The notes under the pieces were generated by a model that saw only the letters and a program-made list of their open reading frames with translations, was not told where the DNA came from and ran no database searches. Below are positions 1 to 64,000 of a stretch of 64,000 nt of DNA, one piece after another. Origin of the DNA: an uncultured SAR86 cluster bacterium (GTDB lineage Bacteria > Pseudomonadota > Gammaproteobacteria > Magnimaribacterales > AG-339-G14); assembly GCA_902616715.1 (NCBI GenBank), contig CACMTR010000004.1:28-64027 (forward strand), written 5' to 3'. Within the stretch, counting starts at the first letter, position 1, and each line of letters opens with the position of its first letter. The position numbers were made by a program, and so were the translations under genes.

Positions 1-594
1 GATGAGAGGTCTTTATTGGAGCTATTTTTGGATCAAGCATCTTTAGATGCAGGTGAGAATCAAGCAAATGAAAATGAAGATGCGATTCAAATGATGACTC
101 TTCACTCATCTAAAGGTTTGGAGTTTCCATTAGTTTTTATGGCTGGCTGCGAGGAAGGACTTTTCCCTCATAGAAGGTCTGCAGAAGATCCTAAGCAATT
201 AGCTGAAGAAAGAAGGCTATGCTATGTCGGCATGACAAGAGCTATGGAAAGATTGTATTTGACTCATGCCGAAACAAGAACAATTTATGGAATTGATAGC
301 TTCAGTCCAGTTTCAAGATTTATCAAAGAGATTCCTGAAGAACTAATTTATGAAATTAGAGTAGCTTCTGAAACTGAGGTTAAAGACAAGGTTTTTGAGC
401 CAAGAATTGTAGGGGGAACTGAGCATAAAGTTGGGGGATTTTCTCTTGGAGATAGAGTTGAACATAAAAGTTTTGGAGAAGGTGTAATACTAAATTATGA
501 GGGAGAAGGCTCAAATGCTAGAGTAGAAGTAAACTTTGATAATGGAGGAACTAAATGGTTAGTTTTAAGTTTTGCAAATCTAGAAAAAATTTAA
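1..594 (+). CDS. uvrD: DNA helicase II (UvrD), C-terminal part; 5' end lies upstream of window
   Basis: Frame open from base 1. Motifs TLHSSKGLEFPLVF and CYVGMTRA are present, plus a UvrD-type C-terminal tail GDRVEHKSFGEGVI...GTKWLV resembling the E. coli UvrD end. Confidence 0.85.
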   Translation, partial: DERSLLELFLDQASLDAGENQANENEDAIQMMTLHSSKGLEFPLVFMAGCEEGLFPHRRSAEDPKQLAEERRLCYVGMTRAMERLYLTHAETRTIYGIDSFSPVSRFIKEIPEELIYEIRVASETEVKDKVFEPRIVGGTEHKVGGFSLGDRVEHKSFGEGVILNYEGEGSNARVEVNFDNGGTKWLVLSFANLEKI

Positions 595-1655
595 CTTATA
601 TATTTTTATGTTTTTTTCTTATTTCTTGTACTGAAAGCTCAAATCAGAATGGAGAGGTGGTAGAAAAAAAGAATTTTTCCTGGAAATTGGTAACAACTTG
701 GCCGAAAAATTATCCCGGAGTCGGACTTGGTCCTGAAAACTTTGCTCAACTCGTAGATGAGATGAGTGATGGTAGACTGAAAATAAAGGTATATGGAAAT
801 GGTGAGCTTATTCCTGCATTAGAAGTTTTCGATACTGTATCAAGAGGAACAGTAGAGATGGGTCATGGAGCATCATATTATTGGATAGGTAAACTACCTG
901 CAGCACAATTTTTTACAACCCTCCCTTTTGGCTTAAATGCTCAAGAACGAAATGCGTGGCTTCACTTTGGTGGGGGATTAGAACTATGGGAGAAAGCTTA
1001 TGAACCTTTCAATTTAATACCAATGGCTGGAGGAAATACTGGAGTTCAAATGGGAGGATGGTTTAATAAAGAAATAAATACTACTGAGGATTTGAAAGGA
1101 ATAAGGATTAGAATGCCTGGTTTAGCTGGAGAGGTTTTCACTAGAGCAGGCGGTGAGGCAGTGTTGATGCCTGGAAGCGAAATTTTTACAAATCTTCAAA
1201 CCGGAGTAATAGACGCTGCAGAATGGATAGGACCTTACAACGACTTAACTTTTGGATTTCATCAAGTAGCTAAATATTACTATTATCCTGGGTGGCAAGA
1301 ACCAGGGGCTATGACAGAGTTTATATTTAATAAAGATGCTTTTGATGAACTTCCAGATGATTTGAAGGCGATAGCAAGAACAGCCGCGAGAGCCGTTAAT
1401 CAAAATATGATGGATGAATACACAGCTAGAAATAATCAAGCGTTGATATCATTGATAGAAGATCACAATGTGATTCTAAAAAAATTTCCTGACGAAGTTC
1501 TTTTTGAACTAGAAAAAATTTCTAAGGAGGTTCTTGAAGAGTTTGTTTCGGAAGATGAATTTGCAAAAGAAATTTACAAATCTATCTTAGATTTTAAAGC
1601 AGGTGTTTCAAACTATCACAAGATTTCTGAGCAAGCTATTTACGAATTGCGTTAG
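555..1655 (+). CDS. dctP: TRAP transporter substrate-binding protein (DctP family, COG4663-like), probable lipoprotein
   Basis: WKLVTTWPKNYPG...GHGASYYW...PYNDL pattern of DctP-type solute receptors. Basic n-region plus lipobox LISC. Overlaps the uvrD end by 40 nt. Confidence 0.85.
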   Translation: MVSFKFCKSRKNLTYIFLCFFLISCTESSNQNGEVVEKKNFSWKLVTTWPKNYPGVGLGPENFAQLVDEMSDGRLKIKVYGNGELIPALEVFDTVSRGTVEMGHGASYYWIGKLPAAQFFTTLPFGLNAQERNAWLHFGGGLELWEKAYEPFNLIPMAGGNTGVQMGGWFNKEINTTEDLKGIRIRMPGLAGEVFTRAGGEAVLMPGSEIFTNLQTGVIDAAEWIGPYNDLTFGFHQVAKYYYYPGWQEPGAMTEFIFNKDAFDELPDDLKAIARTAARAVNQNMMDEYTARNNQALISLIEDHNVILKKFPDEVLFELEKISKEVLEEFVSEDEFAKEIYKSILDFKAGVSNYHKISEQAIYELR

Positions 1656-2006
1656 CTATTCTTCTAAGTATGAAGGGTTATCGATAAGTAATTTTTCCTT
1701 AGCAAGTCGAAGTAAAAAATCTTCCATTGTGGCTGTGTCAAAGTTTTCATTTTTAATCATTTTTGTTAGTTCATTTTTTGAAGATATTTTTTGCTCAAAA
1801 AGTTTTAGACTAAGATCATCTAGCTTTTTAATTAATTCTTTTTCATTTCTAATTTCTCTTTTTATGATTTTAAAAATATTTAATGCAATCCGAAGTTTAA
1901 AAGTACTTATTTCTTGCAGATTCTTGTAATCAATCTCATTCAAAAAATAATAATGTAGAACTTCCATCAGCTCTTCTTTAGATGGTCTATCAAAAAAAAC
2001 TTTCAA
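1656..2006 (-). CDS. small conserved protein, LvaB-like/DUF6285-like partner of the adjacent kinase
   Basis: 116 aa, 4-nt overlap with the upstream phosphotransferase gene. Position and size match the small subunit that accompanies APH-type kinase + ACAD pairs. No motif I can name. Confidence 0.5.
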   Translation of the reverse strand: MKVFFDRPSKEELMEVLHYYFLNEIDYKNLQEISTFKLRIALNIFKIIKREIRNEKELIKKLDDLSLKLFEQKISSKNELTKMIKNENFDTATMEDFLLRLAKEKLLIDNPSYLEE

Positions 2007-2962
2007 AACTTTTTATTTTTTATCATGTTCATCAAATCAAATTCTGTTTCTGAAACTCTTCTTCCAATTGCTGCTTTTTCAAGTGAATTCAGGTCGTTAT
2101 TTAAATGGTAAAAGGTTTGAATCATACAAATTACACCCCATCGTAAAGAGCCATAAATTTGCCAAGTATCTAATTCGTTTAGGTCAATTTTTATTGAAGA
2201 ATTTGATTCGTAGCCTTTTATCAGGTCATCAAGATTTCCAAGACCAGCTACTCTTTTTCTATTTTTTCCAAATCTCCATGATTTAACACACAACCAACTT
2301 AAATCTTCTAAGGGGCTTCCTATATGAGAAAGTTCCCAATCAATCACTGAATTTAATGCATTTTTAGAAATAATAAAATTGCCTAGCCTATAATCTCCAT
2401 GAACCAGAACGTTATTTTGATTTTTTAGATTTTTTTTTGCTAAAAAATTGAATGCATATTCAAAAACTGGTTGAGGCTCTTTGAATGATGAATAAACTTT
2501 ATAGAGTTCTTTTAAAGACTCGTCAAAAGACATTTCTTTTAGTTCTCCGAGGTCGCTGACATCGCTTTGATGGATCTTCGCTAGAATTTCTCCCATTCTA
2601 AAAGTAATTGATGTCCTAATTTTTTTAAATATATCGTCTCTAAGTATTTTTCTTGGAATTGTTTCTCCACTAATAAACTCCATAACATACCCGCTCCCAA
2701 ATCCACTTGTTTCGTCAAATTCATAGAAAATTTCTGGAACGGGAACGTGATTGCGTTTTACAATCCTTTGGATTTTAGCTTCTAATTTTTTTGAGATTGC
2801 TAACTTAGATTCGGAAGAATCTGGGGTCCTTCTTAAAATATATTTCTTTTTATTAGTCAGGATCAGCTTGTATGTTTCTGCTGAAGCTCCACCAGAGAGT
2901 TGATGAAAATCTTTAATTTCAGAGTTTAGAAGATTCTCAGTAAATTTTTTAAGTTTATCCAT
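2003..2962 (-). CDS. phosphotransferase family protein (APH/choline-kinase fold), LvaA / ACAD10-11 kinase-domain-like
   Basis: Catalytic loop HGDYRLGNFI and IDWE metal-binding motif. Overlaps the ACAD stop by 8 nt. Confidence 0.8.
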   Translation of the reverse strand: MDKLKKFTENLLNSEIKDFHQLSGGASAETYKLILTNKKKYILRRTPDSSESKLAISKKLEAKIQRIVKRNHVPVPEIFYEFDETSGFGSGYVMEFISGETIPRKILRDDIFKKIRTSITFRMGEILAKIHQSDVSDLGELKEMSFDESLKELYKVYSSFKEPQPVFEYAFNFLAKKNLKNQNNVLVHGDYRLGNFIISKNALNSVIDWELSHIGSPLEDLSWLCVKSWRFGKNRKRVAGLGNLDDLIKGYESNSSIKIDLNELDTWQIYGSLRWGVICMIQTFYHLNNDLNSLEKAAIGRRVSETEFDLMNMIKNKKF

Positions 2963-4208
2963 TTAGTTGGTTTTGTAAGGAAGCGTCGCGCTCTCCGAAA
3001 TCCCAACCAGCACCATTATTTTCGTAATTTTTGAGAATTCTTTTTGCAACAGATTGAATGTGAACCTCATCAGGACCATCGTAAATTCTAGCCTCTCTAG
3101 CATGCCTGTACATTAGGCTGAGAGGAGTGTCATCGGTAAGCCCTTTTGCTCCATGAACCTGAATTGCTCTATCAATTACGTTATGAAGCATCTGCGCGCC
3201 AATTACTTTAATTAGTCCAATTTCAATTCTCGCATCATCCCCTTGATCAATCCTTTTAGCGGCATCAAGAGTTAATTGCCTTGATGATTGAATTTCACAA
3301 GCACTATCAAAAACAAATTTCTGCAGAAGTTGTTTTTGAGTCAGAGAGGTTCCAAAGGTTTCTCTTTCATGCATTCTTGAACACATTAAATCAAAAGCCC
3401 TTTGAGCTTGGCCTAGCCATCTCATACAATGGAAAATCCTCCCAGGCCCCAACCTTTTTTGAGCTATAAGAAATCCTTGGCCTCTAGGACCCAACAAGTT
3501 TTCTTCAGGCACCTCGACATTGTCATATTCAACTTCGTAATGACCACCGTTTATGCCAAGTACAGGAGTTTCTCTAATAATTTTATATCCTGGATTATCA
3601 GTAGGAACAATTATCATGCTAAAGGCTCCATGATTTGAAGCGTCTAATTCTGTCTTACACATAACTGTAGTATAAGCAGCACGAGAAGCTCCTGTTGTGA
3701 ACCATTTCCTTCCATTGATCTTCCACATCCCTTTATCCAAAATAGCAGTAGTTTGAAGTTGAGTAGGATCAGAACTAGCAACTTCTGGTTCAGTCATTCC
3801 AAAACTTGGAAATATTTCTCCTTTAACTAGAGGTTGTAGATACTTTTTTCTCCAGTGATCTGAGGCAAATTCTCGCAACATTATTGAGTCTTGAAGAGAT
3901 ACAGTACCTAAACCAACATTTGCATAGGGCGATCTTCCAATAACTTCATTAATATAAACATAGTCCATAAAAGGCATACCGCCTCCACCTATATCTTTAG
4001 GATGTCCTAAAGCCCATATATTTTCATCTTTTGCCATCTGAGTAATTCTTTTCATTACTTCTTTGGATTCATCTGAATTTTCAGCTAATTTTTTTTCTAC
4101 AGGATATATTTCCTCTTCGATAAAGCTTTTAACTTTAGCTCTAATTTTCGTCCATTCTTTCTTCATACGGCGTTTTATTTTTTTGCGAATGCTCTTACTG
4201 CTTTCCAA
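2955..4208 (-). CDS. acyl-CoA dehydrogenase family protein (LvaC / ACAD10-11-type)
   Basis: Full-length ACAD fold: GMTEPEVASSDPT, WFTTGA, C-terminal IYDGPDEVH. The track start at 4208 overlaps the dipeptidase by 34 nt. The in-frame ATG at 4166 (MKKEW) removes the overlap and may be the true start. Confidence 0.9.
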   Translation of the reverse strand: MESSKSIRKKIKRRMKKEWTKIRAKVKSFIEEEIYPVEKKLAENSDESKEVMKRITQMAKDENIWALGHPKDIGGGGMPFMDYVYINEVIGRSPYANVGLGTVSLQDSIMLREFASDHWRKKYLQPLVKGEIFPSFGMTEPEVASSDPTQLQTTAILDKGMWKINGRKWFTTGASRAAYTTVMCKTELDASNHGAFSMIIVPTDNPGYKIIRETPVLGINGGHYEVEYDNVEVPEENLLGPRGQGFLIAQKRLGPGRIFHCMRWLGQAQRAFDLMCSRMHERETFGTSLTQKQLLQKFVFDSACEIQSSRQLTLDAAKRIDQGDDARIEIGLIKVIGAQMLHNVIDRAIQVHGAKGLTDDTPLSLMYRHAREARIYDGPDEVHIQSVAKRILKNYENNGAGWDFGERDASLQNQLNG

Positions 4209-5266
4209 ACTCTTAAAATATTTCCATTAAGAATTTTATCTATCTCATCTTCTGTGTAACCTCTTAAAAGAAGTTCTTCGATTAAGTTAGGAAATTTTGA
4301 GACATCATCTATGTCTTCAGGTAAAGGCACTTCTCCATCGAAGTCCGAACCTAAGCCAACATGATCAATACCAACTAGATTTTTTACATGGTCTATATTG
4401 TCAACCACATTCTTTACTGTAACTTTCATATCTGGATTTGATTTTCTATCAGCAACAAAGTCAGATCCAAAACAAATTTGAATGACGCCATTATTCTTTG
4501 CCAAAGCTATCAACATTTCATCGGAGACATTTCTCTCCCATCCAGGAGTGAAGTGTCTTAAAGAACTATGAGTAGCCAGGACAGGCGCTTCGCTAATCTC
4601 TAACACTTTCATAAAAGCTTTATCTGACACATGACTGATATCTATCATTACTCCCTGTTTGTTCATTTCTTTCACCACCTCGAACCCAAAAGGGCTTAGT
4701 CCATCTTTCCACCTTTTATTTTCGTCATAAGAACTGTCGGATATGTGATTGCTCTTAGCGTGAGCTAAAGTAATATAATTCACTCCTAAATCAGCGAAAT
4801 ATTTTATATTTTCAAGCTTGCCTTCAATTGGGGCTCCGTTTTCAATTCCGTAGGCTATTCCTACCAAGTTTTTATTTTCCTCTAAAACTTTTATATCGGA
4901 AGGGTCATTAATAAAAGTAAATTTTTCAGGATTGTCTTTAATGATCTTATTCATCATTCCAATTAATTCGACAGCTAAATTGAATGAAGTACCTTCTGTT
5001 TCGGTTCTGGCAGGAATAAAAATTGCAAAGAAAGGAAGATTCAAGCCACCTTCAATTGCTCTAGGGTAGTCAAAGTGATAAGAAGTATTTTTTGTGATGT
5101 CATCACTGGAGCCAGTATTATTCTTTTGACGCCAAATTTGGAAGGGGGTATCGATATGAGAGTCGATAATTATTTTTTCTTTACTAAAATCTTTCGCCTT
5201 TTGACTTAAGTCCTCTGAACAAGAAGTTAATACAACGAAAAATAAAATTAGGTAAATTTTAAACAT
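4175..5266 (-). CDS. membrane dipeptidase (peptidase M19, renal-dipeptidase family), lipoprotein
   Basis: DSHIDTP metal-binding start, HSS...H and GSDFDG motifs of M19. Signal peptide with lipobox LTSC. Confidence 0.85.
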   Translation of the reverse strand: MFKIYLILFFVVLTSCSEDLSQKAKDFSKEKIIIDSHIDTPFQIWRQKNNTGSSDDITKNTSYHFDYPRAIEGGLNLPFFAIFIPARTETEGTSFNLAVELIGMMNKIIKDNPEKFTFINDPSDIKVLEENKNLVGIAYGIENGAPIEGKLENIKYFADLGVNYITLAHAKSNHISDSSYDENKRWKDGLSPFGFEVVKEMNKQGVMIDISHVSDKAFMKVLEISEAPVLATHSSLRHFTPGWERNVSDEMLIALAKNNGVIQICFGSDFVADRKSNPDMKVTVKNVVDNIDHVKNLVGIDHVGLGSDFDGEVPLPEDIDDVSKFPNLIEELLLRGYTEDEIDKILNGNILRVWKAVRAFAKK

Positions 5267-5322
5267 GTTTTATCTTTTAAATTTTTTTAAATATATCAGA
5301 AAATGCATTTTATTAAGAACAG

Positions 5323-6681
5323 CTAAAAAATAATTTTTGGCAAATAAGTAGCCAAGAAAGGAAAATATGCAACTAAGCATAAAACAAAAATTTGAATAAC
5401 GATAAACGGAAGAACTCCTTGATACATCGTTTCAGTTTTAATTTGTTCTGGAGTGACACTTCTGAGATAGAAAAGTGCGAATCCAAATGGCGGCGTTAAA
5501 AAAGACGTTTGTAAATTTATGGCCAACATAACACCTAACCACAATGGGTCAGCACCCATTGCCATCAAAATCGGCCCAACTATTGGCACAACTATAAAAG
5601 TTATTTCAATGAAATCTAAAATAAATCCTAGAATAAAAACTAACAGCATAACTAAGACCATAGAACCAAATAATCCACCAGGAATTTTGTTAAAAATATC
5701 GGTAATGAGTTCTTCTCCTCCTAAACCTCTAAAAACTAGAGAAAAAATAGATGCACCTATTAGAATTAAAAAAACCATTGATGAGATAAAAGCACTCTGT
5801 TTTGTGGTTTCAGAGAGGATTTTTAGGTTTAACTTTTTATGGAGTAAAGCTATTAATATAGCTCCAAGAGCTCCAATCCCTGCAGCTTCCGTAGGCGAGG
5901 CAACTCCGAAAATTATTGATCCTAAAACGGCAAAAATAAGAAAGAAAGGAGGTGCTAGTGTTGAAATGAGTTTAATGAAGCTTTCTTCTCTCGAATCATT
6001 AGTTGAAATAATATCTTCCTTCCTTAAATTAAAAATAAAATATAAACCATAAATAATTACCAAAATTAACCCAGGCACAATCGCAGCCATAAATAAATCG
6101 CCGACAGAAAGAGACTTGGCAACATAATTGCCAATTTTAAGTTGAGATTGTTGGTATGCTGTAGCTAATACGTCTCCCAGTATAACTAAAGCAATTGAAG
6201 GAGGGATAATTTGACCAAGAGTGCCAGTTGCAGCAATTAATCCGGTTGATATTTTTTCTGAGTAGCCTCTTTGCAACATTGCAGGCAAAGATATTAATCC
6301 CATGGCAATAACAGTAGCCCCAACTATTCCAGTGCTAGCCGCAAGTAGCGCCCCAACAAACAGAATCGATATGCCTAATCCACTTTTGTATTTACTGAAT
6401 AGTTTCGACATTGAATTTAACAATAGTTCTGCGACTTTGGATTTTTCTAAAATTACCCCCATGAAAATGAATAGGGGAACAGCTACTAATGTTGCGTTCG
6501 TCATTATTCCGTAAAGTCTGTTAGGGATTGTTTCTAGAAGGGTAAGGTCAAATAGTCCAAAAATACTAATAAAAAGAGCAAAAAGAATTGAAACTCCCCC
6601 AAGAGTAAATGCAACTGGAAAGCCTATGAGAAGACTGAGACAAATTACAAAAAATAACAGCAGAGGTAAAAATTCAATCAT
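5323..6681 (-). CDS. dctM: TRAP transporter large permease subunit
   Basis: 452 aa, polytopic, typical DctM length and Gly/Ile-rich TM pattern. 8-nt overlap with dctQ. Confidence 0.9.
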   Translation of the reverse strand: MIEFLPLLLFFVICLSLLIGFPVAFTLGGVSILFALFISIFGLFDLTLLETIPNRLYGIMTNATLVAVPLFIFMGVILEKSKVAELLLNSMSKLFSKYKSGLGISILFVGALLAASTGIVGATVIAMGLISLPAMLQRGYSEKISTGLIAATGTLGQIIPPSIALVILGDVLATAYQQSQLKIGNYVAKSLSVGDLFMAAIVPGLILVIIYGLYFIFNLRKEDIISTNDSREESFIKLISTLAPPFFLIFAVLGSIIFGVASPTEAAGIGALGAILIALLHKKLNLKILSETTKQSAFISSMVFLILIGASIFSLVFRGLGGEELITDIFNKIPGGLFGSMVLVMLLVFILGFILDFIEITFIVVPIVGPILMAMGADPLWLGVMLAINLQTSFLTPPFGFALFYLRSVTPEQIKTETMYQGVLPFIVIQIFVLCLVAYFPFLATYLPKIIF

Positions 6682-7180
6682 TTATAAAAAAGGAAAGTAT
6701 GTTTGCAAAACTTTGTAATAATAAAAGAATAGTAGAAATAACAATAACTGTTTTATAAAGATAAACAAATGGGAGTCCTCCAGGCTCTGCAGAGATCTCT
6801 TTTATTTCCCATGAGAAAGAAACGTATTCAAAAGAAACAAATAAAATAACCCATAACATTGGCTGAAGAAAAATTACGTTCCCAATAAGATTAATTAATT
6901 TTTTTCTTCTTTCAGAGAATCTTCTGTACAAAATATCTACTCTTACATGTTGATCCTCTCTCATAGCGTATGCAGCACATATAAGAAAGGTAATTCCGTG
7001 AGAATAAATAATCAGTTCTTGCAGGCTTAAGATGCCTACTCCGAAAACATATCTTGCAATAACTACGTAAGCAGTTAAAAAGATCATTAGTATTAGAAAC
7101 CAAGTACTGACTTTTCCTAGCAAGGTTGGAAAAAATATTAGTATAGATTGGCAAATTTGGTTAATATTTTTTAATATCAT
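6674..7180 (-). CDS. dctQ: TRAP transporter small permease subunit
   Basis: 168 aa with 4 hydrophobic segments, HVRVD motif, immediately upstream of dctM. Confidence 0.8.
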   Translation of the reverse strand: MILKNINQICQSILIFFPTLLGKVSTWFLILMIFLTAYVVIARYVFGVGILSLQELIIYSHGITFLICAAYAMREDQHVRVDILYRRFSERRKKLINLIGNVIFLQPMLWVILFVSFEYVSFSWEIKEISAEPGGLPFVYLYKTVIVISTILLLLQSFANILSFFIND

Positions 7181-7201
7181 AAAAAGTTTTATTATATTTA
7201 C

Positions 7202-7975
7202 ATGTTAATAGTTATATCTCCAGCAAAGACTCTAGATTATTCTCCTTTAAATGCATCAATAGGTTTTTCAGAGCCTTCTTTTATTGGAAAAACAGAATCT
7301 TTAGTTAAAGAGATGCGTAATTATGATCCAGAAATGATTTCATCCTTGATGAAAATCAGCGAAAACCTAGGCTTCTTAAACTTTGAAAGATTCCAAAGCT
7401 GGAAACAAGATTCATCTCCTGGCCCCGAATCAAAACAATCTGCTTTTGCTTTTAAGGGAGATGTTTATAAGGGTTTGGACATAGCATCTTTAGATAAAAG
7501 TTCTATTGATTATGCACAGAATTATTTAAGGATTTTGTCAGGTCTTTACGGTCTGCTTAAACCTTTAGATTTAATCGCTCCCTATAGACTAGAAATGGGG
7601 ACGAAATTAAATATAGGAGATTCAAAAAACCTCTATGAATATTGGACTTCTGATTTGACCAGTGCAATAAATAGAGACTTGAAGATTCAAAAAACTAAAA
7701 TCTTGGTTAACCTCGCTTCAAATGAATATTTTTCAGCTTTAGACTCAGATAAGTTAGAAGCTGAAGTTATTTCTCCAGTTTTCAAAGATTATAAGAATGG
7801 TGATTACAAAATCATTAGTTTTCATGCAAAAAAAGCAAGAGGCTTAATGACAAGATTTATTCTGTCAAATAGTTTGAAAGATCCCAGAGATATAGAAAAA
7901 TTTGATTATGAAGGCTATAAATTTTCTGAAAAATTATCTAAAGATAATACTCCGGTTTTTTTGAGAAATCTTTAG
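7202..7975 (+). CDS. yaaA: peroxide stress protein YaaA (UPF0246)
   Basis: N-terminus MLIVISPAKTLDY and YGLLKPLD, FHAKKARG motifs. Confidence 0.9.
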   Translation: MLIVISPAKTLDYSPLNASIGFSEPSFIGKTESLVKEMRNYDPEMISSLMKISENLGFLNFERFQSWKQDSSPGPESKQSAFAFKGDVYKGLDIASLDKSSIDYAQNYLRILSGLYGLLKPLDLIAPYRLEMGTKLNIGDSKNLYEYWTSDLTSAINRDLKIQKTKILVNLASNEYFSALDSDKLEAEVISPVFKDYKNGDYKIISFHAKKARGLMTRFILSNSLKDPRDIEKFDYEGYKFSEKLSKDNTPVFLRNL

Positions 7976-7977
7976 AC

Positions 7978-8841
7978 TCAGGCTTTCTTTGCTTTTCCGT
8001 ATTCTTTAATTTCTGCAATATCTTCGAATTCAGGTTCTCTCTTCTCGACTCTAGACATCATTGCTTCAGCCATATCTTCCTGAGGAAGCATTGCACCGCT
8101 CCAAAGAGCATTGAATTCAAGTCCGTCATTAACAGAGTGGTCTCTAGAAAAATTTAAAACAGCTTTTGTTCCATAAACTGCCAAAGGACTTTTAGAGGCA
8201 ATCTCAGAAGCCATTTCTTTTATCCCAATTAACATAGATTCTTGAGAATCATAAACTTTGTTGACTAAACCACATTCCAAGGATTCATCAGCATGCATCC
8301 TTCTTCCGGTATAGGCTAATTCTCTTACTTTTCCTTCTGGTACAACTCGAGGCAGGCGTTGAAGTGTTCCAATGTCAGCAGCCATTCCTATATTAATTTC
8401 CTGGATACAGAAAAAAGCATCTTTACTAGCAAATCTAATATCTGCAGCAGTTGCTAGATCTAACCCGCCTCCAATACAACCACCTTGGATACAGCACAAG
8501 ACAGGAATTCTAAGCTTTTCGAGTTTTGATAAATTTTCTTGAAGTTCCATCGCAACTCGATATAAAACTTCACCTGTTCTAGCTTTATCAGGCCTATTAT
8601 CTTTTTTTTCTTCATCAGATCCCAATGTGCCAAAATTTGCTAAATCCATACCAGCACAAAAGTGTTTACCAGTGGACGAAAGAATTAGAACCCTCAAAGA
8701 AGTATCTTTTTTTATTTCATCTAGTACTCTTGGTAGTTCATACCAAAAATTTAGCGTCATTTTATTAAATTCTTCACCCTTATTAAGTATTAGGTGACCA
8801 ACACCATCTTTTTTACTGTAATCAAAACTTTCGTAATTCAT
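7978..8841 (-). CDS. enoyl-CoA hydratase/isomerase (crotonase) family, dienoyl-CoA-isomerase-like
   Basis: Crotonase fold motifs FCAGMDL, GGCIGGGLDLATAADIR. Confidence 0.85.
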   Translation of the reverse strand: MNYESFDYSKKDGVGHLILNKGEEFNKMTLNFWYELPRVLDEIKKDTSLRVLILSSTGKHFCAGMDLANFGTLGSDEEKKDNRPDKARTGEVLYRVAMELQENLSKLEKLRIPVLCCIQGGCIGGGLDLATAADIRFASKDAFFCIQEINIGMAADIGTLQRLPRVVPEGKVRELAYTGRRMHADESLECGLVNKVYDSQESMLIGIKEMASEIASKSPLAVYGTKAVLNFSRDHSVNDGLEFNALWSGAMLPQEDMAEAMMSRVEKREPEFEDIAEIKEYGKAKKA

Positions 8842-9024
8842 TTAACTCTCCTGTTCTTTAGACTTTAAGTCGCTCACTAAACTATCAGCTATATCTTCTA
8901 GTTCGTCAATTAAATCATAAGAACTATGATAGGGCAGCACAACTTTTCTGCTTTTCTTGCTAAGTCTTTTTAACCCCTTAGAAATTTCTTCAGCTTTTTT
9001 TACTAATTCTACTTCGTTTTTCAT
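8842..9024 (-). CDS. hypothetical small charged protein (60 aa)
   Basis: The ORF stop directly abuts the start of the crotonase gene. No recognisable family, so coding status is uncertain. Confidence 0.3.
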   Translation of the reverse strand: MKNEVELVKKAEEISKGLKRLSKKSRKVVLPYHSSYDLIDELEDIADSLVSDLKSKEQES

Positions 9025-9089
9025 AGTTCTTCATATCTAGGAAATCATTGTAAATCAATTAGATAATTTTTAAAGTTACAAGATCTGAT

Positions 9090-9905
9090 ATGAAAATTTC
9101 TGAAATTGAATCCTCTCTACTTGATATTCTCAAACTAGCATCAAAGCTAGCCTTAGATTTTTTTGAAAATTATGAAACATTAAATTTATCAAAAAAGAGT
9201 GACTTATCTCCTGTAACTGAGGCTGATTTAGCAATTAACGAAATTATTTTGAAAGAACTGAAACACCTGACGCCTGAAGCGCCTATATTATCTGAAGAAT
9301 TATTTTCTAAAAAAAACTTAAAAAAGAATCAAGATTATTTTTGGCTTGTTGATCCTTTGGACGGAACAAAGGAATTCGTAAATGGTTCGGAGCATTTCTC
9401 TATAAATATTGCTTTGATTAATAAAGGAGTTCCTGTTTTAGGAGTAATTTCTGAACCCGCTCAACATAAAATTTATATAGGCTCAAAAAATAAACCTGCA
9501 AGGTTATTTAGTAACAACGTTTTTCAAAATTTAAAACCCAAATCAACAACTAATGATTGCGTGGTAAGTGCCAGTAAAAATCATTCCACTAGTCGAGACA
9601 AATCTTTTCTTAATAGTCTAAAAAAAGATTATGAGAATATTAAAGTGATTGAAAAAGGAAGCTCTCTTAAATTTTGCGATCTTAGTAATGGCTCTAGTGA
9701 TTTTTACCCTAGATTTGGACCCGTTTTTCAATGGGATCTTGCTGCTGGACAGGCAATAATAGAGTCTTTAGGAGGTGCAATTTTTTTTATGAAAGCTAAA
9801 GACAGTTGCTACAGTTTTGATTTTGATAAGAAAATCAATGGATTCATTGCGTTAGCTAGAAAGGAAAATATTCAAAAAATAAGCAAAATAGCTAGTTTTT
9901 TGTAA
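9090..9905 (+). CDS. cysQ: 3'(2'),5'-bisphosphate nucleotidase
   Basis: Inositol-monophosphatase-fold motifs SPVTEADL, WLVDPLDGTKEF, WDLAAG. Confidence 0.8.
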   Translation: MKISEIESSLLDILKLASKLALDFFENYETLNLSKKSDLSPVTEADLAINEIILKELKHLTPEAPILSEELFSKKNLKKNQDYFWLVDPLDGTKEFVNGSEHFSINIALINKGVPVLGVISEPAQHKIYIGSKNKPARLFSNNVFQNLKPKSTTNDCVVSASKNHSTSRDKSFLNSLKKDYENIKVIEKGSSLKFCDLSNGSSDFYPRFGPVFQWDLAAGQAIIESLGGAIFFMKAKDSCYSFDFDKKINGFIALARKENIQKISKIASFL

Positions 9906-9970
9906 AAATTGTACCTTTTTTAGAGTTTTAGACTTTGTATATAATTTTAATTATGAGATAAAATTCGTAT

Positions 9971-10822
9971 ATGGGTAAAGAATTACAACCAATGGACGTT
10001 TCAGCACCAGGTCAAAACTTGGAAGCGTACTTATCTTCTGTTCAGAATATAGCAATTTTAACTCCTGAAGAAGAAAAGCGCTTAGCTGAAGACCTTTATT
10101 ATAGAAATGACTTAGAAGCTGCTAGACAATTGGTAATGGCTCATTTGAGGTTTGTCGTGCATATCGCAAGAGGCTATTCTGGATACGGTTTACCGCAAGC
10201 TGACTTAATCCAAGAAGGTAACGTTGGCTTAATGAAAGCAGTAAGAAAGTTTAATCCTGAGGTGGGAGTCAGACTAATATCTTTTGCAGTGCATTGGATA
10301 AAGTCAGAAATGCACGAATACATCATAAAAAACTGGAAGATTGTAAAAGTTGCAACCACTAAAGCCCAAAGAAAACTATTTTTTAATCTTAGAAGTCAAA
10401 AGAAGGAACTAAATTGGCTCTCTCAGGATGAAATTAAAACAATTTCTAATGAATTAGGAGTTGATGAAAAATCTATTAAAGAAATGGAGTCAAGATTATC
10501 TTCATCGGATATGTCGTTTGATCCTCCATCCGAAGCAAACGACGACGAAGCTTCTTTTTCACCATCTGGCTTCTTAGCTGACGAATCAAAAGATCCAGCT
10601 GAATTAATTGAAAGAGAAGATTCTGAAGAATATAGTCATGAGCTTTTGCATAAAGCTATGTCTGCACTTGATTCTAGAAGTAAAGAAATTTTGATTGATC
10701 GTTGGTTACAGGATCAAAAATTAACTCTCCACGAGTTGGCAGATAAATATGGAGTAAGTGCCGAGAGAATTAGGCAGATAGAAAAAGCTGCCATGGAAAA
10801 AGTCAAAAGCTTTATTTCCTAA
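9971..10822 (+). CDS. rpoH: RNA polymerase sigma-32 heat-shock factor
   Basis: RpoH box-like QRKLFFNLR, region 2 LIQEGNVGLMKAVRKF, region 4 GVSAERIRQIE. Confidence 0.92.
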   Translation: MGKELQPMDVSAPGQNLEAYLSSVQNIAILTPEEEKRLAEDLYYRNDLEAARQLVMAHLRFVVHIARGYSGYGLPQADLIQEGNVGLMKAVRKFNPEVGVRLISFAVHWIKSEMHEYIIKNWKIVKVATTKAQRKLFFNLRSQKKELNWLSQDEIKTISNELGVDEKSIKEMESRLSSSDMSFDPPSEANDDEASFSPSGFLADESKDPAELIEREDSEEYSHELLHKAMSALDSRSKEILIDRWLQDQKLTLHELADKYGVSAERIRQIEKAAMEKVKSFIS

Positions 10823-10834
10823 ATTTGATAAATT

Positions 10835-11044
10835 ATGAGTGAATTAAGCATTGTCTTAAATGGCGAACCTTTTGAGTTACCAAAAAAAATTTCGATTGTT
10901 GAATTGTTTGATATTTTGGAGCTTTCAAGCAAGTTTATGGCAGTTGAAGTTAATAATGAGATAATTTTTAGAGATTCTTGGGAGACATTTTTAATCAGTC
11001 AGGGCGATAAAATTGAATTAGTTAGAGCTATTGGAGGAGGTTAA
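10835..11044 (+). CDS. thiS: sulfur carrier protein ThiS
   Basis: 69 aa ubiquitin-like protein ending in GG, directly upstream of thiG. Confidence 0.8.
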   Translation: MSELSIVLNGEPFELPKKISIVELFDILELSSKFMAVEVNNEIIFRDSWETFLISQGDKIELVRAIGGG

Positions 11045-11830
11045 TTGGTTAAAGATAAGTTTAAGATCGCTGGAAAAGAATATTCGTCAAGACTTTTAGT
11101 AGGAACTGGAAAATACTTAAATGAAAAAAGCGCAAGTCAAGCCATAAGAGCTTCAGGAGCAGAAATAGTTACTGTAGCAATTCGAAGAGTTGAAATAGAC
11201 TCAAATTTAAGAGATGAATGCATTTTAAATTACATATCTCCAAAAGAATTTACAATTTTACCGAATACAGCAGGCTGCTTTAGCGCTGAAGAAGCAGTAA
11301 GAGTTGCAAGACTTGGAAGAGAAATCCTGTCAAATTCAAATTTAATAAAATTAGAAGTTTTATCTGATCCTAAATCATTATTGCCGCTAATGGACGAAAC
11401 CCTCCTCGCTACCAAAGAATTGGTAAAAGATGGTTTTGAGGTGATGGTTTATTGTACGGATGAAATTGATTATGCCTTAAAATTAGAGGATTTAGGTTGT
11501 TGTGCGGTAATGCCGCTTGCTGCTCCAATTGGATCTGGTCTAGGAATTATTAATCCTGATGCGATAAAAGAAATCGTAGAAAAAATTTCTTGCCCAGTTT
11601 TAGTGGATGCTGGAATTGGAACAGCATCTGAAGTCTCTCTAGCAATGGAATTAGGCTGCGATGCGGTTTTATTAAATACTGCAATCGCAAAAGCAAAAGA
11701 TCCTGTAATGATGGCTGAAGCAATGAGAGATGCTGCAGTGGCAGGAAGAAAAGCTTTTTTGGCTGGAAGGATTCCCAAGAATGAATTGGGTGCGCCAAGT
11801 TCTCCAGAAAAGGGCAGAGTCAATTCTTGA
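11045..11830 (+). CDS. thiG: thiazole synthase
   Basis: LLVGTGKY, NTAGC, VMPLAAPIGSG, DAGIG motifs. TTG start immediately after the thiS stop. Confidence 0.92.
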   Translation: MVKDKFKIAGKEYSSRLLVGTGKYLNEKSASQAIRASGAEIVTVAIRRVEIDSNLRDECILNYISPKEFTILPNTAGCFSAEEAVRVARLGREILSNSNLIKLEVLSDPKSLLPLMDETLLATKELVKDGFEVMVYCTDEIDYALKLEDLGCCAVMPLAAPIGSGLGIINPDAIKEIVEKISCPVLVDAGIGTASEVSLAMELGCDAVLLNTAIAKAKDPVMMAEAMRDAAVAGRKAFLAGRIPKNELGAPSSPEKGRVNS

Positions 11831-12468
11831 ATCAAAGTATCAAAAGTTTCGTAAGGGCTCGCACTAGACTCTCAAAATTAAATAGATTTTTACTCAACAA
11901 CTCACCTACAGCCTCTTTTTGTAAAGTTGAACATTTCGAAAGCTTTGATTGTAATCAATCAAGCGATAAGAGAATTCTTGAAATTGGGTTTGGCGATGGC
12001 GAGAATTTAATATCAAGCGCTCAAAATAACCTTAACTTTTTCTTCTTTGGGGTAGAGGTCTACGAGATGGGAGTTGCTAATATTTTAAAAAGTATGGAAA
12101 CGAATGGAATAAGTAATGTAAAAATTATTTTAGGAGATGTTAAAGAAGTTTTAGAAAAGAATTCCGTTGAAGACTATTTTGATGAAATTTTAATTTTCTT
12201 TCCTGATCCATGGCCTAAGAGAAAACATAATAAAAGAAGGCTTATTTCAGAAGATTTTTTATTTGAGATAAAAAAAATTTTAAAGAAAGATGGCGTATTA
12301 ATTATAAAAACTGATTGGAAAGAATACGCTGAAGAAATTGAACAAAATGTAAAAAAAGTTTTCGGACGTTACAAAAAGTCGTTAGATAAAAAATCAAATC
12401 TAGTTACTAAATACGAAAAAATTGCTTTGAAAGAAAATAGAAAAATCACTTCCTTTGAAACTTTTTAA
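11827..12468 (+). CDS. trmB: tRNA (guanine-N7)-methyltransferase
   Basis: IKSFVRARTRLS (compare E. coli RSFVRRQGRLT), EIGFGDGE SAM motif, FPDPWPKRKHNKRR. TTG start in a TTGA overlap with the thiG stop. Confidence 0.85.
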   Translation: MNQSIKSFVRARTRLSKLNRFLLNNSPTASFCKVEHFESFDCNQSSDKRILEIGFGDGENLISSAQNNLNFFFFGVEVYEMGVANILKSMETNGISNVKIILGDVKEVLEKNSVEDYFDEILIFFPDPWPKRKHNKRRLISEDFLFEIKKILKKDGVLIIKTDWKEYAEEIEQNVKKVFGRYKKSLDKKSNLVTKYEKIALKENRKITSFETF

Positions 12469-13036
12469 GCTCTGTTAGCATTTTAATTGTTGATTCTGCA
12501 CGATGACTCACTTTCATTCTCTCTTCAAATGAAATTTCGGCCATGGTTATGTTTGTATTTTTAATTTTAAATAGAGGATCATATCCAAAACCTTGGACTC
12601 CTTTTTCTTTATTTCCTATAATTCCTTTAAGTTCACCGTAGGTGTAAATTTCTATTTTTTTCATAGGGTCATAAAAAATTAATACTGATACATATTTTGC
12701 CTTTCTATTGGGCTTATTTTTTAATTTTCTCAGTAACTTTTTATTATTGTCTTCGTCTTTAACATCTTCCCCAGAATACCTCGCAGAAAAAATTCCTGGC
12801 TCATTATTTAAACTTTCGACCTCTAAACCTGAATCGTCTGCTAAAACGGGAAGTCCTGAGATTTCAAAAGCTTTTTTGGCTTTCAAAAAAGCATTTTCTT
12901 CATAACTATTTCCTGTTTCGGGAATTTCGATGTCAGAAAACTTACTGAATGGGATAATTTTAAAATTCGAATTCTTGAATAAGAAATTAAATTCTTTTAT
13001 TTTTCCTTTATTACTAGATGCTAAAACTATTTTCAA
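12446..13036 (-). CDS. rdgB: dITP/XTP pyrophosphatase (RdgB/HAM1)
   Basis: ASSNKGKIKEF, DDSGLEV, GFGYDP motifs. 3' end overlaps convergent trmB by 23 nt. Confidence 0.9.
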   Translation of the reverse strand: MKIVLASSNKGKIKEFNFLFKNSNFKIIPFSKFSDIEIPETGNSYEENAFLKAKKAFEISGLPVLADDSGLEVESLNNEPGIFSARYSGEDVKDEDNNKKLLRKLKNKPNRKAKYVSVLIFYDPMKKIEIYTYGELKGIIGNKEKGVQGFGYDPLFKIKNTNITMAEISFEERMKVSHRAESTIKMLTELKKFQRK

Positions 13037-13620
13037 AGCTTTTGCTTAAGTTTATAAAGAGCAATTTCAGTAAATAGATTTGGAAACACTTTCATTAAAA
13101 CTGAAGGCTTACCGTCGCTTCGAATTAATTTTCTTTCAATGATTTGAATATTTAATTTCTTGCATAATGATTCAAAGTCTTTAAGCGAACAGAGGTGAAG
13201 GTTAGGAGTTGAGTACCATTCATGTGGCAAAGCTTTGGAAACTGGCATCTTTCCAGTTAGTGCTAATTGAAATCTACATCTCAGGTTGGCAAAATTTGGG
13301 ATACTTACAATACACTCGTTACCAATCCTTACAATTTCTTTTAGTGCATTTTCGGGCTTTTTCAATGCTTGGATGGATTGACTCATAATTACTACATCAA
13401 ATGAGTTATCTATGAAATTGTCTAAACCTGCATCAATGTCCTGTTCAATAACGTTTAGGCCCTTACCCATTGAGAGTTCAATCTTTTTTTCAGAAATATC
13501 TACTCCGTAGCCCGAAACATTGAGATGATCTTTTAAACTAGCAAGTAATGTTCCATCACCGCAACCTAGATCTAGAACCTCCGAGTCTTTTGGAATCCAA
13601 GATTTTAAAATATTGTTCAT
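13033..13620 (-). CDS. metW: methionine biosynthesis protein MetW
   Basis: VLDLGCGDG methyltransferase-like motif, typical MetW length, 4-nt overlap with metX. Confidence 0.9.
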   Translation of the reverse strand: MNNILKSWIPKDSEVLDLGCGDGTLLASLKDHLNVSGYGVDISEKKIELSMGKGLNVIEQDIDAGLDNFIDNSFDVVIMSQSIQALKKPENALKEIVRIGNECIVSIPNFANLRCRFQLALTGKMPVSKALPHEWYSTPNLHLCSLKDFESLCKKLNIQIIERKLIRSDGKPSVLMKVFPNLFTEIALYKLKQKL

Positions 13621-14717
13621 TTCTTTAAAAAAGTCTTAATACTTTGCACGTATCTTTTATCAGGAAATAAAAAACCGTCATGTCCTTGATAACTTTTTAT
13701 TTCTGCATAACTTACAGATTTTTTTGACGAGACAAGCGCATTTACAATTTCTTTTGAACGTTCTGGAGAAAATCTCCAGTCTGAAGAGAAAGATAAAATT
13801 AGAAAATCTGAGGTAGTTTTTTCAAGCGCTTTATTTAAATCATTCTCATAATCTCGAGAGGGATCAAAATAATCAAGAGCTTTTGTCATAAGTAAATAAG
13901 TATGTGCATTAAACTTATCCGAAAATGTGTCTGCCTGATATCTCAAATAACTTTCAACTTCAAATTCAACATCAAACCCGTATTCGTAATTTTCTTTCTT
14001 TAAATCTCTACCAAATTTTTCCTTCATCATTTCTTCAGATAAATAAGTAATATGACCAAGCATTCTCGCTAATCCGAGACCTCTCTTTGGATGATAACTG
14101 CCTTGATCAAAATCTGGATCGGTAACTATTGCCTGCCTAGCAACTTCGTTAAAAGCAATATTTTGAGCGCTAAGTTTGGGTGCTGCAGCGATGACAATAC
14201 TTTTTTTAATATGACCCTCAAAATCTATAGCCCACTGAAGCGCTTGCATACCTCCAAGACTGCCACCAGCTACCGCATGCCAAAAATCTAAACCTAAGTG
14301 TAAACGTAATAGATCCTGGCTTTTGACCCAGTCCTTTACAGTGACCAGCGGAAAATTTTTACCGAAGGGTTGAGAGGTTTCTGGATCGATTGAGCTTGGA
14401 CCAGAAGAACCGTGACAACCTCCGAGGTTATTTAAGGAGACAATAAAATATTTATTTGTATCAAAGGCTTTATTGGGACCAATTAATTCATTCCACCATC
14501 CTGATTTGTCTTGTTCATCATGAGAATAACCCGCAGCGTGATGATTCCCACTTAACGCATGACATATCAAGACCGCATTAGATTTGTCTTTATTTAATTC
14601 TCCATAGGTTTCATAAATTATTTCAAAACCTTTTAGAATTTTTCCTGACTCAAGTTCAAAGTTTTCTTCGAATTTAAAGAATTTTGGTTCTATTATTCCT
14701 AGACTTTCACTTTTCAT
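13617..14717 (-). CDS. metX: homoserine O-acyltransferase (MetX)
   Basis: CHALSG, GGSLGGMQALQW nucleophile elbow, GHDGFL C-terminal motif. Confidence 0.92.
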   Translation of the reverse strand: MKSESLGIIEPKFFKFEENFELESGKILKGFEIIYETYGELNKDKSNAVLICHALSGNHHAAGYSHDEQDKSGWWNELIGPNKAFDTNKYFIVSLNNLGGCHGSSGPSSIDPETSQPFGKNFPLVTVKDWVKSQDLLRLHLGLDFWHAVAGGSLGGMQALQWAIDFEGHIKKSIVIAAAPKLSAQNIAFNEVARQAIVTDPDFDQGSYHPKRGLGLARMLGHITYLSEEMMKEKFGRDLKKENYEYGFDVEFEVESYLRYQADTFSDKFNAHTYLLMTKALDYFDPSRDYENDLNKALEKTTSDFLILSFSSDWRFSPERSKEIVNALVSSKKSVSYAEIKSYQGHDGFLFPDKRYVQSIKTFLKK

Positions 14718-15271
14718 TAAAACAAACCTGGTAGTTCTAGATAGAATCTAAAGTTATGGATCATGCGATCGACTTGAATCAAAATAAAAAAGACAATGAT
14801 TGGAGAAAAATCTATCCCACCCATTGATGTAAATCTCTGAAAGGGTCTTAAAAGAGGTTGAGTGATGCCATGGCAAATGATTAAAAAAGCATTATTACTT
14901 GAAGGAGCAATCCAACTTCCTATTATTGAAATAAATAGTGAATACCTTAATACTAAAGAAATAGTTAAAAAGACACTTAAAACAGACCAGGATATTGACT
15001 CGATTGAATTAGTTTCTAGAGATTGGCTTTCTACGTAAAGATAAAAAGACAAACCTTTAAAAATAATAGACAAGGCCAAACTTGCAAGATCTATCTTAAA
15101 AATAACTGGCAAAATTAACCTAAATGGTTTCGTAAAGGGCTCTAAAATTGAAAATGAGTATTTTACTATTGGATTCAAGAAGCTTAATTCAAAGAACCTA
15201 AATAAAACGTAAATAAGAAAAAGTATTGAGAGCAAATTAGAAATTACAGAGGATACGAACAAAGGGTCCAT
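14717..15271 (-). CDS. yggT: YggT family membrane protein
   Basis: 184 aa, duplicated hydrophobic YggT repeats, conserved position between proC and metX. Confidence 0.75.
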   Translation of the reverse strand: MDPLFVSSVISNLLSILFLIYVLFRFFELSFLNPIVKYSFSILEPFTKPFRLILPVIFKIDLASLALSIIFKGLSFYLYVESQSLETNSIESISWSVLSVFLTISLVLRYSLFISIIGSWIAPSSNNAFLIICHGITQPLLRPFQRFTSMGGIDFSPIIVFFILIQVDRMIHNFRFYLELPGLF

Positions 15272-16047
15272 TATTTATCTCCTAAATTTTTTGATTGATT
15301 AATAGCGTCATCAATCGCTAATTTCCATATTTCTTCCATTCCAGAGGATTCAATTTTTTTGAGAGCTGCTTCTGTAACTCCGCCCTTAGAGGCAACCATA
15401 GTTTTAATCTGGTTAAATGAAGGTTTGCTTTGAGAATTATGGATTTCATAGGTTCCCCTCAAAAGTTCACGAATCATAGGCTCAGGCTCTTCAAATCCAT
15501 TTGATAAGGCGATTTCTGAAAGAAGGTTTCCTAAATAACTTATGTATGCAGGACCTGCTCCAAAAATTGAAGTAAAAGCGTCAAATTTTGATTCTTCTAT
15601 CTCAACACATTTACCTAACTTATTTAAAATTGTCTCTCCAATATTATTTTCAATTTTTTTTGCAGAGCAAACAGCAATAGGACTAACACCGCTGCTAATT
15701 CCCAAGGAAGGCATGGCTCTAATTACATTAGAAGTTGATAAAAGTGTTTCGAGTTTTTTTAATGACATGCCTGCAATGAAAGAAATTATTAATTTATCTT
15801 CTATAAGATCTCTAATTTTATTTAAAACTTCTTCTGCCTTATTGGGTTTTATAGTTAAAAAAATTACATCAGAATTTTTACAAAGATCTTCAATCGTTTG
15901 ATATGAAATACCCAGCTTCTTAATCTCTTCATTTTGAATTGGATCTGAAGCTGAGATGGAGTAAGAATCTTTTAAGCCAAAAATTGCATGTCGCCCTAAA
16001 TTACCAACACCGACAAAACCTATATTCGTATTAATGTCTTTCACCAA
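15271..16047 (-). CDS. proC: pyrroline-5-carboxylate reductase
   Basis: IGFVGVGNLG Rossmann motif, MPSLG, SKGGVTEAAL. TTG/GTG start, since there is no upstream ATG. Confidence 0.88.
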   Translation of the reverse strand: MVKDINTNIGFVGVGNLGRHAIFGLKDSYSISASDPIQNEEIKKLGISYQTIEDLCKNSDVIFLTIKPNKAEEVLNKIRDLIEDKLIISFIAGMSLKKLETLLSTSNVIRAMPSLGISSGVSPIAVCSAKKIENNIGETILNKLGKCVEIEESKFDAFTSIFGAGPAYISYLGNLLSEIALSNGFEEPEPMIRELLRGTYEIHNSQSKPSFNQIKTMVASKGGVTEAALKKIESSGMEEIWKLAIDDAINQSKNLGDK

Positions 16048-16723
16048 AAATTCCCGTTCCGATCCTAATAATAGTTGATCCTTCCTTCAAAGCAATTTTA
16101 AAGTCTTGAGACATTCCCATTGAAAGTTCTATCTTATTTTTTTCTGATAAAGATAGTTTATCAGCCAATAATGATGCTTCTTTATATAAAAGCACTAATT
16201 CATTTTCTTTAGCTTTCACACTTGGCATAATCATTAATCCTTTAAAGTTCAAGTTCTCTAATATTCTTAATTCATTTAAAAAATCATCTAGCTTTTCTTT
16301 ATGTATGCCGCCTTTATTTTCGTCATCATCTAGATTAATCTGAATTAAAACGTTAAGTTTTTTCCCTTTAGGTACATATTTATTTAATCTTTCTGCAATT
16401 TTTAATCGATCCAAAGTATGGACCCACTCAAAATTTTCTGCAATGTCTTTACATTTGTTTGACTGAATTTTTCCAATAAAGTGCCAAATTATTTTCTCAT
16501 CTTTTAAGGTAGTAATTTTTGGTAAGGATTCTTGCAAGTAATTCTCACCAAAATTTTTTACTCCTAATTTAGTTGCTTTAAATATTTCGCTAGCTGGTTT
16601 CTTTTTACTGACTGCAACAAGCGTTACTTTCTGATTTTTATTATTGTTAGTTATCTCCTGAATATCGATTAAAACTTTCTCAATTTTGTCCTTCATCGTA
16701 GAGTCACATTTTTTCTGGAGCAT
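16031..16723 (-). CDS. yggS: PLP-binding homeostasis protein YggS
   Basis: VAVSKKKP (PLP lysine), FGENYLQE, HFIGKIQSNK, LSMGMSQD. The alternative ATG at 16696 would avoid overlap with argS. Confidence 0.88.
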   Translation of the reverse strand: MLQKKCDSTMKDKIEKVLIDIQEITNNNKNQKVTLVAVSKKKPASEIFKATKLGVKNFGENYLQESLPKITTLKDEKIIWHFIGKIQSNKCKDIAENFEWVHTLDRLKIAERLNKYVPKGKKLNVLIQINLDDDENKGGIHKEKLDDFLNELRILENLNFKGLMIMPSVKAKENELVLLYKEASLLADKLSLSEKNKIELSMGMSQDFKIALKEGSTIIRIGTGIFGERH

Positions 16724-18413
16724 TTATTGAAAGAATTTCTAATCCTTGTTGAAAAACTTTTTTTAAAGCAAAAACCAAAGCAAATTTAGCGTCCCTTAAA
16801 TCTTTATTATCCTCAATAAATTTATTTGCATTATAGTAAGAGTGAAATTTTGAAGCTATCTCTCTTAGATAGAAGCATAAAGGATGAATTTCCAAATCCT
16901 TTCTGCATTGTGAAAGTACATCTTGAAATCTTTCTATTTCGTTAATAATGTCAAGTTCGTTTTCATTAGCGATGAGTTTTAAGTTATCTAATCCATTATT
17001 TTGGTCAATAATGAGTTTCCTTTTCTTAACTTCTTTTTCTAAGCTACAAATTCGAGCGTGAGCATATTGAATATAGTAAACAGGATTATTTTTATCCTCT
17101 TTTTTTGCAAGATCGATATCAAACTCTAGAGCTTGATCGCTCTTTCTAGCTAGGAAGAAAAACCTGGTAGCCTCCACGCCGACTTCATCTATGAGCTCTT
17201 TCAAGGTAATAAACTCGCCTTTTCTAGTAGACATACTCACGTTCTTTCCAGATCTCACTAGTGATACGAATTGAATAATTAACGTTTTGAGCTTATTTGA
17301 ATCTAGTTCCAAAGCCTCAAGAGCACCATTTAGTCTCGGTATATATCCGTGATGATCAGCTCCCCAGACGTTAATTAGTTGATCAAAATCTCTTTCAAAT
17401 TTGAATTTATGATAAGCAATGTCAGAAGCAAAATAAGTAGGGTCTTGGTTGTTTCTTATTAAGACACGGTCTTTTTCATCATTAAATTCCTTCGATTTAA
17501 ACCAGAGAGCTTCGTCTTGTAAATAGGTGAATTCATTATTCTTTAACACTTTGATTATTCTCTCAAAAAAGCTTCCGTCGTCTGAATCTTTATAAAGATC
17601 TTTCTCACTAACCCAATTATTATGATGAACTTTAAATTTAGAAAGATCACCCCTGATTTGATCCATTTGTAAATGGATACAAAAATCGACAAATTCACTA
17701 AATTTTGGAAAAACTATGTAAATTTTGTTTATCAAATCTAAAGGATTGGATTGATCTGTAAATTTAAGATCTTTTTTTGCTAAATATTTATCAAAAAATT
17801 TTTCTTTTGCTAAAAAAGCGCACTCTTTTATATAGTCTCCTTGGTAACACTCTTCTGGGAAATTAACTTTAACTTTGAATAATTCTTGGTACCTTAGAAA
17901 AACACTTAAAGCCAATACGTCTGTTTGAAGACCTCTATCGTTAATGTAGTATTCTTCAATTACTTCATCGCCTGTAAACCTCAAAAGATTAGCCAACGCT
18001 GAACCAAAAGCAGCTCCTCTTCCGTGACCAATATGTATCGGACCAGTTGGATTGCTAGAAACGTACTCTATTAAAATTTTTCTTGGCATCTTACTTTTGA
18101 AGGAAGATAAATCATTACTCAAAAAATTTTTTAAAAAAAACGATTGAGCTTCTTCCGTTAGAAAGAAATTTACAAAACCTGGACCTGCAATCTCTACCTT
18201 TTCCAACCATTTTTTTTTCGGAAGATTTTTTACAAGATTTTCTGCAATTATCTTTGGCTGTTGCTTTAATTCTTTTCCTAAAATCAAAGCAACGTTAGAA
18301 CTCCAATTTCCATGAGATTTTGTTTTTGTTCTAGATATATCAAAATCTAAACTCTTTTTTTTATAATTTTTTTTAACAGACGCTAAGAGTATCTCTCTTA
18401 TTTCAGATTTCAT
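16704..18413 (-). CDS. argS: arginine--tRNA ligase
   Basis: SSNPTGPIHIGHGR (HIGH), MSTRKG (KMSK-equivalent), C-terminal anticodon-binding domain. Confidence 0.93.
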   Translation of the reverse strand: MKSEIREILLASVKKNYKKKSLDFDISRTKTKSHGNWSSNVALILGKELKQQPKIIAENLVKNLPKKKWLEKVEIAGPGFVNFFLTEEAQSFFLKNFLSNDLSSFKSKMPRKILIEYVSSNPTGPIHIGHGRGAAFGSALANLLRFTGDEVIEEYYINDRGLQTDVLALSVFLRYQELFKVKVNFPEECYQGDYIKECAFLAKEKFFDKYLAKKDLKFTDQSNPLDLINKIYIVFPKFSEFVDFCIHLQMDQIRGDLSKFKVHHNNWVSEKDLYKDSDDGSFFERIIKVLKNNEFTYLQDEALWFKSKEFNDEKDRVLIRNNQDPTYFASDIAYHKFKFERDFDQLINVWGADHHGYIPRLNGALEALELDSNKLKTLIIQFVSLVRSGKNVSMSTRKGEFITLKELIDEVGVEATRFFFLARKSDQALEFDIDLAKKEDKNNPVYYIQYAHARICSLEKEVKKRKLIIDQNNGLDNLKLIANENELDIINEIERFQDVLSQCRKDLEIHPLCFYLREIASKFHSYYNANKFIEDNKDLRDAKFALVFALKKVFQQGLEILSINAPEKM

Positions 18414-18979
18414 TTATTTACTCTATTTTGATATTCACAATTTCTTGTATCCACTTTAATCACATCACCAGCTTCAATAAATAGCGGTACTTTTATTTCA
18501 ATCCCATTAGATAGTACTGCTTCTTTAAGCGTGTTAGTTGAAGTATCGCCTTTAAAACCTGGCTCAGTTTCAGAAATTTCCATCTCGATAAAGTTTTGAA
18601 TTTCAACGTTAATAATTTTGTCTTCCCACATAGATATTTCGTATTCGTCTCCTTCTTTCATCCACTTAATTTTTTCTTCTATTAAGTTTTTTCCTATGTT
18701 GATTTGTTCGAAAGTGTTTGAATTCATGAAAACTAAATCTTTTTCTTCTGAATACAAAAATTGCATTTTTGTTACTTCTATATCTGCTTTTTCAACTGAC
18801 TCGCCAGTTTTGAAAGTTTTATCCAATACTTGAGAAGTCATAAGGTTTTTATATTTTACTCGCATTACTGCTTGGCCTTTGCCAGGTTTATGAAATTGAT
18901 GTTCTAAAATTTCGCATAAATTATTTTCAATAATTACTTTCATGCCAGTCCTAAACTCATTGGTTTGAATTATTGTCAT
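18410..18979 (-). CDS. efp: elongation factor P
   Basis: KPGKGQA loop with the modifiable Lys, 189 aa, three-domain EF-P pattern. Confidence 0.93.
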   Translation of the reverse strand: MTIIQTNEFRTGMKVIIENNLCEILEHQFHKPGKGQAVMRVKYKNLMTSQVLDKTFKTGESVEKADIEVTKMQFLYSEEKDLVFMNSNTFEQINIGKNLIEEKIKWMKEGDEYEISMWEDKIINVEIQNFIEMEISETEPGFKGDTSTNTLKEAVLSNGIEIKVPLFIEAGDVIKVDTRNCEYQNRVNK

Positions 18980-19130
18980 TTTTTTAGATTTTTTTTTAAA
19001 TTAGAGTTAAAATTTTCCGCCTGCTTAAAGTAATCATTTTAATTGTTGCAAGATAAATTTATTTTACTTAAAGTGGGAGCTGAAAGGGGTAATTTGAATA
19101 AATTTTTTATTAATTCCCTTTTTTTTGTAG

Positions 19131-19916
19131 GTGAAGAAAATGAAAGAAATAATAATATTTATATGCAATAAAAAACTTTTAGCCTTTATTCTAGTTTTAT
19201 CCTCCTTAAATTCATTCTCCCAAGTTGATCCAGTTTTACAAGAAAATAAAGTGAGAGCTGATAACGCTGCAGCCTCTCAAGTCAAAATCGATTCATTTCA
19301 AACAAAAACAGACAAGGATGCTTCTGAATATAAGGGTGTAACAAAGCAGATTGAAGGTTTGAAGGTATATAACGCACAAAAGAAAAAACAAATAAGAAGA
19401 CAAATTGAAAGAATGGAAGAAATCGAAGAAACAATGAAATATGCCGCTGTTCTTCAAAGACAGATTCCACCTTTATCAAGAAGAATGCATGAGGGCTTGT
19501 CAAAGTTTGTCGAATTGGATCTCCCTTTTCGTAAGGGAGAAAGAACAGAAAGGCTTAAGTTTATTAAGGATGCTCTAGACAATCCGACAGTATCTCCTGC
19601 TGAAAAATTAAGACAGGTATTAGAAGGCTTCAACGTAGAAGCTGAATATGGAAGAAAAATTGATACTTATAAAGATACCGTCATAATCGATGGTCAAGAC
19701 AGAGAGGTTAATATTTTAAGAGTTGGTCGAATGGTTTTAGCTTATCAAACTACCGATTTAGATGAGACAGGTATTTGGAATAAAGAAACAAATAGTTGGG
19801 AAAGTTTGCCTGGTAGATATCAAAGACCCGTTAGAGATGGCATCTCAATGGCTAAGAAACTTAAAACAGTAGATATGCTTGAATTGCCAATCCCAGCAGC
19901 AGAGGTGATTCAATGA
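19131..19916 (+). CDS. DUF3450-type periplasmic coiled-coil protein (TtpB-like) of a TonB2-type system
   Basis: Signal peptide, coiled-coil N-half, first gene of an ExbB/ExbD/TonB cluster. GTG at 19131 or ATG at 19140. Confidence 0.75.
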   Translation: MKKMKEIIIFICNKKLLAFILVLSSLNSFSQVDPVLQENKVRADNAAASQVKIDSFQTKTDKDASEYKGVTKQIEGLKVYNAQKKKQIRRQIERMEEIEETMKYAAVLQRQIPPLSRRMHEGLSKFVELDLPFRKGERTERLKFIKDALDNPTVSPAEKLRQVLEGFNVEAEYGRKIDTYKDTVIIDGQDREVNILRVGRMVLAYQTTDLDETGIWNKETNSWESLPGRYQRPVRDGISMAKKLKTVDMLELPIPAAEVIQ

Positions 19917-21310
19917 AAAAAATCACAAAAATATTCTTAATTTTTTCTCTAATTTTTTCGGGAATAATTTTTACTCAAGAAGATACTGAAAAACCAGAAA
20001 ATATTGCCCTTGATCTAGATCAACTTCTTGAGCTTGTTAAACAAGGTAGATTTGCTGAGTCTGAAGAAGCTGCTGAAAGAGAGGCCAGATTTATAAGAGA
20101 AAAAAATAGGCAAGCTACTTTACTTGCTAACGCTAAAGCAGAAAGATCTAGACTCGAAGCTGAAGCTTCAAGATTGGAAGCGACTTTTGAGGCTAATGAC
20201 GCCAAACTTACCCTTTTAGAGGATCAATTAAAAACCAGGTTGGGATCTCTCTATGAAACGTTTGGTCACTTACAAGGAGTAGCATCAGATACGCAAGCAA
20301 CTTTTGAAACTTCAATAACGTCTGGTCAATTTGGTAAGGAACGTGAAGCATTCCTGGACGATTTAGCCAAAAAAATGGGAGAGGGAGTAAGTGTTGCAAC
20401 TATAGAAGAGCTGGAAAGATTATGGTACGAACTTTCTAGAGAATTAATTGCTTCTGGAAGCGTTGAAAAGTTCACAGCTACCGTAATTGACAATAATGGA
20501 GATGCTTCAGAAGAAGAAGTTGTAAGAATTGGAAACTTTAACGTTGTTGCAGAAGGAGAATATTTAACTTATCTAACAGGAAGAGGAGCGTATGAAACTC
20601 TCCCAAGACAACCAAGTAGATTTTTAGATGGATCATACGACATATTTGATGAAGACTCAGGTTTTGTACAATTTGCTGTTGATCCTACAGGACCTCAAGG
20701 AGGAGCTCTTTTAGTAAATTTAATATCTCTCCCATCATTTTTTGAGCAAATTCAATATGGAAGAATAACTGGTTACACGATTATCTTATTGTTTTTAATT
20801 GCTACAGGAGTATTTGCCTGGAGATTTTATTCTTTATTTACTATTAACAGTGCTATTAAAAAAGAGGTTAGCGGAGAAGAATCGAGCGACAATCCATTAT
20901 CTAGAGTGTTTGCGGTAGCTAGAGACAACAAAACAGATACCGAAACTCTAGAATTAAAACTAGCCGAACAGATTCTTGTCGAAAGACAATCTATTGATCA
21001 GTACATATGGGTTGTTAGGTTAATTTCTGTAATTTCGCCCTTGTTAGGTTTGTTTGGAACTATTATTGGTATGATCAACACTTTCCAAGCCATAACACTT
21101 TTTGGAACCGGAGATCCAAAAACAATGGCTGGAGGTATTTCTGAGGCTCTAGTTACAACGATGCTAGGATTAATGAGTGCAATTCCTACAACATTTATGG
21201 CGGCAGCATTAAGCAATTACTCTAAAGGTATTCTTTCAGTTCTTGAAGAACAAAGTACCGGAATGGTTGCAGCTAGATCAGAAGAAACTCAAGAGATTTC
21301 ATCCGTCTAA
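19913..21310 (+). CDS. large MotA/TolQ/ExbB proton-channel family protein (TtpC-like)
   Basis: 465 aa: signal/TM, long coiled coil (EAEREARF...RLEAEASRLEA), C-terminal ExbB-type channel GLFGTIIGMINTF. Confidence 0.8.
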   Translation: MKKITKIFLIFSLIFSGIIFTQEDTEKPENIALDLDQLLELVKQGRFAESEEAAEREARFIREKNRQATLLANAKAERSRLEAEASRLEATFEANDAKLTLLEDQLKTRLGSLYETFGHLQGVASDTQATFETSITSGQFGKEREAFLDDLAKKMGEGVSVATIEELERLWYELSRELIASGSVEKFTATVIDNNGDASEEEVVRIGNFNVVAEGEYLTYLTGRGAYETLPRQPSRFLDGSYDIFDEDSGFVQFAVDPTGPQGGALLVNLISLPSFFEQIQYGRITGYTIILLFLIATGVFAWRFYSLFTINSAIKKEVSGEESSDNPLSRVFAVARDNKTDTETLELKLAEQILVERQSIDQYIWVVRLISVISPLLGLFGTIIGMINTFQAITLFGTGDPKTMAGGISEALVTTMLGLMSAIPTTFMAAALSNYSKGILSVLEEQSTGMVAARSEETQEISSV

Positions 21311-21313
21311 GTT

Positions 21314-21838
21314 ATGGCTTGGTTTTATAACCTGCAATCTGTCCTTTTCGAATTTTTGGAAAAAGGTGGCGGTGTTGTGTTATTAATAGCTTTTCTAATT
21401 CTGATAATGTGGTTTTTCATCTTCGAAAGAATTTGGTACTTCCAATTCATACATCCTTCAGTAGAAAGAGATACTATTCAAGAGTGGTCAAACGTAAAAA
21501 AACATAAATCTTGGGAAGGACATATGATCAGGGTTATGTTGATTTCTAAGGCTGAGCAACAAATTAAAAATAATATAGAATTTATAAGGGTTTGCGTTGC
21601 TTTAGCACCTTTGTTTGGGTTGCTTGGCACTATAATCGGAATGATCGAAGTATTTCATATTTTAGCTGTTACAGGTGGAGGAGACGCTAAAGCTATGGCT
21701 GGTGGAGTAGCAAGATCTACAATACCCGCGATGGCAGGTCTTATGGCAGCTATCCCAGCAAGCATTGCTGCAAGATGGTTAGATAGTAATGTAAAAAAGA
21801 AAACAGATTTACTTTCAGAACGTTTAACATACGAATAA
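21314..21838 (+). CDS. exbB: ExbB/TolQ proton channel protein
   Basis: 174 aa, motif LGLLGTIIGMIEVF, 3 TM segments. Confidence 0.85.
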   Translation: MAWFYNLQSVLFEFLEKGGGVVLLIAFLILIMWFFIFERIWYFQFIHPSVERDTIQEWSNVKKHKSWEGHMIRVMLISKAEQQIKNNIEFIRVCVALAPLFGLLGTIIGMIEVFHILAVTGGGDAKAMAGGVARSTIPAMAGLMAAIPASIAARWLDSNVKKKTDLLSERLTYE

Positions 21839-21844
21839 TTTATT

Positions 21845-22255
21845 ATGAGAAGATCCCTTATCAGCCAGGCTGTAGAAGAAACCGAAGAACCAAATATTAC
21901 GCCCATGTTGGATGTAGTATTCATCTTATTAATTTTCTTTATTGTTACCGCTAATTTTATAAAAGAACCAGGCTTAGAAATTAACCGTCCAGATTCAGAA
22001 ACTTCTGAGATTACTGAAAATGCTGCAATTCTTATTGCTATTGGTGCAGCAGGTGAAATTTACATGGATGGAAGAAGAATAGATGTTAGACAAGTGAAGG
22101 CTAATGTTATTAGATTGATTGCTGAAAACCCACAAGGCTCTGTGGTGATTCAAGCTGATGTGAAATCAACTGCTGAAAAAATCGTAGCTGTTATGGATGA
22201 AGTTAGAGAAGCTGGAGTGGTTGATATTTCAATTGCTTCGGAACCTAATTTTTAA
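21845..22255 (+). CDS. exbD: ExbD/TolR biopolymer transport protein
   Basis: PNITPMLDVVFILLIFFIV N-terminal TM with the conserved Asp, 136 aa. Confidence 0.88.
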   Translation: MRRSLISQAVEETEEPNITPMLDVVFILLIFFIVTANFIKEPGLEINRPDSETSEITENAAILIAIGAAGEIYMDGRRIDVRQVKANVIRLIAENPQGSVVIQADVKSTAEKIVAVMDEVREAGVVDISIASEPNF

Positions 22256-22921
22256 ATGATCAATAAATTTTTAAATACAGATTTAGACAATATTTACCAA
22301 AAATATGGTCTCGCTGCAGCTGCGGGGACAACAGTTTCTCTTCTTTCTTTAATTTTAATGGCAGTTTTAATTGCAACCGGAGATGTATCTTTAGACGAGG
22401 TAAAAACTAGAAAAATTGCTGACATCGTCATGCCTCCTCAAGATTTAGAGCTTATTGATAGTTTCGAAAGACCTGAAGAGGCCGAACCAGAGCCTGATCA
22501 ACTTCCCCCCGACGTAGATATTGAAACCATTGAGGATTTTGATGATTCAATGAGTATAAATTTTAATTTCAAAGCTAGAAGACAAGGAGTCTTTGCCGAC
22601 GGCTCTTACGTACCAATATTTCAAGTCCCTCCCCAGTATCCGAGAAGAGCAGCGGAAAGAGGAATTGAAGGGTGTGTTTTATTGGAATATACAGTTACAC
22701 CACTTGGGGCGGTTTCTGAGCCAGTAGTAGTTCAAGCCAATCCACCTGGTATTTTTGATAGAGCTGCAACAAGAGCTGCGTTAAGATATAAATATAAACC
22801 ACTTATAAGAGATGGTGTTGCTGTTGCAGTAGAAGGAGTGAGACAAAGAATTACTTTTATACTGGAAGGTGAAGGGAAAGGGCCTGGATACGTTCCTGAA
22901 AACTGTTTGGAGATGATGTAA
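22256..22921 (+). CDS. tonB: energy transducer TonB
   Basis: N-terminal TM, Pro/Glu-rich spacer (PEEAEPEPDQLPP), C-terminal TonB domain YPRRAAERGIEGCVLLEYTV. Confidence 0.85.
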   Translation: MINKFLNTDLDNIYQKYGLAAAAGTTVSLLSLILMAVLIATGDVSLDEVKTRKIADIVMPPQDLELIDSFERPEEAEPEPDQLPPDVDIETIEDFDDSMSINFNFKARRQGVFADGSYVPIFQVPPQYPRRAAERGIEGCVLLEYTVTPLGAVSEPVVVQANPPGIFDRAATRAALRYKYKPLIRDGVAVAVEGVRQRITFILEGEGKGPGYVPENCLEMM

Positions 22922-24315
22922 TGAACAATATTAAATTTTTATTTTCAGCTTTAATTATTTTTAGTTTAAGTCCTTTATTAATTAGTCAAGAAAAGGAAGA
23001 AAGAGAGTATAAATTTCCAGGTTACACTTTGAGTAAGTGCTTAAAGGGGTATGATATTGCAAAACAACCGAAGAGAAGAGTAGCTAAACTTCCTAGTCAA
23101 AAAGCTCAAAAATATCTTAAAAGACTCTATCCTACTTTAGAAGAAGATAATCTAATTCTCGCTCTTGAAATATTAAATCAAATGAAGGCTGACCAAGATC
23201 TGACGAATATTGACAGAGCTCAAATGTGGTATTACTTCGCGTATGTTAATTTCAGCCAGGATAATTTGAAAGCAGCAGAAAAAGATTATTTCAATTTCTT
23301 AAAAATTGAAGAAGCTGACCCAAGGCTCAAAGCAAATGTAATTTTCAGTCTCGCACAGATATCTTACTCAAGGGAAGATTATCGAAAATCAATTGAAAGG
23401 ATGAAAGAATGGCTTTCTATCGAATCTAATCCAAGCTCAACCGGGTTTGATATTATGGCTGCAGCTCATTGGCAATTAAATGAGAAAAAAATGGCTTTAA
23501 AAAATGCTGATACAGCAATGTGTGTAGCAAAAGCGAATAGTTCTAAGCCAAGAGAATCTACTTACAATCTTCTTTTAGCCCTTTATAACGAATCAGATAA
23601 AACTGACGAAATGCTTCCTCTTTATAAAGAGTTAGTGGATTTTTACCCTAAGAAAAGATATTGGGTTCAACTATCTTCGCTTTATGGAGGTTTAGAACAG
23701 GAAAGTAATCAACTTTCCGCTCTGGAAGCAGCGCATGATCAAAGATTGCTGAATAAAGAATCAGAATACATAGCTTTGTATCAACTTCTTATGAGAGCAG
23801 AAGCTCCTTTTAAAGCGGCTAAAGCTTTACAATACGGAGTCGACGAAGAATTTGTTGAAAGAAAAGAGAAAAATTTGAAAATGCTAGCTCAAGGCTGGCA
23901 TATGTCTCAGGAATTAAAAAAAGCTGAGCCACTTTACAAAGAAGCTGCTGAAAAATCTGAAGAAGGGGAATTGTTTGTTTTCTTAGGTCAATTATATTTG
24001 GCAACCGATAGATACGATTTAGCCATGGATTCACTTAAGCTTGGCCTTGAAAAAGGCAAACTTAAGGACCCAGTGACTGTAAATATTTTACTTGGTCAGG
24101 TTTCTTACGAACAACAAAATTTTGATGATGCTACAATTTTCTTCCGCAAAGCGTTAGATAGACTTACGGATATCCAAATTAAAGATAAAAAGCTGAAAGA
24201 AGAGAAGCAAGACAAACTTAGAGAACAGGCATTAACATGGCTTTCATTCACAGAGCAAGAAGCCAAGAGAGTAAAAATATTAGAACAAAGGAAAAAAGAC
24301 TTAGAGAATAGTTAA
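22921..24315 (+). CDS. TPR-repeat protein (TtpD-like) of the TonB2-type system
   Basis: Signal peptide, repeated TPR-like helices, last gene of the cluster with a 1-nt overlap to tonB. Confidence 0.7.
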   Translation: MNNIKFLFSALIIFSLSPLLISQEKEEREYKFPGYTLSKCLKGYDIAKQPKRRVAKLPSQKAQKYLKRLYPTLEEDNLILALEILNQMKADQDLTNIDRAQMWYYFAYVNFSQDNLKAAEKDYFNFLKIEEADPRLKANVIFSLAQISYSREDYRKSIERMKEWLSIESNPSSTGFDIMAAAHWQLNEKKMALKNADTAMCVAKANSSKPRESTYNLLLALYNESDKTDEMLPLYKELVDFYPKKRYWVQLSSLYGGLEQESNQLSALEAAHDQRLLNKESEYIALYQLLMRAEAPFKAAKALQYGVDEEFVERKEKNLKMLAQGWHMSQELKKAEPLYKEAAEKSEEGELFVFLGQLYLATDRYDLAMDSLKLGLEKGKLKDPVTVNILLGQVSYEQQNFDDATIFFRKALDRLTDIQIKDKKLKEEKQDKLREQALTWLSFTEQEAKRVKILEQRKKDLENS

Positions 24316-24794
24316 GTTTTGTTGTAAATTTTTATTTCACATCTTAATTGACTACTCTCGTCGGTAAACTCTTCAGAGGACAAAAGTTTCCAGTTTTCCA
24401 AGTTAATCGGAAAAAACGCGTCTCCATCAAATTCTTTTAAAACATGTGTGATAACTAGTTTTGAACAATAAGGCTCCAAAAGTTTATATATTTCTGAACC
24501 CCCTATCACAAAGACTTCATTATCTAAGTCTTCGCAATAATTAAGTAAATTATCTAGGTTACTAAAAACCTTTATTTTGTCTGAAGATGAATATCCTTTT
24601 TGGGTAAGTACAATATTTGTTCTATTGGGCAAAGGCCGTCCTATAGATTCGTATGTTTTTCTCCCCATAATTATCGGACTACCTGAGGTTAAGTTCTTGA
24701 ATCTTTTTAAATCTTCAGGAATATTCCAAGGCAAAGAATTATTTTTACCTATTACCAAATTTTCAGATACCGCTGCTACTGCCGTAAGTTTCAT
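24312..24794 (-). CDS. folA: dihydrofolate reductase
   Basis: LPWNIPEDLKRFK, MGRKTYESIG, FVIGGSEIY motifs. Confidence 0.9.
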   Translation of the reverse strand: MKLTAVAAVSENLVIGKNNSLPWNIPEDLKRFKNLTSGSPIIMGRKTYESIGRPLPNRTNIVLTQKGYSSSDKIKVFSNLDNLLNYCEDLDNEVFVIGGSEIYKLLEPYCSKLVITHVLKEFDGDAFFPINLENWKLLSSEEFTDESSQLRCEIKIYNKT

Positions 24795-25588
24795 TACACA
24801 GCTATAGGAGCTGAAATTAAAGGATGAGATTCATAATCAATAACCTCAATATCATCATATTTAAAATCAAAAATGCTTTTCACATCTTCATTTAATTTTA
24901 ATCTAGGTAATGGTTTTGGTTCTCTGGTAAGTTGCAGGTTAGCTTGATCTAAATGGTTTAAATACAAATGAGTGTCTCCAAAGGTATGAACAAATTTATG
25001 AGCTTTTAAATTACAAACTTGAGCAACCATATGGGTTAACAGGGCATAAGAGGCAATATTAAAAGGGACTCCTAAGAAAACATCCGCACTACGTTGATAA
25101 AGTTGGCAAGACAAATTATTTTCAGCTACGTAAAATTGAAAAAGTGTATGGCATGGCGGCAGAGCCATCTCGTCTATTAAAGTTGGGTTCCAACCACTGA
25201 CAATATGTCTTCTTGAATCTGGATTCTCTTTAATACCTTTTATTAAATTAGAAATTTGATCTATTGGCTCCTTGCCAGGATTAGGCCATGATCTCCATTG
25301 AGCTCCATAAACAGGTCCTAATTCGCCATTTTCATCTGCCCATTCATCCCAAATTGAAACACCATTTTCTTTTAAATAAGCTATATTGGTAGAACCTTGG
25401 AGAAACCATATTAATTCATGAATTATAGATTTGAGGTGAATTTTTTTTGTCGTAACCAATGGAAATCCATCTTTTAAATTAAATTGCATTTGATGGCCAA
25501 ATATACTTTTTGTACCAGTACCGGTTCGATCAGATCTCTCCACTCCCTCGTCTAAAATTTTTTGCATTAAATCAAGATATTGTTGCAT
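24794..25588 (-). CDS. thyA: thymidylate synthase
   Basis: [19 protein letters not shown] active-site Cys, 264 aa ending PIAV. Confidence 0.95.
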
Positions 25589-26378
25589 TTCTATTTTTTT
25601 TAAAAGCTAAAAGTATTAAGGCAAAACCTATCAAAATCATGGGCATAGATAGAAGTTGTCCTCTTGTAATGATATCAAATAAATCGAAGCCAATATGGGA
25701 ATCAGGAGATCTAAATTGCTCCGTAAAAACTCTAAATATTCCGTACAATGATAAAAACGAACCTGACATTGCCATCCTAGGCATATCTTTTTTTGATAGC
25801 AGATACATCACAAAAAACAATATCGGTCCCTCTAAGAAAGCCTGATAAATTTGAGATGGATGTCTAGATAGTTGTAATGGGTCGCTCCAAAAAATAATTC
25901 CCCAAGGAAGATCTGTTGGTCTCCCTAATAGCTCTCCTCCTAAAAAGTTACCAATTCTCACAATTCCTAAGCCTAAAGGAAAACTTATAGCAATATGATC
26001 TGAAAATTCAAAAAAAGAAAGGTTATTTTTTTTACAAAATATATAAAATGAAAATAGAATCCCTATCAAGCCGCCATGAAAAGATAATCCTCCCTCCCAA
26101 ACTCTTAATACAGACAAAGGATTTTCAATTATCTGATCAAACCCATAAAACAGCATATATCCAACTCTCCCGCCAATTACAGCTCCTAAAACTCCATAGA
26201 ATAGAAAATTTTCTACATCGTCTTTTGAAATATCAGTCTTATTTGACAGAGTTAATTTTGCTACCCAATGAATTGTCAATATCGCTAAAACCCAACTCAC
26301 GCCATACCAGTAAATTGGCCACCATCCTACAAAAGGGATGGGAACATAAAATGCGACAGGATCAATTATTAGATTCAT
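25572..26378 (-). CDS. lgt: prolipoprotein diacylglyceryl transferase
   Basis: [24 protein letters not shown] motifs. Confidence 0.92.
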
Positions 26379-27175
26379 ATAAGTGTGTCATAAATAATTC
26401 TCACAGCTGAGACGATCACCACAAATGCAAAAGCTAATCTCAGATTTTTTGAGGAAGTCTTATTTGAAATTTTTGCTCCCATTTTTGCAAAATAAATACT
26501 TGATAATCCAACAATTAGAACTGCTGGTATATAAGCTGATCCAATGAGCCAATTTATAGTTTCTGAACTTTCTGGTGCAAATAGCAATCCTCCAATTGAG
26601 CCAGACACGGCTATACAAAACCCCATCACTGAAGACGTACCAATGGCTTCACGCATTGATAAGCCTCTAAAAGTAAAATAAGGAACCATTAATATTCCTC
26701 CACCAATACCAACAAGAGAAGTGATAAGTCCGATAGCGCATGATGCAACGGCTAGCTCCATAGAGTTAATTTTAGGAGCTATTTTCTTTGGTTTTATGTC
26801 AATGGCAACTTGAAAAGCTGCAATAACCAAAGAAACAGCGATAATCAGTTGTAAAGTTATGCTATCCATTTGAAGCGCAACGTATCTTGCAAAAATGGTG
26901 AAGCAAAAAACAAATACAAACATTTTTTTTACAATTTCTAGATTCACGTTTGAATTGAAATAATGAGTTAACGCAGCATTTGGTATAACAAGTACCATTG
27001 TTGTCATCGATGTTCCGGTAGCTAAAAGAGGAATAATCTCTGCAGGAAAGTTCAGGAAATTAAAAAGAAAAAAATAAGCAGGCACAAGAATAACACCGCT
27101 CCCAATACCAAAAAAACCTGACAATAAACCAGCAAAAATTCCCAGAACTACTAGTAACAGAAAGATCTCAATCAT
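26375..27175 (-). CDS. TauE/SafE (TSUP) family anion exporter membrane protein
   Basis: 266 aa, duplicated 4-TM halves with GIGGG motifs. Confidence 0.8.
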   Translation of the reverse strand: MIEIFLLLVVLGIFAGLLSGFFGIGSGVILVPAYFFLFNFLNFPAEIIPLLATGTSMTTMVLVIPNAALTHYFNSNVNLEIVKKMFVFVFCFTIFARYVALQMDSITLQLIIAVSLVIAAFQVAIDIKPKKIAPKINSMELAVASCAIGLITSLVGIGGGILMVPYFTFRGLSMREAIGTSSVMGFCIAVSGSIGGLLFAPESSETINWLIGSAYIPAVLIVGLSSIYFAKMGAKISNKTSSKNLRLAFAFVVIVSAVRIIYDTLI

Positions 27176-27229
27176 TAATTAACATTATCTCTTATCTTTT
27201 TGCTCTGATAAACTTTAGTACTTTCTGAT

Positions 27230-27982
27230 ATGTGTTTAATTTTGGTTTCTAATCCCACCAAAGGAGATTTTAAGTTCATTCTTGCTTCTAATAGAGACGA
27301 ATTTTATGAGAGAAAAACTAACAATATGTTTTGGTGGTCCGATATCGATGGTTTGCTTGCTGGTCAAGATCTTGAGCAAAAAGGAACTTGGTTAGGAATA
27401 TCAAAAAAAGGTAAATTTGCAGCTGTAACTAATGTAAGAGAATTTTATAAAGACGAACCTCATGAGAAATTTCTTTCTCGGGGAGATTTGGTAAAAGACT
27501 TTTTTAATTTTCCTGGCTCTCCTAAAAATTATGTAAAAGACATCGAAGCTGAAAAATACATGGGCTTTAACCTAATAGTTTCAAACTTTGAAAGCTCCTC
27601 AGTTTTCTCTAGTCAAGGGATAGAAAATTTCAATTCCGAACTGATTGTGATAGGCAATAGAGCGTTAAATACTCAAACTGAAAAACTTAAAAGTGCAGAG
27701 AAAGATTTCCAAGCTATTATCACTGATAATTTTAACCATTCAGATTTGATTAGTTTAATGCAGAGTCCAAAAAAAAATTACGAATTTGACTTAAAACAAA
27801 TTCGTAATAATCACGGAAATGAATTTAATTCAAGATTTATCACCTCAGATATTTACGGAACAAGATCTACAACGGTAATAACTATTGATCGAGAAAACCA
27901 AGTTAATGTTTCCGAAGTTGTTTATGACGGTTTGGGTAAAAACTCAGAATCAAACTTTTTTAATTTCAAAATTCAATCCTAA
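27230..27982 (+). CDS. NRDE family protein (TANGO2-like, DUF833)
   Basis: N-terminal MCLI...ASNRDE signature. Confidence 0.75.
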   Translation: MCLILVSNPTKGDFKFILASNRDEFYERKTNNMFWWSDIDGLLAGQDLEQKGTWLGISKKGKFAAVTNVREFYKDEPHEKFLSRGDLVKDFFNFPGSPKNYVKDIEAEKYMGFNLIVSNFESSSVFSSQGIENFNSELIVIGNRALNTQTEKLKSAEKDFQAIITDNFNHSDLISLMQSPKKNYEFDLKQIRNNHGNEFNSRFITSDIYGTRSTTVITIDRENQVNVSEVVYDGLGKNSESNFFNFKIQS

Positions 27983-27986
27983 ATTG

Positions 27987-28445
27987 ATGGAAGGGTATAG
28001 AAAAAATGTAGCTATGGTAGTTTTAAATGACAAACAAGATATTCTTATTTGTAGAAGAAAAGGAACAGAAAATTGGCAGTTTCCGCAAGGTGGAATTGAC
28101 GAAAATGAACTGATTGAAGATGCGATGTATCGAGAACTTTACGAAGAAGTTGGCCTCAAAAAAGAAGATGTATCAATTGTGGGAAAAACTAATCGTGAAA
28201 TTAAATATGACATACCCAAAACAATTCGATCTAGAGTGTTAGGTGGAAAATATAAAGGGCAGTTACAAACCTGGTTCTTATTAAGACTTGAAGAAAAAAA
28301 TAGCTCGATCAATTTAGATCATGATCCATCGCCAGAGTTTGATAAGTTTGATTGGGTCTCTTATTGGTTTCCTTTATCAAAGATCGTAGACTTTAAGAAA
28401 GAAGCTTATAGAGAGGCATTAAACGAACTAAGGAAATTTCTATGA
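27987..28445 (+). CDS. rppH: RNA pyrophosphohydrolase (Nudix)
   Basis: MEGYRKNVAMVV start resembles the RppH N-terminus. Nudix box GGIDENELIEDAMYRELYEEVGL. The track start at 27885 runs 98 nt into the preceding gene, so the in-frame ATG at 27987 is preferred. Confidence 0.88.
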   Translation: MEGYRKNVAMVVLNDKQDILICRRKGTENWQFPQGGIDENELIEDAMYRELYEEVGLKKEDVSIVGKTNREIKYDIPKTIRSRVLGGKYKGQLQTWFLLRLEEKNSSINLDHDPSPEFDKFDWVSYWFPLSKIVDFKKEAYREALNELRKFL

Positions 28446-29086
28446 AAAGGTTGGCTATTTATGATCTGGATGACACTCTACTCTGTGGAGATAGCGAATT
28501 CCATTGGGCAAAATTTACTGTTTCTAAAGGATTTATTGAAAAAGAAGTCTATTTAAAAAAAATCAAAGCCTTTGAAATTGATTATAGGTCTGGAAATCTT
28601 GATTTTGATGAATATTGCTCATTTCTTTTACATCCTCTTATTGGAATGAATGTTGACGATTTGGACGAACTAGTTTCAGAATTCATTGAAAGTCATAAAG
28701 AAAAATTAATAGATCCAATGACTTTTGATTTATTAAAAAGACATAAAGATGACTTTAGACTGGTTGCATCTGGTTCGCTTGATTTTATTGTCAAAGGATT
28801 TACTAATTATTTTGAACTAGATGCTTACCTTGGTTCGTCTTATGAAGTAGTAGATAACAAAATATCCGGAAAATTAACTAAAGCAGCCTTTGCTCAAGGA
28901 AAATTAGAAAAAGTAAGAGAGTGGTGTCAAAAAAATGGTTATATCGTTGAAGAATCTTTCTTCTATACTGACTCGATAAATGATTTACCATTAATCAAAG
29001 TTTGTCCAAGAAGCATTATAATTTCACCAGATAAGAAATTAGAAGACTATGCCTTAGCAAATAACATAGAAGTACTGACAAGATAA
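28442..29086 (+). CDS. HAD-IB family hydrolase
   Basis: YDLDDTL motif I, SGS motif II, YTDSINDLP motif IV. ATGA overlap with rppH. Confidence 0.75.
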   Translation: MKRLAIYDLDDTLLCGDSEFHWAKFTVSKGFIEKEVYLKKIKAFEIDYRSGNLDFDEYCSFLLHPLIGMNVDDLDELVSEFIESHKEKLIDPMTFDLLKRHKDDFRLVASGSLDFIVKGFTNYFELDAYLGSSYEVVDNKISGKLTKAAFAQGKLEKVREWCQKNGYIVEESFFYTDSINDLPLIKVCPRSIIISPDKKLEDYALANNIEVLTR

Positions 29087-29091
29087 TAAAA

Positions 29092-30294
29092 ATGAAGAAA
29101 GCAGAGCTAAAAAATATTTATCAAAATATTTTAAAACAAAAATTAGATTTAGATCTTACTAGAGGCCAGCCCTCCAAGGAACAATTAAAACTTTCTGAAC
29201 CGCTCGACCAAATCTTAAATAAAAAATTTATTTATGAAGGAGATGATTTAAGAAATTATGGATTAATTAAAGGTTTGAATTCGGCTCGCAAACTTGGCGG
29301 ATTGTTATTGGGCGTAAATTATAAAAACGTTATTGCTAATGGCACCAGTAGCTTAAATCTAACTTTTATGGTGATACAAGCTCTCTTTTTTGTAGGTCTG
29401 AATGGAAAGCCATGGAAAAACTATAGAAAGATATCTTTTTTATGTCCTGTGCCGGGATACGATAGACATTTTGCTCTTTTAGAGAGTATGGGGATAAAGA
29501 TGATAAATGTTCCTTTGACTGGAGAGGGCCCAGATATGAAATATGTCGGGCAACTTCTAGCTAAAGATAAATCTATAAAGGGTATAATTTGTGTGCCAAA
29601 ACATTCTAATCCTACTGGAGAAACATATTCTTCAAAGGTTCTTGAAGAATTAGCAAAACTTCCAAAAAAAGCTTCAAAAGATTTTATGATTTTTTACGAT
29701 AATGCTTATAGCGTTCATGATTTTAAAAAATCCAAAAAATTAGGAAACATATTCAATCTCTGTAAAAAGTTTAAGACTTCTGACAATATCGTTATGTTCG
29801 CTAGTACAAGCAAAATTACTTTTGCTGGAGCAGGAGTATCTTTTTTAGCAGCTTCAGAAAAAGTACTTCAAAATTTTCTTAAATTTTATGGAAAAACTAG
29901 AGTTGGTTCTGACAAGATTAATCAAGCCAAGCATGCTAAGTTTTTAAAAGATAAAAAAACAATTGAAGAGCATATGTCTAAGCATGCTGTTTTGCTTTCA
30001 AAAAAATTTGAAATTGTTGAAAAGTATCTTTCAAAACTTCCATCAGAATTTGGAACCTGGACAAAGCCCACTGGGGGATATTTTGTCTCTTTCGATTCTA
30101 AACCAGGAAAGGCTAAGAAAATTTTTAAGTTATGTGATGAAGCAGGATTAAAGCTTACTAAAGTAGGCGCTACTTTTCCTTACAACAAAGACCCACTTGA
30201 TCAAAATATAAGAATTTCGCCTTCTAAAATAAGCAACTCGGATTTAAGAAAAGCAATGGAAGTTTTTGTTATTTCCGTTTTATTAGCAGGCTAA
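29092..30294 (+). CDS. PLP-dependent aminotransferase (fold type I)
   Basis: TRGQPS...QL N-terminal motif and FASTSKITFAGAG (PLP lysine). Specific substrate not assignable. Confidence 0.75.
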   Translation: MKKAELKNIYQNILKQKLDLDLTRGQPSKEQLKLSEPLDQILNKKFIYEGDDLRNYGLIKGLNSARKLGGLLLGVNYKNVIANGTSSLNLTFMVIQALFFVGLNGKPWKNYRKISFLCPVPGYDRHFALLESMGIKMINVPLTGEGPDMKYVGQLLAKDKSIKGIICVPKHSNPTGETYSSKVLEELAKLPKKASKDFMIFYDNAYSVHDFKKSKKLGNIFNLCKKFKTSDNIVMFASTSKITFAGAGVSFLAASEKVLQNFLKFYGKTRVGSDKINQAKHAKFLKDKKTIEEHMSKHAVLLSKKFEIVEKYLSKLPSEFGTWTKPTGGYFVSFDSKPGKAKKIFKLCDEAGLKLTKVGATFPYNKDPLDQNIRISPSKISNSDLRKAMEVFVISVLLAG

Positions 30295-30623
30295 TTTCTA
30301 GCGCCTTGAAGAACTTCATAGACCTTACCATTGAAGGGACCAAAATTCGCAGTAACGTCTGGATGTGCAACCGGCTCATTTGATTCGTCGATTAAAAGAT
30401 TCTGTTGAGATACGTAAGCTGTATAAAAAACGTCATCATTCTCAGCAAAAACATGATAAAAGGGTTGATCTTTGCTTGGCCTTATTTGAGAGGGGATGCT
30501 TTGATACCACTCTTCAGTATTATTAAATTCTGGATCTACGTCGAAAATGACACCTCTGAAGTCTAGAAACTTGTGTTTAACTACTTGGCCGATTGAAAAA
30601 TTTGTCTCTACTACTTCTTTCAT
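30291..30623 (-). CDS. hspQ: heat shock protein HspQ (hemimethylated-DNA-binding YccV domain)
   Basis: FSIGQVVKHKFLDFRGVIFDVDP and YHV...YVSQQNL resemble E. coli HspQ. Confidence 0.85.
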   Translation of the reverse strand: MKEVVETNFSIGQVVKHKFLDFRGVIFDVDPEFNNTEEWYQSIPSQIRPSKDQPFYHVFAENDDVFYTAYVSQQNLLIDESNEPVAHPDVTANFGPFNGKVYEVLQGARN

Positions 30624-30672
30624 TTACTTAATTAATTCTACACTATTATATCTAGTGGCATCTAAAATAAAT

Positions 30673-31725
30673 TCAAGCTTTGTGAGCCTCTTTAAGATAA
30701 GAAGTTGATTGCATTTCAATTAATCTACTTACTGTTCTTTTGTATTTTTCCTTCAAATTTGAACCTTTATATATGTCCTTGAAATCTTCTTCTGCACTTA
30801 TGATTAATTTAACTTTTCTGTCATAACATTCATCAATGAGGCTAATAAAGCGTCTCGCAATATCATCTGAATTCATTTTAGACATATTTGAAATTATTAT
30901 TGTTTGATATTCTTTTGAGATCTCAATGTAATCCATGGAACTTCTAGGAGAACTACATATTGTATTGAAATCAAACCAAACAACACCTTTAGAAGATTTT
31001 ATTGTTTCAATTTTTCTCTGAAGGATTTCAATTTCATCTATTTTTACATTATTTATGCCTGTTAAAGATTTAAAAATTTCTTCAAGACTACTTTCTGCCT
31101 CGCTAGAAAGAGGATAAAAAAATAATTTATTCTGTTCTAAAGTTCTAAAACGGTAATCATTTTTTGAATCCAAGTTGTAAAGTTCACAATTTTGCTCAAT
31201 TGACTCAATGGCGGGTAAAAAAAGTTTTCTTTGCAATCCTCCTTCATAAAGTCTTGAAGGCTCTATATTTGAAGTCGTAACAAAACAGGCGTTAGACTTA
31301 AAAAATTCCTGCATAAATTTTCCCAAAAGCATTGCATCTCCGATATCTTCAACAAAAAACTCATCAAAACAAAAAAAAGAATATTTTTTTGTAAGCTTTT
31401 TTACAATTTTATTGATTGGATCTGCTTGTCCTTTAACTTTATTTAAATCGTCATGTAAAAGTTGCATAAACCTATGAAAATGCAGCCTTAATTTTTTTTT
31501 AGACGGGATTTCTTTAAAAAATAAATCCATCAGAAAAGTTTTACCTCTTCCTACCTCTCCATATATATAAATACTCTTTGGTAGTTTTGAGGGTCTAAAA
31601 ATTTCTAAAAAATTAGAATTTTTTGTATGACTAAGTTTTTTCTCTAGAGTATCAATTAATCTAACTTGATCTTCATCAAATTCGATTAGACCTTCTTCGA
31701 CAGCTTTTAAATAATACTGTTTCAG
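30673..31725 (-). CDS. zapE: cell division protein ZapE (AFG1-like ATPase); start revised upstream of the track Met
   Basis: Translating the minus strand upstream of the track Met (31530) gives ...IYIYGEVGRGKTFLMDLFF, so the Walker A lies upstream. The frame is open to 31734 with no ATG/GTG/TTG. CTG at 31725-31723 overlaps the TGA of the upstream gene (CTGA) and gives a 350-aa protein. Confidence 0.8.
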   Translation of the reverse strand: MKQYYLKAVEEGLIEFDEDQVRLIDTLEKKLSHTKNSNFLEIFRPSKLPKSIYIYGEVGRGKTFLMDLFFKEIPSKKKLRLHFHRFMQLLHDDLNKVKGQADPINKIVKKLTKKYSFFCFDEFFVEDIGDAMLLGKFMQEFFKSNACFVTTSNIEPSRLYEGGLQRKLFLPAIESIEQNCELYNLDSKNDYRFRTLEQNKLFFYPLSSEAESSLEEIFKSLTGINNVKIDEIEILQRKIETIKSSKGVVWFDFNTICSSPRSSMDYIEISKEYQTIIISNMSKMNSDDIARRFISLIDECYDRKVKLIISAEEDFKDIYKGSNLKEKYKRTVSRLIEMQSTSYLKEAHKA

Positions 31726-32009
31726 CTTATTAGCTTATGGGTAGTTACTTCAGGAGCTCCAGCTAAAAAAGGGGCTAATTCCATACCAATAGTTTTGAAA
31801 TGTTCTGTTTGAGTATGATTTGCATGAGCAGCTTCATCTTCATAAACTTCAATCATCATAATTGTTTGTGGATCAGAAGTTTCATGCATCTGATAATAAA
31901 CACATCCTGGTTCGTTATCAGAAACTGCTTGAACCAATTTCCTCATTACTTCTATAAATCCTTCAAGTTCTCCATCTTTTATTTTAAGTTTTGCAATAGC
32001 TCCAATCAT
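31722..32009 (-). CDS. antibiotic-biosynthesis-monooxygenase (ABM) family protein / putative quinol monooxygenase
   Basis: 95 aa ferredoxin-like ABM pattern: EPGCVYYQMHE...IEVYEDEAAHANH. Confidence 0.8.
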   Translation of the reverse strand: MIGAIAKLKIKDGELEGFIEVMRKLVQAVSDNEPGCVYYQMHETSDPQTIMMIEVYEDEAAHANHTQTEHFKTIGMELAPFLAGAPEVTTHKLIS

Positions 32010-32081
32010 AATATTCCTCGTATATAAGTTATAATCATTCTACTTTTCTAAATAGATTGATTCAATTCTGATGGTAATAAT

Positions 32082-32699
32082 ATGATAAAAATATGGGGAA
32101 CGGAAAGTTCAAGAGCAATGCGACCTATATGGACTGCAGAAGAGATGGGAATAGAATATGAGCTTGAGATGATGCCATTTCCTCCAAGAGTTTTCATGAA
32201 AGAATTTCTGGACGTCAACATGCTTGGAACTATTCCTTATTTGATAGACGGCGAAGTGAAAATGACTGAATCCGTTGCAATGTCCCAATATTTAGTTGAG
32301 AAATATGGACCGACAGATTTAAGAGTTATGCCAGATGAGCCTGACTATCCAGCTTATTTAAATTGGCTTTTCCACTCTGATGCAACTTTAACTTTTCCAC
32401 AAACGGTTGTTCTAAGGTACAAACTTCAAGAACCAGGCGTTGCGGATGCTGCTGTAGAAGGTTACAGCAGATGGTTTGTTTCAAGGTGTAAATTATTAGA
32501 GACAACTTTAAACGATAGAGAATACTTATGTTCAAATCGTTTTACAATTGCAGATATTTGCGTGAGTTATGCTTTTGTTGTCGCTGAATCTCTAGGCATA
32601 GAGCAAGCATTCAAACCTAATATTAAGAGATACACGGATATGCTTTTTGAAAGAGAAGCCTTTAAAAGATCTAAGTCTTATAAGTTTGAAGAAAAATAA
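32082..32699 (+). CDS. glutathione S-transferase
   Basis: Thioredoxin-like N-domain (GTIPYLIDGEVKMTESVAMSQYL) plus helical C-domain. Confidence 0.8.
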   Translation: MIKIWGTESSRAMRPIWTAEEMGIEYELEMMPFPPRVFMKEFLDVNMLGTIPYLIDGEVKMTESVAMSQYLVEKYGPTDLRVMPDEPDYPAYLNWLFHSDATLTFPQTVVLRYKLQEPGVADAAVEGYSRWFVSRCKLLETTLNDREYLCSNRFTIADICVSYAFVVAESLGIEQAFKPNIKRYTDMLFEREAFKRSKSYKFEEK

Positions 32700-32709
32700 T
32701 CTTAACCTT

Positions 32710-33579
32710 TTAACTTTTGGGCGGAAGGGGGATTAAAGAGCTTGTTCTCTTAAGGTAATTTAAATAGTCTTCCTCGTGACCCCATCTTTTCATTCCCTGT
32801 CTTTCCAGAAGATTAATACCACTTACTTTTGTTAAAAGGAAAATAACAAAAATAGGAGACAGTAATGCAAAATATTGCCATCCCTCAATCACTGGATAGG
32901 CAATAACAGCAATTCCGATCCATAAAACAATTTCACCAAAATAATTTGGATGTCTAGACCAAGACCATAAACCTTCTTGTATAAACCTTCCTTCATTTAA
33001 AGGATTATTTTTAAAATTTGTTTTTTGTTTGTCTGAGATAACTTCAATAACAAAACCTATTAACCAAATTAGAGCTCCAACCACAGCAAACAAGTCTAGT
33101 CCTAATTTATTTGTTGAACTTAACGCTGCAAAAGCCATTCCTGCGGTCATTAATACCCAAAGCCCTTGTATCGTCCAAGTCATTAGGAACTGATAAAAAT
33201 TAGGTTTTATGTGAATGAACCTCGTATCTTCCCCCGCGCTTGTTACTCTCTTAGATAAAAATAATCCTAGCCTACTAGCCCAAATAATAATTAAAGAAGA
33301 AATTAAAATATCCCTTAAATCGACATCAAGTGAGAAAAAAGTTACTAATAAGATAGAGGTGATGTAAGTCATTGATCCTGTTAGATCAAAATAATGCTCA
33401 GTTTGTTTTACGTAAGCAGGAATAAAAATAATCCACTGCAAAATAAAAATATATAAAGTGACGAAATAAAGAATTGATATTCCACCAAATTGAAAGGTAT
33501 TAAATGAAAGGGCGCTTGTAAATAAAAGACCTAAGGAAACTGAAATTAATGTGAAAAAAATTGAAGATAAAGGTTTCAT
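32710..33579 (-). CDS. DUF1295 / steroid-5-alpha-reductase-like membrane protein
   Basis: Polytopic, C-terminal WSWSRHPNYFGEI motif. Confidence 0.75.
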   Translation of the reverse strand: MKPLSSIFFTLISVSLGLLFTSALSFNTFQFGGISILYFVTLYIFILQWIIFIPAYVKQTEHYFDLTGSMTYITSILLVTFFSLDVDLRDILISSLIIIWASRLGLFLSKRVTSAGEDTRFIHIKPNFYQFLMTWTIQGLWVLMTAGMAFAALSSTNKLGLDLFAVVGALIWLIGFVIEVISDKQKTNFKNNPLNEGRFIQEGLWSWSRHPNYFGEIVLWIGIAVIAYPVIEGWQYFALLSPIFVIFLLTKVSGINLLERQGMKRWGHEEDYLNYLKRTSSLIPLPPKS

Positions 33580-33638
33580 AGCAAAAATTAGTATAAACTT
33601 TATATTGTTAAATTTAAAAAAATTTTAGGAGAAGAAAA

Positions 33639-34775
33639 ATGAAATCACCAATTTGTGAGATGTTAGATATCGAATTTCCTTTGGTAGCTTTTTCACATTG
33701 TAGAGATGTAGTTGTAGCTGTTTCAAAGGCAGGGGGATGTGGAGTATTAGGTGCAGTAGGAATGTCACCAGAGCAATTAGAGAAAGAATTAAAATGGATT
33801 GACGAGCATATAGATGGTAAGCCTTACGGCGTTGACGTATTAATACCAAATAAAATGGTTGGAAAAGACGAAAAGTTTAATCCTGATAAGTTAGCCAAAA
33901 TGATTCCTCAAGAATATGCGGACTTCAGAACAGACGTTTTAGAAAATCATGGGATAGAAGCCCCAGAATTACGCGAAATCGACACTGCTGGTTCTGGATT
34001 TGCTGAGAATACCCAATCTGATGGAGCAAAAGCTTTATTAGATGTAGCTTTTAATCATCCTATAAAAATTATTGCGAATGCTTTAGGAGTTCCGCCAGAT
34101 TGGATGATCGAAATGGGTAAAAAAAATAATTGTAAGGTTGCTGCTTTGTTGGGAACAGCTCAACACGCTATAAATCAAGTAAAAGCAGGAGTAGATATCT
34201 TGGTGGTTTCTGGTACTGAAGCGGGAGGACATTGCGGAAGTGTTTCAACAATGGTTCTGATTCCAGAGGTGCATGAAGCCATTCAACCTTATGGAGATGT
34301 TCCTATTTTAGCTGCTGGCGGAATTGTAACTGGAAAACAAATGGCTGCTGCAATGGCGATGGGCGCATCTGGTGCATGGTGCGGTTCGGTATGGTTAACG
34401 ACAATTGAATCTGAGGTAGAGCCAATTATTAAAGAAAAAATGGTTGCTGCAAATTCAAGCCAGACTGTAAGATCTAGAAGTAGAACTGGAAAACACTCTA
34501 GACAACTAGTGACCCCTTGGACAGAAGCTTGGGAGTCTGAGTCAGCTCCGGAACCTCTTCCAATGCCATTACAACCTATGGTTGCTGAACCTGCACTACA
34601 AAAAGTAAATAAATTAGCAGCAGGAGGACATGAGGGAGCTAAAGATTTAGCTACTTATTGGGTAGGTCAAGGAGTAGGGCTCATGAATCAAAGCATATCC
34701 GCAAGCGATGTTGTTCAAGAATTCAAAGAAGATTTCATAAATGCTTATGAAAGATTGAACGATTTTGTAAGTTAA
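33639..34775 (+). CDS. nitronate monooxygenase family (FMN-dependent NMO/2-nitropropane dioxygenase-like)
   Basis: PIVAFSH..., GTEAGGH, AAGGI motifs. Confidence 0.85.
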   Translation: MKSPICEMLDIEFPLVAFSHCRDVVVAVSKAGGCGVLGAVGMSPEQLEKELKWIDEHIDGKPYGVDVLIPNKMVGKDEKFNPDKLAKMIPQEYADFRTDVLENHGIEAPELREIDTAGSGFAENTQSDGAKALLDVAFNHPIKIIANALGVPPDWMIEMGKKNNCKVAALLGTAQHAINQVKAGVDILVVSGTEAGGHCGSVSTMVLIPEVHEAIQPYGDVPILAAGGIVTGKQMAAAMAMGASGAWCGSVWLTTIESEVEPIIKEKMVAANSSQTVRSRSRTGKHSRQLVTPWTEAWESESAPEPLPMPLQPMVAEPALQKVNKLAAGGHEGAKDLATYWVGQGVGLMNQSISASDVVQEFKEDFINAYERLNDFVS

Positions 34776-34779
34776 AATT

Positions 34780-35244
34780 TTACTTAATCTTAGAGATTTC
34801 CTCACCGAGTTCACCCGCAACTCTGTCGAAACCATAAAGATTACTGCGAAAATCTTCTGTGTAAGGACCTAAGGCGTCTTTAAGCTTTGAGCTAGCGTTG
34901 CCCAAGATAGAAGCACTTTTAATAGTAAAGTTTTCAACAAATCCTGCTTCCCATTTACTGCCAGTAAAGTTTTTCATATGAAATAGAGCTGCCTCATTAT
35001 TTGGATATATTTCTAACAGAAAGACTTTGTTTTCTTCATTGGAGAAGTGATATTGGTAAACCAAAGTTTGCGGTTCGCTATTTTTGACGTTCTCTGTAAT
35101 GTTCGAAACAAAGCTAACCGCACTTTCTTCCTTGCCTTGGTTAATTTCTAAATCAATAGCAAAAACTATTACATCAAGCTTTCCATGATGCATTGCAAAT
35201 ACGGAAGAGGAAATGAGTAATAAAAGAATTGAAATTATTTTCAT
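34780..35244 (-). CDS. exported ABM-fold-like protein, function unknown
   Basis: Signal peptide MKIISILLLLISSSVFA, then an ABM-like pattern (EPQTLVYQYHF...LLEIYPNNEAALFH). Confidence 0.45.
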   Translation of the reverse strand: MKIISILLLLISSSVFAMHHGKLDVIVFAIDLEINQGKEESAVSFVSNITENVKNSEPQTLVYQYHFSNEENKVFLLEIYPNNEAALFHMKNFTGSKWEAGFVENFTIKSASILGNASSKLKDALGPYTEDFRSNLYGFDRVAGELGEEISKIK

Positions 35245-35263
35245 AATTAGACCTAATCAAATA

Positions 35264-36022
35264 TTAATGATTCCACCAAGCTTGGTCTGAAAAAGCCCTG
35301 ATGTCAATTTCGTGAGTCCAAGTTGATTTTTTTTGTTTAGCGATGAATAAATAGGTTTCTGCAACTTCTTCTGGCAGAATCATTCCATTTTTTCCTTTCT
35401 GTTCCTTAAACTGTTCGAATAATTCAGGACCTAACATTTTTCCTAAAGTATCAGGAGCATCTACAGCACCGTCAATAATTACATGTGCAACATGAATTCC
35501 ATCTTTAGAAAATTCTGCATTTAAAGACTGACACAACATTCGTCTTCCGCCCATTGCAGCTGCGTGAGAATGTTGACCACTATTTCCTCTAACCGCGGAC
35601 GTAGCCGAAGTAACTATAATATTACCGGTCTTTCTTTCTTTCATCTTTGGAGTAATAACTTGAGCAAGTCTAAACAAACCAAACGTAGCCATTCTCCAGC
35701 CCATTTCAAAGGCTTTGTAACTAGTTTCTGCGAGAGCCCTATCACCGATTTGAGCTCCTATATTGTAAATGACTGTGTCTATAGGACCGATTTCAGATTC
35801 AATTTTGTTTACTAAATCCTCAATAGAATTTTCTTCAATCACATTAAGTAATGAGCCAGAAGCTTTCCCTCCCGATTTTTCTATGTCACTAATTAACTTA
35901 TTTAATCCCTCTTCATCAGTTCTCCTTGCCAAGAAGGCATGATATCCATTGGTAGCAAATTTTTTAGCGACGGTTCCGCCAATTCCAGCTCCAGCTCCAA
36001 TTACTAAACAAACTTTTTCCAT
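35264..36022 (-). CDS. SDR family oxidoreductase
   Basis: VIGAGAGIGG cofactor motif, 252 aa SDR length and layout. Confidence 0.88.
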   Translation of the reverse strand: MEKVCLVIGAGAGIGGTVAKKFATNGYHAFLARRTDEEGLNKLISDIEKSGGKASGSLLNVIEENSIEDLVNKIESEIGPIDTVIYNIGAQIGDRALAETSYKAFEMGWRMATFGLFRLAQVITPKMKERKTGNIIVTSATSAVRGNSGQHSHAAAMGGRRMLCQSLNAEFSKDGIHVAHVIIDGAVDAPDTLGKMLGPELFEQFKEQKGKNGMILPEEVAETYLFIAKQKKSTWTHEIDIRAFSDQAWWNH

Positions 36023-36038
36023 AATCTAAAATAATTTA

Positions 36039-37169
36039 TTACATTGCATCCAAAAATAATTGTTCCCATTCTTCAGGGGAAGGGAGCTTAGGGGTAGTGA
36101 CATTACTTGGATCGGTTATTGAGTGTTCAACAAGTTCGGGAATCATTTCTTCAGTGACGCCCATTTCTTTAAGTCCGCTGGGTAAACCTATTTTCTCGTT
36201 AAATTTTTCTATTTCATCTGCGAGATCAGCAGATTCACTTTTACCCATTGCTTTTAAAATCCTAGGTAATTTGTTTCCGACATGATCTTTATTAAACCTA
36301 ATTACTGTGGGGAGAATTACGCCATTTAAAGTTCCATGATGCAATCTTAATTCTTGATTAGCTCCAATTGCATGGCTCATAGAATGAACTGCTCCTAGAC
36401 CTTTTGAAAAGGCCATAGCTCCTTCAGTAGATGCCATCATCATATTCCACCTTGCATCTAAATCTTGGCCATCTTTGCAAGCATTAATCAAACTTTGATC
36501 ACAAACTATTTTTTCGATTCCGTCTAGACCAACTGCTTCGGCAGGGGGATCATTAATTGGAGACATTATCGCTTCAATGCAATGAGTTAAGGCATCCATT
36601 CCGGCCCCAGCGGTTAAAATTGGGGGCAGGCCCACAGTTAGTTCGGGATCGCAGATTGCTGCATCGGGTCTCAAATGTTCACTCGCTAAAATAAGTTTTC
36701 TTCCATCATTCATAATGATTACCGAGCCTACAGAGACTTCACTCCCAGTTCCCGAAGTAGTGGGAATGGCTATCATAGGCACAGTTTTTTTTATTTTTGT
36801 AAAACCACCTTCATTTAGAGAATAATCGATAACATTGCCTTCATGGTTAGCCATTAGCGCAACGGCTTTTCCTAAGTCCATGCTTGATCCTCCTCCAAAA
36901 CCTATAACTCCGTCGCAGTCATTGGTCTTGTAAGCCTCTAAAGCTTCATCGACTGCTTTTTCAGTGGGGTTTGCTGGAGTTTCTTCATAAAAAGTTGGTG
37001 AGAGCTCATTTGATAAAAGATTTCTTATTTTGTCTGTCATACCAATAGATGCAAGGCCAGGGTCTGTACATATAAGAGGTTTTTTTATCCCGTGTGCCTT
37101 TAAAACTTCAGAAATTTTTTTTAAAGATCCGTTTTCAAAGTGGGGTTTATTAAAGAAATTAAGCTGCAT
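36039..37169 (-). CDS. iron-containing (group III) alcohol dehydrogenase
   Basis: GFGGGSSMDLGK, PTTSGTGSE, DALTHCIE, HxxxH metal site (HSMSH). Confidence 0.9.
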   Translation of the reverse strand: MQLNFFNKPHFENGSLKKISEVLKAHGIKKPLICTDPGLASIGMTDKIRNLLSNELSPTFYEETPANPTEKAVDEALEAYKTNDCDGVIGFGGGSSMDLGKAVALMANHEGNVIDYSLNEGGFTKIKKTVPMIAIPTTSGTGSEVSVGSVIIMNDGRKLILASEHLRPDAAICDPELTVGLPPILTAGAGMDALTHCIEAIMSPINDPPAEAVGLDGIEKIVCDQSLINACKDGQDLDARWNMMMASTEGAMAFSKGLGAVHSMSHAIGANQELRLHHGTLNGVILPTVIRFNKDHVGNKLPRILKAMGKSESADLADEIEKFNEKIGLPSGLKEMGVTEEMIPELVEHSITDPSNVTTPKLPSPEEWEQLFLDAM

Positions 37170-37178
37170 TTTATTAAA

Positions 37179-37481
37179 TTATCCTAAACTTTTAATGACA
37201 GACAAATTGTGCATAATCGAATTTGGATGTCTGTGATCTTTAGACAACTTTTGATATTCTTCGTCGTTGTACCAGCTATCAAACTCGTCCTTTGAATTGA
37301 ATGTCCACATTGCAACTCTTCCTTTTAATCCTTCGCCTTCAATTTTTTCTGGGGTATCATCAAAAGTAATAAATTCTCCACCGTGCTTTTTTAAAATTCC
37401 AAAAAAACCCTTTTCATAATTTCTAAACTCTTCAGAATTACTTATTTCAAAATTTGCAATTACGTAAACTTTTTCAGACAT
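37179..37481 (-). CDS. DUF1330 domain protein
   Basis: About 100 aa dimeric alpha-beta barrel-like pattern. The ATG at 37481 is preceded by GAGGAG and preferred over the TTG at 37493. Confidence 0.7.
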   Translation of the reverse strand: MSEKVYVIANFEISNSEEFRNYEKGFFGILKKHGGEFITFDDTPEKIEGEGLKGRVAMWTFNSKDEFDSWYNDEEYQKLSKDHRHPNSIMHNLSVIKSLG

Positions 37482-37635
37482 ATATCTCCTCAACTATTGA
37501 AGAAATTATCTTATCAAAAAACAGTAGAAATTATGTTTATTTTTCTTATTGCCGACTCAAAGACGGACAAAAAGACTTTTAATTGAGTAGTTTTAAAAAT
37601 AAAATTTCAAAACTGAATTCTATTAGGGGGAATAA

Positions 37636-40122
37636 ATGAGAAATTATAAAACTTCTGCAATTGCATTTTTTGCTTTGACTGTATTTTCAAGTGCTGGTTT
37701 TACTCAAGCTACTTTAGAAGAGTTAGTTGTTACAGCTACAAAATCTGATTCTACTGTAATGGACACTGCAGCTGCAGTAACCGCAATAAGTGGCGAAGGT
37801 TTGCAATCAGCTAGAGCCAATAATATCGAAGGACTATCTTTAGTTTCACCAGATTTAGTCGTAGCTGGGGAAGGAAAGTCTAGAATGAACTTAAGAATTA
37901 GAGGAGTTGGTTCATATGCTTTTGATATCGCTACTGACCCAGGTGTAATTATGGTGATTGATGGAATTGCTCAGCCTAGAATTTCAACTATGACACAAAA
38001 TTTTAACGACGTTGAACGTTTAGAAATTCTAAAAGGACCGCAAGGAGCGCTTTATGGAACTAATGCTCTTGGTGGAATAGTTAATGTTGTTTCAAAAAAA
38101 GCAACGCAAGAGCAAATGGCAAGATTAAGTATAGGAGCAGGAACTATTGGTTTAGTTACCTCAGATTTGATGATTCAAGGAGGAGTTACTGACTCAGTTT
38201 CAGCAAGATTTAACCTACAAAAAACCACCGACGATGGCACTATGACTGAGACAACTTATGGTAACAACAATGGGGCGGACGTACAGGTAGCAAAATTACA
38301 ATTTTACGGTGAAACCGATGCGGGAGAGTGGAATGCTTCTTTATCACACACAACTTTAATGCAAGAAGCAGTAATATCTGAACCTTACTTCTTATGTAAT
38401 TCTGCCAATCCTCTAGCTCATTATGTTTTAACTCCTGCAGTCCCTGGAAGCACAGATTTCTGTACATCTCTTCCTGCTGCAAATGTTGATGGAGTTCAAG
38501 GTGCCAAAAATACCGCTAATGCAATTTATGCTGATTCAATTGCGGATCCTCGAGCTCAAGAGTTGACCACTGATGGTTTTAATTTTACTGAAACAATCAA
38601 TTTTGGATTGAATTATCAAGTGGATTATGACGATTATTCTCTTACTGCGCTTTTTGGATACCAAAAGGCTAATTCTGGAGAATCAAGAGACTTTGATTCG
38701 TTTGTTTCAGACGTAATGATTCAAAGTCATGGAGCTGATACTGAAACTATGACTTTTGAATTAAGAGTAGATTCTGAAACAGATTCTGGAATTACTTGGT
38801 CTGCGGGTCTATATGCGATGCAAGATGAAGGAACAAGAAGCGATAACTTCTCAACAGGCCCAGCTGGCTTGCCTCATGCTTTTGTTTTAGGTTCAGCAGT
38901 AGCAATGGTAAATAACGCTAACGGAACAACATTGAATCCATTAGTAAATCCAGGCGATACGCCGGCAGTTATTGCAGCAGTAAATGCTTGTGCTCAATCC
39001 GGGACTTGTGCAGCCTATGCTACTCCTACTACTCCAAGAGGAAATAACTTTAATGGCACTACTGATCTTGCTAACTTTAATAATGTTCTTGCAGGTGGGA
39101 GATTTGACAACATTGCTACAGTCAGTATTGACACTGAGGTAACGGCAATTTTTGGAAGCGTTAAATTTCCTTTAGCTGATGATTTATCTTTGCTTTTAGC
39201 CGGAAGATATACCGACCATAGTAAGCCATACACTTATACAGGAGCAACTAATGGAATCGGTGTGATACTAATGCCAGTTCCGTTCGATACAGGCGAAATC
39301 TCTATTGAAGCAGAAGAATTTACTCCTAAGGCTACTTTAGAATATGTATTTGATGATAGCCTGGCTTGGTTCACTTATTCCAATGGTTACAAAATTGGCT
39401 CACCAAGTTTTGCGCAATGGTCTGCAGCAGTTGCTAGTGTTCCTTCAGGAGATGAAGAAATAACTATGATGGAAGCAGGTTATAAAACTACCTTTGGTAA
39501 TGGCAGCCAGCTTGAGTTGATTTATTACGATTATGATTATGATAATAAACAAAATCTACTAGTTGCTATGGGACCTACTGGACCATATGGAAAATTAGTA
39601 TTCGGAGATGCATCAATTTCTGGACTCGATGTGGCGTTTAGAACTTTACTAGGTCCAGCAACTAAATTGTCTGTCGCTTATGCTTATATTGATGGCGCAT
39701 GGGATGATTTTGTTAACGACGCAACTTATGGCGCTGGTTCAAGTCATCCTAATGGAAAACAGATGGCAGGTTTACCACTACCATTTACTGCAGATAACAA
39801 TCTTTCTTTGAGTTTGGAACATGTTCAATCAACAGAATTGGGTGATATTGCTTATACTGCTTCCTATGCTTACAAAGATAAATATATCTTGTTTGTAGAA
39901 GACTATCCTGGAGTAGTTGATGTTGATCCATACTCTCTATTGAACTTTGACATGACTCTTTCAACTAACGAAGGTTATGATCTTTCGCTGTTCTGCAAGA
40001 ATTGTTTAGATGAGCAGTACTACAATGTAGCTCTTATGTTACCAAGAGCTTCTGGAGGAGGAGCAAGAAACCAACTTGCACAAGGAAGACAGATCGGAGT
40101 TCAGTGGACTTCTGAATTCTAA
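37636..40122 (+). CDS. TonB-dependent receptor
   Basis: Signal peptide, plug start EELVVTATK, LEILKGPQGALYGTNALGG, C-terminal ...VQWTSEF. Strong SD (AGGGGG). Confidence 0.9.
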   Translation: MRNYKTSAIAFFALTVFSSAGFTQATLEELVVTATKSDSTVMDTAAAVTAISGEGLQSARANNIEGLSLVSPDLVVAGEGKSRMNLRIRGVGSYAFDIATDPGVIMVIDGIAQPRISTMTQNFNDVERLEILKGPQGALYGTNALGGIVNVVSKKATQEQMARLSIGAGTIGLVTSDLMIQGGVTDSVSARFNLQKTTDDGTMTETTYGNNNGADVQVAKLQFYGETDAGEWNASLSHTTLMQEAVISEPYFLCNSANPLAHYVLTPAVPGSTDFCTSLPAANVDGVQGAKNTANAIYADSIADPRAQELTTDGFNFTETINFGLNYQVDYDDYSLTALFGYQKANSGESRDFDSFVSDVMIQSHGADTETMTFELRVDSETDSGITWSAGLYAMQDEGTRSDNFSTGPAGLPHAFVLGSAVAMVNNANGTTLNPLVNPGDTPAVIAAVNACAQSGTCAAYATPTTPRGNNFNGTTDLANFNNVLAGGRFDNIATVSIDTEVTAIFGSVKFPLADDLSLLLAGRYTDHSKPYTYTGATNGIGVILMPVPFDTGEISIEAEEFTPKATLEYVFDDSLAWFTYSNGYKIGSPSFAQWSAAVASVPSGDEEITMMEAGYKTTFGNGSQLELIYYDYDYDNKQNLLVAMGPTGPYGKLVFGDASISGLDVAFRTLLGPATKLSVAYAYIDGAWDDFVNDATYGAGSSHPNGKQMAGLPLPFTADNNLSLSLEHVQSTELGDIAYTASYAYKDKYILFVEDYPGVVDVDPYSLLNFDMTLSTNEGYDLSLFCKNCLDEQYYNVALMLPRASGGGARNQLAQGRQIGVQWTSEF

Positions 40123-40151
40123 GTTAGAACTTATCATTTAAGTTTATTCAT

Positions 40152-40184
40152 AAAAAAGCGCCTGATTAGTTAGGCGCTTTTTTT
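40152..40184. terminator. bidirectional rho-independent terminator between convergent genes
   Basis: A-run, stem AGCGCCT (40157-40163), 8-nt loop, AGGCGCT (40172-40178), then a T-run. It reaches the stop codon of the minus-strand regulator. Confidence 0.75.
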
Positions 40185-40668
40185 ATTTTGGCTCTTGAAG
40201 CTCAGCTATTACCTCATTAATTTGATCAATAGAAACGCCAACTTCTTTTTCGAGGATGTCTTTGACGTGAGGCCCTAGGGAATTAACCAAAACTTCAAAT
40301 AATGAAAGATGCATTGCTACCATTGAAAAAGCTTCTTCAGTTGGATGATACTCAATTACTCTTTTATCTCTGCTAGGAGTTTTTTTGAAATAACCCTGTT
40401 TAGTAGCTCTACTAATTAATCTTTCAATACTTCTTGTATTTAAATTAGTGATACCCACTAAATCACTCATAGTAAAAAACCCTTTGGTTACAAAATTGGA
40501 AACCATAATTAATCTGATCAGCTCGTATCGACTGTCATTGACATAAACCTGATTCCAATCCGAAGTTTCAGCAAATTTAGCTATTACCTCGTACTTTTTT
40601 AGCTCAAAAGTTAGCATGGCTTCCGAGAGCAGTTTTAGGCTAGCAAGGTTTTTTAATTTATTTTTCAT
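40183..40668 (-). CDS. winged-helix (MarR-like) transcriptional regulator
   Basis: 161 aa. Central segment MSDLVGITNLNTRSIERLISRATKQGYFKK looks like a wHTH. Divergent from the sulfatase gene. Confidence 0.6.
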   Translation of the reverse strand: MKNKLKNLASLKLLSEAMLTFELKKYEVIAKFAETSDWNQVYVNDSRYELIRLIMVSNFVTKGFFTMSDLVGITNLNTRSIERLISRATKQGYFKKTPSRDKRVIEYHPTEEAFSMVAMHLSLFEVLVNSLGPHVKDILEKEVGVSIDQINEVIAELQEPK

Positions 40669-40755
40669 AAAAATCGAAAAAATTAAATGTTATATCTAAC
40701 TTTGGTAGAATAGCACTTCTTGGAGAGGATTTCTTAAGCCAATTACTGCAGATAA

Positions 40756-42315
40756 ATGAAAATTTTTTTTCTTTTAATAATCGCTCTTGTTTCAAGTTGG
40801 TTAAAAGCTAACGAGAAGCCCAATATAATAATTATTTTAACTGATGATCTTGGCTGGGGAGACGTCTCTTATCATGGAGGCTATATTCCAACCCCAAACA
40901 TCGATCAATTGGCCCAAGATGGAATGGAAATGAATAGGTTTTATGCCAATCCAGTCTGCAGTCCTACTAGGGCATCATTATTGACTGGGCTTCACATTTT
41001 TAACCATGGGGTTGTGCGACCTTTTATGAATCCCGCAGCTGAACAAACAGGTATGCCACCAGAATTAAAAATTATGCCGCAGTACCTTAAAGAGGCGGGT
41101 TATCAAACTGCCTTGTCCGGAAAGTGGCATCTTGGCATGGCTAATGAGAAATTTTTACCAACCAATAGAGGTTTTGAAACAAGTTATGGACATTTGACAG
41201 GTGGGATAGGCTATTTTGATCATACGGCAGCTGGTCGATTAGATTGGCATAGAAATGAAAAATCATTAGTCGAGGAAGGGTATTCAACTGAGTTAATTGC
41301 CAATGAAGCTATCAATATCATTGAAAATAAAGATATTAATAGACCTTTATTTTTATATATTGCTTTCAATGCACCGCATACGCCGATACAAGCTCCCAAT
41401 AAAAATATTGAATCTTTTTCCTATTTAGAAGATAAAAAAGATAGGGTTTACGCTGCAAATGTAAATGCCTTAGATCATGAAATAGGCAGGATAATTAAAG
41501 CTATAAAAAATAAAGGGATACTTGAAGAAACAATTATTATTTTCTTTAGCGATAATGGTCCGGTTTTCGATGTAGATCCAATAGTCAAAGTCATTGCTCC
41601 TAATTTAGTGAATGCCAGAGGAAGTACGGCTGGATTGAGAGGTAGTAAAGTTTCAGCTCTCGAAGGAGGAATAAGAGTTCCTGCAATAATTTGGTGGAAG
41701 GGAAAAATAGAAAACTCAAAATCTGAACAATTCTTTTTTGTACAAGATTTATTACCAACTCTTTTAACCGCGGTAGATATAGAAGTAGATAATGCTAAAT
41801 TTGACGGTAGAGATAAATGGAAGAATTTAATAACGAACGAAATTACCCCGCCAATTAATGCTCTTGTCGGGGCAAGAGTTATTTCAGATGAAAGAGCTTT
41901 GTTTGATGGACAATGGAAGCTTTATTCAGCAAAACCTCAATTAATTCCAGTGTCACCATCATATAGTTTATTCAACATTATTGAAGATCCCTTTGAAACT
42001 AATGATTTATCTGAAAACGAACCCGAGATCTTTGAAAGCATGAAAAAAATTCTTACTTCATTACCAGAAAAAGATGTTGTGGGTGATATGAACCCAGCTC
42101 ATTCTTATCTCCACGGCGATGATAGGCAGGGAGGCACTGAATTAGGCTCTCCTTGGTTAGAAGGCGATTACGAATTAAATCCTCCGCCTTCTATATTTTT
42201 ATCAATTCTAATTACGATTTGGATTTTAATCTTAGCTTTTAAAGAGTATTTATTGGCTCTTCTAGTAATTATTTTGACACCAGTCATATTTTTTAAATTC
42301 ATAAGAAAATCATGA
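40756..42315 (+). CDS. sulfatase (arylsulfatase family) with C-terminal membrane anchor
   Basis: NIIIILTDDLGWGD, formylglycine motif CSPTRASLLTG, GKWHLG, PHTP. Signal peptide, and two hydrophobic segments in the last ~45 aa. Confidence 0.9.
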   Translation: MKIFFLLIIALVSSWLKANEKPNIIIILTDDLGWGDVSYHGGYIPTPNIDQLAQDGMEMNRFYANPVCSPTRASLLTGLHIFNHGVVRPFMNPAAEQTGMPPELKIMPQYLKEAGYQTALSGKWHLGMANEKFLPTNRGFETSYGHLTGGIGYFDHTAAGRLDWHRNEKSLVEEGYSTELIANEAINIIENKDINRPLFLYIAFNAPHTPIQAPNKNIESFSYLEDKKDRVYAANVNALDHEIGRIIKAIKNKGILEETIIIFFSDNGPVFDVDPIVKVIAPNLVNARGSTAGLRGSKVSALEGGIRVPAIIWWKGKIENSKSEQFFFVQDLLPTLLTAVDIEVDNAKFDGRDKWKNLITNEITPPINALVGARVISDERALFDGQWKLYSAKPQLIPVSPSYSLFNIIEDPFETNDLSENEPEIFESMKKILTSLPEKDVVGDMNPAHSYLHGDDRQGGTELGSPWLEGDYELNPPPSIFLSILITIWILILAFKEYLLALLVIILTPVIFFKFIRKS

Positions 42316-42953
42316 AATTACCTTTATGGCTGAGATGGACTATTTTTGGAGTTATAGTTTTTACTTCTCTTATCTTACCCTTAATACTTTTTGAGAGTCC
42401 GCTTTCAAAATATGGAGAAATTGCATTGAATTGGGCAGGGGATAACGAGTTATTAGTGTCTTTAGTCGTGATTGTTGCCCTTACAGCTGATGTAATTTTG
42501 CCGGTACCTAATGGGCTGACTAATACCTTAGCTGGAGTTTCTCTGGGCTGGGCGATAGCGTCTTTAGTAGTTTGGGTGGGGCTTAATTTAGGAGCTTGTG
42601 TGGGTTATTTCCTAGGTCGTTTTGCTGCGAGGCCATTGGCTCAAAAAATGATTAGTGAAAGTGACTTTAGTGAGGCTGAAAAATCCCTTCAAAATTTCAG
42701 TACCATAGGATTGATTCTTTCTAGACCAGTTCCAGCTTTTGCAGAATTGATAACAATAAGCGCAGGTCTAGCAAGAATGTCTTTTATTAAATTTATCCTA
42801 GTAGTTGGAATTGTAAATGTTGGAGTTGCAGTTGTATTTTCAGGTATTGGCGCTGCAGCTATGGAAGCTAATTCTTCAACTCTAGCATTTATCGGAGTTG
42901 CTGTATTACCAGCCTTATTCTATTGGGCTTATATCAAGTTTTATAAAAAATAA
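42312..42953 (+). CDS. DedA / VTT-domain (TVP38/TMEM64-like) membrane protein
   Basis: 213 aa polytopic protein with a re-entrant-loop-like LPVPNG segment. ATGA overlap with the sulfatase stop. Confidence 0.7.
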   Translation: MKLPLWLRWTIFGVIVFTSLILPLILFESPLSKYGEIALNWAGDNELLVSLVVIVALTADVILPVPNGLTNTLAGVSLGWAIASLVVWVGLNLGACVGYFLGRFAARPLAQKMISESDFSEAEKSLQNFSTIGLILSRPVPAFAELITISAGLARMSFIKFILVVGIVNVGVAVVFSGIGAAAMEANSSTLAFIGVAVLPALFYWAYIKFYKK

Positions 42954-42960
42954 CTTTAAC

Positions 42961-45447
42961 TTAAAAAGACTGTTGGTAAGTTAATTTCCATTCTTCACCA
43001 GGTGCATAGTAAGTAGTTTGGATACTTGCTAGAACGGGATCTCCAAATTGAGCATAACCATAAAGTTCGTCAGTTATATTTTTTCCAACTAAGGTTAAAG
43101 TCTGTGAATCGGAAATCTGCAAACTTGAAGTAAAGTCTAAAGTGGAATAATTATGAAGCTGTGAATAATCATATAATTCCGTAGTCGTAAAATCGTCTCC
43201 AACGTGAGTCCAACTCAATGAAGAAGAAATTGTTTTAGAATTTAAAGAAAAAACATTTAGTAATGTAATGTTGGTTCTTGACTCAGGACCTTCAGCATCG
43301 TAAGCAAATCCGGTTAAATCGTTTCCATTATCGTCTACAAACTCTATATATTTACCCCCGTAAGCCCCTCTTGAAGCAAGAACTGAAAAGTAGTCATTGA
43401 TAAAAGCTTTAATTTCAATTTCGTACCCATCAACTTCTGCTTTTTGGATAGGCACGGTAGCAATTGATGCAGCGCCACTATTCGGATCTATCCTAGCGAC
43501 ACTTCTTTGATTGTTGATGTAGTCAAACAAAAAGATATTTGCATTGACTTGTAATTTGCCATCCAAATAAGTTCCTTTCGTTCCAATTTCATAGTTGTCT
43601 GCGGTCTCAGCAGGGAAAGCAGAGACTCTGTCATCGTTGTTAAACCCACCAGAGGCAAATCCTTTTGCATAGGAAGCATAAAGAAGAGAGCCGTTAGGCA
43701 AAGTATAATCTAACGCAAATCTAAACGAGTCATTTTCAAATTCTTCAGTACCTATACAGTAAGCATCTTTTTGAAAGGTTCCAAATGGACCAAAGCTAAT
43801 CGACGTTCCTGCGTTAAAGGTTTGAGCGCAAGTTCCTGCAGCGGGAGATCTTAAACCTCCAAAACCGTTACTTAAACCAGGAATAATTGCATCAGAATAA
43901 GTTTTAACCATTTTATCTTCACTTGTAAATCTGTAACCAAAGGTAACGTTTGTTTCAGTATTAATCGCATAAGTTCCTTCAAAAAAGAATGCATCAGACT
44001 TATTTTCTGCAAAAGTAGTTTGTTGGGAGCTAAGAGCCTGCAAGCTTTGAACAGTAGAACATAATTGAGCTACAGTAAGACTTGTTCCTGGGTTGTCACA
44101 ATCGTTTCCAATTGCAGCAAAAGTAGCCGCGTGAGTTTGATTAGCTCTTGCATTTACCGTAGCTTGAGTCTCGAGTGTAGTTACTCCGTCAAAATACATT
44201 GTATTTAGTTGGTTAATTCCCGATTCATCAAAAGTATAAGCACCAACAACAAAATCAAGTCTTCCGTTTAGTGCTTCACCAGACCACCTTAGTTCTATTT
44301 GGTTAGAGGTTGCATCGTTAACAATGTCTCTAGGATCTAAATAAGACGCCGAAGTTCCTGCCAGAGGACCAACAAATCTATTTCCATTTACACTAATACC
44401 AAGGCTACCATTAAGGGATTCTAAGTCAGAATGATTAAAAATTAATTTTAATTCTCCAAAATTTGATTTGTAAGTAGTGTCTATAGTAGTTCTTTTTAAA
44501 TCATCGTCTACACGAGGACTTGTTATTGATGTTCCACTTACACCGGGAACACTAGCATTACAATTTCCTATTATGGCTAGAGCAAGTCCAGGGTCAGCAA
44601 CAAAAGCTGCTCCCATAAAAGCTGAACTAATTATACCTGTCTGCCCTGTGCCGTTTAAAGGATGGGATATCACCTCGCACGCACCAAGAACTCTACTTCC
44701 ATCTCTGTTGTAATTTACGTGCGAGAATAAAATATCTATATCATTTGAGAGTTTATAAATACCTGAAAGCCTAATAGTTTCGGCATCAATTGCTCCTGAG
44801 AATTCGTTACGGGTAGTGTTATATATATAACCGTCTTGTTTTTCTTGACTGTAAGAGAATCTAAGGGCGGTGATATCTGAAATTGGAAGATTAGCCATTA
44901 AAGCTAATTCGTTCCTAGAATCTGTTCCTGCACCAACCCTTACTTTATAGTTTTGGGAATCAAAATTGGGCTTATTATAAAAAAAGGAAACCGCCCCAAC
45001 GGTTGAGTTCTTTCCAAACAAGGTACCTTGCGGACCCTTTAAAACTTCAACTCTTTCTAAATCCCAAAGATCTAGAAAGTTGCCTTGTGTTCTGGGAATA
45101 TAAGCCCCGTCAATATAAGTTGCAGCTTGTGACTCAGACGTAACAGAGATTCCACTACCACCAACGCCCCTTATAGTTACAGCAGCAGTTCCAAAAGCTC
45201 CATTTTTGACAACCTGCAAATTTGGAGAAATACGATCAAGATCCTCGTAAGTAAAGATTCCAATTTCCTCAATAGTTTCACCTGAAAATGCTGATATAGA
45301 GATTGGTACGGATTGAGAGTTTTCCTCTCTTTTTCTTGATGTCACAATAAGCTCTTCAGCGATGCTACTGAAAGAATTTGCTTCTGTTTGAGTGTATCCA
45401 GCTACAGGATACAAAATCGTAAATAGTAAAATTAATCTTAAATTCAT
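42961..45447 (-). CDS. TonB-dependent receptor
   Basis: EELIVTSRKREE plug start, VEVLKGPQGTLFGKNSTVGA, terminal ...TYQQSF. The ATG at 45447 (MNLRLILL) has a GGAG SD and is preferred over 45459. Confidence 0.9.
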   Translation of the reverse strand: MNLRLILLFTILYPVAGYTQTEANSFSSIAEELIVTSRKREENSQSVPISISAFSGETIEEIGIFTYEDLDRISPNLQVVKNGAFGTAAVTIRGVGGSGISVTSESQAATYIDGAYIPRTQGNFLDLWDLERVEVLKGPQGTLFGKNSTVGAVSFFYNKPNFDSQNYKVRVGAGTDSRNELALMANLPISDITALRFSYSQEKQDGYIYNTTRNEFSGAIDAETIRLSGIYKLSNDIDILFSHVNYNRDGSRVLGACEVISHPLNGTGQTGIISSAFMGAAFVADPGLALAIIGNCNASVPGVSGTSITSPRVDDDLKRTTIDTTYKSNFGELKLIFNHSDLESLNGSLGISVNGNRFVGPLAGTSASYLDPRDIVNDATSNQIELRWSGEALNGRLDFVVGAYTFDESGINQLNTMYFDGVTTLETQATVNARANQTHAATFAAIGNDCDNPGTSLTVAQLCSTVQSLQALSSQQTTFAENKSDAFFFEGTYAINTETNVTFGYRFTSEDKMVKTYSDAIIPGLSNGFGGLRSPAAGTCAQTFNAGTSISFGPFGTFQKDAYCIGTEEFENDSFRFALDYTLPNGSLLYASYAKGFASGGFNNDDRVSAFPAETADNYEIGTKGTYLDGKLQVNANIFLFDYINNQRSVARIDPNSGAASIATVPIQKAEVDGYEIEIKAFINDYFSVLASRGAYGGKYIEFVDDNGNDLTGFAYDAEGPESRTNITLLNVFSLNSKTISSSLSWTHVGDDFTTTELYDYSQLHNYSTLDFTSSLQISDSQTLTLVGKNITDELYGYAQFGDPVLASIQTTYYAPGEEWKLTYQQSF

Positions 45448-45665
45448 TTCTCCCCCCAAGACAGAATCAATAATAATGCAATTTCTTTTGTTAGCAACAA
45501 TTAAATAAGTTTAAAAAGCTTTTTGATAACCAAGGATAATTTTTTCTTTACTATGCATTTGTAATCCAGTTTTATTTTGATTTAGGCAAAAAAGAAAAGA
45601 AATGGGATAAGAAATTTCACGGGCGAGTGCATAATACAACAAATATATTTAAAATATTCAAAATT

Positions 45666-46400
45666 ATGATTGACCTTTATTATGCTCCCACACCAAATGG
45701 TTGGAAAATTTCCATCATGCTTGAAGAATGTGGGCTTGATTACAACGTTATTTTGGTAAATCTGGGCAAAGGTGATCAATTCACTCCAGAGTTTTTAGAG
45801 ATTAGCCCAAATAACCGAATGCCCGTCATTGTTGATCACGACAGAGTAATTGATAAAAAGCCCATTAGTATTTTTGAGTCAGGAGCAATTCTGATGTACC
45901 TTGCAGAAAAGACTGGAAAGTTTTTTCCTCAAACTTCTCCAGAGAAAGAAAGAGTGATGGAATGGTTGTTTTGGCAAGTAGGCGGTCTAGGCCCCATGGC
46001 TGGCCAAGTTAGTCATTTCGTTAATTACGCGCCAAATTTTCCTGGTGATCATTCATATTCTGAAAAAAGATATAAAGATGAATATGATCGTTTACTAGGA
46101 GTAATGGACAGAGTGTTAGATGAAAGAAATTATCTTGCTGGAGATTACTCTATCGCTGATATGGCATCTTTTCCTTGGGTTACAGCATATAAAAGATATG
46201 AAGTAGATCTCGATTTGTTTTCAAATGTTCGAAGATGGTTTGATGATATTAAATCCAGACCCGCAGTAAGAAAAGGTATCGAAGTTGGTAAAGAAGTTAG
46301 AAATTTTGGCAAAGGTATTTCAAAAGAAAGTTTGAAAACAATGTTTGGACAAGACGCTAAAAGCATTTCAAAGATGGCTAAAGCTAAAGAGAAAAAATAG
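45666..46400 (+). CDS. glutathione S-transferase (Nu-class, YfcG/YghU-like)
   Basis: MIDLYYAPTPNGWKISIMLEE...NNRMPVIVD...ESGAILMYLAE. The start at 45666 is preferred over the track ATG at 45627. Confidence 0.85.
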   Translation: MIDLYYAPTPNGWKISIMLEECGLDYNVILVNLGKGDQFTPEFLEISPNNRMPVIVDHDRVIDKKPISIFESGAILMYLAEKTGKFFPQTSPEKERVMEWLFWQVGGLGPMAGQVSHFVNYAPNFPGDHSYSEKRYKDEYDRLLGVMDRVLDERNYLAGDYSIADMASFPWVTAYKRYEVDLDLFSNVRRWFDDIKSRPAVRKGIEVGKEVRNFGKGISKESLKTMFGQDAKSISKMAKAKEKK

Positions 46401-46403
46401 CTT

Positions 46404-47000
46404 TTAAAGCTTATCTGCTATTAATTGGATCCGATCATTTCCAAAATACATATCTACATCGTTTAAAAAAAAGGTAGGCGAGCCAAATCCACCTCGATCC
46501 ATTAAATTTTGTGTATTGTCGATTAGTCTTTGTTTATTATTTGGATCGTTTATAAATTCAAGGAACTCTTCTGAATTAGTTTCAAGACCTTCTACTATAG
46601 ATTTGAGACATTCATCCTCTGCTATATTTTCTCCATCTGTCCAATAAGCTTTAAATACTGCCTCTACATAGGGTTCAATTTTTTTATTTTCAATAAAATA
46701 GAAACAACCTCTCATTGCTTTGACACTATTAACAGGAAAAATTTTTGGCCAGTTGATTGTTATCCCTCTATATTCTGACCAGTCGGCAAGGTCTTTTTGT
46801 GAGTACTCTAACTTTTCTTTGACTGGATTATTTCTACTCTCGTAAACACTTGGATTTGTAGAATTGAAAATACCTCCAACCAGAATCGGCTTCCAAATTA
46901 TTTCAAATTCCTTCTGTTTAGCAAGATTAAGTATTCCTCTAAAAGATAAATAAGTCCAAGGACTGCTGCAGTCAAAAAAATATTCTAATTTTTTTTTCAT
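46404..47000 (-). CDS. 2-hydroxychromene-2-carboxylate isomerase family (DsbA-like / kappa-GST-like)
   Basis: YFDCSSPWTY N-terminal motif, GGFGSPTFF, FGNDR C-terminal motif. Confidence 0.8.
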   Translation of the reverse strand: MKKKLEYFFDCSSPWTYLSFRGILNLAKQKEFEIIWKPILVGGIFNSTNPSVYESRNNPVKEKLEYSQKDLADWSEYRGITINWPKIFPVNSVKAMRGCFYFIENKKIEPYVEAVFKAYWTDGENIAEDECLKSIVEGLETNSEEFLEFINDPNNKQRLIDNTQNLMDRGGFGSPTFFLNDVDMYFGNDRIQLIADKL

Positions 47001-48227
47001 TTAAAAATCTATAATTCCAGCTTCTTTTAATTCTTTAATATCTTTTTCAGTTTTGCCTAAATCAAATAAAATCTGTTTAGTGTGTTCTCCAAGTTCTGGG
47101 CCTTTTTTTGGAGTTTTTTTAATTTCGTCTTTAATAAATATAGGACTGTTTACTGTTAGTGTATCGTCACCAAATGCTTGATCTTCGTACTTAATTAATA
47201 CTCCGCTATCAAGAAATTGTTTATCTTCGGCTAAATCTTCTGATTTATTCATAAAACCAAAAGTAACTCCGGAATTTTTTAATTTATCGATTGCATCAGA
47301 AAGATCAATTTGTATGAAGACGTCTTCCAAGATTTTGTAAAGCTCTTTAAAATTTATATTAAGATTTTTAAAATTAGAAAATTTCTTATTTTTATTCAAA
47401 TATTCAAGATTCATGGCTTCGAGGAATTTTGGCCACTCTTTTGCAGCATCGATAATAGCCAAAAGTAAAAATCTTCCGTCTTTAGTTTTATACCTTCCAC
47501 CGAAAGGATGTAATGGAGATTCATCTCGACGGTCTGGAAATTCTGCATCAAACAAACCGGCTTGAATATAGCTGCCATTTGACCATGCTCCATTGGCCAT
47601 TAAAGAAGTATAGACTTCTCCACCTTTTCCAGTTTTTTCTCTCCTATATAGAGCGGTCATTATGCTAGCAAATAAAGCTACTCCGCTTGGTTGATCACCG
47701 ATTCCAATTGGAACAAAACCAGGAGAAGAATTTTCAGATGGTCTGACAATATCCATTAATCCACTCCTTGCCCACCAAGCTAATACGTCAAAAGCAGTTC
47801 TATGAGAATCTTCACCGTCTTCGCCGTATCCTGTTAGAGATCCGTAAACTAGTCGTTCGTTAATCGGAAGCAAATCTTTAGCGCGAATCTTTAGTTTCTC
47901 TCTAGTCTTTTCAGGCATATTAGTAACAAAAACGTCTGAGTTCTTAACTAATTCTTTTAAAATTTCTTGGCCTTTAGATGTATTTAAGTCTAAGGCTAAA
48001 CTTTTTTTATTCCTGGAGGTTAGATGCCAACAGTAATCTTTTTCACTTTGCGGGTTAACTCTTCTTGTTCTGAGGATAAGATGCCTTAAGCTATCTCCTA
48101 CTTTTGGAGGTTCAATTTTTATTACTTCAGCACCGAAATCAGAAAGTATTGTGGTAGAGGATGGACCTGCAATAAAACTTGCAGCGTCAATTACTTTGAT
48201 CCCTTTTAAAAGCAAATTTTCAGACAT
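47001..48227 (-). CDS. CoA transferase, family III (CaiB/BaiF)
   Basis: LKGIKVIDAASFIAGPS...GAEVIKIEPP N-terminal signature, 408 aa. Confidence 0.88.
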   Translation of the reverse strand: MSENLLLKGIKVIDAASFIAGPSSTTILSDFGAEVIKIEPPKVGDSLRHLILRTRRVNPQSEKDYCWHLTSRNKKSLALDLNTSKGQEILKELVKNSDVFVTNMPEKTREKLKIRAKDLLPINERLVYGSLTGYGEDGEDSHRTAFDVLAWWARSGLMDIVRPSENSSPGFVPIGIGDQPSGVALFASIMTALYRREKTGKGGEVYTSLMANGAWSNGSYIQAGLFDAEFPDRRDESPLHPFGGRYKTKDGRFLLLAIIDAAKEWPKFLEAMNLEYLNKNKKFSNFKNLNINFKELYKILEDVFIQIDLSDAIDKLKNSGVTFGFMNKSEDLAEDKQFLDSGVLIKYEDQAFGDDTLTVNSPIFIKDEIKKTPKKGPELGEHTKQILFDLGKTEKDIKELKEAGIIDF

Positions 48228-48283
48228 ATAAGAATATTAACTTGAAACAATGATATTGATTTTATCTTCGGTCTGTCAATCTT

Positions 48284-49246
48284 CTAGTTTTTTGAAAATT
48301 TATCAGTAGCCTCAACTAATAATTTAGAAATTTCTTTTTCAAAAGCAGAGTGTCCAGAAAAAGGAGCAATTTTTAGTTCAGATTCAGGCCAACGCCTATG
48401 TAATTCGTACGCTGTAGTAGGAGGACAAACTACATCATATCTACCCTGGACAATCACTGAAGGAATATGCCTGATAATATCAATATTATCCAAGAGTTGA
48501 TTTTCGTGATCTAAGAAACCATTGTTCACAAAATAGTGGTTCTCTATTTGAGCAAAAGCCAGAGCGAACTCTGCGTTTACAGAATCTTTTACTGCGTCAG
48601 GATTATGATTGATGAAGCTCGTTGAAGCTTCCCATTTAGACCAAGCTTTCGCAGCGGACAATTTTTTTTCTTCATCAGCTCCGTTAAAGATTTTTCGGTA
48701 AGCTTCAATAAGATCTGAATGCTCTTCTTTGGGTATTTCGTTTAAAAAACCTTGCCATGCTTCTGGGTATATTTCGCTGGCTCCATATTGATAGAACCAT
48801 CTCAATTCTTTTTCTCTCAACATAAAAATACCTCTTAGTACGAGTTCGGAGACATGGTCTGGGTGTTTTTGAGCATATGCTAAAGCAAGAGTACTGCCCC
48901 AAGATCCTCCAAATACCAACCACCTATTTATTTCTAATTTTTTTCTGATTGACTCTATATCTTGAACTAAATGCCAAGTGGTATTATCTTCTAAACAAGT
49001 ATGAGGCTTACTCTTACCACAACCCCTTTGATCAAAGAGAACGATTCTGTATTTTTTAGGATTAAAAAATCTTCTTGAAAATTTTCCAGCACCACCACCC
49101 GGACCGCCATGTAAGAAGATTGCGGGCTTTCCTTTAGGGTTACCACATTCTTCGAAGTAAATTTCATGAATACCACTTTTAATAAAACCTGAGTTGTAGG
49201 GTTCTATCGCGGGGTAGAGAATTTGTTTTTTCTTAAAAAATTTCAC
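48284..49246 (-). CDS. pip: prolyl aminopeptidase (proline iminopeptidase)
   Basis: LHGGPGGG, GGSWGSTLALAY nucleophile elbow, SGHSA. Confidence 0.92.
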   Translation of the reverse strand: MKFFKKKQILYPAIEPYNSGFIKSGIHEIYFEECGNPKGKPAIFLHGGPGGGAGKFSRRFFNPKKYRIVLFDQRGCGKSKPHTCLEDNTTWHLVQDIESIRKKLEINRWLVFGGSWGSTLALAYAQKHPDHVSELVLRGIFMLREKELRWFYQYGASEIYPEAWQGFLNEIPKEEHSDLIEAYRKIFNGADEEKKLSAAKAWSKWEASTSFINHNPDAVKDSVNAEFALAFAQIENHYFVNNGFLDHENQLLDNIDIIRHIPSVIVQGRYDVVCPPTTAYELHRRWPESELKIAPFSGHSAFEKEISKLLVEATDKFSKN

Positions 49247-49269
49247 AAAAATTTACTATTACAGAAAGA

Positions 49270-49318
49270 TGCCCAGAGGCGGGATCGAACCACCGACATA
49301 AGGATTTTTAGTCCTCTG
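49270..49318 (-). repeat. truncated duplicate of the tRNA-Phe 3' portion (discriminator to anticodon stem); att-like direct repeat
   Basis: 49270-49318 aligns to 51135-51183 in the same orientation at 46/49 identities, including a 29-nt perfect run at 49270-49298. There is no 5' acceptor arm, so it is not a functional tRNA. Confidence 0.8.
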
Positions 49319-49446
49319 TTCATAAGTCTTAATCCCTTTAAAGAATTACCTTTCAGAAAATCTGTGTGCTTACCTGTGTGCATGAATGTGATACAAACTC
49401 CTAAAACATTGATATAAAGAGGTTGCGCATGAAAGCATCAATTTTT

Positions 49447-49707
49447 TTATCTTTTAAGGGTTTTTAATATTTCCTCAACCTTATTGTCAAAACCCTTCTC
49501 ATCGTTTAGTACTTCTTGAATACATTCCTTCATATGTTTTTTTAATATCTTTCCTTCAATACTTGTAAGAGCATTTTTAACTGCCTTGATTTGATTAAGT
49601 ATATCAATGCAATACTTTTCCTCATCAATCATGTTAGCAATTCCACGAACCTGTCCCTCAATTCTATTAAGACTAGGAATTTCTTCTTTATGGCATGGAT
49701 TTTTCAT
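49447..49707 (-). CDS. csoR: CsoR-family metal-sensing transcriptional repressor (Cu(I)-type signature)
   Basis: 86 aa, RIEGQVRGI motif, C33/H58/C62 with the 25- and 4-residue spacing of the x-C-H-C Cu(I) site. ATGA overlap with the upstream gene. Confidence 0.88.
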   Translation of the reverse strand: MKNPCHKEEIPSLNRIEGQVRGIANMIDEEKYCIDILNQIKAVKNALTSIEGKILKKHMKECIQEVLNDEKGFDNKVEEILKTLKR

Positions 49708-50069
49708 ATTAATTTAGGAATTAAATAAGTAAATATTGTAGCAAAAATAAACAATACAACTGAAATGTAATAAACGTATCTAGATTTTTTTCTAGTTTGC
49801 ATACATAACTTACCTAACTCAGGATCTGTGGGGCAAGGCATATAATAAGTTTTATAATTCACATATCCCGCAAAAATGATCATCACTAAAGCAAACGTTG
49901 TTATGGATAACTTATATTGAGATAAGACAATTAAAAAAGGAAAGACTGTTATTAAACTTGCAAAAGAAGCACCCGCGCCAATTGCAATAAATAATGAAGG
50001 AAGTGCACAACATATTAAGGTTGATGACGAGGCAAACAAGGATAAAAAGTTTGCAGATTTATCTTGCAT
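49704..50069 (-). CDS. MerT/MerC-like cysteine-pair membrane protein (putative metal transporter)
   Basis: 121 aa, 3-4 hydrophobic segments, vicinal CC in the first TM (LICCALPS), second pair CPTDPELGKLC. Confidence 0.5.
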   Translation of the reverse strand: MQDKSANFLSLFASSSTLICCALPSLFIAIGAGASFASLITVFPFLIVLSQYKLSITTFALVMIIFAGYVNYKTYYMPCPTDPELGKLCMQTRKKSRYVYYISVVLFIFATIFTYLIPKLI

Positions 50070-50074
50070 AATTT

Positions 50075-50476
50075 TTAAAGATCAATAACCTGCATATCAA
50101 TTGCATTTTGTCCGTTCATAAGAATTTTATCCCTGATGTCTTCAAAGATTATTTCATGAGCAACATTGTATGCAATCAAAACCTTTCCTTTGCTTAGATC
50201 AACATCTATTTTTTTAACATTAATGTCTTTTTTAAAAATTTTTTCAATACCTCTAGCACAGAAATCACACACCATACCTTGAACATTTACGATTGCAATT
50301 TGGGTATCTTTAAGATCCATAATGAATTTATCAAATCTCTCAGGATCAACTTCTAATTTCTTCCCATCTACAAATTTTTCATGTACATGTTCTTCATGAG
50401 TATGATGCATGCCGTCATGAGGAGTTTCTCCCCATGCCATTGAAGTAAAAATAAGAATTAATAATATGTTTTTCAT
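50075..50476 (-). CDS. exported heavy-metal-associated (HMA) domain protein with His/Met-rich N-terminal segment
   Basis: Signal peptide ...SMAWG, HDGMHHTHEEHVHE, HMA motif GMVCDFC within a beta-alpha-beta-beta-alpha-beta pattern. AGGAGG SD. Confidence 0.8.
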   Translation of the reverse strand: MKNILLILIFTSMAWGETPHDGMHHTHEEHVHEKFVDGKKLEVDPERFDKFIMDLKDTQIAIVNVQGMVCDFCARGIEKIFKKDINVKKIDVDLSKGKVLIAYNVAHEIIFEDIRDKILMNGQNAIDMQVIDL

Positions 50477-50485
50477 ATTTTCCTC

Positions 50486-51085
50486 CTACAATCTATACAT
50501 TAGATGAACATCCCATTCAGTTTTTTTGCTATAACCAAATTCCATAAGAACATTTCCTTTAAAAAATTTTAATACAGGGTAAGTTGACCAACTATTCTTA
50601 AGAGAATTTTCTTTTGCCTTAATCATTATCCATGTGTGCAAGTCGCCATAATCACCAACATAGGGCGCTACTCCTATTTGATAGTATTGTTCAAAATAGT
50701 CTTGAATTTTTCTTTTAGTTTCATTTAATCCAAAACCAATAAATAATCTTCTTGTTTCCCAATCTCCATGTAAACCGTAAAAAAATTCATCAAAACCTTT
50801 TGAACTAATACCAGATTGAAAATACAAATTTCTTTGAGAATTTTCAGTATTTTTTCTATTCAATAAGTATGTATATCTAAGAAATGAATAATTATCATTA
50901 AAATAATCGTTTCTTATAACTTCAATCCCAATCGAGTATTTATAGGATGGCGAATAATGGTAGTAGATAGAATTTTTTATATTATCTGAAAATGCCATTA
51001 TGGTTGAACCTCCTGTGTAAGATATAGGTCTAGCATCAAGTCCAAGCGACATAACAGACAAGAGACAAATAATTCTTATACCCAT
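50486..51085 (-). CDS. exported protein, possible small outer-membrane beta-barrel; function unknown
   Basis: Signal peptide (…LGLDA/RP), Tyr/Phe-rich alternating hydrophobicity. First gene of the cassette, with no SD before the ATG. Confidence 0.4.
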   Translation of the reverse strand: MGIRIICLLSVMSLGLDARPISYTGGSTIMAFSDNIKNSIYYHYSPSYKYSIGIEVIRNDYFNDNYSFLRYTYLLNRKNTENSQRNLYFQSGISSKGFDEFFYGLHGDWETRRLFIGFGLNETKRKIQDYFEQYYQIGVAPYVGDYGDLHTWIMIKAKENSLKNSWSTYPVLKFFKGNVLMEFGYSKKTEWDVHLMYRL

Positions 51086-51094
51086 GGGGGGTAT
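51078..51094 (-). promoter_or_regulatory. candidate CsoR operator (G/C-tract pseudo-palindrome) over the start codon of the first cassette gene
   Basis: Plus strand ATACCC-ATG-GGGGGTAT, with outer inverted repeat ATACCC/GGGTAT and a G6 tract in otherwise AT-rich DNA. The minus strand reads TAAAAT(-10-like)-ACCCCCC-ATG-GGTAT. Confidence 0.6.
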
Positions 51095-51131
51095 TTTACT
51101 ATTATTTTTTTAATATAAAAGATTATTTTGT

Positions 51132-51207
51132 TGGTGCCCAGAGGCGGGATCGAACCACCGACACAAGGATTTTCAGTCCTTTGCTCTACCAACTGAGCTA
51201 TCTGGGC
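51132..51207 (-). tRNA. tRNA-Phe: tRNA-Phe (anticodon GAA), CCA encoded
   Basis: The reverse complement folds by hand into a cloverleaf: acceptor GCCCAGA/TCTGGGC, D stem GCTC/GAGC, anticodon stem AAGGA/TCCTT with loop CTGAAAA, T arm GGTGG-TTCGATC-CCGCC, then ACCA. Confidence 0.95.
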
Positions 51208-51292
51208 TTTGAGAAGAAATTATATTAGAAGAATCGTCTTTGATGCGCAATCAATTTAAAATATAAGAATAAATTTTTAGGAAAGAAATTTT

Positions 51293-53287
51293 ATGACGGG
51301 AGAAAAGCTTAAATGGGGTTTAATAGCTAATGGTGCTATAGCGAATGCTTTTGCTAACTCTATTAAGAATTCTAAAACTTCGGAGCTCAAATCGGTATTT
51401 GGACGCAATAAATCTAAAGTAGAAGCCTTTGCCAAAAAACATAAAATAATTTCTTTCAATGATCTCGATAGTTTTTTAGATAGTGATTTAGATGCAGTGT
51501 ATATCGCAACTCCTCATGATTCGCATTTTTATTATTCTCTTAAATGCGTTCGTCAAAATCTTCACGTGCTGTGTGAAAAACCTTTAACCATAAATTCTTC
51601 TGAATCAATGATTCTGATAAATGAAGCCCAAAAGAGAAATGTTTTTTTAATGGAGGCATTTATGTACAGATGTCACCCTCAAACATTTAAGGTTTTAGAA
51701 TTAATAGAAAAACATTTTTTAAATAAGGAAGTAAAAATGCAAAGTTCTTTTGGCTTTGCAGCAAATGTATCAAAAGAACATAGGCTGAGAAATCCTTATT
51801 TAGCAGGCGGGGCAATTCTCGATGTAGGTTGTTATCCTCTTTCGATGGTGCGATTAATATCTGGTAGGTTAAAGAATTTACCTTTCGCAGATCCTTTAGA
51901 AATAGTTGTGGAGGGCGAGTTAGATGAAACAGGAGTGGATGCTAAGTCTACTGCGAAATTAAATTTTTCTGATGGCATTTCTGCCGAAATTCAGACCGCT
52001 ATTCAAGAGCAGTACAAAAACAATCTTATTGTGGAAGCAGATAATTTAAGACTTGAAATCCCGGATCCTTGGCACTGCGGTCAATTTAACAATGGAAAGT
52101 CTTTAATTAAGTTTTCAGATAAAGGTAAAGACGGATTTTTTGAAATTACAGATGAAGTTGGTTTGTTTACAAGAGAAATAGATGAAGCAGCAAATTGCAT
52201 TAAAGAAAATAAATTTGAGTCACCATTGATGTCGCATAAAGATACTTTAGGAAATATTTTATGGTTGGAAAAATGGTATTCGAAACTTGGAATAAAATTT
52301 CCGAGTAATGAAATAAAGAATTCGGCTATCAGAGGTTTAGATTTTAATTTGAAATCAAATAAGGATCATAAATTATTTTCTATTTCAGGAAAGTTAGCTC
52401 CAAGGATTGTTTTTGGATGTGATAATCAAATATCAGAACTACATGCATTTTCTATGTTTGAGCATTTCTATCAGCAGGGCGGAAGAATATTTGATACGGC
52501 ATATATTTACAACAATGGTCTTTCCGACGGATACCTTGGCGCATGGATAAACGAGCGTAATCTAAGGGATGAAATAGTAATTTTAGGAAAGGGAGCACAC
52601 ACACCTGACTGTGAGCCAGAAAATATAAAACCACAATTAGAAGAATCTCTGAATCGCATGAATTTAGATAGGTTAGATATATATTGTTTGCATAGAGATA
52701 ATCCAGAGATCCCTGTTGAAGAGTTCATTGATGAGTTGAATAAGTTGCGATCATCTGGTCTTTTTACATTATTCGGAGCTTCTAATTGGACTTTGGAAAG
52801 ATTTAGGAAAGCAAACGAATATGCTACTAAAAATAATAAGGAAGGATTTAAAGTATTAAGTAACAACTTCAGTTTAGCAAAAATGAATAAACCAGTTTGG
52901 CCTGGATGTGTGAGTTGTGATGAAAAATATTTAGATTATTTAGTATCAAATAATATCTATTTACTTCCTTGGTCCAGCCAAGCCAGAGGTTTTTTTGTTC
53001 AACAAGATTTATTCCCAAAATTTATTCACGGAGCAAATCCAACTTTAGAGGAAGAAATTAGAGTATGGCATAGTAAAGACAATTTAGATCGAAGAAAAAG
53101 ATGTTTTGAGTTAGCTGAGAAGTTGAACTGTAGCCCTATAGAGCTAGCTTTGGCATATGTTATTAATCGAAACGAAAATATATTTCCCTTGGTAGGGCCA
53201 AGAAACTTGTTTGAATCTGAAAGTTGTATGCAAGCTTTAAGAATTAATCTTACTCAAGAGCAAGTACATTTTCTCATGGAAGGGTAA
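51293..53287 (+). CDS. two-domain fusion: Gfo/Idh/MocA-family oxidoreductase (N) + aldo/keto reductase (C)
   Basis: N-half: GLIANGAIANAF Rossmann motif and LCEKPL motif. C-half: FDTAYIY, ILGKG, LDIYCLHRDNP, GASNW (AKR Asp/Tyr/Lys/His set). Single uninterrupted 664-codon ORF. Confidence 0.85.
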   Translation: MTGEKLKWGLIANGAIANAFANSIKNSKTSELKSVFGRNKSKVEAFAKKHKIISFNDLDSFLDSDLDAVYIATPHDSHFYYSLKCVRQNLHVLCEKPLTINSSESMILINEAQKRNVFLMEAFMYRCHPQTFKVLELIEKHFLNKEVKMQSSFGFAANVSKEHRLRNPYLAGGAILDVGCYPLSMVRLISGRLKNLPFADPLEIVVEGELDETGVDAKSTAKLNFSDGISAEIQTAIQEQYKNNLIVEADNLRLEIPDPWHCGQFNNGKSLIKFSDKGKDGFFEITDEVGLFTREIDEAANCIKENKFESPLMSHKDTLGNILWLEKWYSKLGIKFPSNEIKNSAIRGLDFNLKSNKDHKLFSISGKLAPRIVFGCDNQISELHAFSMFEHFYQQGGRIFDTAYIYNNGLSDGYLGAWINERNLRDEIVILGKGAHTPDCEPENIKPQLEESLNRMNLDRLDIYCLHRDNPEIPVEEFIDELNKLRSSGLFTLFGASNWTLERFRKANEYATKNNKEGFKVLSNNFSLAKMNKPVWPGCVSCDEKYLDYLVSNNIYLLPWSSQARGFFVQQDLFPKFIHGANPTLEEEIRVWHSKDNLDRRKRCFELAEKLNCSPIELALAYVINRNENIFPLVGPRNLFESESCMQALRINLTQEQVHFLMEG

Positions 53288-53291
53288 ATTT

Positions 53292-55715
53292 TTACCAAGA
53301 AATTTTTTCTCGTAACAGAATTTTGTGTGAAGAGGAACCAATCAATATTTCGTGATCTCCTTTTTTTATTTTCCAACTTTTTGAAGAGACGTCCCAATAA
53401 GAAAAATTTCTTTTATTAAGTTTTAATTTAATACGCTTAGTTTGTCCTTTCTTTATTTTAATTTTCTTGAAATTTTGTAAGGTCTTAATGGGTTCTTCTT
53501 TATCTGTTATTGGACTGCTTATATAACATTGAATAATTTCCTTTCCGTCAAATTTACCGACATTTGAAACCTCTAAACAACATAAAACCTTTCCAGCCTT
53601 ATGTTCAATTTTTAAATTTTTATACTCATAATTAGTGTAAGAAAGACCATGACCAAAAGGGAATAATGGTTTAATTTCTTTTTTTTCATACCATCGGTGC
53701 CCGATTAATAATTTCTCCTCATAATTCATTTGAGAATTTTCACCGGGATAAGATGAAAAAGCCGGTGTGTCTTCAATTTTATTAGGAAAGGTCGTGGGCA
53801 GTTTTCCAGAAGGATTTGTTTTTCCAAAAATGATATCCATTAAAGCGTTTCCATACTCTTGACCACCAAACCATGATTGGATTATAGCTTTAGGTTTCTT
53901 AGACCAAGACATACTTACTGGAGCACCGGTGTTTAAAACCACGACACAATTAGAATTAATATCGGTAATTTGATTAATTAGCTCATCCTGATTACATGGC
54001 AATTCAAGACTTTTTCTATCATGGCCTTCAGTTTCCCAATCGGAATTAGTTCCTGCAACTACAATTAAGATATCTGCTGTCTCAGCTAATTTTTTTGCTT
54101 CATCTAATAAATTCAATTTATCAGGCGGTAGACAGCCGAATTGAACTGCAGGAAATCTACCCTCAAAGGAGTAAATGATCTCAATTAAATACTTTTTATT
54201 TTTTTCTAATGTTTGCTTAGATTTTCTAGGTTCACTACCAAAAGAAAAGAAAGCTTCTCCAGGCATAATGTCGTTTGCATTATCAATTATTTGCTCGCCA
54301 TCAATTTTCATAAAACATGGTCCAATTCCAAATACTTCAAATTCATGGATTCCTTGAACATCCGGGACATATTCACATGAAAACCTTACTTTGATATTGG
54401 GCCTTTCTTCTCGATTGATAATATCTTTTGCAAAACCATCAAAAACCCAGAATTTATTACCTTTGAGTATTTCTGTCTTGAGAAGGTTTGATTGATCTAT
54501 TTCGCTATCAAAATATTCAACTTTAAATCCTTTGGAATCAATAAATAAAGATTCATCAAACTTAGGGAGATATTTATGAGTATGAGTTCCTTTCGAGTAG
54601 GAAATATCATTATCTTTCATATGTTCTTTCAAAGCTTCTAGAGGATGAACTTGATAGTGAGGTTTTAAGCTTGCACTTCCACCTCCAATGATTTGACTAA
54701 CTTTTGCATTAGGACCTATTACAGCAATAGTTTTATCTTTATGGTTAGTTAAAGGCAAAAAATTTTCATTTTTCAATAAGACCATGCCTTCGCTAGCGCA
54801 TTTTCTCAATAACTTTTTATGAGACTTTCTATTGTTTTCTTTTTCGGGTTTATTCTCTGGAGAATCGGTTCTACCAGTAAATTCCATTGTTGTTAGAATC
54901 CTTCTAACTTTGTCATCAATTAGTTCTTGAGACACCTCTTTTTTTTCAACAGCCTCTTTAAGTTTTTCTCCCCAAGTATGCCCTGGCCCAGGCATTTCCA
55001 TATCTAAACCACCTTTTGCATTTTCAATAGTTTCTAAGGCAGCCCCCCAATCACTAACAACGTATCCATCAAAACCCCATTCTTTCTTTAAGACTTTCAC
55101 TAATAAATCTTCATTTGAACTACAGTAAATATTATTTAGTTTGTTATATGCTGACATTACAGACTTTGCTTTGGCTTTTTTTATGCCCATTTCAAATGGT
55201 AAAAGATAAACTTCTCTTAAAGTCCTTTCATCTAAGTTAGAACTTACTGTGTGTCTTTCAAATTCTGTGTCATTAGCAACAAAGTGCTTTAGGCAGGCTG
55301 AAACTTTTTTTGATTGAACACCTTTGACATATGCCACAGCAATTTCTGCAGTTAAGAACGGATCTTCAGAAAAATTCTCAAAATGTCTTCCACCTAAAGG
55401 ATGTCTATGAAGATTTATAGTTGGTCCAAGAAGAACGTCTACATCCTTATCTAAAGCTTCTTCGCCTAAAGCTGAGCCAATTTTTTTAATTAATTTTTTG
55501 TTCCATGTAGATCCCATCGAGATTGGGCAGGGGAAGCAAGCAGAGCTTTTCCCAGAAGTAGAATCACCTCTTACTCCATTGGGTCCATCGGACATTTTCA
55601 TACTTGGAATTTTAAGCCTTGGTATTTTGTTGGAATACCATGAGTTGAAACCAGTTAATAGGGAAATTTTTTCTTCTAAGGTGAGTTCTTTTACTAATGT
55701 ATTTATATCAGGCAT
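53292..55715 (-). CDS. glycoside hydrolase family 3 beta-glucosidase with inserted PA14-like domain, no signal peptide
   Basis: LTLEEKISLL, GPNGVR, GYVVSDWGA (nucleophile Asp), FGHGLSYT. An insert of about 150 aa (FKVEYFDSE...IEIIYSF) lies between the GH3 domains. Confidence 0.9.
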   Translation of the reverse strand: MPDINTLVKELTLEEKISLLTGFNSWYSNKIPRLKIPSMKMSDGPNGVRGDSTSGKSSACFPCPISMGSTWNKKLIKKIGSALGEEALDKDVDVLLGPTINLHRHPLGGRHFENFSEDPFLTAEIAVAYVKGVQSKKVSACLKHFVANDTEFERHTVSSNLDERTLREVYLLPFEMGIKKAKAKSVMSAYNKLNNIYCSSNEDLLVKVLKKEWGFDGYVVSDWGAALETIENAKGGLDMEMPGPGHTWGEKLKEAVEKKEVSQELIDDKVRRILTTMEFTGRTDSPENKPEKENNRKSHKKLLRKCASEGMVLLKNENFLPLTNHKDKTIAVIGPNAKVSQIIGGGSASLKPHYQVHPLEALKEHMKDNDISYSKGTHTHKYLPKFDESLFIDSKGFKVEYFDSEIDQSNLLKTEILKGNKFWVFDGFAKDIINREERPNIKVRFSCEYVPDVQGIHEFEVFGIGPCFMKIDGEQIIDNANDIMPGEAFFSFGSEPRKSKQTLEKNKKYLIEIIYSFEGRFPAVQFGCLPPDKLNLLDEAKKLAETADILIVVAGTNSDWETEGHDRKSLELPCNQDELINQITDINSNCVVVLNTGAPVSMSWSKKPKAIIQSWFGGQEYGNALMDIIFGKTNPSGKLPTTFPNKIEDTPAFSSYPGENSQMNYEEKLLIGHRWYEKKEIKPLFPFGHGLSYTNYEYKNLKIEHKAGKVLCCLEVSNVGKFDGKEIIQCYISSPITDKEEPIKTLQNFKKIKIKKGQTKRIKLKLNKRNFSYWDVSSKSWKIKKGDHEILIGSSSHKILLREKISW

Positions 55716-55729
55716 GAGATTAGCTCGAA

Positions 55730-55996
55730 TTAAATCTCTGTAAAACCTGAAGCTGTATCGTGATTTTTATTATCAAGAAATAAGTCAAGTTGAGCATTAA
55801 GATATTCTCTGTCATCTTTCTTTGAGAGGTCCAATTGCTTCTCATTTATAAGTGTTGTTTGAAGTATCACCCATTCATCCCATGCTTTTTTAGAAACTGA
55901 GTTGAAAAGCTCTTCACCTTTTGGACCCGGATATGGAGGTCTTACCATTTTTGGTAAGTCTTCTTTAAATTTTCTGCAAAATACTACTTCACTCAT
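55730..55996 (-). CDS. yggX: Fe(2+)-trafficking / oxidative-damage protection protein YggX
   Basis: VFCRKF...YPG..G..L...SK.AW.EW...QT.LINEK matches E. coli YggX. 4-nt overlap with mutY. Confidence 0.88.
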   Translation of the reverse strand: MSEVVFCRKFKEDLPKMVRPPYPGPKGEELFNSVSKKAWDEWVILQTTLINEKQLDLSKKDDREYLNAQLDLFLDNKNHDTASGFTEI

Positions 55997-57006
55997 ATTT
56001 TATTTAATATTTCTCTTACAGGCTTTGGAACTCCCATATTAACCGAATCAGATATATTTACCCAGTTATAAAGATTTCTATTAATCGATAACCTGTCTTT
56101 GTTTTTAATAGTATAAATCTTTAGAGATATTAAAAGTTTCTTATGCGAAAGATGATGCACAAAGCTAGGAAAATTTTTTTCCACTGGATCAAGATTTTTG
56201 ATCTTATCGAGTGATAAAAATTCTTTTTCAGGAAGTAGCCAAAGATTTTGCCATATTCCTGAATTCTTATTTCTTTTGAGAAGAACTTTAGTTTTTGTCT
56301 TAATTAAAACCCACTCGATTCTTTTTTCTTTTTTTTCTTTTTCATTACGTTTTACAGGTATTTCGTTTTGAATGTTTTTTTCCTTAGCGCAGCAGTCAGT
56401 AACTATCGGACATTTCATACATTCAGGATTTTTCGGCTTGCATATTGTGGCTCCAAGATCCATTAGACCTTGAGAATACTGTTTATGTTTAGTGCTAGGA
56501 AGTAGAATTTTAGCGAACTCTTTTAATGATTTTTCAGTCTTATATTGATTCATGGGCGATTTATTACCTGACATTCTCAATAAAACTCTTTTTACATTTC
56601 CATCAAGAATTACTCCTGGCTTTTTGAATCCAAGCGAAAGTATTGCCCCAGCCGTCGAAAACCCGATCCCTGGAAGCATCATTAAGTCCTCTAGAGTGTC
56701 AGGAAGAGAGCAATTGAAATCTTTTTCTAAAATTACTGCAGTTTTATGAATATTTTTTGCTCTAGAGTAATATCCAAGACCAGACCAAAGGGACAGGACA
56801 TCATCCAAACTAGTTTTTGCCAAACTTTCAATATTAGGAAATTTCGACGTAAAGGTTTCAAAGTAGGGTATTACAGTTTTAACTTGAGTTTGTTGCAGCA
56901 TAATTTCAGAAATCCAGATTTTATAGGGATCTTCAACTTGCCAAGGAAGGTTTTTTCTCCCGCTTACCTCATACCAAGATATAATTTTTTGAGAAAAATT
57001 ATTCAT
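55993..57006 (-). CDS. mutY: A/G-specific adenine DNA glycosylase
   Basis: PYKIWISEIMLQQTQV, HhH-GPD (LPGIGFSTAGAI), Fe-S cluster C-x6-C-x2-C-x5-C, C-terminal Nudix-like domain. Confidence 0.92.
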   Translation of the reverse strand: MNNFSQKIISWYEVSGRKNLPWQVEDPYKIWISEIMLQQTQVKTVIPYFETFTSKFPNIESLAKTSLDDVLSLWSGLGYYSRAKNIHKTAVILEKDFNCSLPDTLEDLMMLPGIGFSTAGAILSLGFKKPGVILDGNVKRVLLRMSGNKSPMNQYKTEKSLKEFAKILLPSTKHKQYSQGLMDLGATICKPKNPECMKCPIVTDCCAKEKNIQNEIPVKRNEKEKKEKRIEWVLIKTKTKVLLKRNKNSGIWQNLWLLPEKEFLSLDKIKNLDPVEKNFPSFVHHLSHKKLLISLKIYTIKNKDRLSINRNLYNWVNISDSVNMGVPKPVREILNKI

Positions 57007-57047
57007 AAACTTATTTTAAATCCTGTGCTCCGTTATAATAGCTCTTT

Positions 57048-57635
57048 ATGAGAAAAATAGATTTAGAAAGAAATACGAAAGAAACTCAAATCTCTTTATC
57101 GTTAAATTTAGATGGTAGTGGAAAAAGTGACCATGAAATTGATTTGCCATTTTTTTCCCATATGCTTGAACAAGTTTCAAAGCATGGCGATTTTGATATC
57201 GATTTATCTGCAACTGGCGATCTTGAAGTAGATGCTCATCACACAGTAGAGGACGTAGGAATTTGTATGGGAGATGCATTTAATAAAGCTTTAGGCGAAA
57301 AAAAAGGCATCAAAAGATTTGGTTCTGCATATGCTCCATTAGATGAAGCTTTGTCGAGAGTAGTTGTGGACTTTTCAGGCAGACCTGGTTTAAGTTGGAA
57401 TGTAGAGTTTACAAAAGACACTATAAATGACTTTGATTTACAACTGCTAAGAGAATTTTTTCAGGGTTTTACAAATAAAGCCCTCGCGACAATACATATT
57501 GATAATTTAAAAGGTATAAATGCTCATCATCAAGCTGAAACAATTTTTAAAGCTTTTGCATTGGCGCTTAAACAAGCGTGCGCTCTTGATGAGGCTAAAA
57601 TTGACCAAATCCCCTCTACCAAAGGCTCCCTTTAG
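57048..57635 (+). CDS. hisB: imidazoleglycerol-phosphate dehydratase
   Basis: RNTKETQI, HMLEQ, DAHHTVED, NAHHQAE motifs. Monofunctional length (195 aa). Confidence 0.93.
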   Translation: MRKIDLERNTKETQISLSLNLDGSGKSDHEIDLPFFSHMLEQVSKHGDFDIDLSATGDLEVDAHHTVEDVGICMGDAFNKALGEKKGIKRFGSAYAPLDEALSRVVVDFSGRPGLSWNVEFTKDTINDFDLQLLREFFQGFTNKALATIHIDNLKGINAHHQAETIFKAFALALKQACALDEAKIDQIPSTKGSL

Positions 57636-57650
57636 GAGGTTTTTTTCATA

Positions 57651-58262
57651 ATGCAAATTGGTATCGTAGATTATGGTGCAAGTAATATTTTTTCTGTTCT
57701 TAGAGCAATAAGTTTTCTAGGAGCCAAAGCAAAAATAGTAGCTAATCCTGAAGAATTAAAATCTATTGATAAGATAATTCTTCCAGGTCAAGGATCAATG
57801 GGTTCCTGCATTAATAACCTAAAAAAAAATGATCTATTTGAAAGTTTAAAAAAGGCGTTATCTGAAAAACCGTATTTGGGAATTTGTTTGGGCTTACAAG
57901 TTTTATTTTCTCTAAGTGAGGAATCTCCAAGAGATAAGGGATTAAATATCTTTCCAGAAAAAGTAGAACGACTTACTAAAAAAGGGAATTTAAAGATTCC
58001 TCACATGGGGTGGAATCAAGTTGAATTCAAGAAAGATCACTTTATAAATAATGATATTCCCAATTTAAGCAATTTTTATTTTGTCCACTCTTATGCTTCA
58101 AAAAAACTTAATGAAAAAAATATTTTCTCTCAAACTGAGCATGGAGAGATTTTTAATTCTGCAGTTCTCCATGAGAATATAATTGGTGTTCAGTTTCATC
58201 CTGAAAAAAGCGGCGATCCTGGATTAAAATTTTTAAAAAACTTTATTGATTGGAAAATATGA
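57651..58262 (+). CDS. hisH: imidazole glycerol phosphate synthase, glutaminase subunit
   Basis: LPGQGS, GICLGLQ (nucleophile Cys), FHPEKS. Confidence 0.93.
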   Translation: MQIGIVDYGASNIFSVLRAISFLGAKAKIVANPEELKSIDKIILPGQGSMGSCINNLKKNDLFESLKKALSEKPYLGICLGLQVLFSLSEESPRDKGLNIFPEKVERLTKKGNLKIPHMGWNQVEFKKDHFINNDIPNLSNFYFVHSYASKKLNEKNIFSQTEHGEIFNSAVLHENIIGVQFHPEKSGDPGLKFLKNFIDWKI

Positions 58263-58981
58263 TTCCCATCCCTGCAATAGATATTCAAAATGGAAAATGT
58301 GTCAGATTACAAAAAGGTGATCTTGATTCAACAAAAATTTACTTTGATGATCCAACTGACGCGGCCGAGCATTGGATAAGTCTGGGCGCTAAACGAATCC
58401 ATTTAGTAGATCTTGATGGGGCTTATAATGGAAAGTCTACAAATTTTGCAGCAATAGAAAAAATTAAAAAATCTTTTCCAGATATTTTTTTTCAACTGGG
58501 TGGCGGGATAAGAAATCTCGACACCTTGAAGAATTACGAGAATTTAGGTATCGATTATTTTATTTTGGGCAGTGTTGCAATTACAGATAAAGACTTTTTC
58601 ATGAATGCTTGCGAAATGTACCCTAAAAAAATTATTTTAGGATTGGATGCAAAGAAAGGCTTTGTTGCAACCGAGGCTTGGACAAAAACCTCAGACGTAT
58701 TAGCAACTGATTTAGTAGAAGACTTTAAAGATTTGCCTATTTTCCAGATTATTTATACAGATATCGATAAAGACGGCATGATGATGGGCCCGAACATTGA
58801 AGAAACAAAGAAATTAGCCGAAGCGTCAAAATTTCCAGTTATTGCATCAGGAGGAGTAAGCAGATTGGAAGACTTAGAAAAATTGTCTCTATTAAAAAAT
58901 ATCTACGGAGCTATATGTGGAAAAGCCTTATATGAAGGATCGATTAGTTTAGATGAAATCTTAGAGAGGTTTAATAGTTAA
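58259..58981 (+). CDS. hisA: ProFAR isomerase
   Basis: MIPIPAIDI...GKCVRL, GGGIR, SGGV. The ATG at 58259 in an ATGA overlap with the hisH stop is preferred over the TTG at 58250. Confidence 0.92.
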
Positions 58982-59745
58982 TGTCACTTACGGCTAGAAT
59001 CATTCCTTGTTTGGATGTAAGAAATGGGCGGGTTGTTAAGGGTATAAATTTTGAAAATATCGTTGATGCTGGCGATCCAGCAGAAGTTGCAAAAAGGTAC
59101 GATCTCGAAGGCGCAGATGAGATATGTATGCTGGACATAGACGCTTCTTATCAAAGGAGATCTACGACTCTGGCTACCGTTGAAGCAATAGCTAATCAAG
59201 TTTTTATACCATTCACAGTGGGCGGAGGAATTAAAAAAATTCAAGACATTGAGGTTCTACTAAAATCTGGAGCGGATAAAGTTTCTATTAATACTTCAGC
59301 AATCTTGGAGCCTGAACTGATACAGCACGCTTCCAGAGAATTTGGTTCACAATGTATTGTTGTTGCAATTGATGCAAAAAAAGAAGGAGACTCATGGTCA
59401 GTTTTTACCCACGGTGGAAAAAACAAAACTCAACTCAATGCAATTGATTGGGCAAAAAAAGTAGCAGATCTAGGAGCGGGTGAAATTTTAATGACTTCAA
59501 TGGACAAGGATGGAACAAAGAGTGGATATGATAACGAATTGAATCAAAGGCTTGCTTCTGCATTAAAAATACCTTTAATAGCATCTGGAGGTGCGGGCGC
59601 TTTAGAACATTTAGTTGACGCTATCAAAATAGGAGAAGCAGATGCAGTCTTGGCTGCAAGTATTTTTCATTACAAAGAAATCTCAATTGAAAGAGTAAAA
59701 CAAGAGCTTTTGAAAAATAAGATATCTGTAAGATCAAACAGTTAA
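58981..59745 (+). CDS. hisF: imidazole glycerol phosphate synthase, cyclase subunit
   Basis: [26 protein letters not shown] motifs. Confidence 0.95.
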
Positions 59746-60366
59746 TCTTGTAAACCTGTCCTCAAAAAAAGAGTAAATAATTGGTTCGCCAGTTGCAATT
59801 TCAAGCTTAACTATGTCATCAGAGGAAATATTTTCTATCTTTTTTATAAGAGCTCTTAAAGAATTTCCATGAGCAGTTACTAAAATATTTTTTTTCTTAT
59901 CAAGCTCAGGTTTAATAATTTTTTCAAAGTAGGGTAAAACTCTATTCAGGGTATCTTTTAAACTCTCTCCCCCTGGAGGAGGAATATCATAAGAACGTCG
60001 CCAAATATGAACTTGTTCTTCACCCCATTCTTTTCTAGCCTCGTCTTTATTTAAGCCCGATAAATCTCCATAGTCTCTCTCATTAAGAGCAATATTCTTA
60101 AATGTTTCAATTTCTTGTTTTATTTCCTCTTGAATAATTTTTCCAGTTTTTTGAGCTCTCGCTAATTCAGAAGTGAAATGTAAATCAAAACTCAAACCAA
60201 GCGATTTTATTTTCACTCCAGTTTTTCTAGCTTCTTGCCTTCCAAGTTTTGTCAAAGGGGGATTTTTCCAGCCTGTGAAAAGATTTTTTTCATTCCATTC
60301 GCTTTGACCATGCCTTACCAGCACTAAATAATTATTTTTATCTTCAGTCATAGTTAATATTCTCAA
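59734..60366 (-). CDS. gpmA: 2,3-bisphosphoglycerate-dependent phosphoglycerate mutase (short form)
   Basis: [10 protein letters not shown] catalytic His motif, AHGNSLRAL. 3' end overlaps convergent hisF by 12 nt. Confidence 0.9.
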
Positions 60367-60387
60367 ATACGTTATGATACTCCTCTA

Positions 60388-60795
60388 ATGCCTTATTTCT
60401 TTGAATTTTTAATAACAAATTGGTTTCTAGTGCTTCCTTTAGTGGTAGCTATCTCTTTATTTTTTTACTCTGAGAATTCTAGAAAAGCTACAAAATTAGA
60501 TCCTCAAGAAGTAATTTTTCAACTAAATAATAAAGATGCTCTATTGATTGATTTAAGAAATGAAAAAGAATTTTCAAAGGGAAAAATTAGCCAAGCTATA
60601 TACGTGGGCCCTGACTTAGAAAACTGTAAAAAAGAAATTGAAAAAAATTCGGAAAAACCCATAGTGCTTTTTTGTCAAAACGGTAATAAATCTGATGAGT
60701 TTTCAAAAGAATTAAAAAAATCTGGAACGGATACTTTTATTCTTAAAGGGGGTATTAATTCTTGGACGGCAGATGGATTACCATTGTTGGATTAG
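60388..60795 (+). CDS. membrane-anchored rhodanese-domain sulfurtransferase
   Basis: N-terminal TM, LIDLRNEKEF, active-site loop CQNGNKS. Confidence 0.8.
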   Translation: MPYFFEFLITNWFLVLPLVVAISLFFYSENSRKATKLDPQEVIFQLNNKDALLIDLRNEKEFSKGKISQAIYVGPDLENCKKEIEKNSEKPIVLFCQNGNKSDEFSKELKKSGTDTFILKGGINSWTADGLPLLD

Positions 60796-60818
60796 AATAA
60801 TTTAAAGTTATAAAAGAT

Positions 60819-62216
60819 TTAAAAATCTAATTCTTGCATTTTTCGAGCTAGAGTATTTCTACCCCAACCTAAAAGTTTTGCGGCTTCGCTTTTTTTACCT
60901 TTAGAAGCTTTTAAAGCAACTTTGATGAGGGTTTTTTCAAATATGGGAACGGTAGAGTTGAGAATATGATCCTCACCATTTAATAACTCCTTTGAAGCCC
61001 ATGTTTCCAACATATCGTTCCAGGTTAAGTCAGGTCCCTTTTTTTGAATAATTAAATCATTGGGTAAGTCAGCAATGACAATTTCTTGAGCTGAAGAAAG
61101 TACCGTCAAAGAGTGACATAAATTTTGGAGTTGCAATACGTTGCCAGGCCAAATTAGATTTCTAAACAGTTCTTCAACTTCATTAGATAAAATCTTTGGT
61201 TCGGAATTTAATTCTTCACTGTATTTATTAAGAAAATAGTTTGCCAACAAAGGGATGTCTTCTTTTCTTTCTCTCAAAGGAGGCAAAGCAATTCTGATTA
61301 CATTCAAGCGATGAAATAGATCTTCTCTAAAAGCTCCAGATTTTACTTTGTCATTCAAGTTTTGATTTGTGGCCGCAATAATTCTTACGTCTACTTTTAC
61401 AGGATCAGTTCCACCTATTCTGTAAAACTCACCTGAAGACAATACTCTTAAAATTCTTGTTTGAGTTTCAAAAGGCATATCTCCTATTTCATCTAAAAAA
61501 AGTGTACCTTCATGAGCTTGTTCAAATCTTCCTAATTTTTTTTGTGATGCTCCTGTAAAAGCTCCTTTTTCATATCCAAACAGCTCTGATTCTAATAATT
61601 CAATTGGTATGTCAGCCATATTTAAAGAAATTAATTTTTTATTTTGTCTATCAGAATGTTCGTAAATCGCTCTCGCAACTAATTCTTTACCTGTTCCTGA
61701 CTCTCCATATAAAAGCACTGTGCTACTTGAATGAGATAGTTTTCCTATTGAGTTGAACAAATCTTGCATTACATTCGATTTCCCGATGAGTTTTCCACCT
61801 TTAATATCTATTTCCTCACTGGAAATAGATTTTTTCTGATGCTTTTTTTGCTCGCTTAATGCTTTGGTAATTTTGTCTATTGCCCCATTAAGATCAAATG
61901 GTTTTGCAATGTAGTCCCATGCACCATTTTCGAAAGCTTCTACAGTAGTATCCAAGTCAGAATGAGCTGTCATCATAATCACTGGAATACTAGGATAGTC
62001 ATTTTTAAAAGTATCTAAGAGATCCATACCATCTCTTCCTGGCATTTTAAGATCAGTTAAAAGTACGTGAGGTTTCTCTATGTCCAAGTGATTTACAACT
62101 TCATTTCCGTCTTCAAAAACATTTACATGAAAGCCAGCATCCAAAAGACCTTTTTCGAGTATAAATCTTATAGACTCATCATCATCTGCAATCCAAACTT
62201 TTTTTGGTCTAGGCAT
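60819..62216 (-). CDS. glnG: nitrogen regulation response regulator NtrC (sigma-54 activator)
   Basis: Receiver domain (LLTDLKMPG), AAA+ GESGTGKE, GAFTGA loop, C-terminal Fis-type HTH. Confidence 0.92.
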   Translation of the reverse strand: MPRPKKVWIADDDESIRFILEKGLLDAGFHVNVFEDGNEVVNHLDIEKPHVLLTDLKMPGRDGMDLLDTFKNDYPSIPVIMMTAHSDLDTTVEAFENGAWDYIAKPFDLNGAIDKITKALSEQKKHQKKSISSEEIDIKGGKLIGKSNVMQDLFNSIGKLSHSSSTVLLYGESGTGKELVARAIYEHSDRQNKKLISLNMADIPIELLESELFGYEKGAFTGASQKKLGRFEQAHEGTLFLDEIGDMPFETQTRILRVLSSGEFYRIGGTDPVKVDVRIIAATNQNLNDKVKSGAFREDLFHRLNVIRIALPPLRERKEDIPLLANYFLNKYSEELNSEPKILSNEVEELFRNLIWPGNVLQLQNLCHSLTVLSSAQEIVIADLPNDLIIQKKGPDLTWNDMLETWASKELLNGEDHILNSTVPIFEKTLIKVALKASKGKKSEAAKLLGWGRNTLARKMQELDF

Positions 62217-63321
62217 TTAATTCCTCCCTTAAAAATCCTGAATTATCTTCAATTGGTAAAATCACAGAAAAGGTCGTACCTTTTGAGTTACTTACGCAAT
62301 CTATTTCACCTTTGTGCTGATTAATTATCCCTCTGGCTATTGCTAAACCAAGACCAGAAGTAATTTCTTTTGTAGATACTAATGGAAAAAAAATTGAGTC
62401 TATCAAATCATCTGGTATCCCAGGACCATTGTCTGAAATCTCTATCAGGCATGCAGATTTATAATATGATTTATTCAAGAAAGTTTCATACATAATTCTT
62501 GTTCTTAAAATTAGCTTATTGCCCTTTTTACTTGCGTCGATTGCTTCAACAGAATTCCTAGCCAAGTTATAGAAAACTTGACCCAGAAGGTTATCGTCAA
62601 CATTAAGTAAAGGAATACTGGGGTCATAATCCCTCTCTACAGAAATTTCTGCAAGATTTAACGAATCAACAAAGTTGGGTATTTTTTCAAGTATGCTATG
62701 AACATTAAAAGGTTTGGGATTAAGTTGAAAATTCTTTTTTGAAACTTGATCTATAATCTTAGCTATTCTGTCTGTTTCCTTGAGAATTATATTTAAGAAT
62801 TCTTGATTTTCAGGATTATCTACTTTGTTCATTAATAATTGTGCCGATCCTTTGATTCCACTTAAAGGATTTTTTATTTCATGTGCCAATACTTTTGAAA
62901 AAGCATTAGTTATAACATCTCCCTTAAATCTTCGCTCCCTTTTTGATTCAATGGATGTCTTATCTGCGCTGAAGAATTCAAAAACGATAAATTCATCTCC
63001 TTTATCATCTTCGAAATAAGTGGCTAAGAAAGAAGTTTTCTTTTTAAGATTATTGTCTAAAAATAATGTAGTTATATGCCTTTTCAGATGGCTCTTATTT
63101 TCAAATAACTCTTTAAGCTCTAAATCATTTTTGGGTTTTTCAGAAAAAATTTCAGATATATCTTTATTTTCAGCTTTTTCAAAAGAAGTATTTAGAAAAT
63201 CTTCAGCAGCCTTATTGAGATATATGACTTGAAGTTTTCTATTAGCAATCAAAATTTTTGAAGAAAGAAAATCTAAGGCTAAGTTCGAGAAGGATTTTGA
63301 TTTATTTGTCATACCAAACAA
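62209..63321 (-). CDS. glnL: nitrogen regulation sensor histidine kinase NtrB
   Basis: PAS-like N-terminus, H-box AHEIKNPLSGIKG, N/G boxes (NLARNSVEA, DNGPGIP, GLGLAI). 8-nt overlap with ntrC. Confidence 0.88.
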   Translation of the reverse strand: MFGMTNKSKSFSNLALDFLSSKILIANRKLQVIYLNKAAEDFLNTSFEKAENKDISEIFSEKPKNDLELKELFENKSHLKRHITTLFLDNNLKKKTSFLATYFEDDKGDEFIVFEFFSADKTSIESKRERRFKGDVITNAFSKVLAHEIKNPLSGIKGSAQLLMNKVDNPENQEFLNIILKETDRIAKIIDQVSKKNFQLNPKPFNVHSILEKIPNFVDSLNLAEISVERDYDPSIPLLNVDDNLLGQVFYNLARNSVEAIDASKKGNKLILRTRIMYETFLNKSYYKSACLIEISDNGPGIPDDLIDSIFFPLVSTKEITSGLGLAIARGIINQHKGEIDCVSNSKGTTFSVILPIEDNSGFLREELNA

Positions 63322-63418
63322 GTTGTAAAAACTGTTTTTTAAAAACAGCTAAAATTTTAAAAAGCTTACCTAGTTTCGCAAAAGATCTTCTCATCGTAAA
63401 TTTTGTCCGATTTAAAAC

Positions 63419-63446
63419 AGTTCTTCTGTCTTGTGACAGAAGAACT
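63419..63446 (-). terminator. hairpin downstream of the glutamine synthetase gene (probable terminator/attenuating structure)
   Basis: Perfect 12-bp stem AGTTCTTCTGTC / GACAGAAGAACT with a 4-nt loop, followed on the minus strand by GTTTTAAAT (only a moderately T-rich tail). Confidence 0.55.
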
Positions 63447-63466
63447 ATTCAAAATACTTTCAGTTT

Positions 63467-64000
63467 TTACTTTGTTAAAGTCCCAACTATATGAGCTAGA
63501 ATTTTATATGGGTCAGCATTTGAAGCAGGTCTTCTGTCTTCTAAATAACCATTCCAATCATGTTCTACGGTATAAACCGGAATTCTTATACTAGCTCCTC
63601 TATCACTGACTCCATAAGAGAATTCAGTAATTTTTTGAGTTTCATGAAGACCTGTTAACCTCATATCATTATCAGAACCGTAAGAGGCTATTCCATCAGC
63701 GTGGACTTTACCTAATTTTTCGCACATTGATTCAAATAGTTCTTTCGAACCCTTAGTTCTCATTTCTTCGTTTGAAAAATTAGAGTGCATTCCAGATCCA
63801 TTCCAATCACCTGTTTTTGGTTTAGGATGAATATTTACGCCAACGCCAAATTCTTCAGCAATCTTAAAAAGTAAATATCTACTAACCCACAAATCATCTG
63901 CAGCTTTTATACCTTTTCCAAAGCATTGATATTCCCATTGACCTAAAGCTACCTCTGCATTTGTTCCAGTTAAAGTAATTCCGAGATCTAAGCAAGCTTC
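63467..64000 (-). CDS. glnII: glutamine synthetase type II (eukaryote-like GSII), C-terminal part; 5' end beyond window
   Basis: Frame open to base 64000 (…GTNAEVALGQWEYQCFGKG…). WNGSGMHSNFS, RLTGLHET, GVSDRGASIRIP, YLEDRRPASNADPY match GSII (compare human GLUL WNGAGCHTNFS / RLTGFHET / FEDRRPSANCDP), not GSI. Confidence 0.9.
   Translation of the reverse strand, partial: EACLDLGITLTGTNAEVALGQWEYQCFGKGIKAADDLWVSRYLLFKIAEEFGVGVNIHPKPKTGDWNGSGMHSNFSNEEMRTKGSKELFESMCEKLGKVHADGIASYGSDNDMRLTGLHETQKITEFSYGVSDRGASIRIPVYTVEHDWNGYLEDRRPASNADPYKILAHIVGTLTK

Follow-up and report, generated by a model that had tools for sequence, protein, structure and literature searches.

The operon at positions 51085–49447 of the minus strand, within the 64-kb stretch of SAR86 DNA analyzed here (the window), raises the question of what a copper-type repressor controls when no familiar copper-handling protein is encoded with it. 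Gram-negative bacteria are known to handle copper with P-type ATPases, RND pumps, multicopper oxidases, and periplasmic sponges. The module has none of these parts, yet it carries a textbook Cu(I) switch. Copper is both a limiting and a toxic trace metal in seawater, and SAR86 is a dominant clade of the surface ocean in which the module is near-core in some species; the question is relevant to copper management in streamlined marine bacteria. The module was described in no paper found in the literature on CsoR, MerT/MerP, copper, or SAR86. The identities of its parts, its operator, the co-occurrence of its genes, and its mobility were established by computation.

The four same-strand open reading frames were present with exactly the sizes and spacing given by the first-pass annotation, all on the minus strand. 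The barrel and HMA genes were separated by 9 nt (50477–50485), the HMA and MerT-like genes by 5 nt (50070–50074), and csoR was translationally coupled to the MerT-like gene through an ATGA overlap at 49704–49707. A non-coding spacer of 125 nt (49322–49446, minus strand) extended from the csoR stop codon to the distal repeat described below. The motifs quoted earlier for the 133-, 121-, and 86-residue proteins were all found, and the co-occurrence proposed as a check was confirmed by the same four-gene set, in the same order, in 74 of the 76 related loci that were anchored on the barrel gene and had enough downstream DNA. All four genes were under purifying selection, with dN/dS values of 0.10–0.34. 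The conserved order and the selection together place the arrangement far beyond chance. The Cys and His ligands of the cassette proteins were all invariant across 41–67 unique homologues. Degraded copies were also seen: the cassette was truncated in locus L024, and the barrel gene stood by itself in L029.

The first gene (50486–51085, minus strand) encodes an exported protein of 199 residues, which was predicted to be a 12-stranded outer-membrane β-barrel and has no Pfam model. The AlphaFold2 model (pLDDT 91.9, pTM 0.82) contained 12 strands, and the predicted structure was a closed antiparallel barrel behind a signal peptide. The top Foldseek matches of the model were outer-membrane barrels only (E ~1e-4), and they included the intimin/invasin β-domain, KdgM, a designed 12-strand barrel, and FapF. 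The earlier reading of this protein as an envelope β-barrel was thus supported, and so was the statement that it could not be placed in a family, since the Pfam and NCBIfam searches were empty. No match was obtained from Pfam, NCBIfam, or PHROGs for the window barrel or for any of 85 family members, nor when a profile was searched against PDB sequences; neither the Pfam search of the 85 members nor the PDB profile placed the protein in a described barrel family. The fold was nearest to 12-stranded barrels such as the small KdgM/NanC channels. However, the TM-scores to known barrels were only ~0.5–0.6, and no sequence relation was found to any Pfam family or PDB chain. The outer-membrane proteins PcoB/CopB and CusC are likewise β-barrels encoded inside metal-responsive operons, whereas the window module has no partner MFP/RND pump or multicopper oxidase; PcoB was absent among the 50 matches listed by Foldseek.

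The barrel family comprised 549 clusters at 50% identity (E ≤ 0.001). No relative was found by tblastn against plasmids or in a scan of viral contigs. When an aromatic-ended β-signal was sought at the C-terminus, the family consensus was found to end in RF, and the window barrel in MYRL. The conserved lumen-type residues were Arg, Asn, Gln, Asp, and Glu. Neither Met nor Cys was conserved in the family, and therefore nothing marks the barrel as a Cu(I) channel.

The second gene (50075–50476, minus strand) encodes a 133-residue protein, probably exported, that has an HMA domain with a CxxC site; once mature, it would begin with a His/Met-rich tail. The N-terminus, MKNILLILIFTSMAWG with the cut before a Glu, was read as a Sec signal peptide. 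The His/Met-rich segment HDGMHHTHEEHVHE (residues 20–33) precedes the metal site GMVCDFC (residues 67–73), which conforms to the GMxCxxC pattern. With 32.2 bits, the HMA profile exceeded its Pfam cut-off (24.8), so that the original description of an HMA protein with a His/Met-rich segment held. The CDFC motif and residues His30 and His32 were invariant in 41 sequences of this protein. Its closest PDB sequence matches were the metal-binding domains of Cu-ATPases and CopZ. It was not assigned at the equivalog level by NCBIfam, with 16 bits for MerP (92.55 needed) and 36.8 bits for CopZ_Bs (91 needed).

The third gene (49704–50069, minus strand) encodes a 121-residue inner-membrane protein with three transmembrane helices. 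Residues Cys20 and Cys21 are located in TM1 within LICCALPS (residues 18–25), and residues Cys79 and Cys89 are located in the TM2–TM3 loop within CPTDPELGKLC (residues 79–89). Three helices were indicated by hydropathy and by the AlphaFold2 model (pLDDT 78), in which they span residues 2–30, 53–75, and 83–120. Both Cys20 and Cys21 were invariant among homologues, as were Cys79 and Cys89, which sit in the basic loop MPCPTDPELGKLCMQTRKKSR with a C-x9-C spacing. The corresponding spacing in the loop of Tn501 MerT is narrower. The MerT profile was matched over positions 16–113 of 116 with 24.8 bits, which was lower than the Pfam cut-off of 32.9, and the NCBIfam model gave 23.3 bits against 150; neither PF02411 nor NF010314 was therefore reached at its cut-off. 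Some close homologues carry a precomputed PF02411 match, and the family of the MerT-like protein contained more than 7,800 sequences. No classical plasmid MerT gene was retrieved with the protein by tblastn (E < 1e-3), and phmmer against the PDB gave no match. The Foldseek search with the model gave no meaningful match either, as there is no solved MerT structure. Of the earlier MerT assignment, the topology stood, with its three transmembrane helices, the adjacent cysteines of TM1, and the Cys pair of the loop, whereas family membership did not, as the scores lay below the curated cut-offs. The right term for the protein is MerT-like, rather than MerT proper.

The fourth gene (49447–49707, minus strand) encodes an 86-residue repressor of the CsoR family with residues Tyr32, Cys33, His58, Cys62, and Glu78. 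The Trns_repr_metal profile (PF02583) scored 93.1 bits against a cut-off of 22.8. The best PDB matches were the Cu(I)-sensing CsoRs 4ADZ (3e-15) and 4M1P, and RicR was also among the repressor's best matches. The second-shell Tyr and Glu, whose role is known from the CsoR literature (Tyr35 and Glu81 of M. tuberculosis CsoR), had counterparts in the invariant Tyr32 and in Glu78, 20 residues after His58. The ligands Cys33, His58, and Cys62 were invariant in 53 unique CsoR homologues and form the x-C-H-C motif, by which Cu(I)-sensing CsoRs are defined (PMC11672702). By its spacing from Cys33, the W position fell on residue 1. Residue His6, near but not at this position, was also invariant, so that a site with four ligands, and with it another metal, is conceivable.

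The CsoR operator ATACCCCCCATGGGTAT was located at 51078–51094 of the minus strand, overlapping the start codon of the barrel gene. It has the form TAC-X9-GTA with C/G tracts, was the sole perfect match in the 64-kb window, and was kept at the same position in 87 of 88 related loci. The type-2 class of CsoR operators was defined experimentally in S. lividans, with sites that include ATACCCCCTAGGGGTA (PMC3902906). The window operator matched these type-2 sites in its TAC-X9-GTA form and not the TACT/AGTA type of RcnR. The family profile, the PDB matches, and a canonical operator on its own promoter agree with the first-pass assignment of a Cu(I)-type CsoR with the ligands Cys33, His58, and Cys62. 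A −10-like hexamer, TAAAAT, was read from the sequence at 51093–51098 of the minus strand, its last T being the first base of the operator. The ATG of the barrel gene lies 8 nt downstream of this hexamer, so that the mRNA of the operon is probably leaderless.

The P-type ATPase motif DKTGT was absent from the 735 kb formed by the window and 96 related loci. The Pfam-annotated neighbors in at least five different genomic contexts included no pump, oxidase, or reductase, and no MerA-type oxidoreductase was found in the Pfam-annotated neighborhoods. The cassette is thus not a satellite of a copA or cus locus, a possibility that had been raised against it. The earlier claim that the unit lacks a pump, oxidase, or reductase was upheld by these searches, but it needs an exception for one abundant lineage, in which the operon has a fifth gene whose 222-residue product resembles PepSY_TM just below the cut-off. 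This protein could be a membrane reductase. No domain for coupling to ATP or to the proton motive force was recognized in the three structural proteins.

The trio of barrel, HMA, and MerT-like proteins was also found in further lineages, the Alphaproteobacteria among them, where it is not accompanied by CsoR. In loci L016, L097, L099, and L101, the barrel was about 30% identical and the gene order was different. The alphaproteobacterial HMA partners were 98 residues long and lacked the His-rich tail. The other regulator found with the trio was, in one case, a MerR-type protein with three Cys residues. The trio in L101 adjoins ars genes, and its barrel is fused to a MerR-type protein. Gene-calling artefacts were considered as the source of such MerR–barrel fusions; the L101 DNA has one uninterrupted reading frame with no ATG, GTG, or TTG before the signal-like segment, so that the fusion appears to be real. 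The cassette of L005 has a merC gene 2.6 kb away.

The boundaries and mobility of the cassette escaped the first reading: the unit is bracketed by copies of the 3′ end of a tRNA-Phe gene. This tRNA-Phe(GAA) gene was identified at 51132–51207 of the minus strand by ARAGORN, and the Rfam tRNA model gave 70 bits. The proximal att-like repeat consists of 52 nt from the 3′ end of the tRNA gene (51186–51135), and the distal repeat (49270–49321, minus strand) is a partial copy of it, identical at 48 of 52 positions. The repeat search gave a spacing of 1865 nt for the pair, and a 25-nt core of the repeat had exactly two occurrences in the window, where 0 were expected. Cassettes located in other genomic contexts are homologous to this one from 51098–51104 onwards. 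The same tRNA-Phe layout was found in L009, L010, L012, L013, L017–L019, L033–L037, and L103–L107; L001 has a tRNA-Ile island version with a 49-nt repeat of 98% identity. Three copies of the repeat were present in L009, L010, L012, L018, L033–L036, and L105–L107, and the cargo nearest the tRNA differed among them.

Between species, the cassette had a nucleotide identity of 92–95%, compared with 66–82% for the flanking genes. The cassette had dS values of 0.14–0.23; those of the neighboring pip gene exceeded 1.6 or were saturated. A single species held two alleles of the cassette and one mosaic. The cassette is transferred independently of the genomic backbone. It contains only the four genes and no integrase or recombinase, and a search for integrases in all slots found none; the only recombinase seen was a 198-residue resolvase, two slots away in L106. 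Among the contigs with an identical pip protein and enough upstream DNA, no empty tRNA-Phe site of the same species was found, and every one carried the cassette.

In the tycheposon arrays of Prochlorococcus, cargo lies between a full tRNA gene and partial tRNA copies; tandem units are parted by partial tRNAs, with newcomers at the tRNA and older cargo moving inwards (bioRxiv 10.1101/2020.12.28.424599). The SAR86 units share the full tRNA with partial copies, the tandem arrays, and the newcomers nearest the tRNA, and SAR86 thus has tRNA-anchored cargo arrays like those of Prochlorococcus. However, the host is different, and no tyrosine or large serine recombinase was seen in or beside the cassette. 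We do not claim that the SAR86 cassette belongs to the tycheposons.

As to function, we tentatively favor a self-regulated, Cu(I)-inducible envelope module on a mobile cassette, in which a ligand-exchange relay would preferably work in the outward, clearing direction. Without Cu(I), CsoR tetramers would sit on ATACCC-N5-GGGTAT, overlapping the −10 element and the start codon of the barrel gene. Binding of cytosolic Cu(I) to Cys33, His58, and Cys62 would release CsoR, and the four genes would be transcribed. The three structural proteins would then occupy one envelope layer each, with the barrel in the outer membrane, the HMA protein in the periplasm, and the MerT-like protein in the inner membrane, where one Cys pair would lie in TM1 and the other on the cytoplasmic loop. 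A soft metal, most likely Cu(I), may move from Cys site to Cys site through exchange of ligands, in the way that Hg(II) is handed on by MerP and MerT. The preferred route would lead from the inner membrane and periplasm to the HMA protein and out via the barrel. In this scheme, we infer the metal, its hand-over from protein to protein, and the direction in which it flows. We regard detoxification as the likely role, because the regulators accompanying the trio all sense an excess of metal. To our knowledge, however, all characterized MerT-family proteins import metal. It also counts against the outward relay that a passive efflux of Cu+ would run against the membrane potential, for which no precedent is known, and that the cassette provides no energy source.

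A broader proposal, possible but doubtful, is that the trio forms a hitherto unrecognized route by which Cu(I) would cross the envelope without energy input, a "Mer-type ladder" with the first dedicated outer-membrane member. It would serve copper detoxification in heterotrophs that rank among the most abundant of the surface ocean, and it would spread between species as an integrase-less cassette, both inserting at tRNA-gene hot spots and recombining between them. If the trio moves copper, it would represent a new route in bacterial metal homeostasis and would give a function to a nameless family of outer-membrane barrels.

The same parts could run in the opposite direction, although we consider this unlikely. 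In a Mer-type import, the barrel would admit copper, the HMA protein would capture it, and the MerT-like protein would deliver it to the cytosol, with the sink or sensor (glutathione, a storage protein, CopA, or CsoR) located elsewhere; such uptake might protect the periplasm or amplify the sensitivity of CsoR, as MerT/MerP do for MerR. In homology and topology the proteins correspond to the MerP/MerT uptake pair, the His/Met-rich tail suits the capture of dilute copper, and the PepSY_TM-like protein could convert Cu(II) to Cu(I) ahead of import. The mer operons, which are induced by the toxic metal itself, show that an importer of this design is real. On the other hand, classical mer operons are not known to need an outer-membrane component, and no linked cytosolic sink was found in more than 100 loci of several lineages. 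Copper import at high cytosolic Cu(I) would also be a positive feedback, which selection should disfavor, yet the genes are kept by purifying selection. Periplasmic buffering, in which the HMA protein is a copper sponge, the MerT-like protein only anchors it or maintains its Cys residues in the reduced state, the barrel is structural, and nothing crosses a membrane, appears quite improbable. The known His/Met-rich periplasmic proteins PcoE and SilE act as such sponges, and the missing energy source and the lack of soft ligands in the barrel lumen are consistent with this reading. However, the trio is still kept where the HMA partner has no tail, and both Cys pairs of the MerT-like protein are invariant, the cytoplasmic pair included, which points to passage through the membrane.

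It is improbable that the relay carries a soft metal other than copper (Hg(II), Ag(I), or Cd(II), for instance), or that the repressor senses Ni or Co and the substrate is not copper. In favor of such a metal, the trio is joined elsewhere to MerR-family regulators with three Cys residues, as in sensors of Hg, Cd, and Zn, the ars and merC genes lie nearby in L101 and L005, and alongside the invariant His6, InrS was a PDB match of the repressor at 4e-10. Against it, the W position is residue 1 rather than His6, which gives an x-C-H-C motif, the repressor matches Cu(I)-sensing CsoRs and RicR best, the operator is of the CsoR type, and the HMA protein scores higher with CopZ than with MerP; moreover, copper is nanomolar in seawater, and mercury is far scarcer. 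A chance adjacency, or a decaying island remnant of four genes with no joint function, is barely conceivable. The missing integrase and the degraded copies would suit a remnant, but this reading is already contradicted by conservation, namely by the co-occurrence of the genes, the retained operator, and the dN/dS values, as well as by the tight coupling of the genes and the retention of the trio across classes.

The module was also compared with the closest known systems. The CsoR copper operons (B. subtilis copZA, M. tuberculosis cso, and S. lividans copZA) resemble the window module in four respects: the repressor has the x-C-H-C motif, the promoter carries a TAC-X9-GTA operator with C/G tracts, an HMA protein is encoded in the operon, and regulation is autogenous. 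However, the window has no P-type ATPase, its HMA protein is probably exported rather than cytosolic, its host is a Gram-negative gammaproteobacterium, and its cargo is an envelope trio. The MerP/MerT systems of Tn501/Tn21 share with the window an HMA protein with CxxC that is exported, or here probably so, and a three-helix membrane protein with vicinal Cys residues in TM1 and a Cys pair in the cytoplasmic loop; in both, the toxic metal itself would be the inducer. In contrast to these systems, the regulator in the window is CsoR and not MerR, MerA or another sink is not linked, and an outer-membrane barrel is added; the genetic link of MerT to MerR and MerA is missing. The C-x9-C loop and the HMA protein with a His/Met tail, closer to CopZ than to MerP, are further differences.

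The MerT/CopZ-fusion-like modules with a GDCCVxC protein (NF045683/NF041374) likewise combine a MerT-like part and an HMA part with a metal-sensing regulator and no MerA. They differ from the window in the fusion of the two parts, in the MerR-type regulator, and in having the GDCCVxC protein but lacking any member of the barrel family. These modules are also uncharacterized, as far as was found. A hypothetical protein of 243 residues beside a Vibrio MerT::HMA fusion was considered as a member of the barrel family and rejected (hhalign probability 0.2%). The MerT-like part of one such module on Vibrio plasmids was 35% identical to the MerT-like protein of the window.

The copper cassette was composed of four genes on the minus strand, encoding a 199-aa barrel protein (51085..50486), a 133-aa HMA protein (50476..50075), a 121-aa MerT-like protein (50069..49704), and an 86-aa CsoR (49707..49447). 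Spacers of 9 nt and then 5 nt lay between the first three genes, and the last two shared an ATGA overlap. This packing of four same-strand genes had been described in the first-pass annotation, and the coordinates, the spacers, the overlap, and every quoted motif were verified in the window. Three of the four family assignments held in profile searches. The HMA protein matched Pfam HMA at 32.2 bits (cut-off 24.8), and the repressor matched Pfam Trns_repr_metal, the CsoR family, at 93.1 bits (cut-off 22.8). The third match, of the MerT-like protein to Pfam MerT, was full-length (profile positions 16–113 of 116) and sub-threshold, at 24.8 bits against a cut-off of 32.9. The barrel protein gave no match in Pfam or NCBIfam profile searches.

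Residues Y32, C33, H58, and C62 of CsoR were invariant among 53 unique sequences, and E78 was present. The x-C-H-C motif is a hallmark of Cu(I)-sensing CsoRs (PMC11672702), and the best PDB matches were the Cu(I) sensors of S. lividans and Geobacillus. His6 was also invariant; it was off the W position by spacing (X minus 32 = residue 1) and could conceivably serve as a fourth ligand. The putative operator, ATACCCCCCATGGGTAT (51094..51078), formed a TAC-X9-GTA palindrome with C/G tracts and exactly matched the type-2 CsoR operator, which has been experimentally defined (PMC3902906). It was the sole perfect type-2 match within the 64 kb, and overlapped a -10-like TAAAAT as well as the start codon (ATG) of the barrel gene. 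Since this ATG was located 8 nt past the -10-like hexamer, inside the operator (window 51085–51098), and no Shine-Dalgarno sequence was present for the barrel gene, the transcript is probably leaderless. Gene callers stretched the barrel ORF upstream to 222–225 aa in other genomes. The operator occupied an identical position, on the operon promoter, in 87 of 88 related loci, so that the proposed control by CsoR is well supported in silico.

The N-terminus of the HMA protein, MKNILLILIFTSMAWG|E, reads as a Sec signal peptide, and the mature protein opens with a tail rich in His and Met, where H30 and H32 were invariant and H20 and H27 almost so. The CDFC site was invariant among 41 unique homologues. 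The earlier picture of an HMA protein with a His/Met-rich segment was borne out, and the Sec-like N-terminus suggests that the protein is exported. In sequence comparison, the protein was nearer to the metal-binding domains of Cu-ATPases and to CopZ than to MerP.

The layout of the MerT-like protein was derived from an AlphaFold2 model (pLDDT 78) and from hydropathy. TM1 (residues 2–30), containing C20 and C21, was followed by two short helices, TM2 (residues 53–75), a basic loop carrying C79, and a long helix (residues 83–120), which started with C89 and included TM3. The modelled layout is that of MerT, and the loop is predicted to be cytoplasmic by the positive-inside rule. Residues C20, C21, P24, C79, P80, and C89 were invariant from SAR86 through Alphaproteobacteria. 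The topology proposed for a MerT partner was retained, but the curated cut-offs for classical MerT were missed. In addition, a tblastn search of 72,556 plasmids retrieved only hypothetical proteins of Variovorax and Vibrio, and none of the numerous mer-operon MerT genes. The family, which comprised >7,800 sequences at E ≤ 0.001, is thus distant from classical MerT.

After clustering of the library at 50% identity, the barrel family comprised 549 representatives at E ≤ 0.001, and all source-named members were labelled 'hypothetical protein'. None of 85 diverse members matched Pfam, and the family profile found nothing among PDB sequences; neither Pfam nor NCBIfam contains a model for it, and none of its members in the sequences compared had been given a name. 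The AlphaFold2 model from an 85-sequence alignment (pLDDT 91.9, pTM 0.82) was composed of a signal-peptide helix and 12 β-strands. When compared with the PDB by Foldseek, the top matches (E about 1e-4) were exclusively outer-membrane barrels, a number of which have 12 strands: the β-domains of intimin and invasin, KdgM, a designed 12-stranded barrel, and FapF, with a best target-normalised TM-score among these of ~0.6. The family consensus ended in ...RF, typical of the outer-membrane β-signal. The model and the structural matches support the suggestion that the 199-aa protein is an outer-membrane barrel. Residues R77, N86, D108, E110, G138, and W152 were invariant; as no Cys or Met was conserved in the family, the sequence holds no mark of a copper site.

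Of the barrel-anchored loci, 76 extended 1,150 nt or more downstream of the barrel gene; in 74 of these, the HMA, MerT-like, and CsoR genes followed in the same order, over barrel identities of 60% to 92%, which upheld the four-gene neighbourhood. The two exceptions were a truncated copy and a barrel-only copy. The dN/dS values of all four genes were 0.10–0.34. The truncated copy, a degraded cassette at L024:951–1391, lacked csoR, and its MerT-like gene broke off after ~51 residues and ran on into an unrelated C-terminus.

The trio of barrel, HMA, and MerT-like genes was also found in other lineages at ~30% barrel identity. The HMA motif G[ML]VC[DA]FCA and the MerT-like motifs CCALP and CPxDP...C recurred in most of them; the trio thus forms the conserved core, with a variable regulator. 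Every regulator found with the trio was a metal-excess sensor. One locus (L016) had the order HMA, MerT-like, barrel and a MerT-like loop reading CPVGK...C. In alphaproteobacterial MAGs, an additional exported Cys/His protein was followed by the barrel, a 98-aa HMA, and the MerT-like protein. This protein of 132–143 aa (L097:4512–4943, L099:4561–4959; conserved motifs …MPCH…HC[ED]G[ML]C[FL]CL…) had a weak match to DUF6153 and no other, and may be a further metal-binding partner. At L101:2615–3700 and L102:2905–3990 (also protein P0205), a three-Cys MerR-family HTH domain was fused to a barrel-family domain in one uninterrupted ORF, with HMA and MerT-like genes after it and arsenic-resistance genes adjacent. 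The junction was a signal-peptide-like segment, …KKKGRFGKSLAILAVFFLMPFTARA|NPIPY, with no ATG, GTG, or TTG start ahead of it; cleavage at this internal signal sequence might reconcile a cytoplasmic regulator with an outer-membrane barrel in one polypeptide. In a very abundant SAR86 lineage (L113–L120, e.g. L114:5626–6294), a fifth gene overlapped the csoR stop codon and was followed by DUF2141 and DUF2306 genes. Its 222-aa, two-TM product was PepSY_TM-like (27.6 bits, just under the 28.8 cut-off) and might be a membrane or metal reductase. In L115 and L119, the region terminated at tRNA-Ile.

The window has a G+C content of ~33%, and the close relatives of the cassette came from SAR86-cluster single-cell genomes and MAGs. 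The neighbouring genes encoded TonB-dependent receptors, a sulfatase, a GST, a DSBA-like protein, a CoA-transferase, prolyl aminopeptidase (pip), a GFO/aldo-keto-reductase fusion, and a GH3 glycosidase; none was metal-related. The P-type ATPase motif DKTGT did not occur anywhere in the window or in 96 related loci (735 kb combined), and no linked pump, oxidase, or reductase was found, in agreement with the proposed pump-less and reductase-less unit. The fusion (51293–53287; 664 aa, GFO/IDH/MocA oxidoreductase plus aldo/keto reductase) was kept beside the tRNA-Phe locus in SAR86.

The cassette was flanked by tRNA-Phe (51207..51132, minus strand), 46 nt upstream of the barrel gene, and by a 52-nt copy of the tRNA 3′ end (49321..49270, minus strand; 48/52 identical) just past csoR. 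At the same locus in other SAR86 genomes, tandem units with partial tRNA-Phe copies between them were arranged in the order tRNA-Phe, variable cargo, partial copy, copper cassette, partial copy, and pip. The cargo included polysaccharide-modification genes, secreted proteins, a HIT/HNH pair, and restriction-modification systems. The locus is a hot spot with interchangeable cargo in its tRNA-side slots (L105, L106, L107, L009, L010, L012, L013), including an MvaI/BcnI restriction-modification system, DNA methylases, the HIT and HNH pair, polysaccharide deacetylase-like genes, secreted FN3-like and FG-GAP proteins, and a 198-aa resolvase. In contigs with a 100% identical pip protein, the cassette was always in the innermost slot, beside pip, and the tRNA-side slot was empty or held the MvaI/BcnI system, unknown ORFs, or a methylase; in the methylase-bearing array, the resolvase was one slot further out. 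Where an array had an additional slot, its intact tRNA had a variant 3′ end and the 'native' end was now in the partial copy, the outcome expected of integration into a tRNA 3′ end. The same layout of tRNA and partial copies has been described for the tycheposon arrays of Prochlorococcus.

In L001, the cassette and one ORF were bounded by tRNA-Ile on one side and a 49-nt repeat of the tRNA 3′ end (98% identity) on the other. Elsewhere the cassette abutted the glmS 3′ end, as in a SAR86 single-cell genome (L005:7707–9552), or lay between a metallo-β-lactamase-fold gene and guaA; in these non-tRNA contexts, the stretch homologous to the window had the -10 hexamer and the csoR stop codon as its exact limits (51098–51104 to 49442–49447). 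The glmS 3′ end is the classical Tn7 attachment region. At L005, a gene of the MerC family lay 2.6 kb from the cassette (L005:3026–3427), with no merA in view. Between species, the cassette was 92–95% identical in nucleotide sequence, whereas the flanking genes were just 66–82% identical; relative to L009, the dS of the cassette was 0.14–0.23, whereas that of the adjacent pip was saturated. These differences indicate that the cassette has been exchanged between SAR86 species. One species contained two cassette alleles (~100% and ~94% identical) and a mosaic. At L014:9378–9848, a csoR fragment (residues 1–33) preceded a complete, divergent csoR (65% identity), which looks like the scar of allele replacement by recombination. 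No integrase was found in or beside the cassette, and no copies were found on viral contigs or plasmids.

The computational results give a repressor of the Cu(I) type, whose operator lies on the operon promoter, and three products predicted to reside in the outer membrane, periplasm, and inner membrane; the MerT-like protein has an invariant Cys pair on each of its two faces. In the proposed mechanism, Cu(I) would be handed from Cys to Cys by ligand exchange, as MerP and MerT do for Hg(II). Clearance towards the outside is tentatively favoured as the direction of flow, because the regulators point to detoxification and mer operons lack a dedicated outer-membrane component, in contrast to the present cassette with its barrel. 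The main rival, in which Mer-type import would deliver the metal to an unlinked sink or to the sensor, is somewhat less likely, and gains some support from the PepSY_TM-like fifth gene, a possible metal reductase, in one abundant lineage. A substrate other than copper (Hg, Ag, or Cd, for example) is less likely, as is pure periplasmic buffering.

CsoR, HMA, and the distant MerT are parts of known kinds, and the interest of the cassette lies in its unusual logic and in how abundant it is within a dominant marine clade. In the literature searched, no paper described a CsoR-controlled, tRNA-flanked envelope trio without an energy-coupled pump or sink. The nearest annotated relatives were MerT/CopZ fusions with GDCCVxC partners, which appear likewise uncharacterised. 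A related yet distinct MerA-less module on a Vibrio diabolicus plasmid (L112, NZ_CP069194.1, 4221–6356) adjoined a Tn3 transposase and contained a MerR-family regulator, a GDCCVxC protein, a MerT::HMA fusion, and a 243-aa hypothetical protein.
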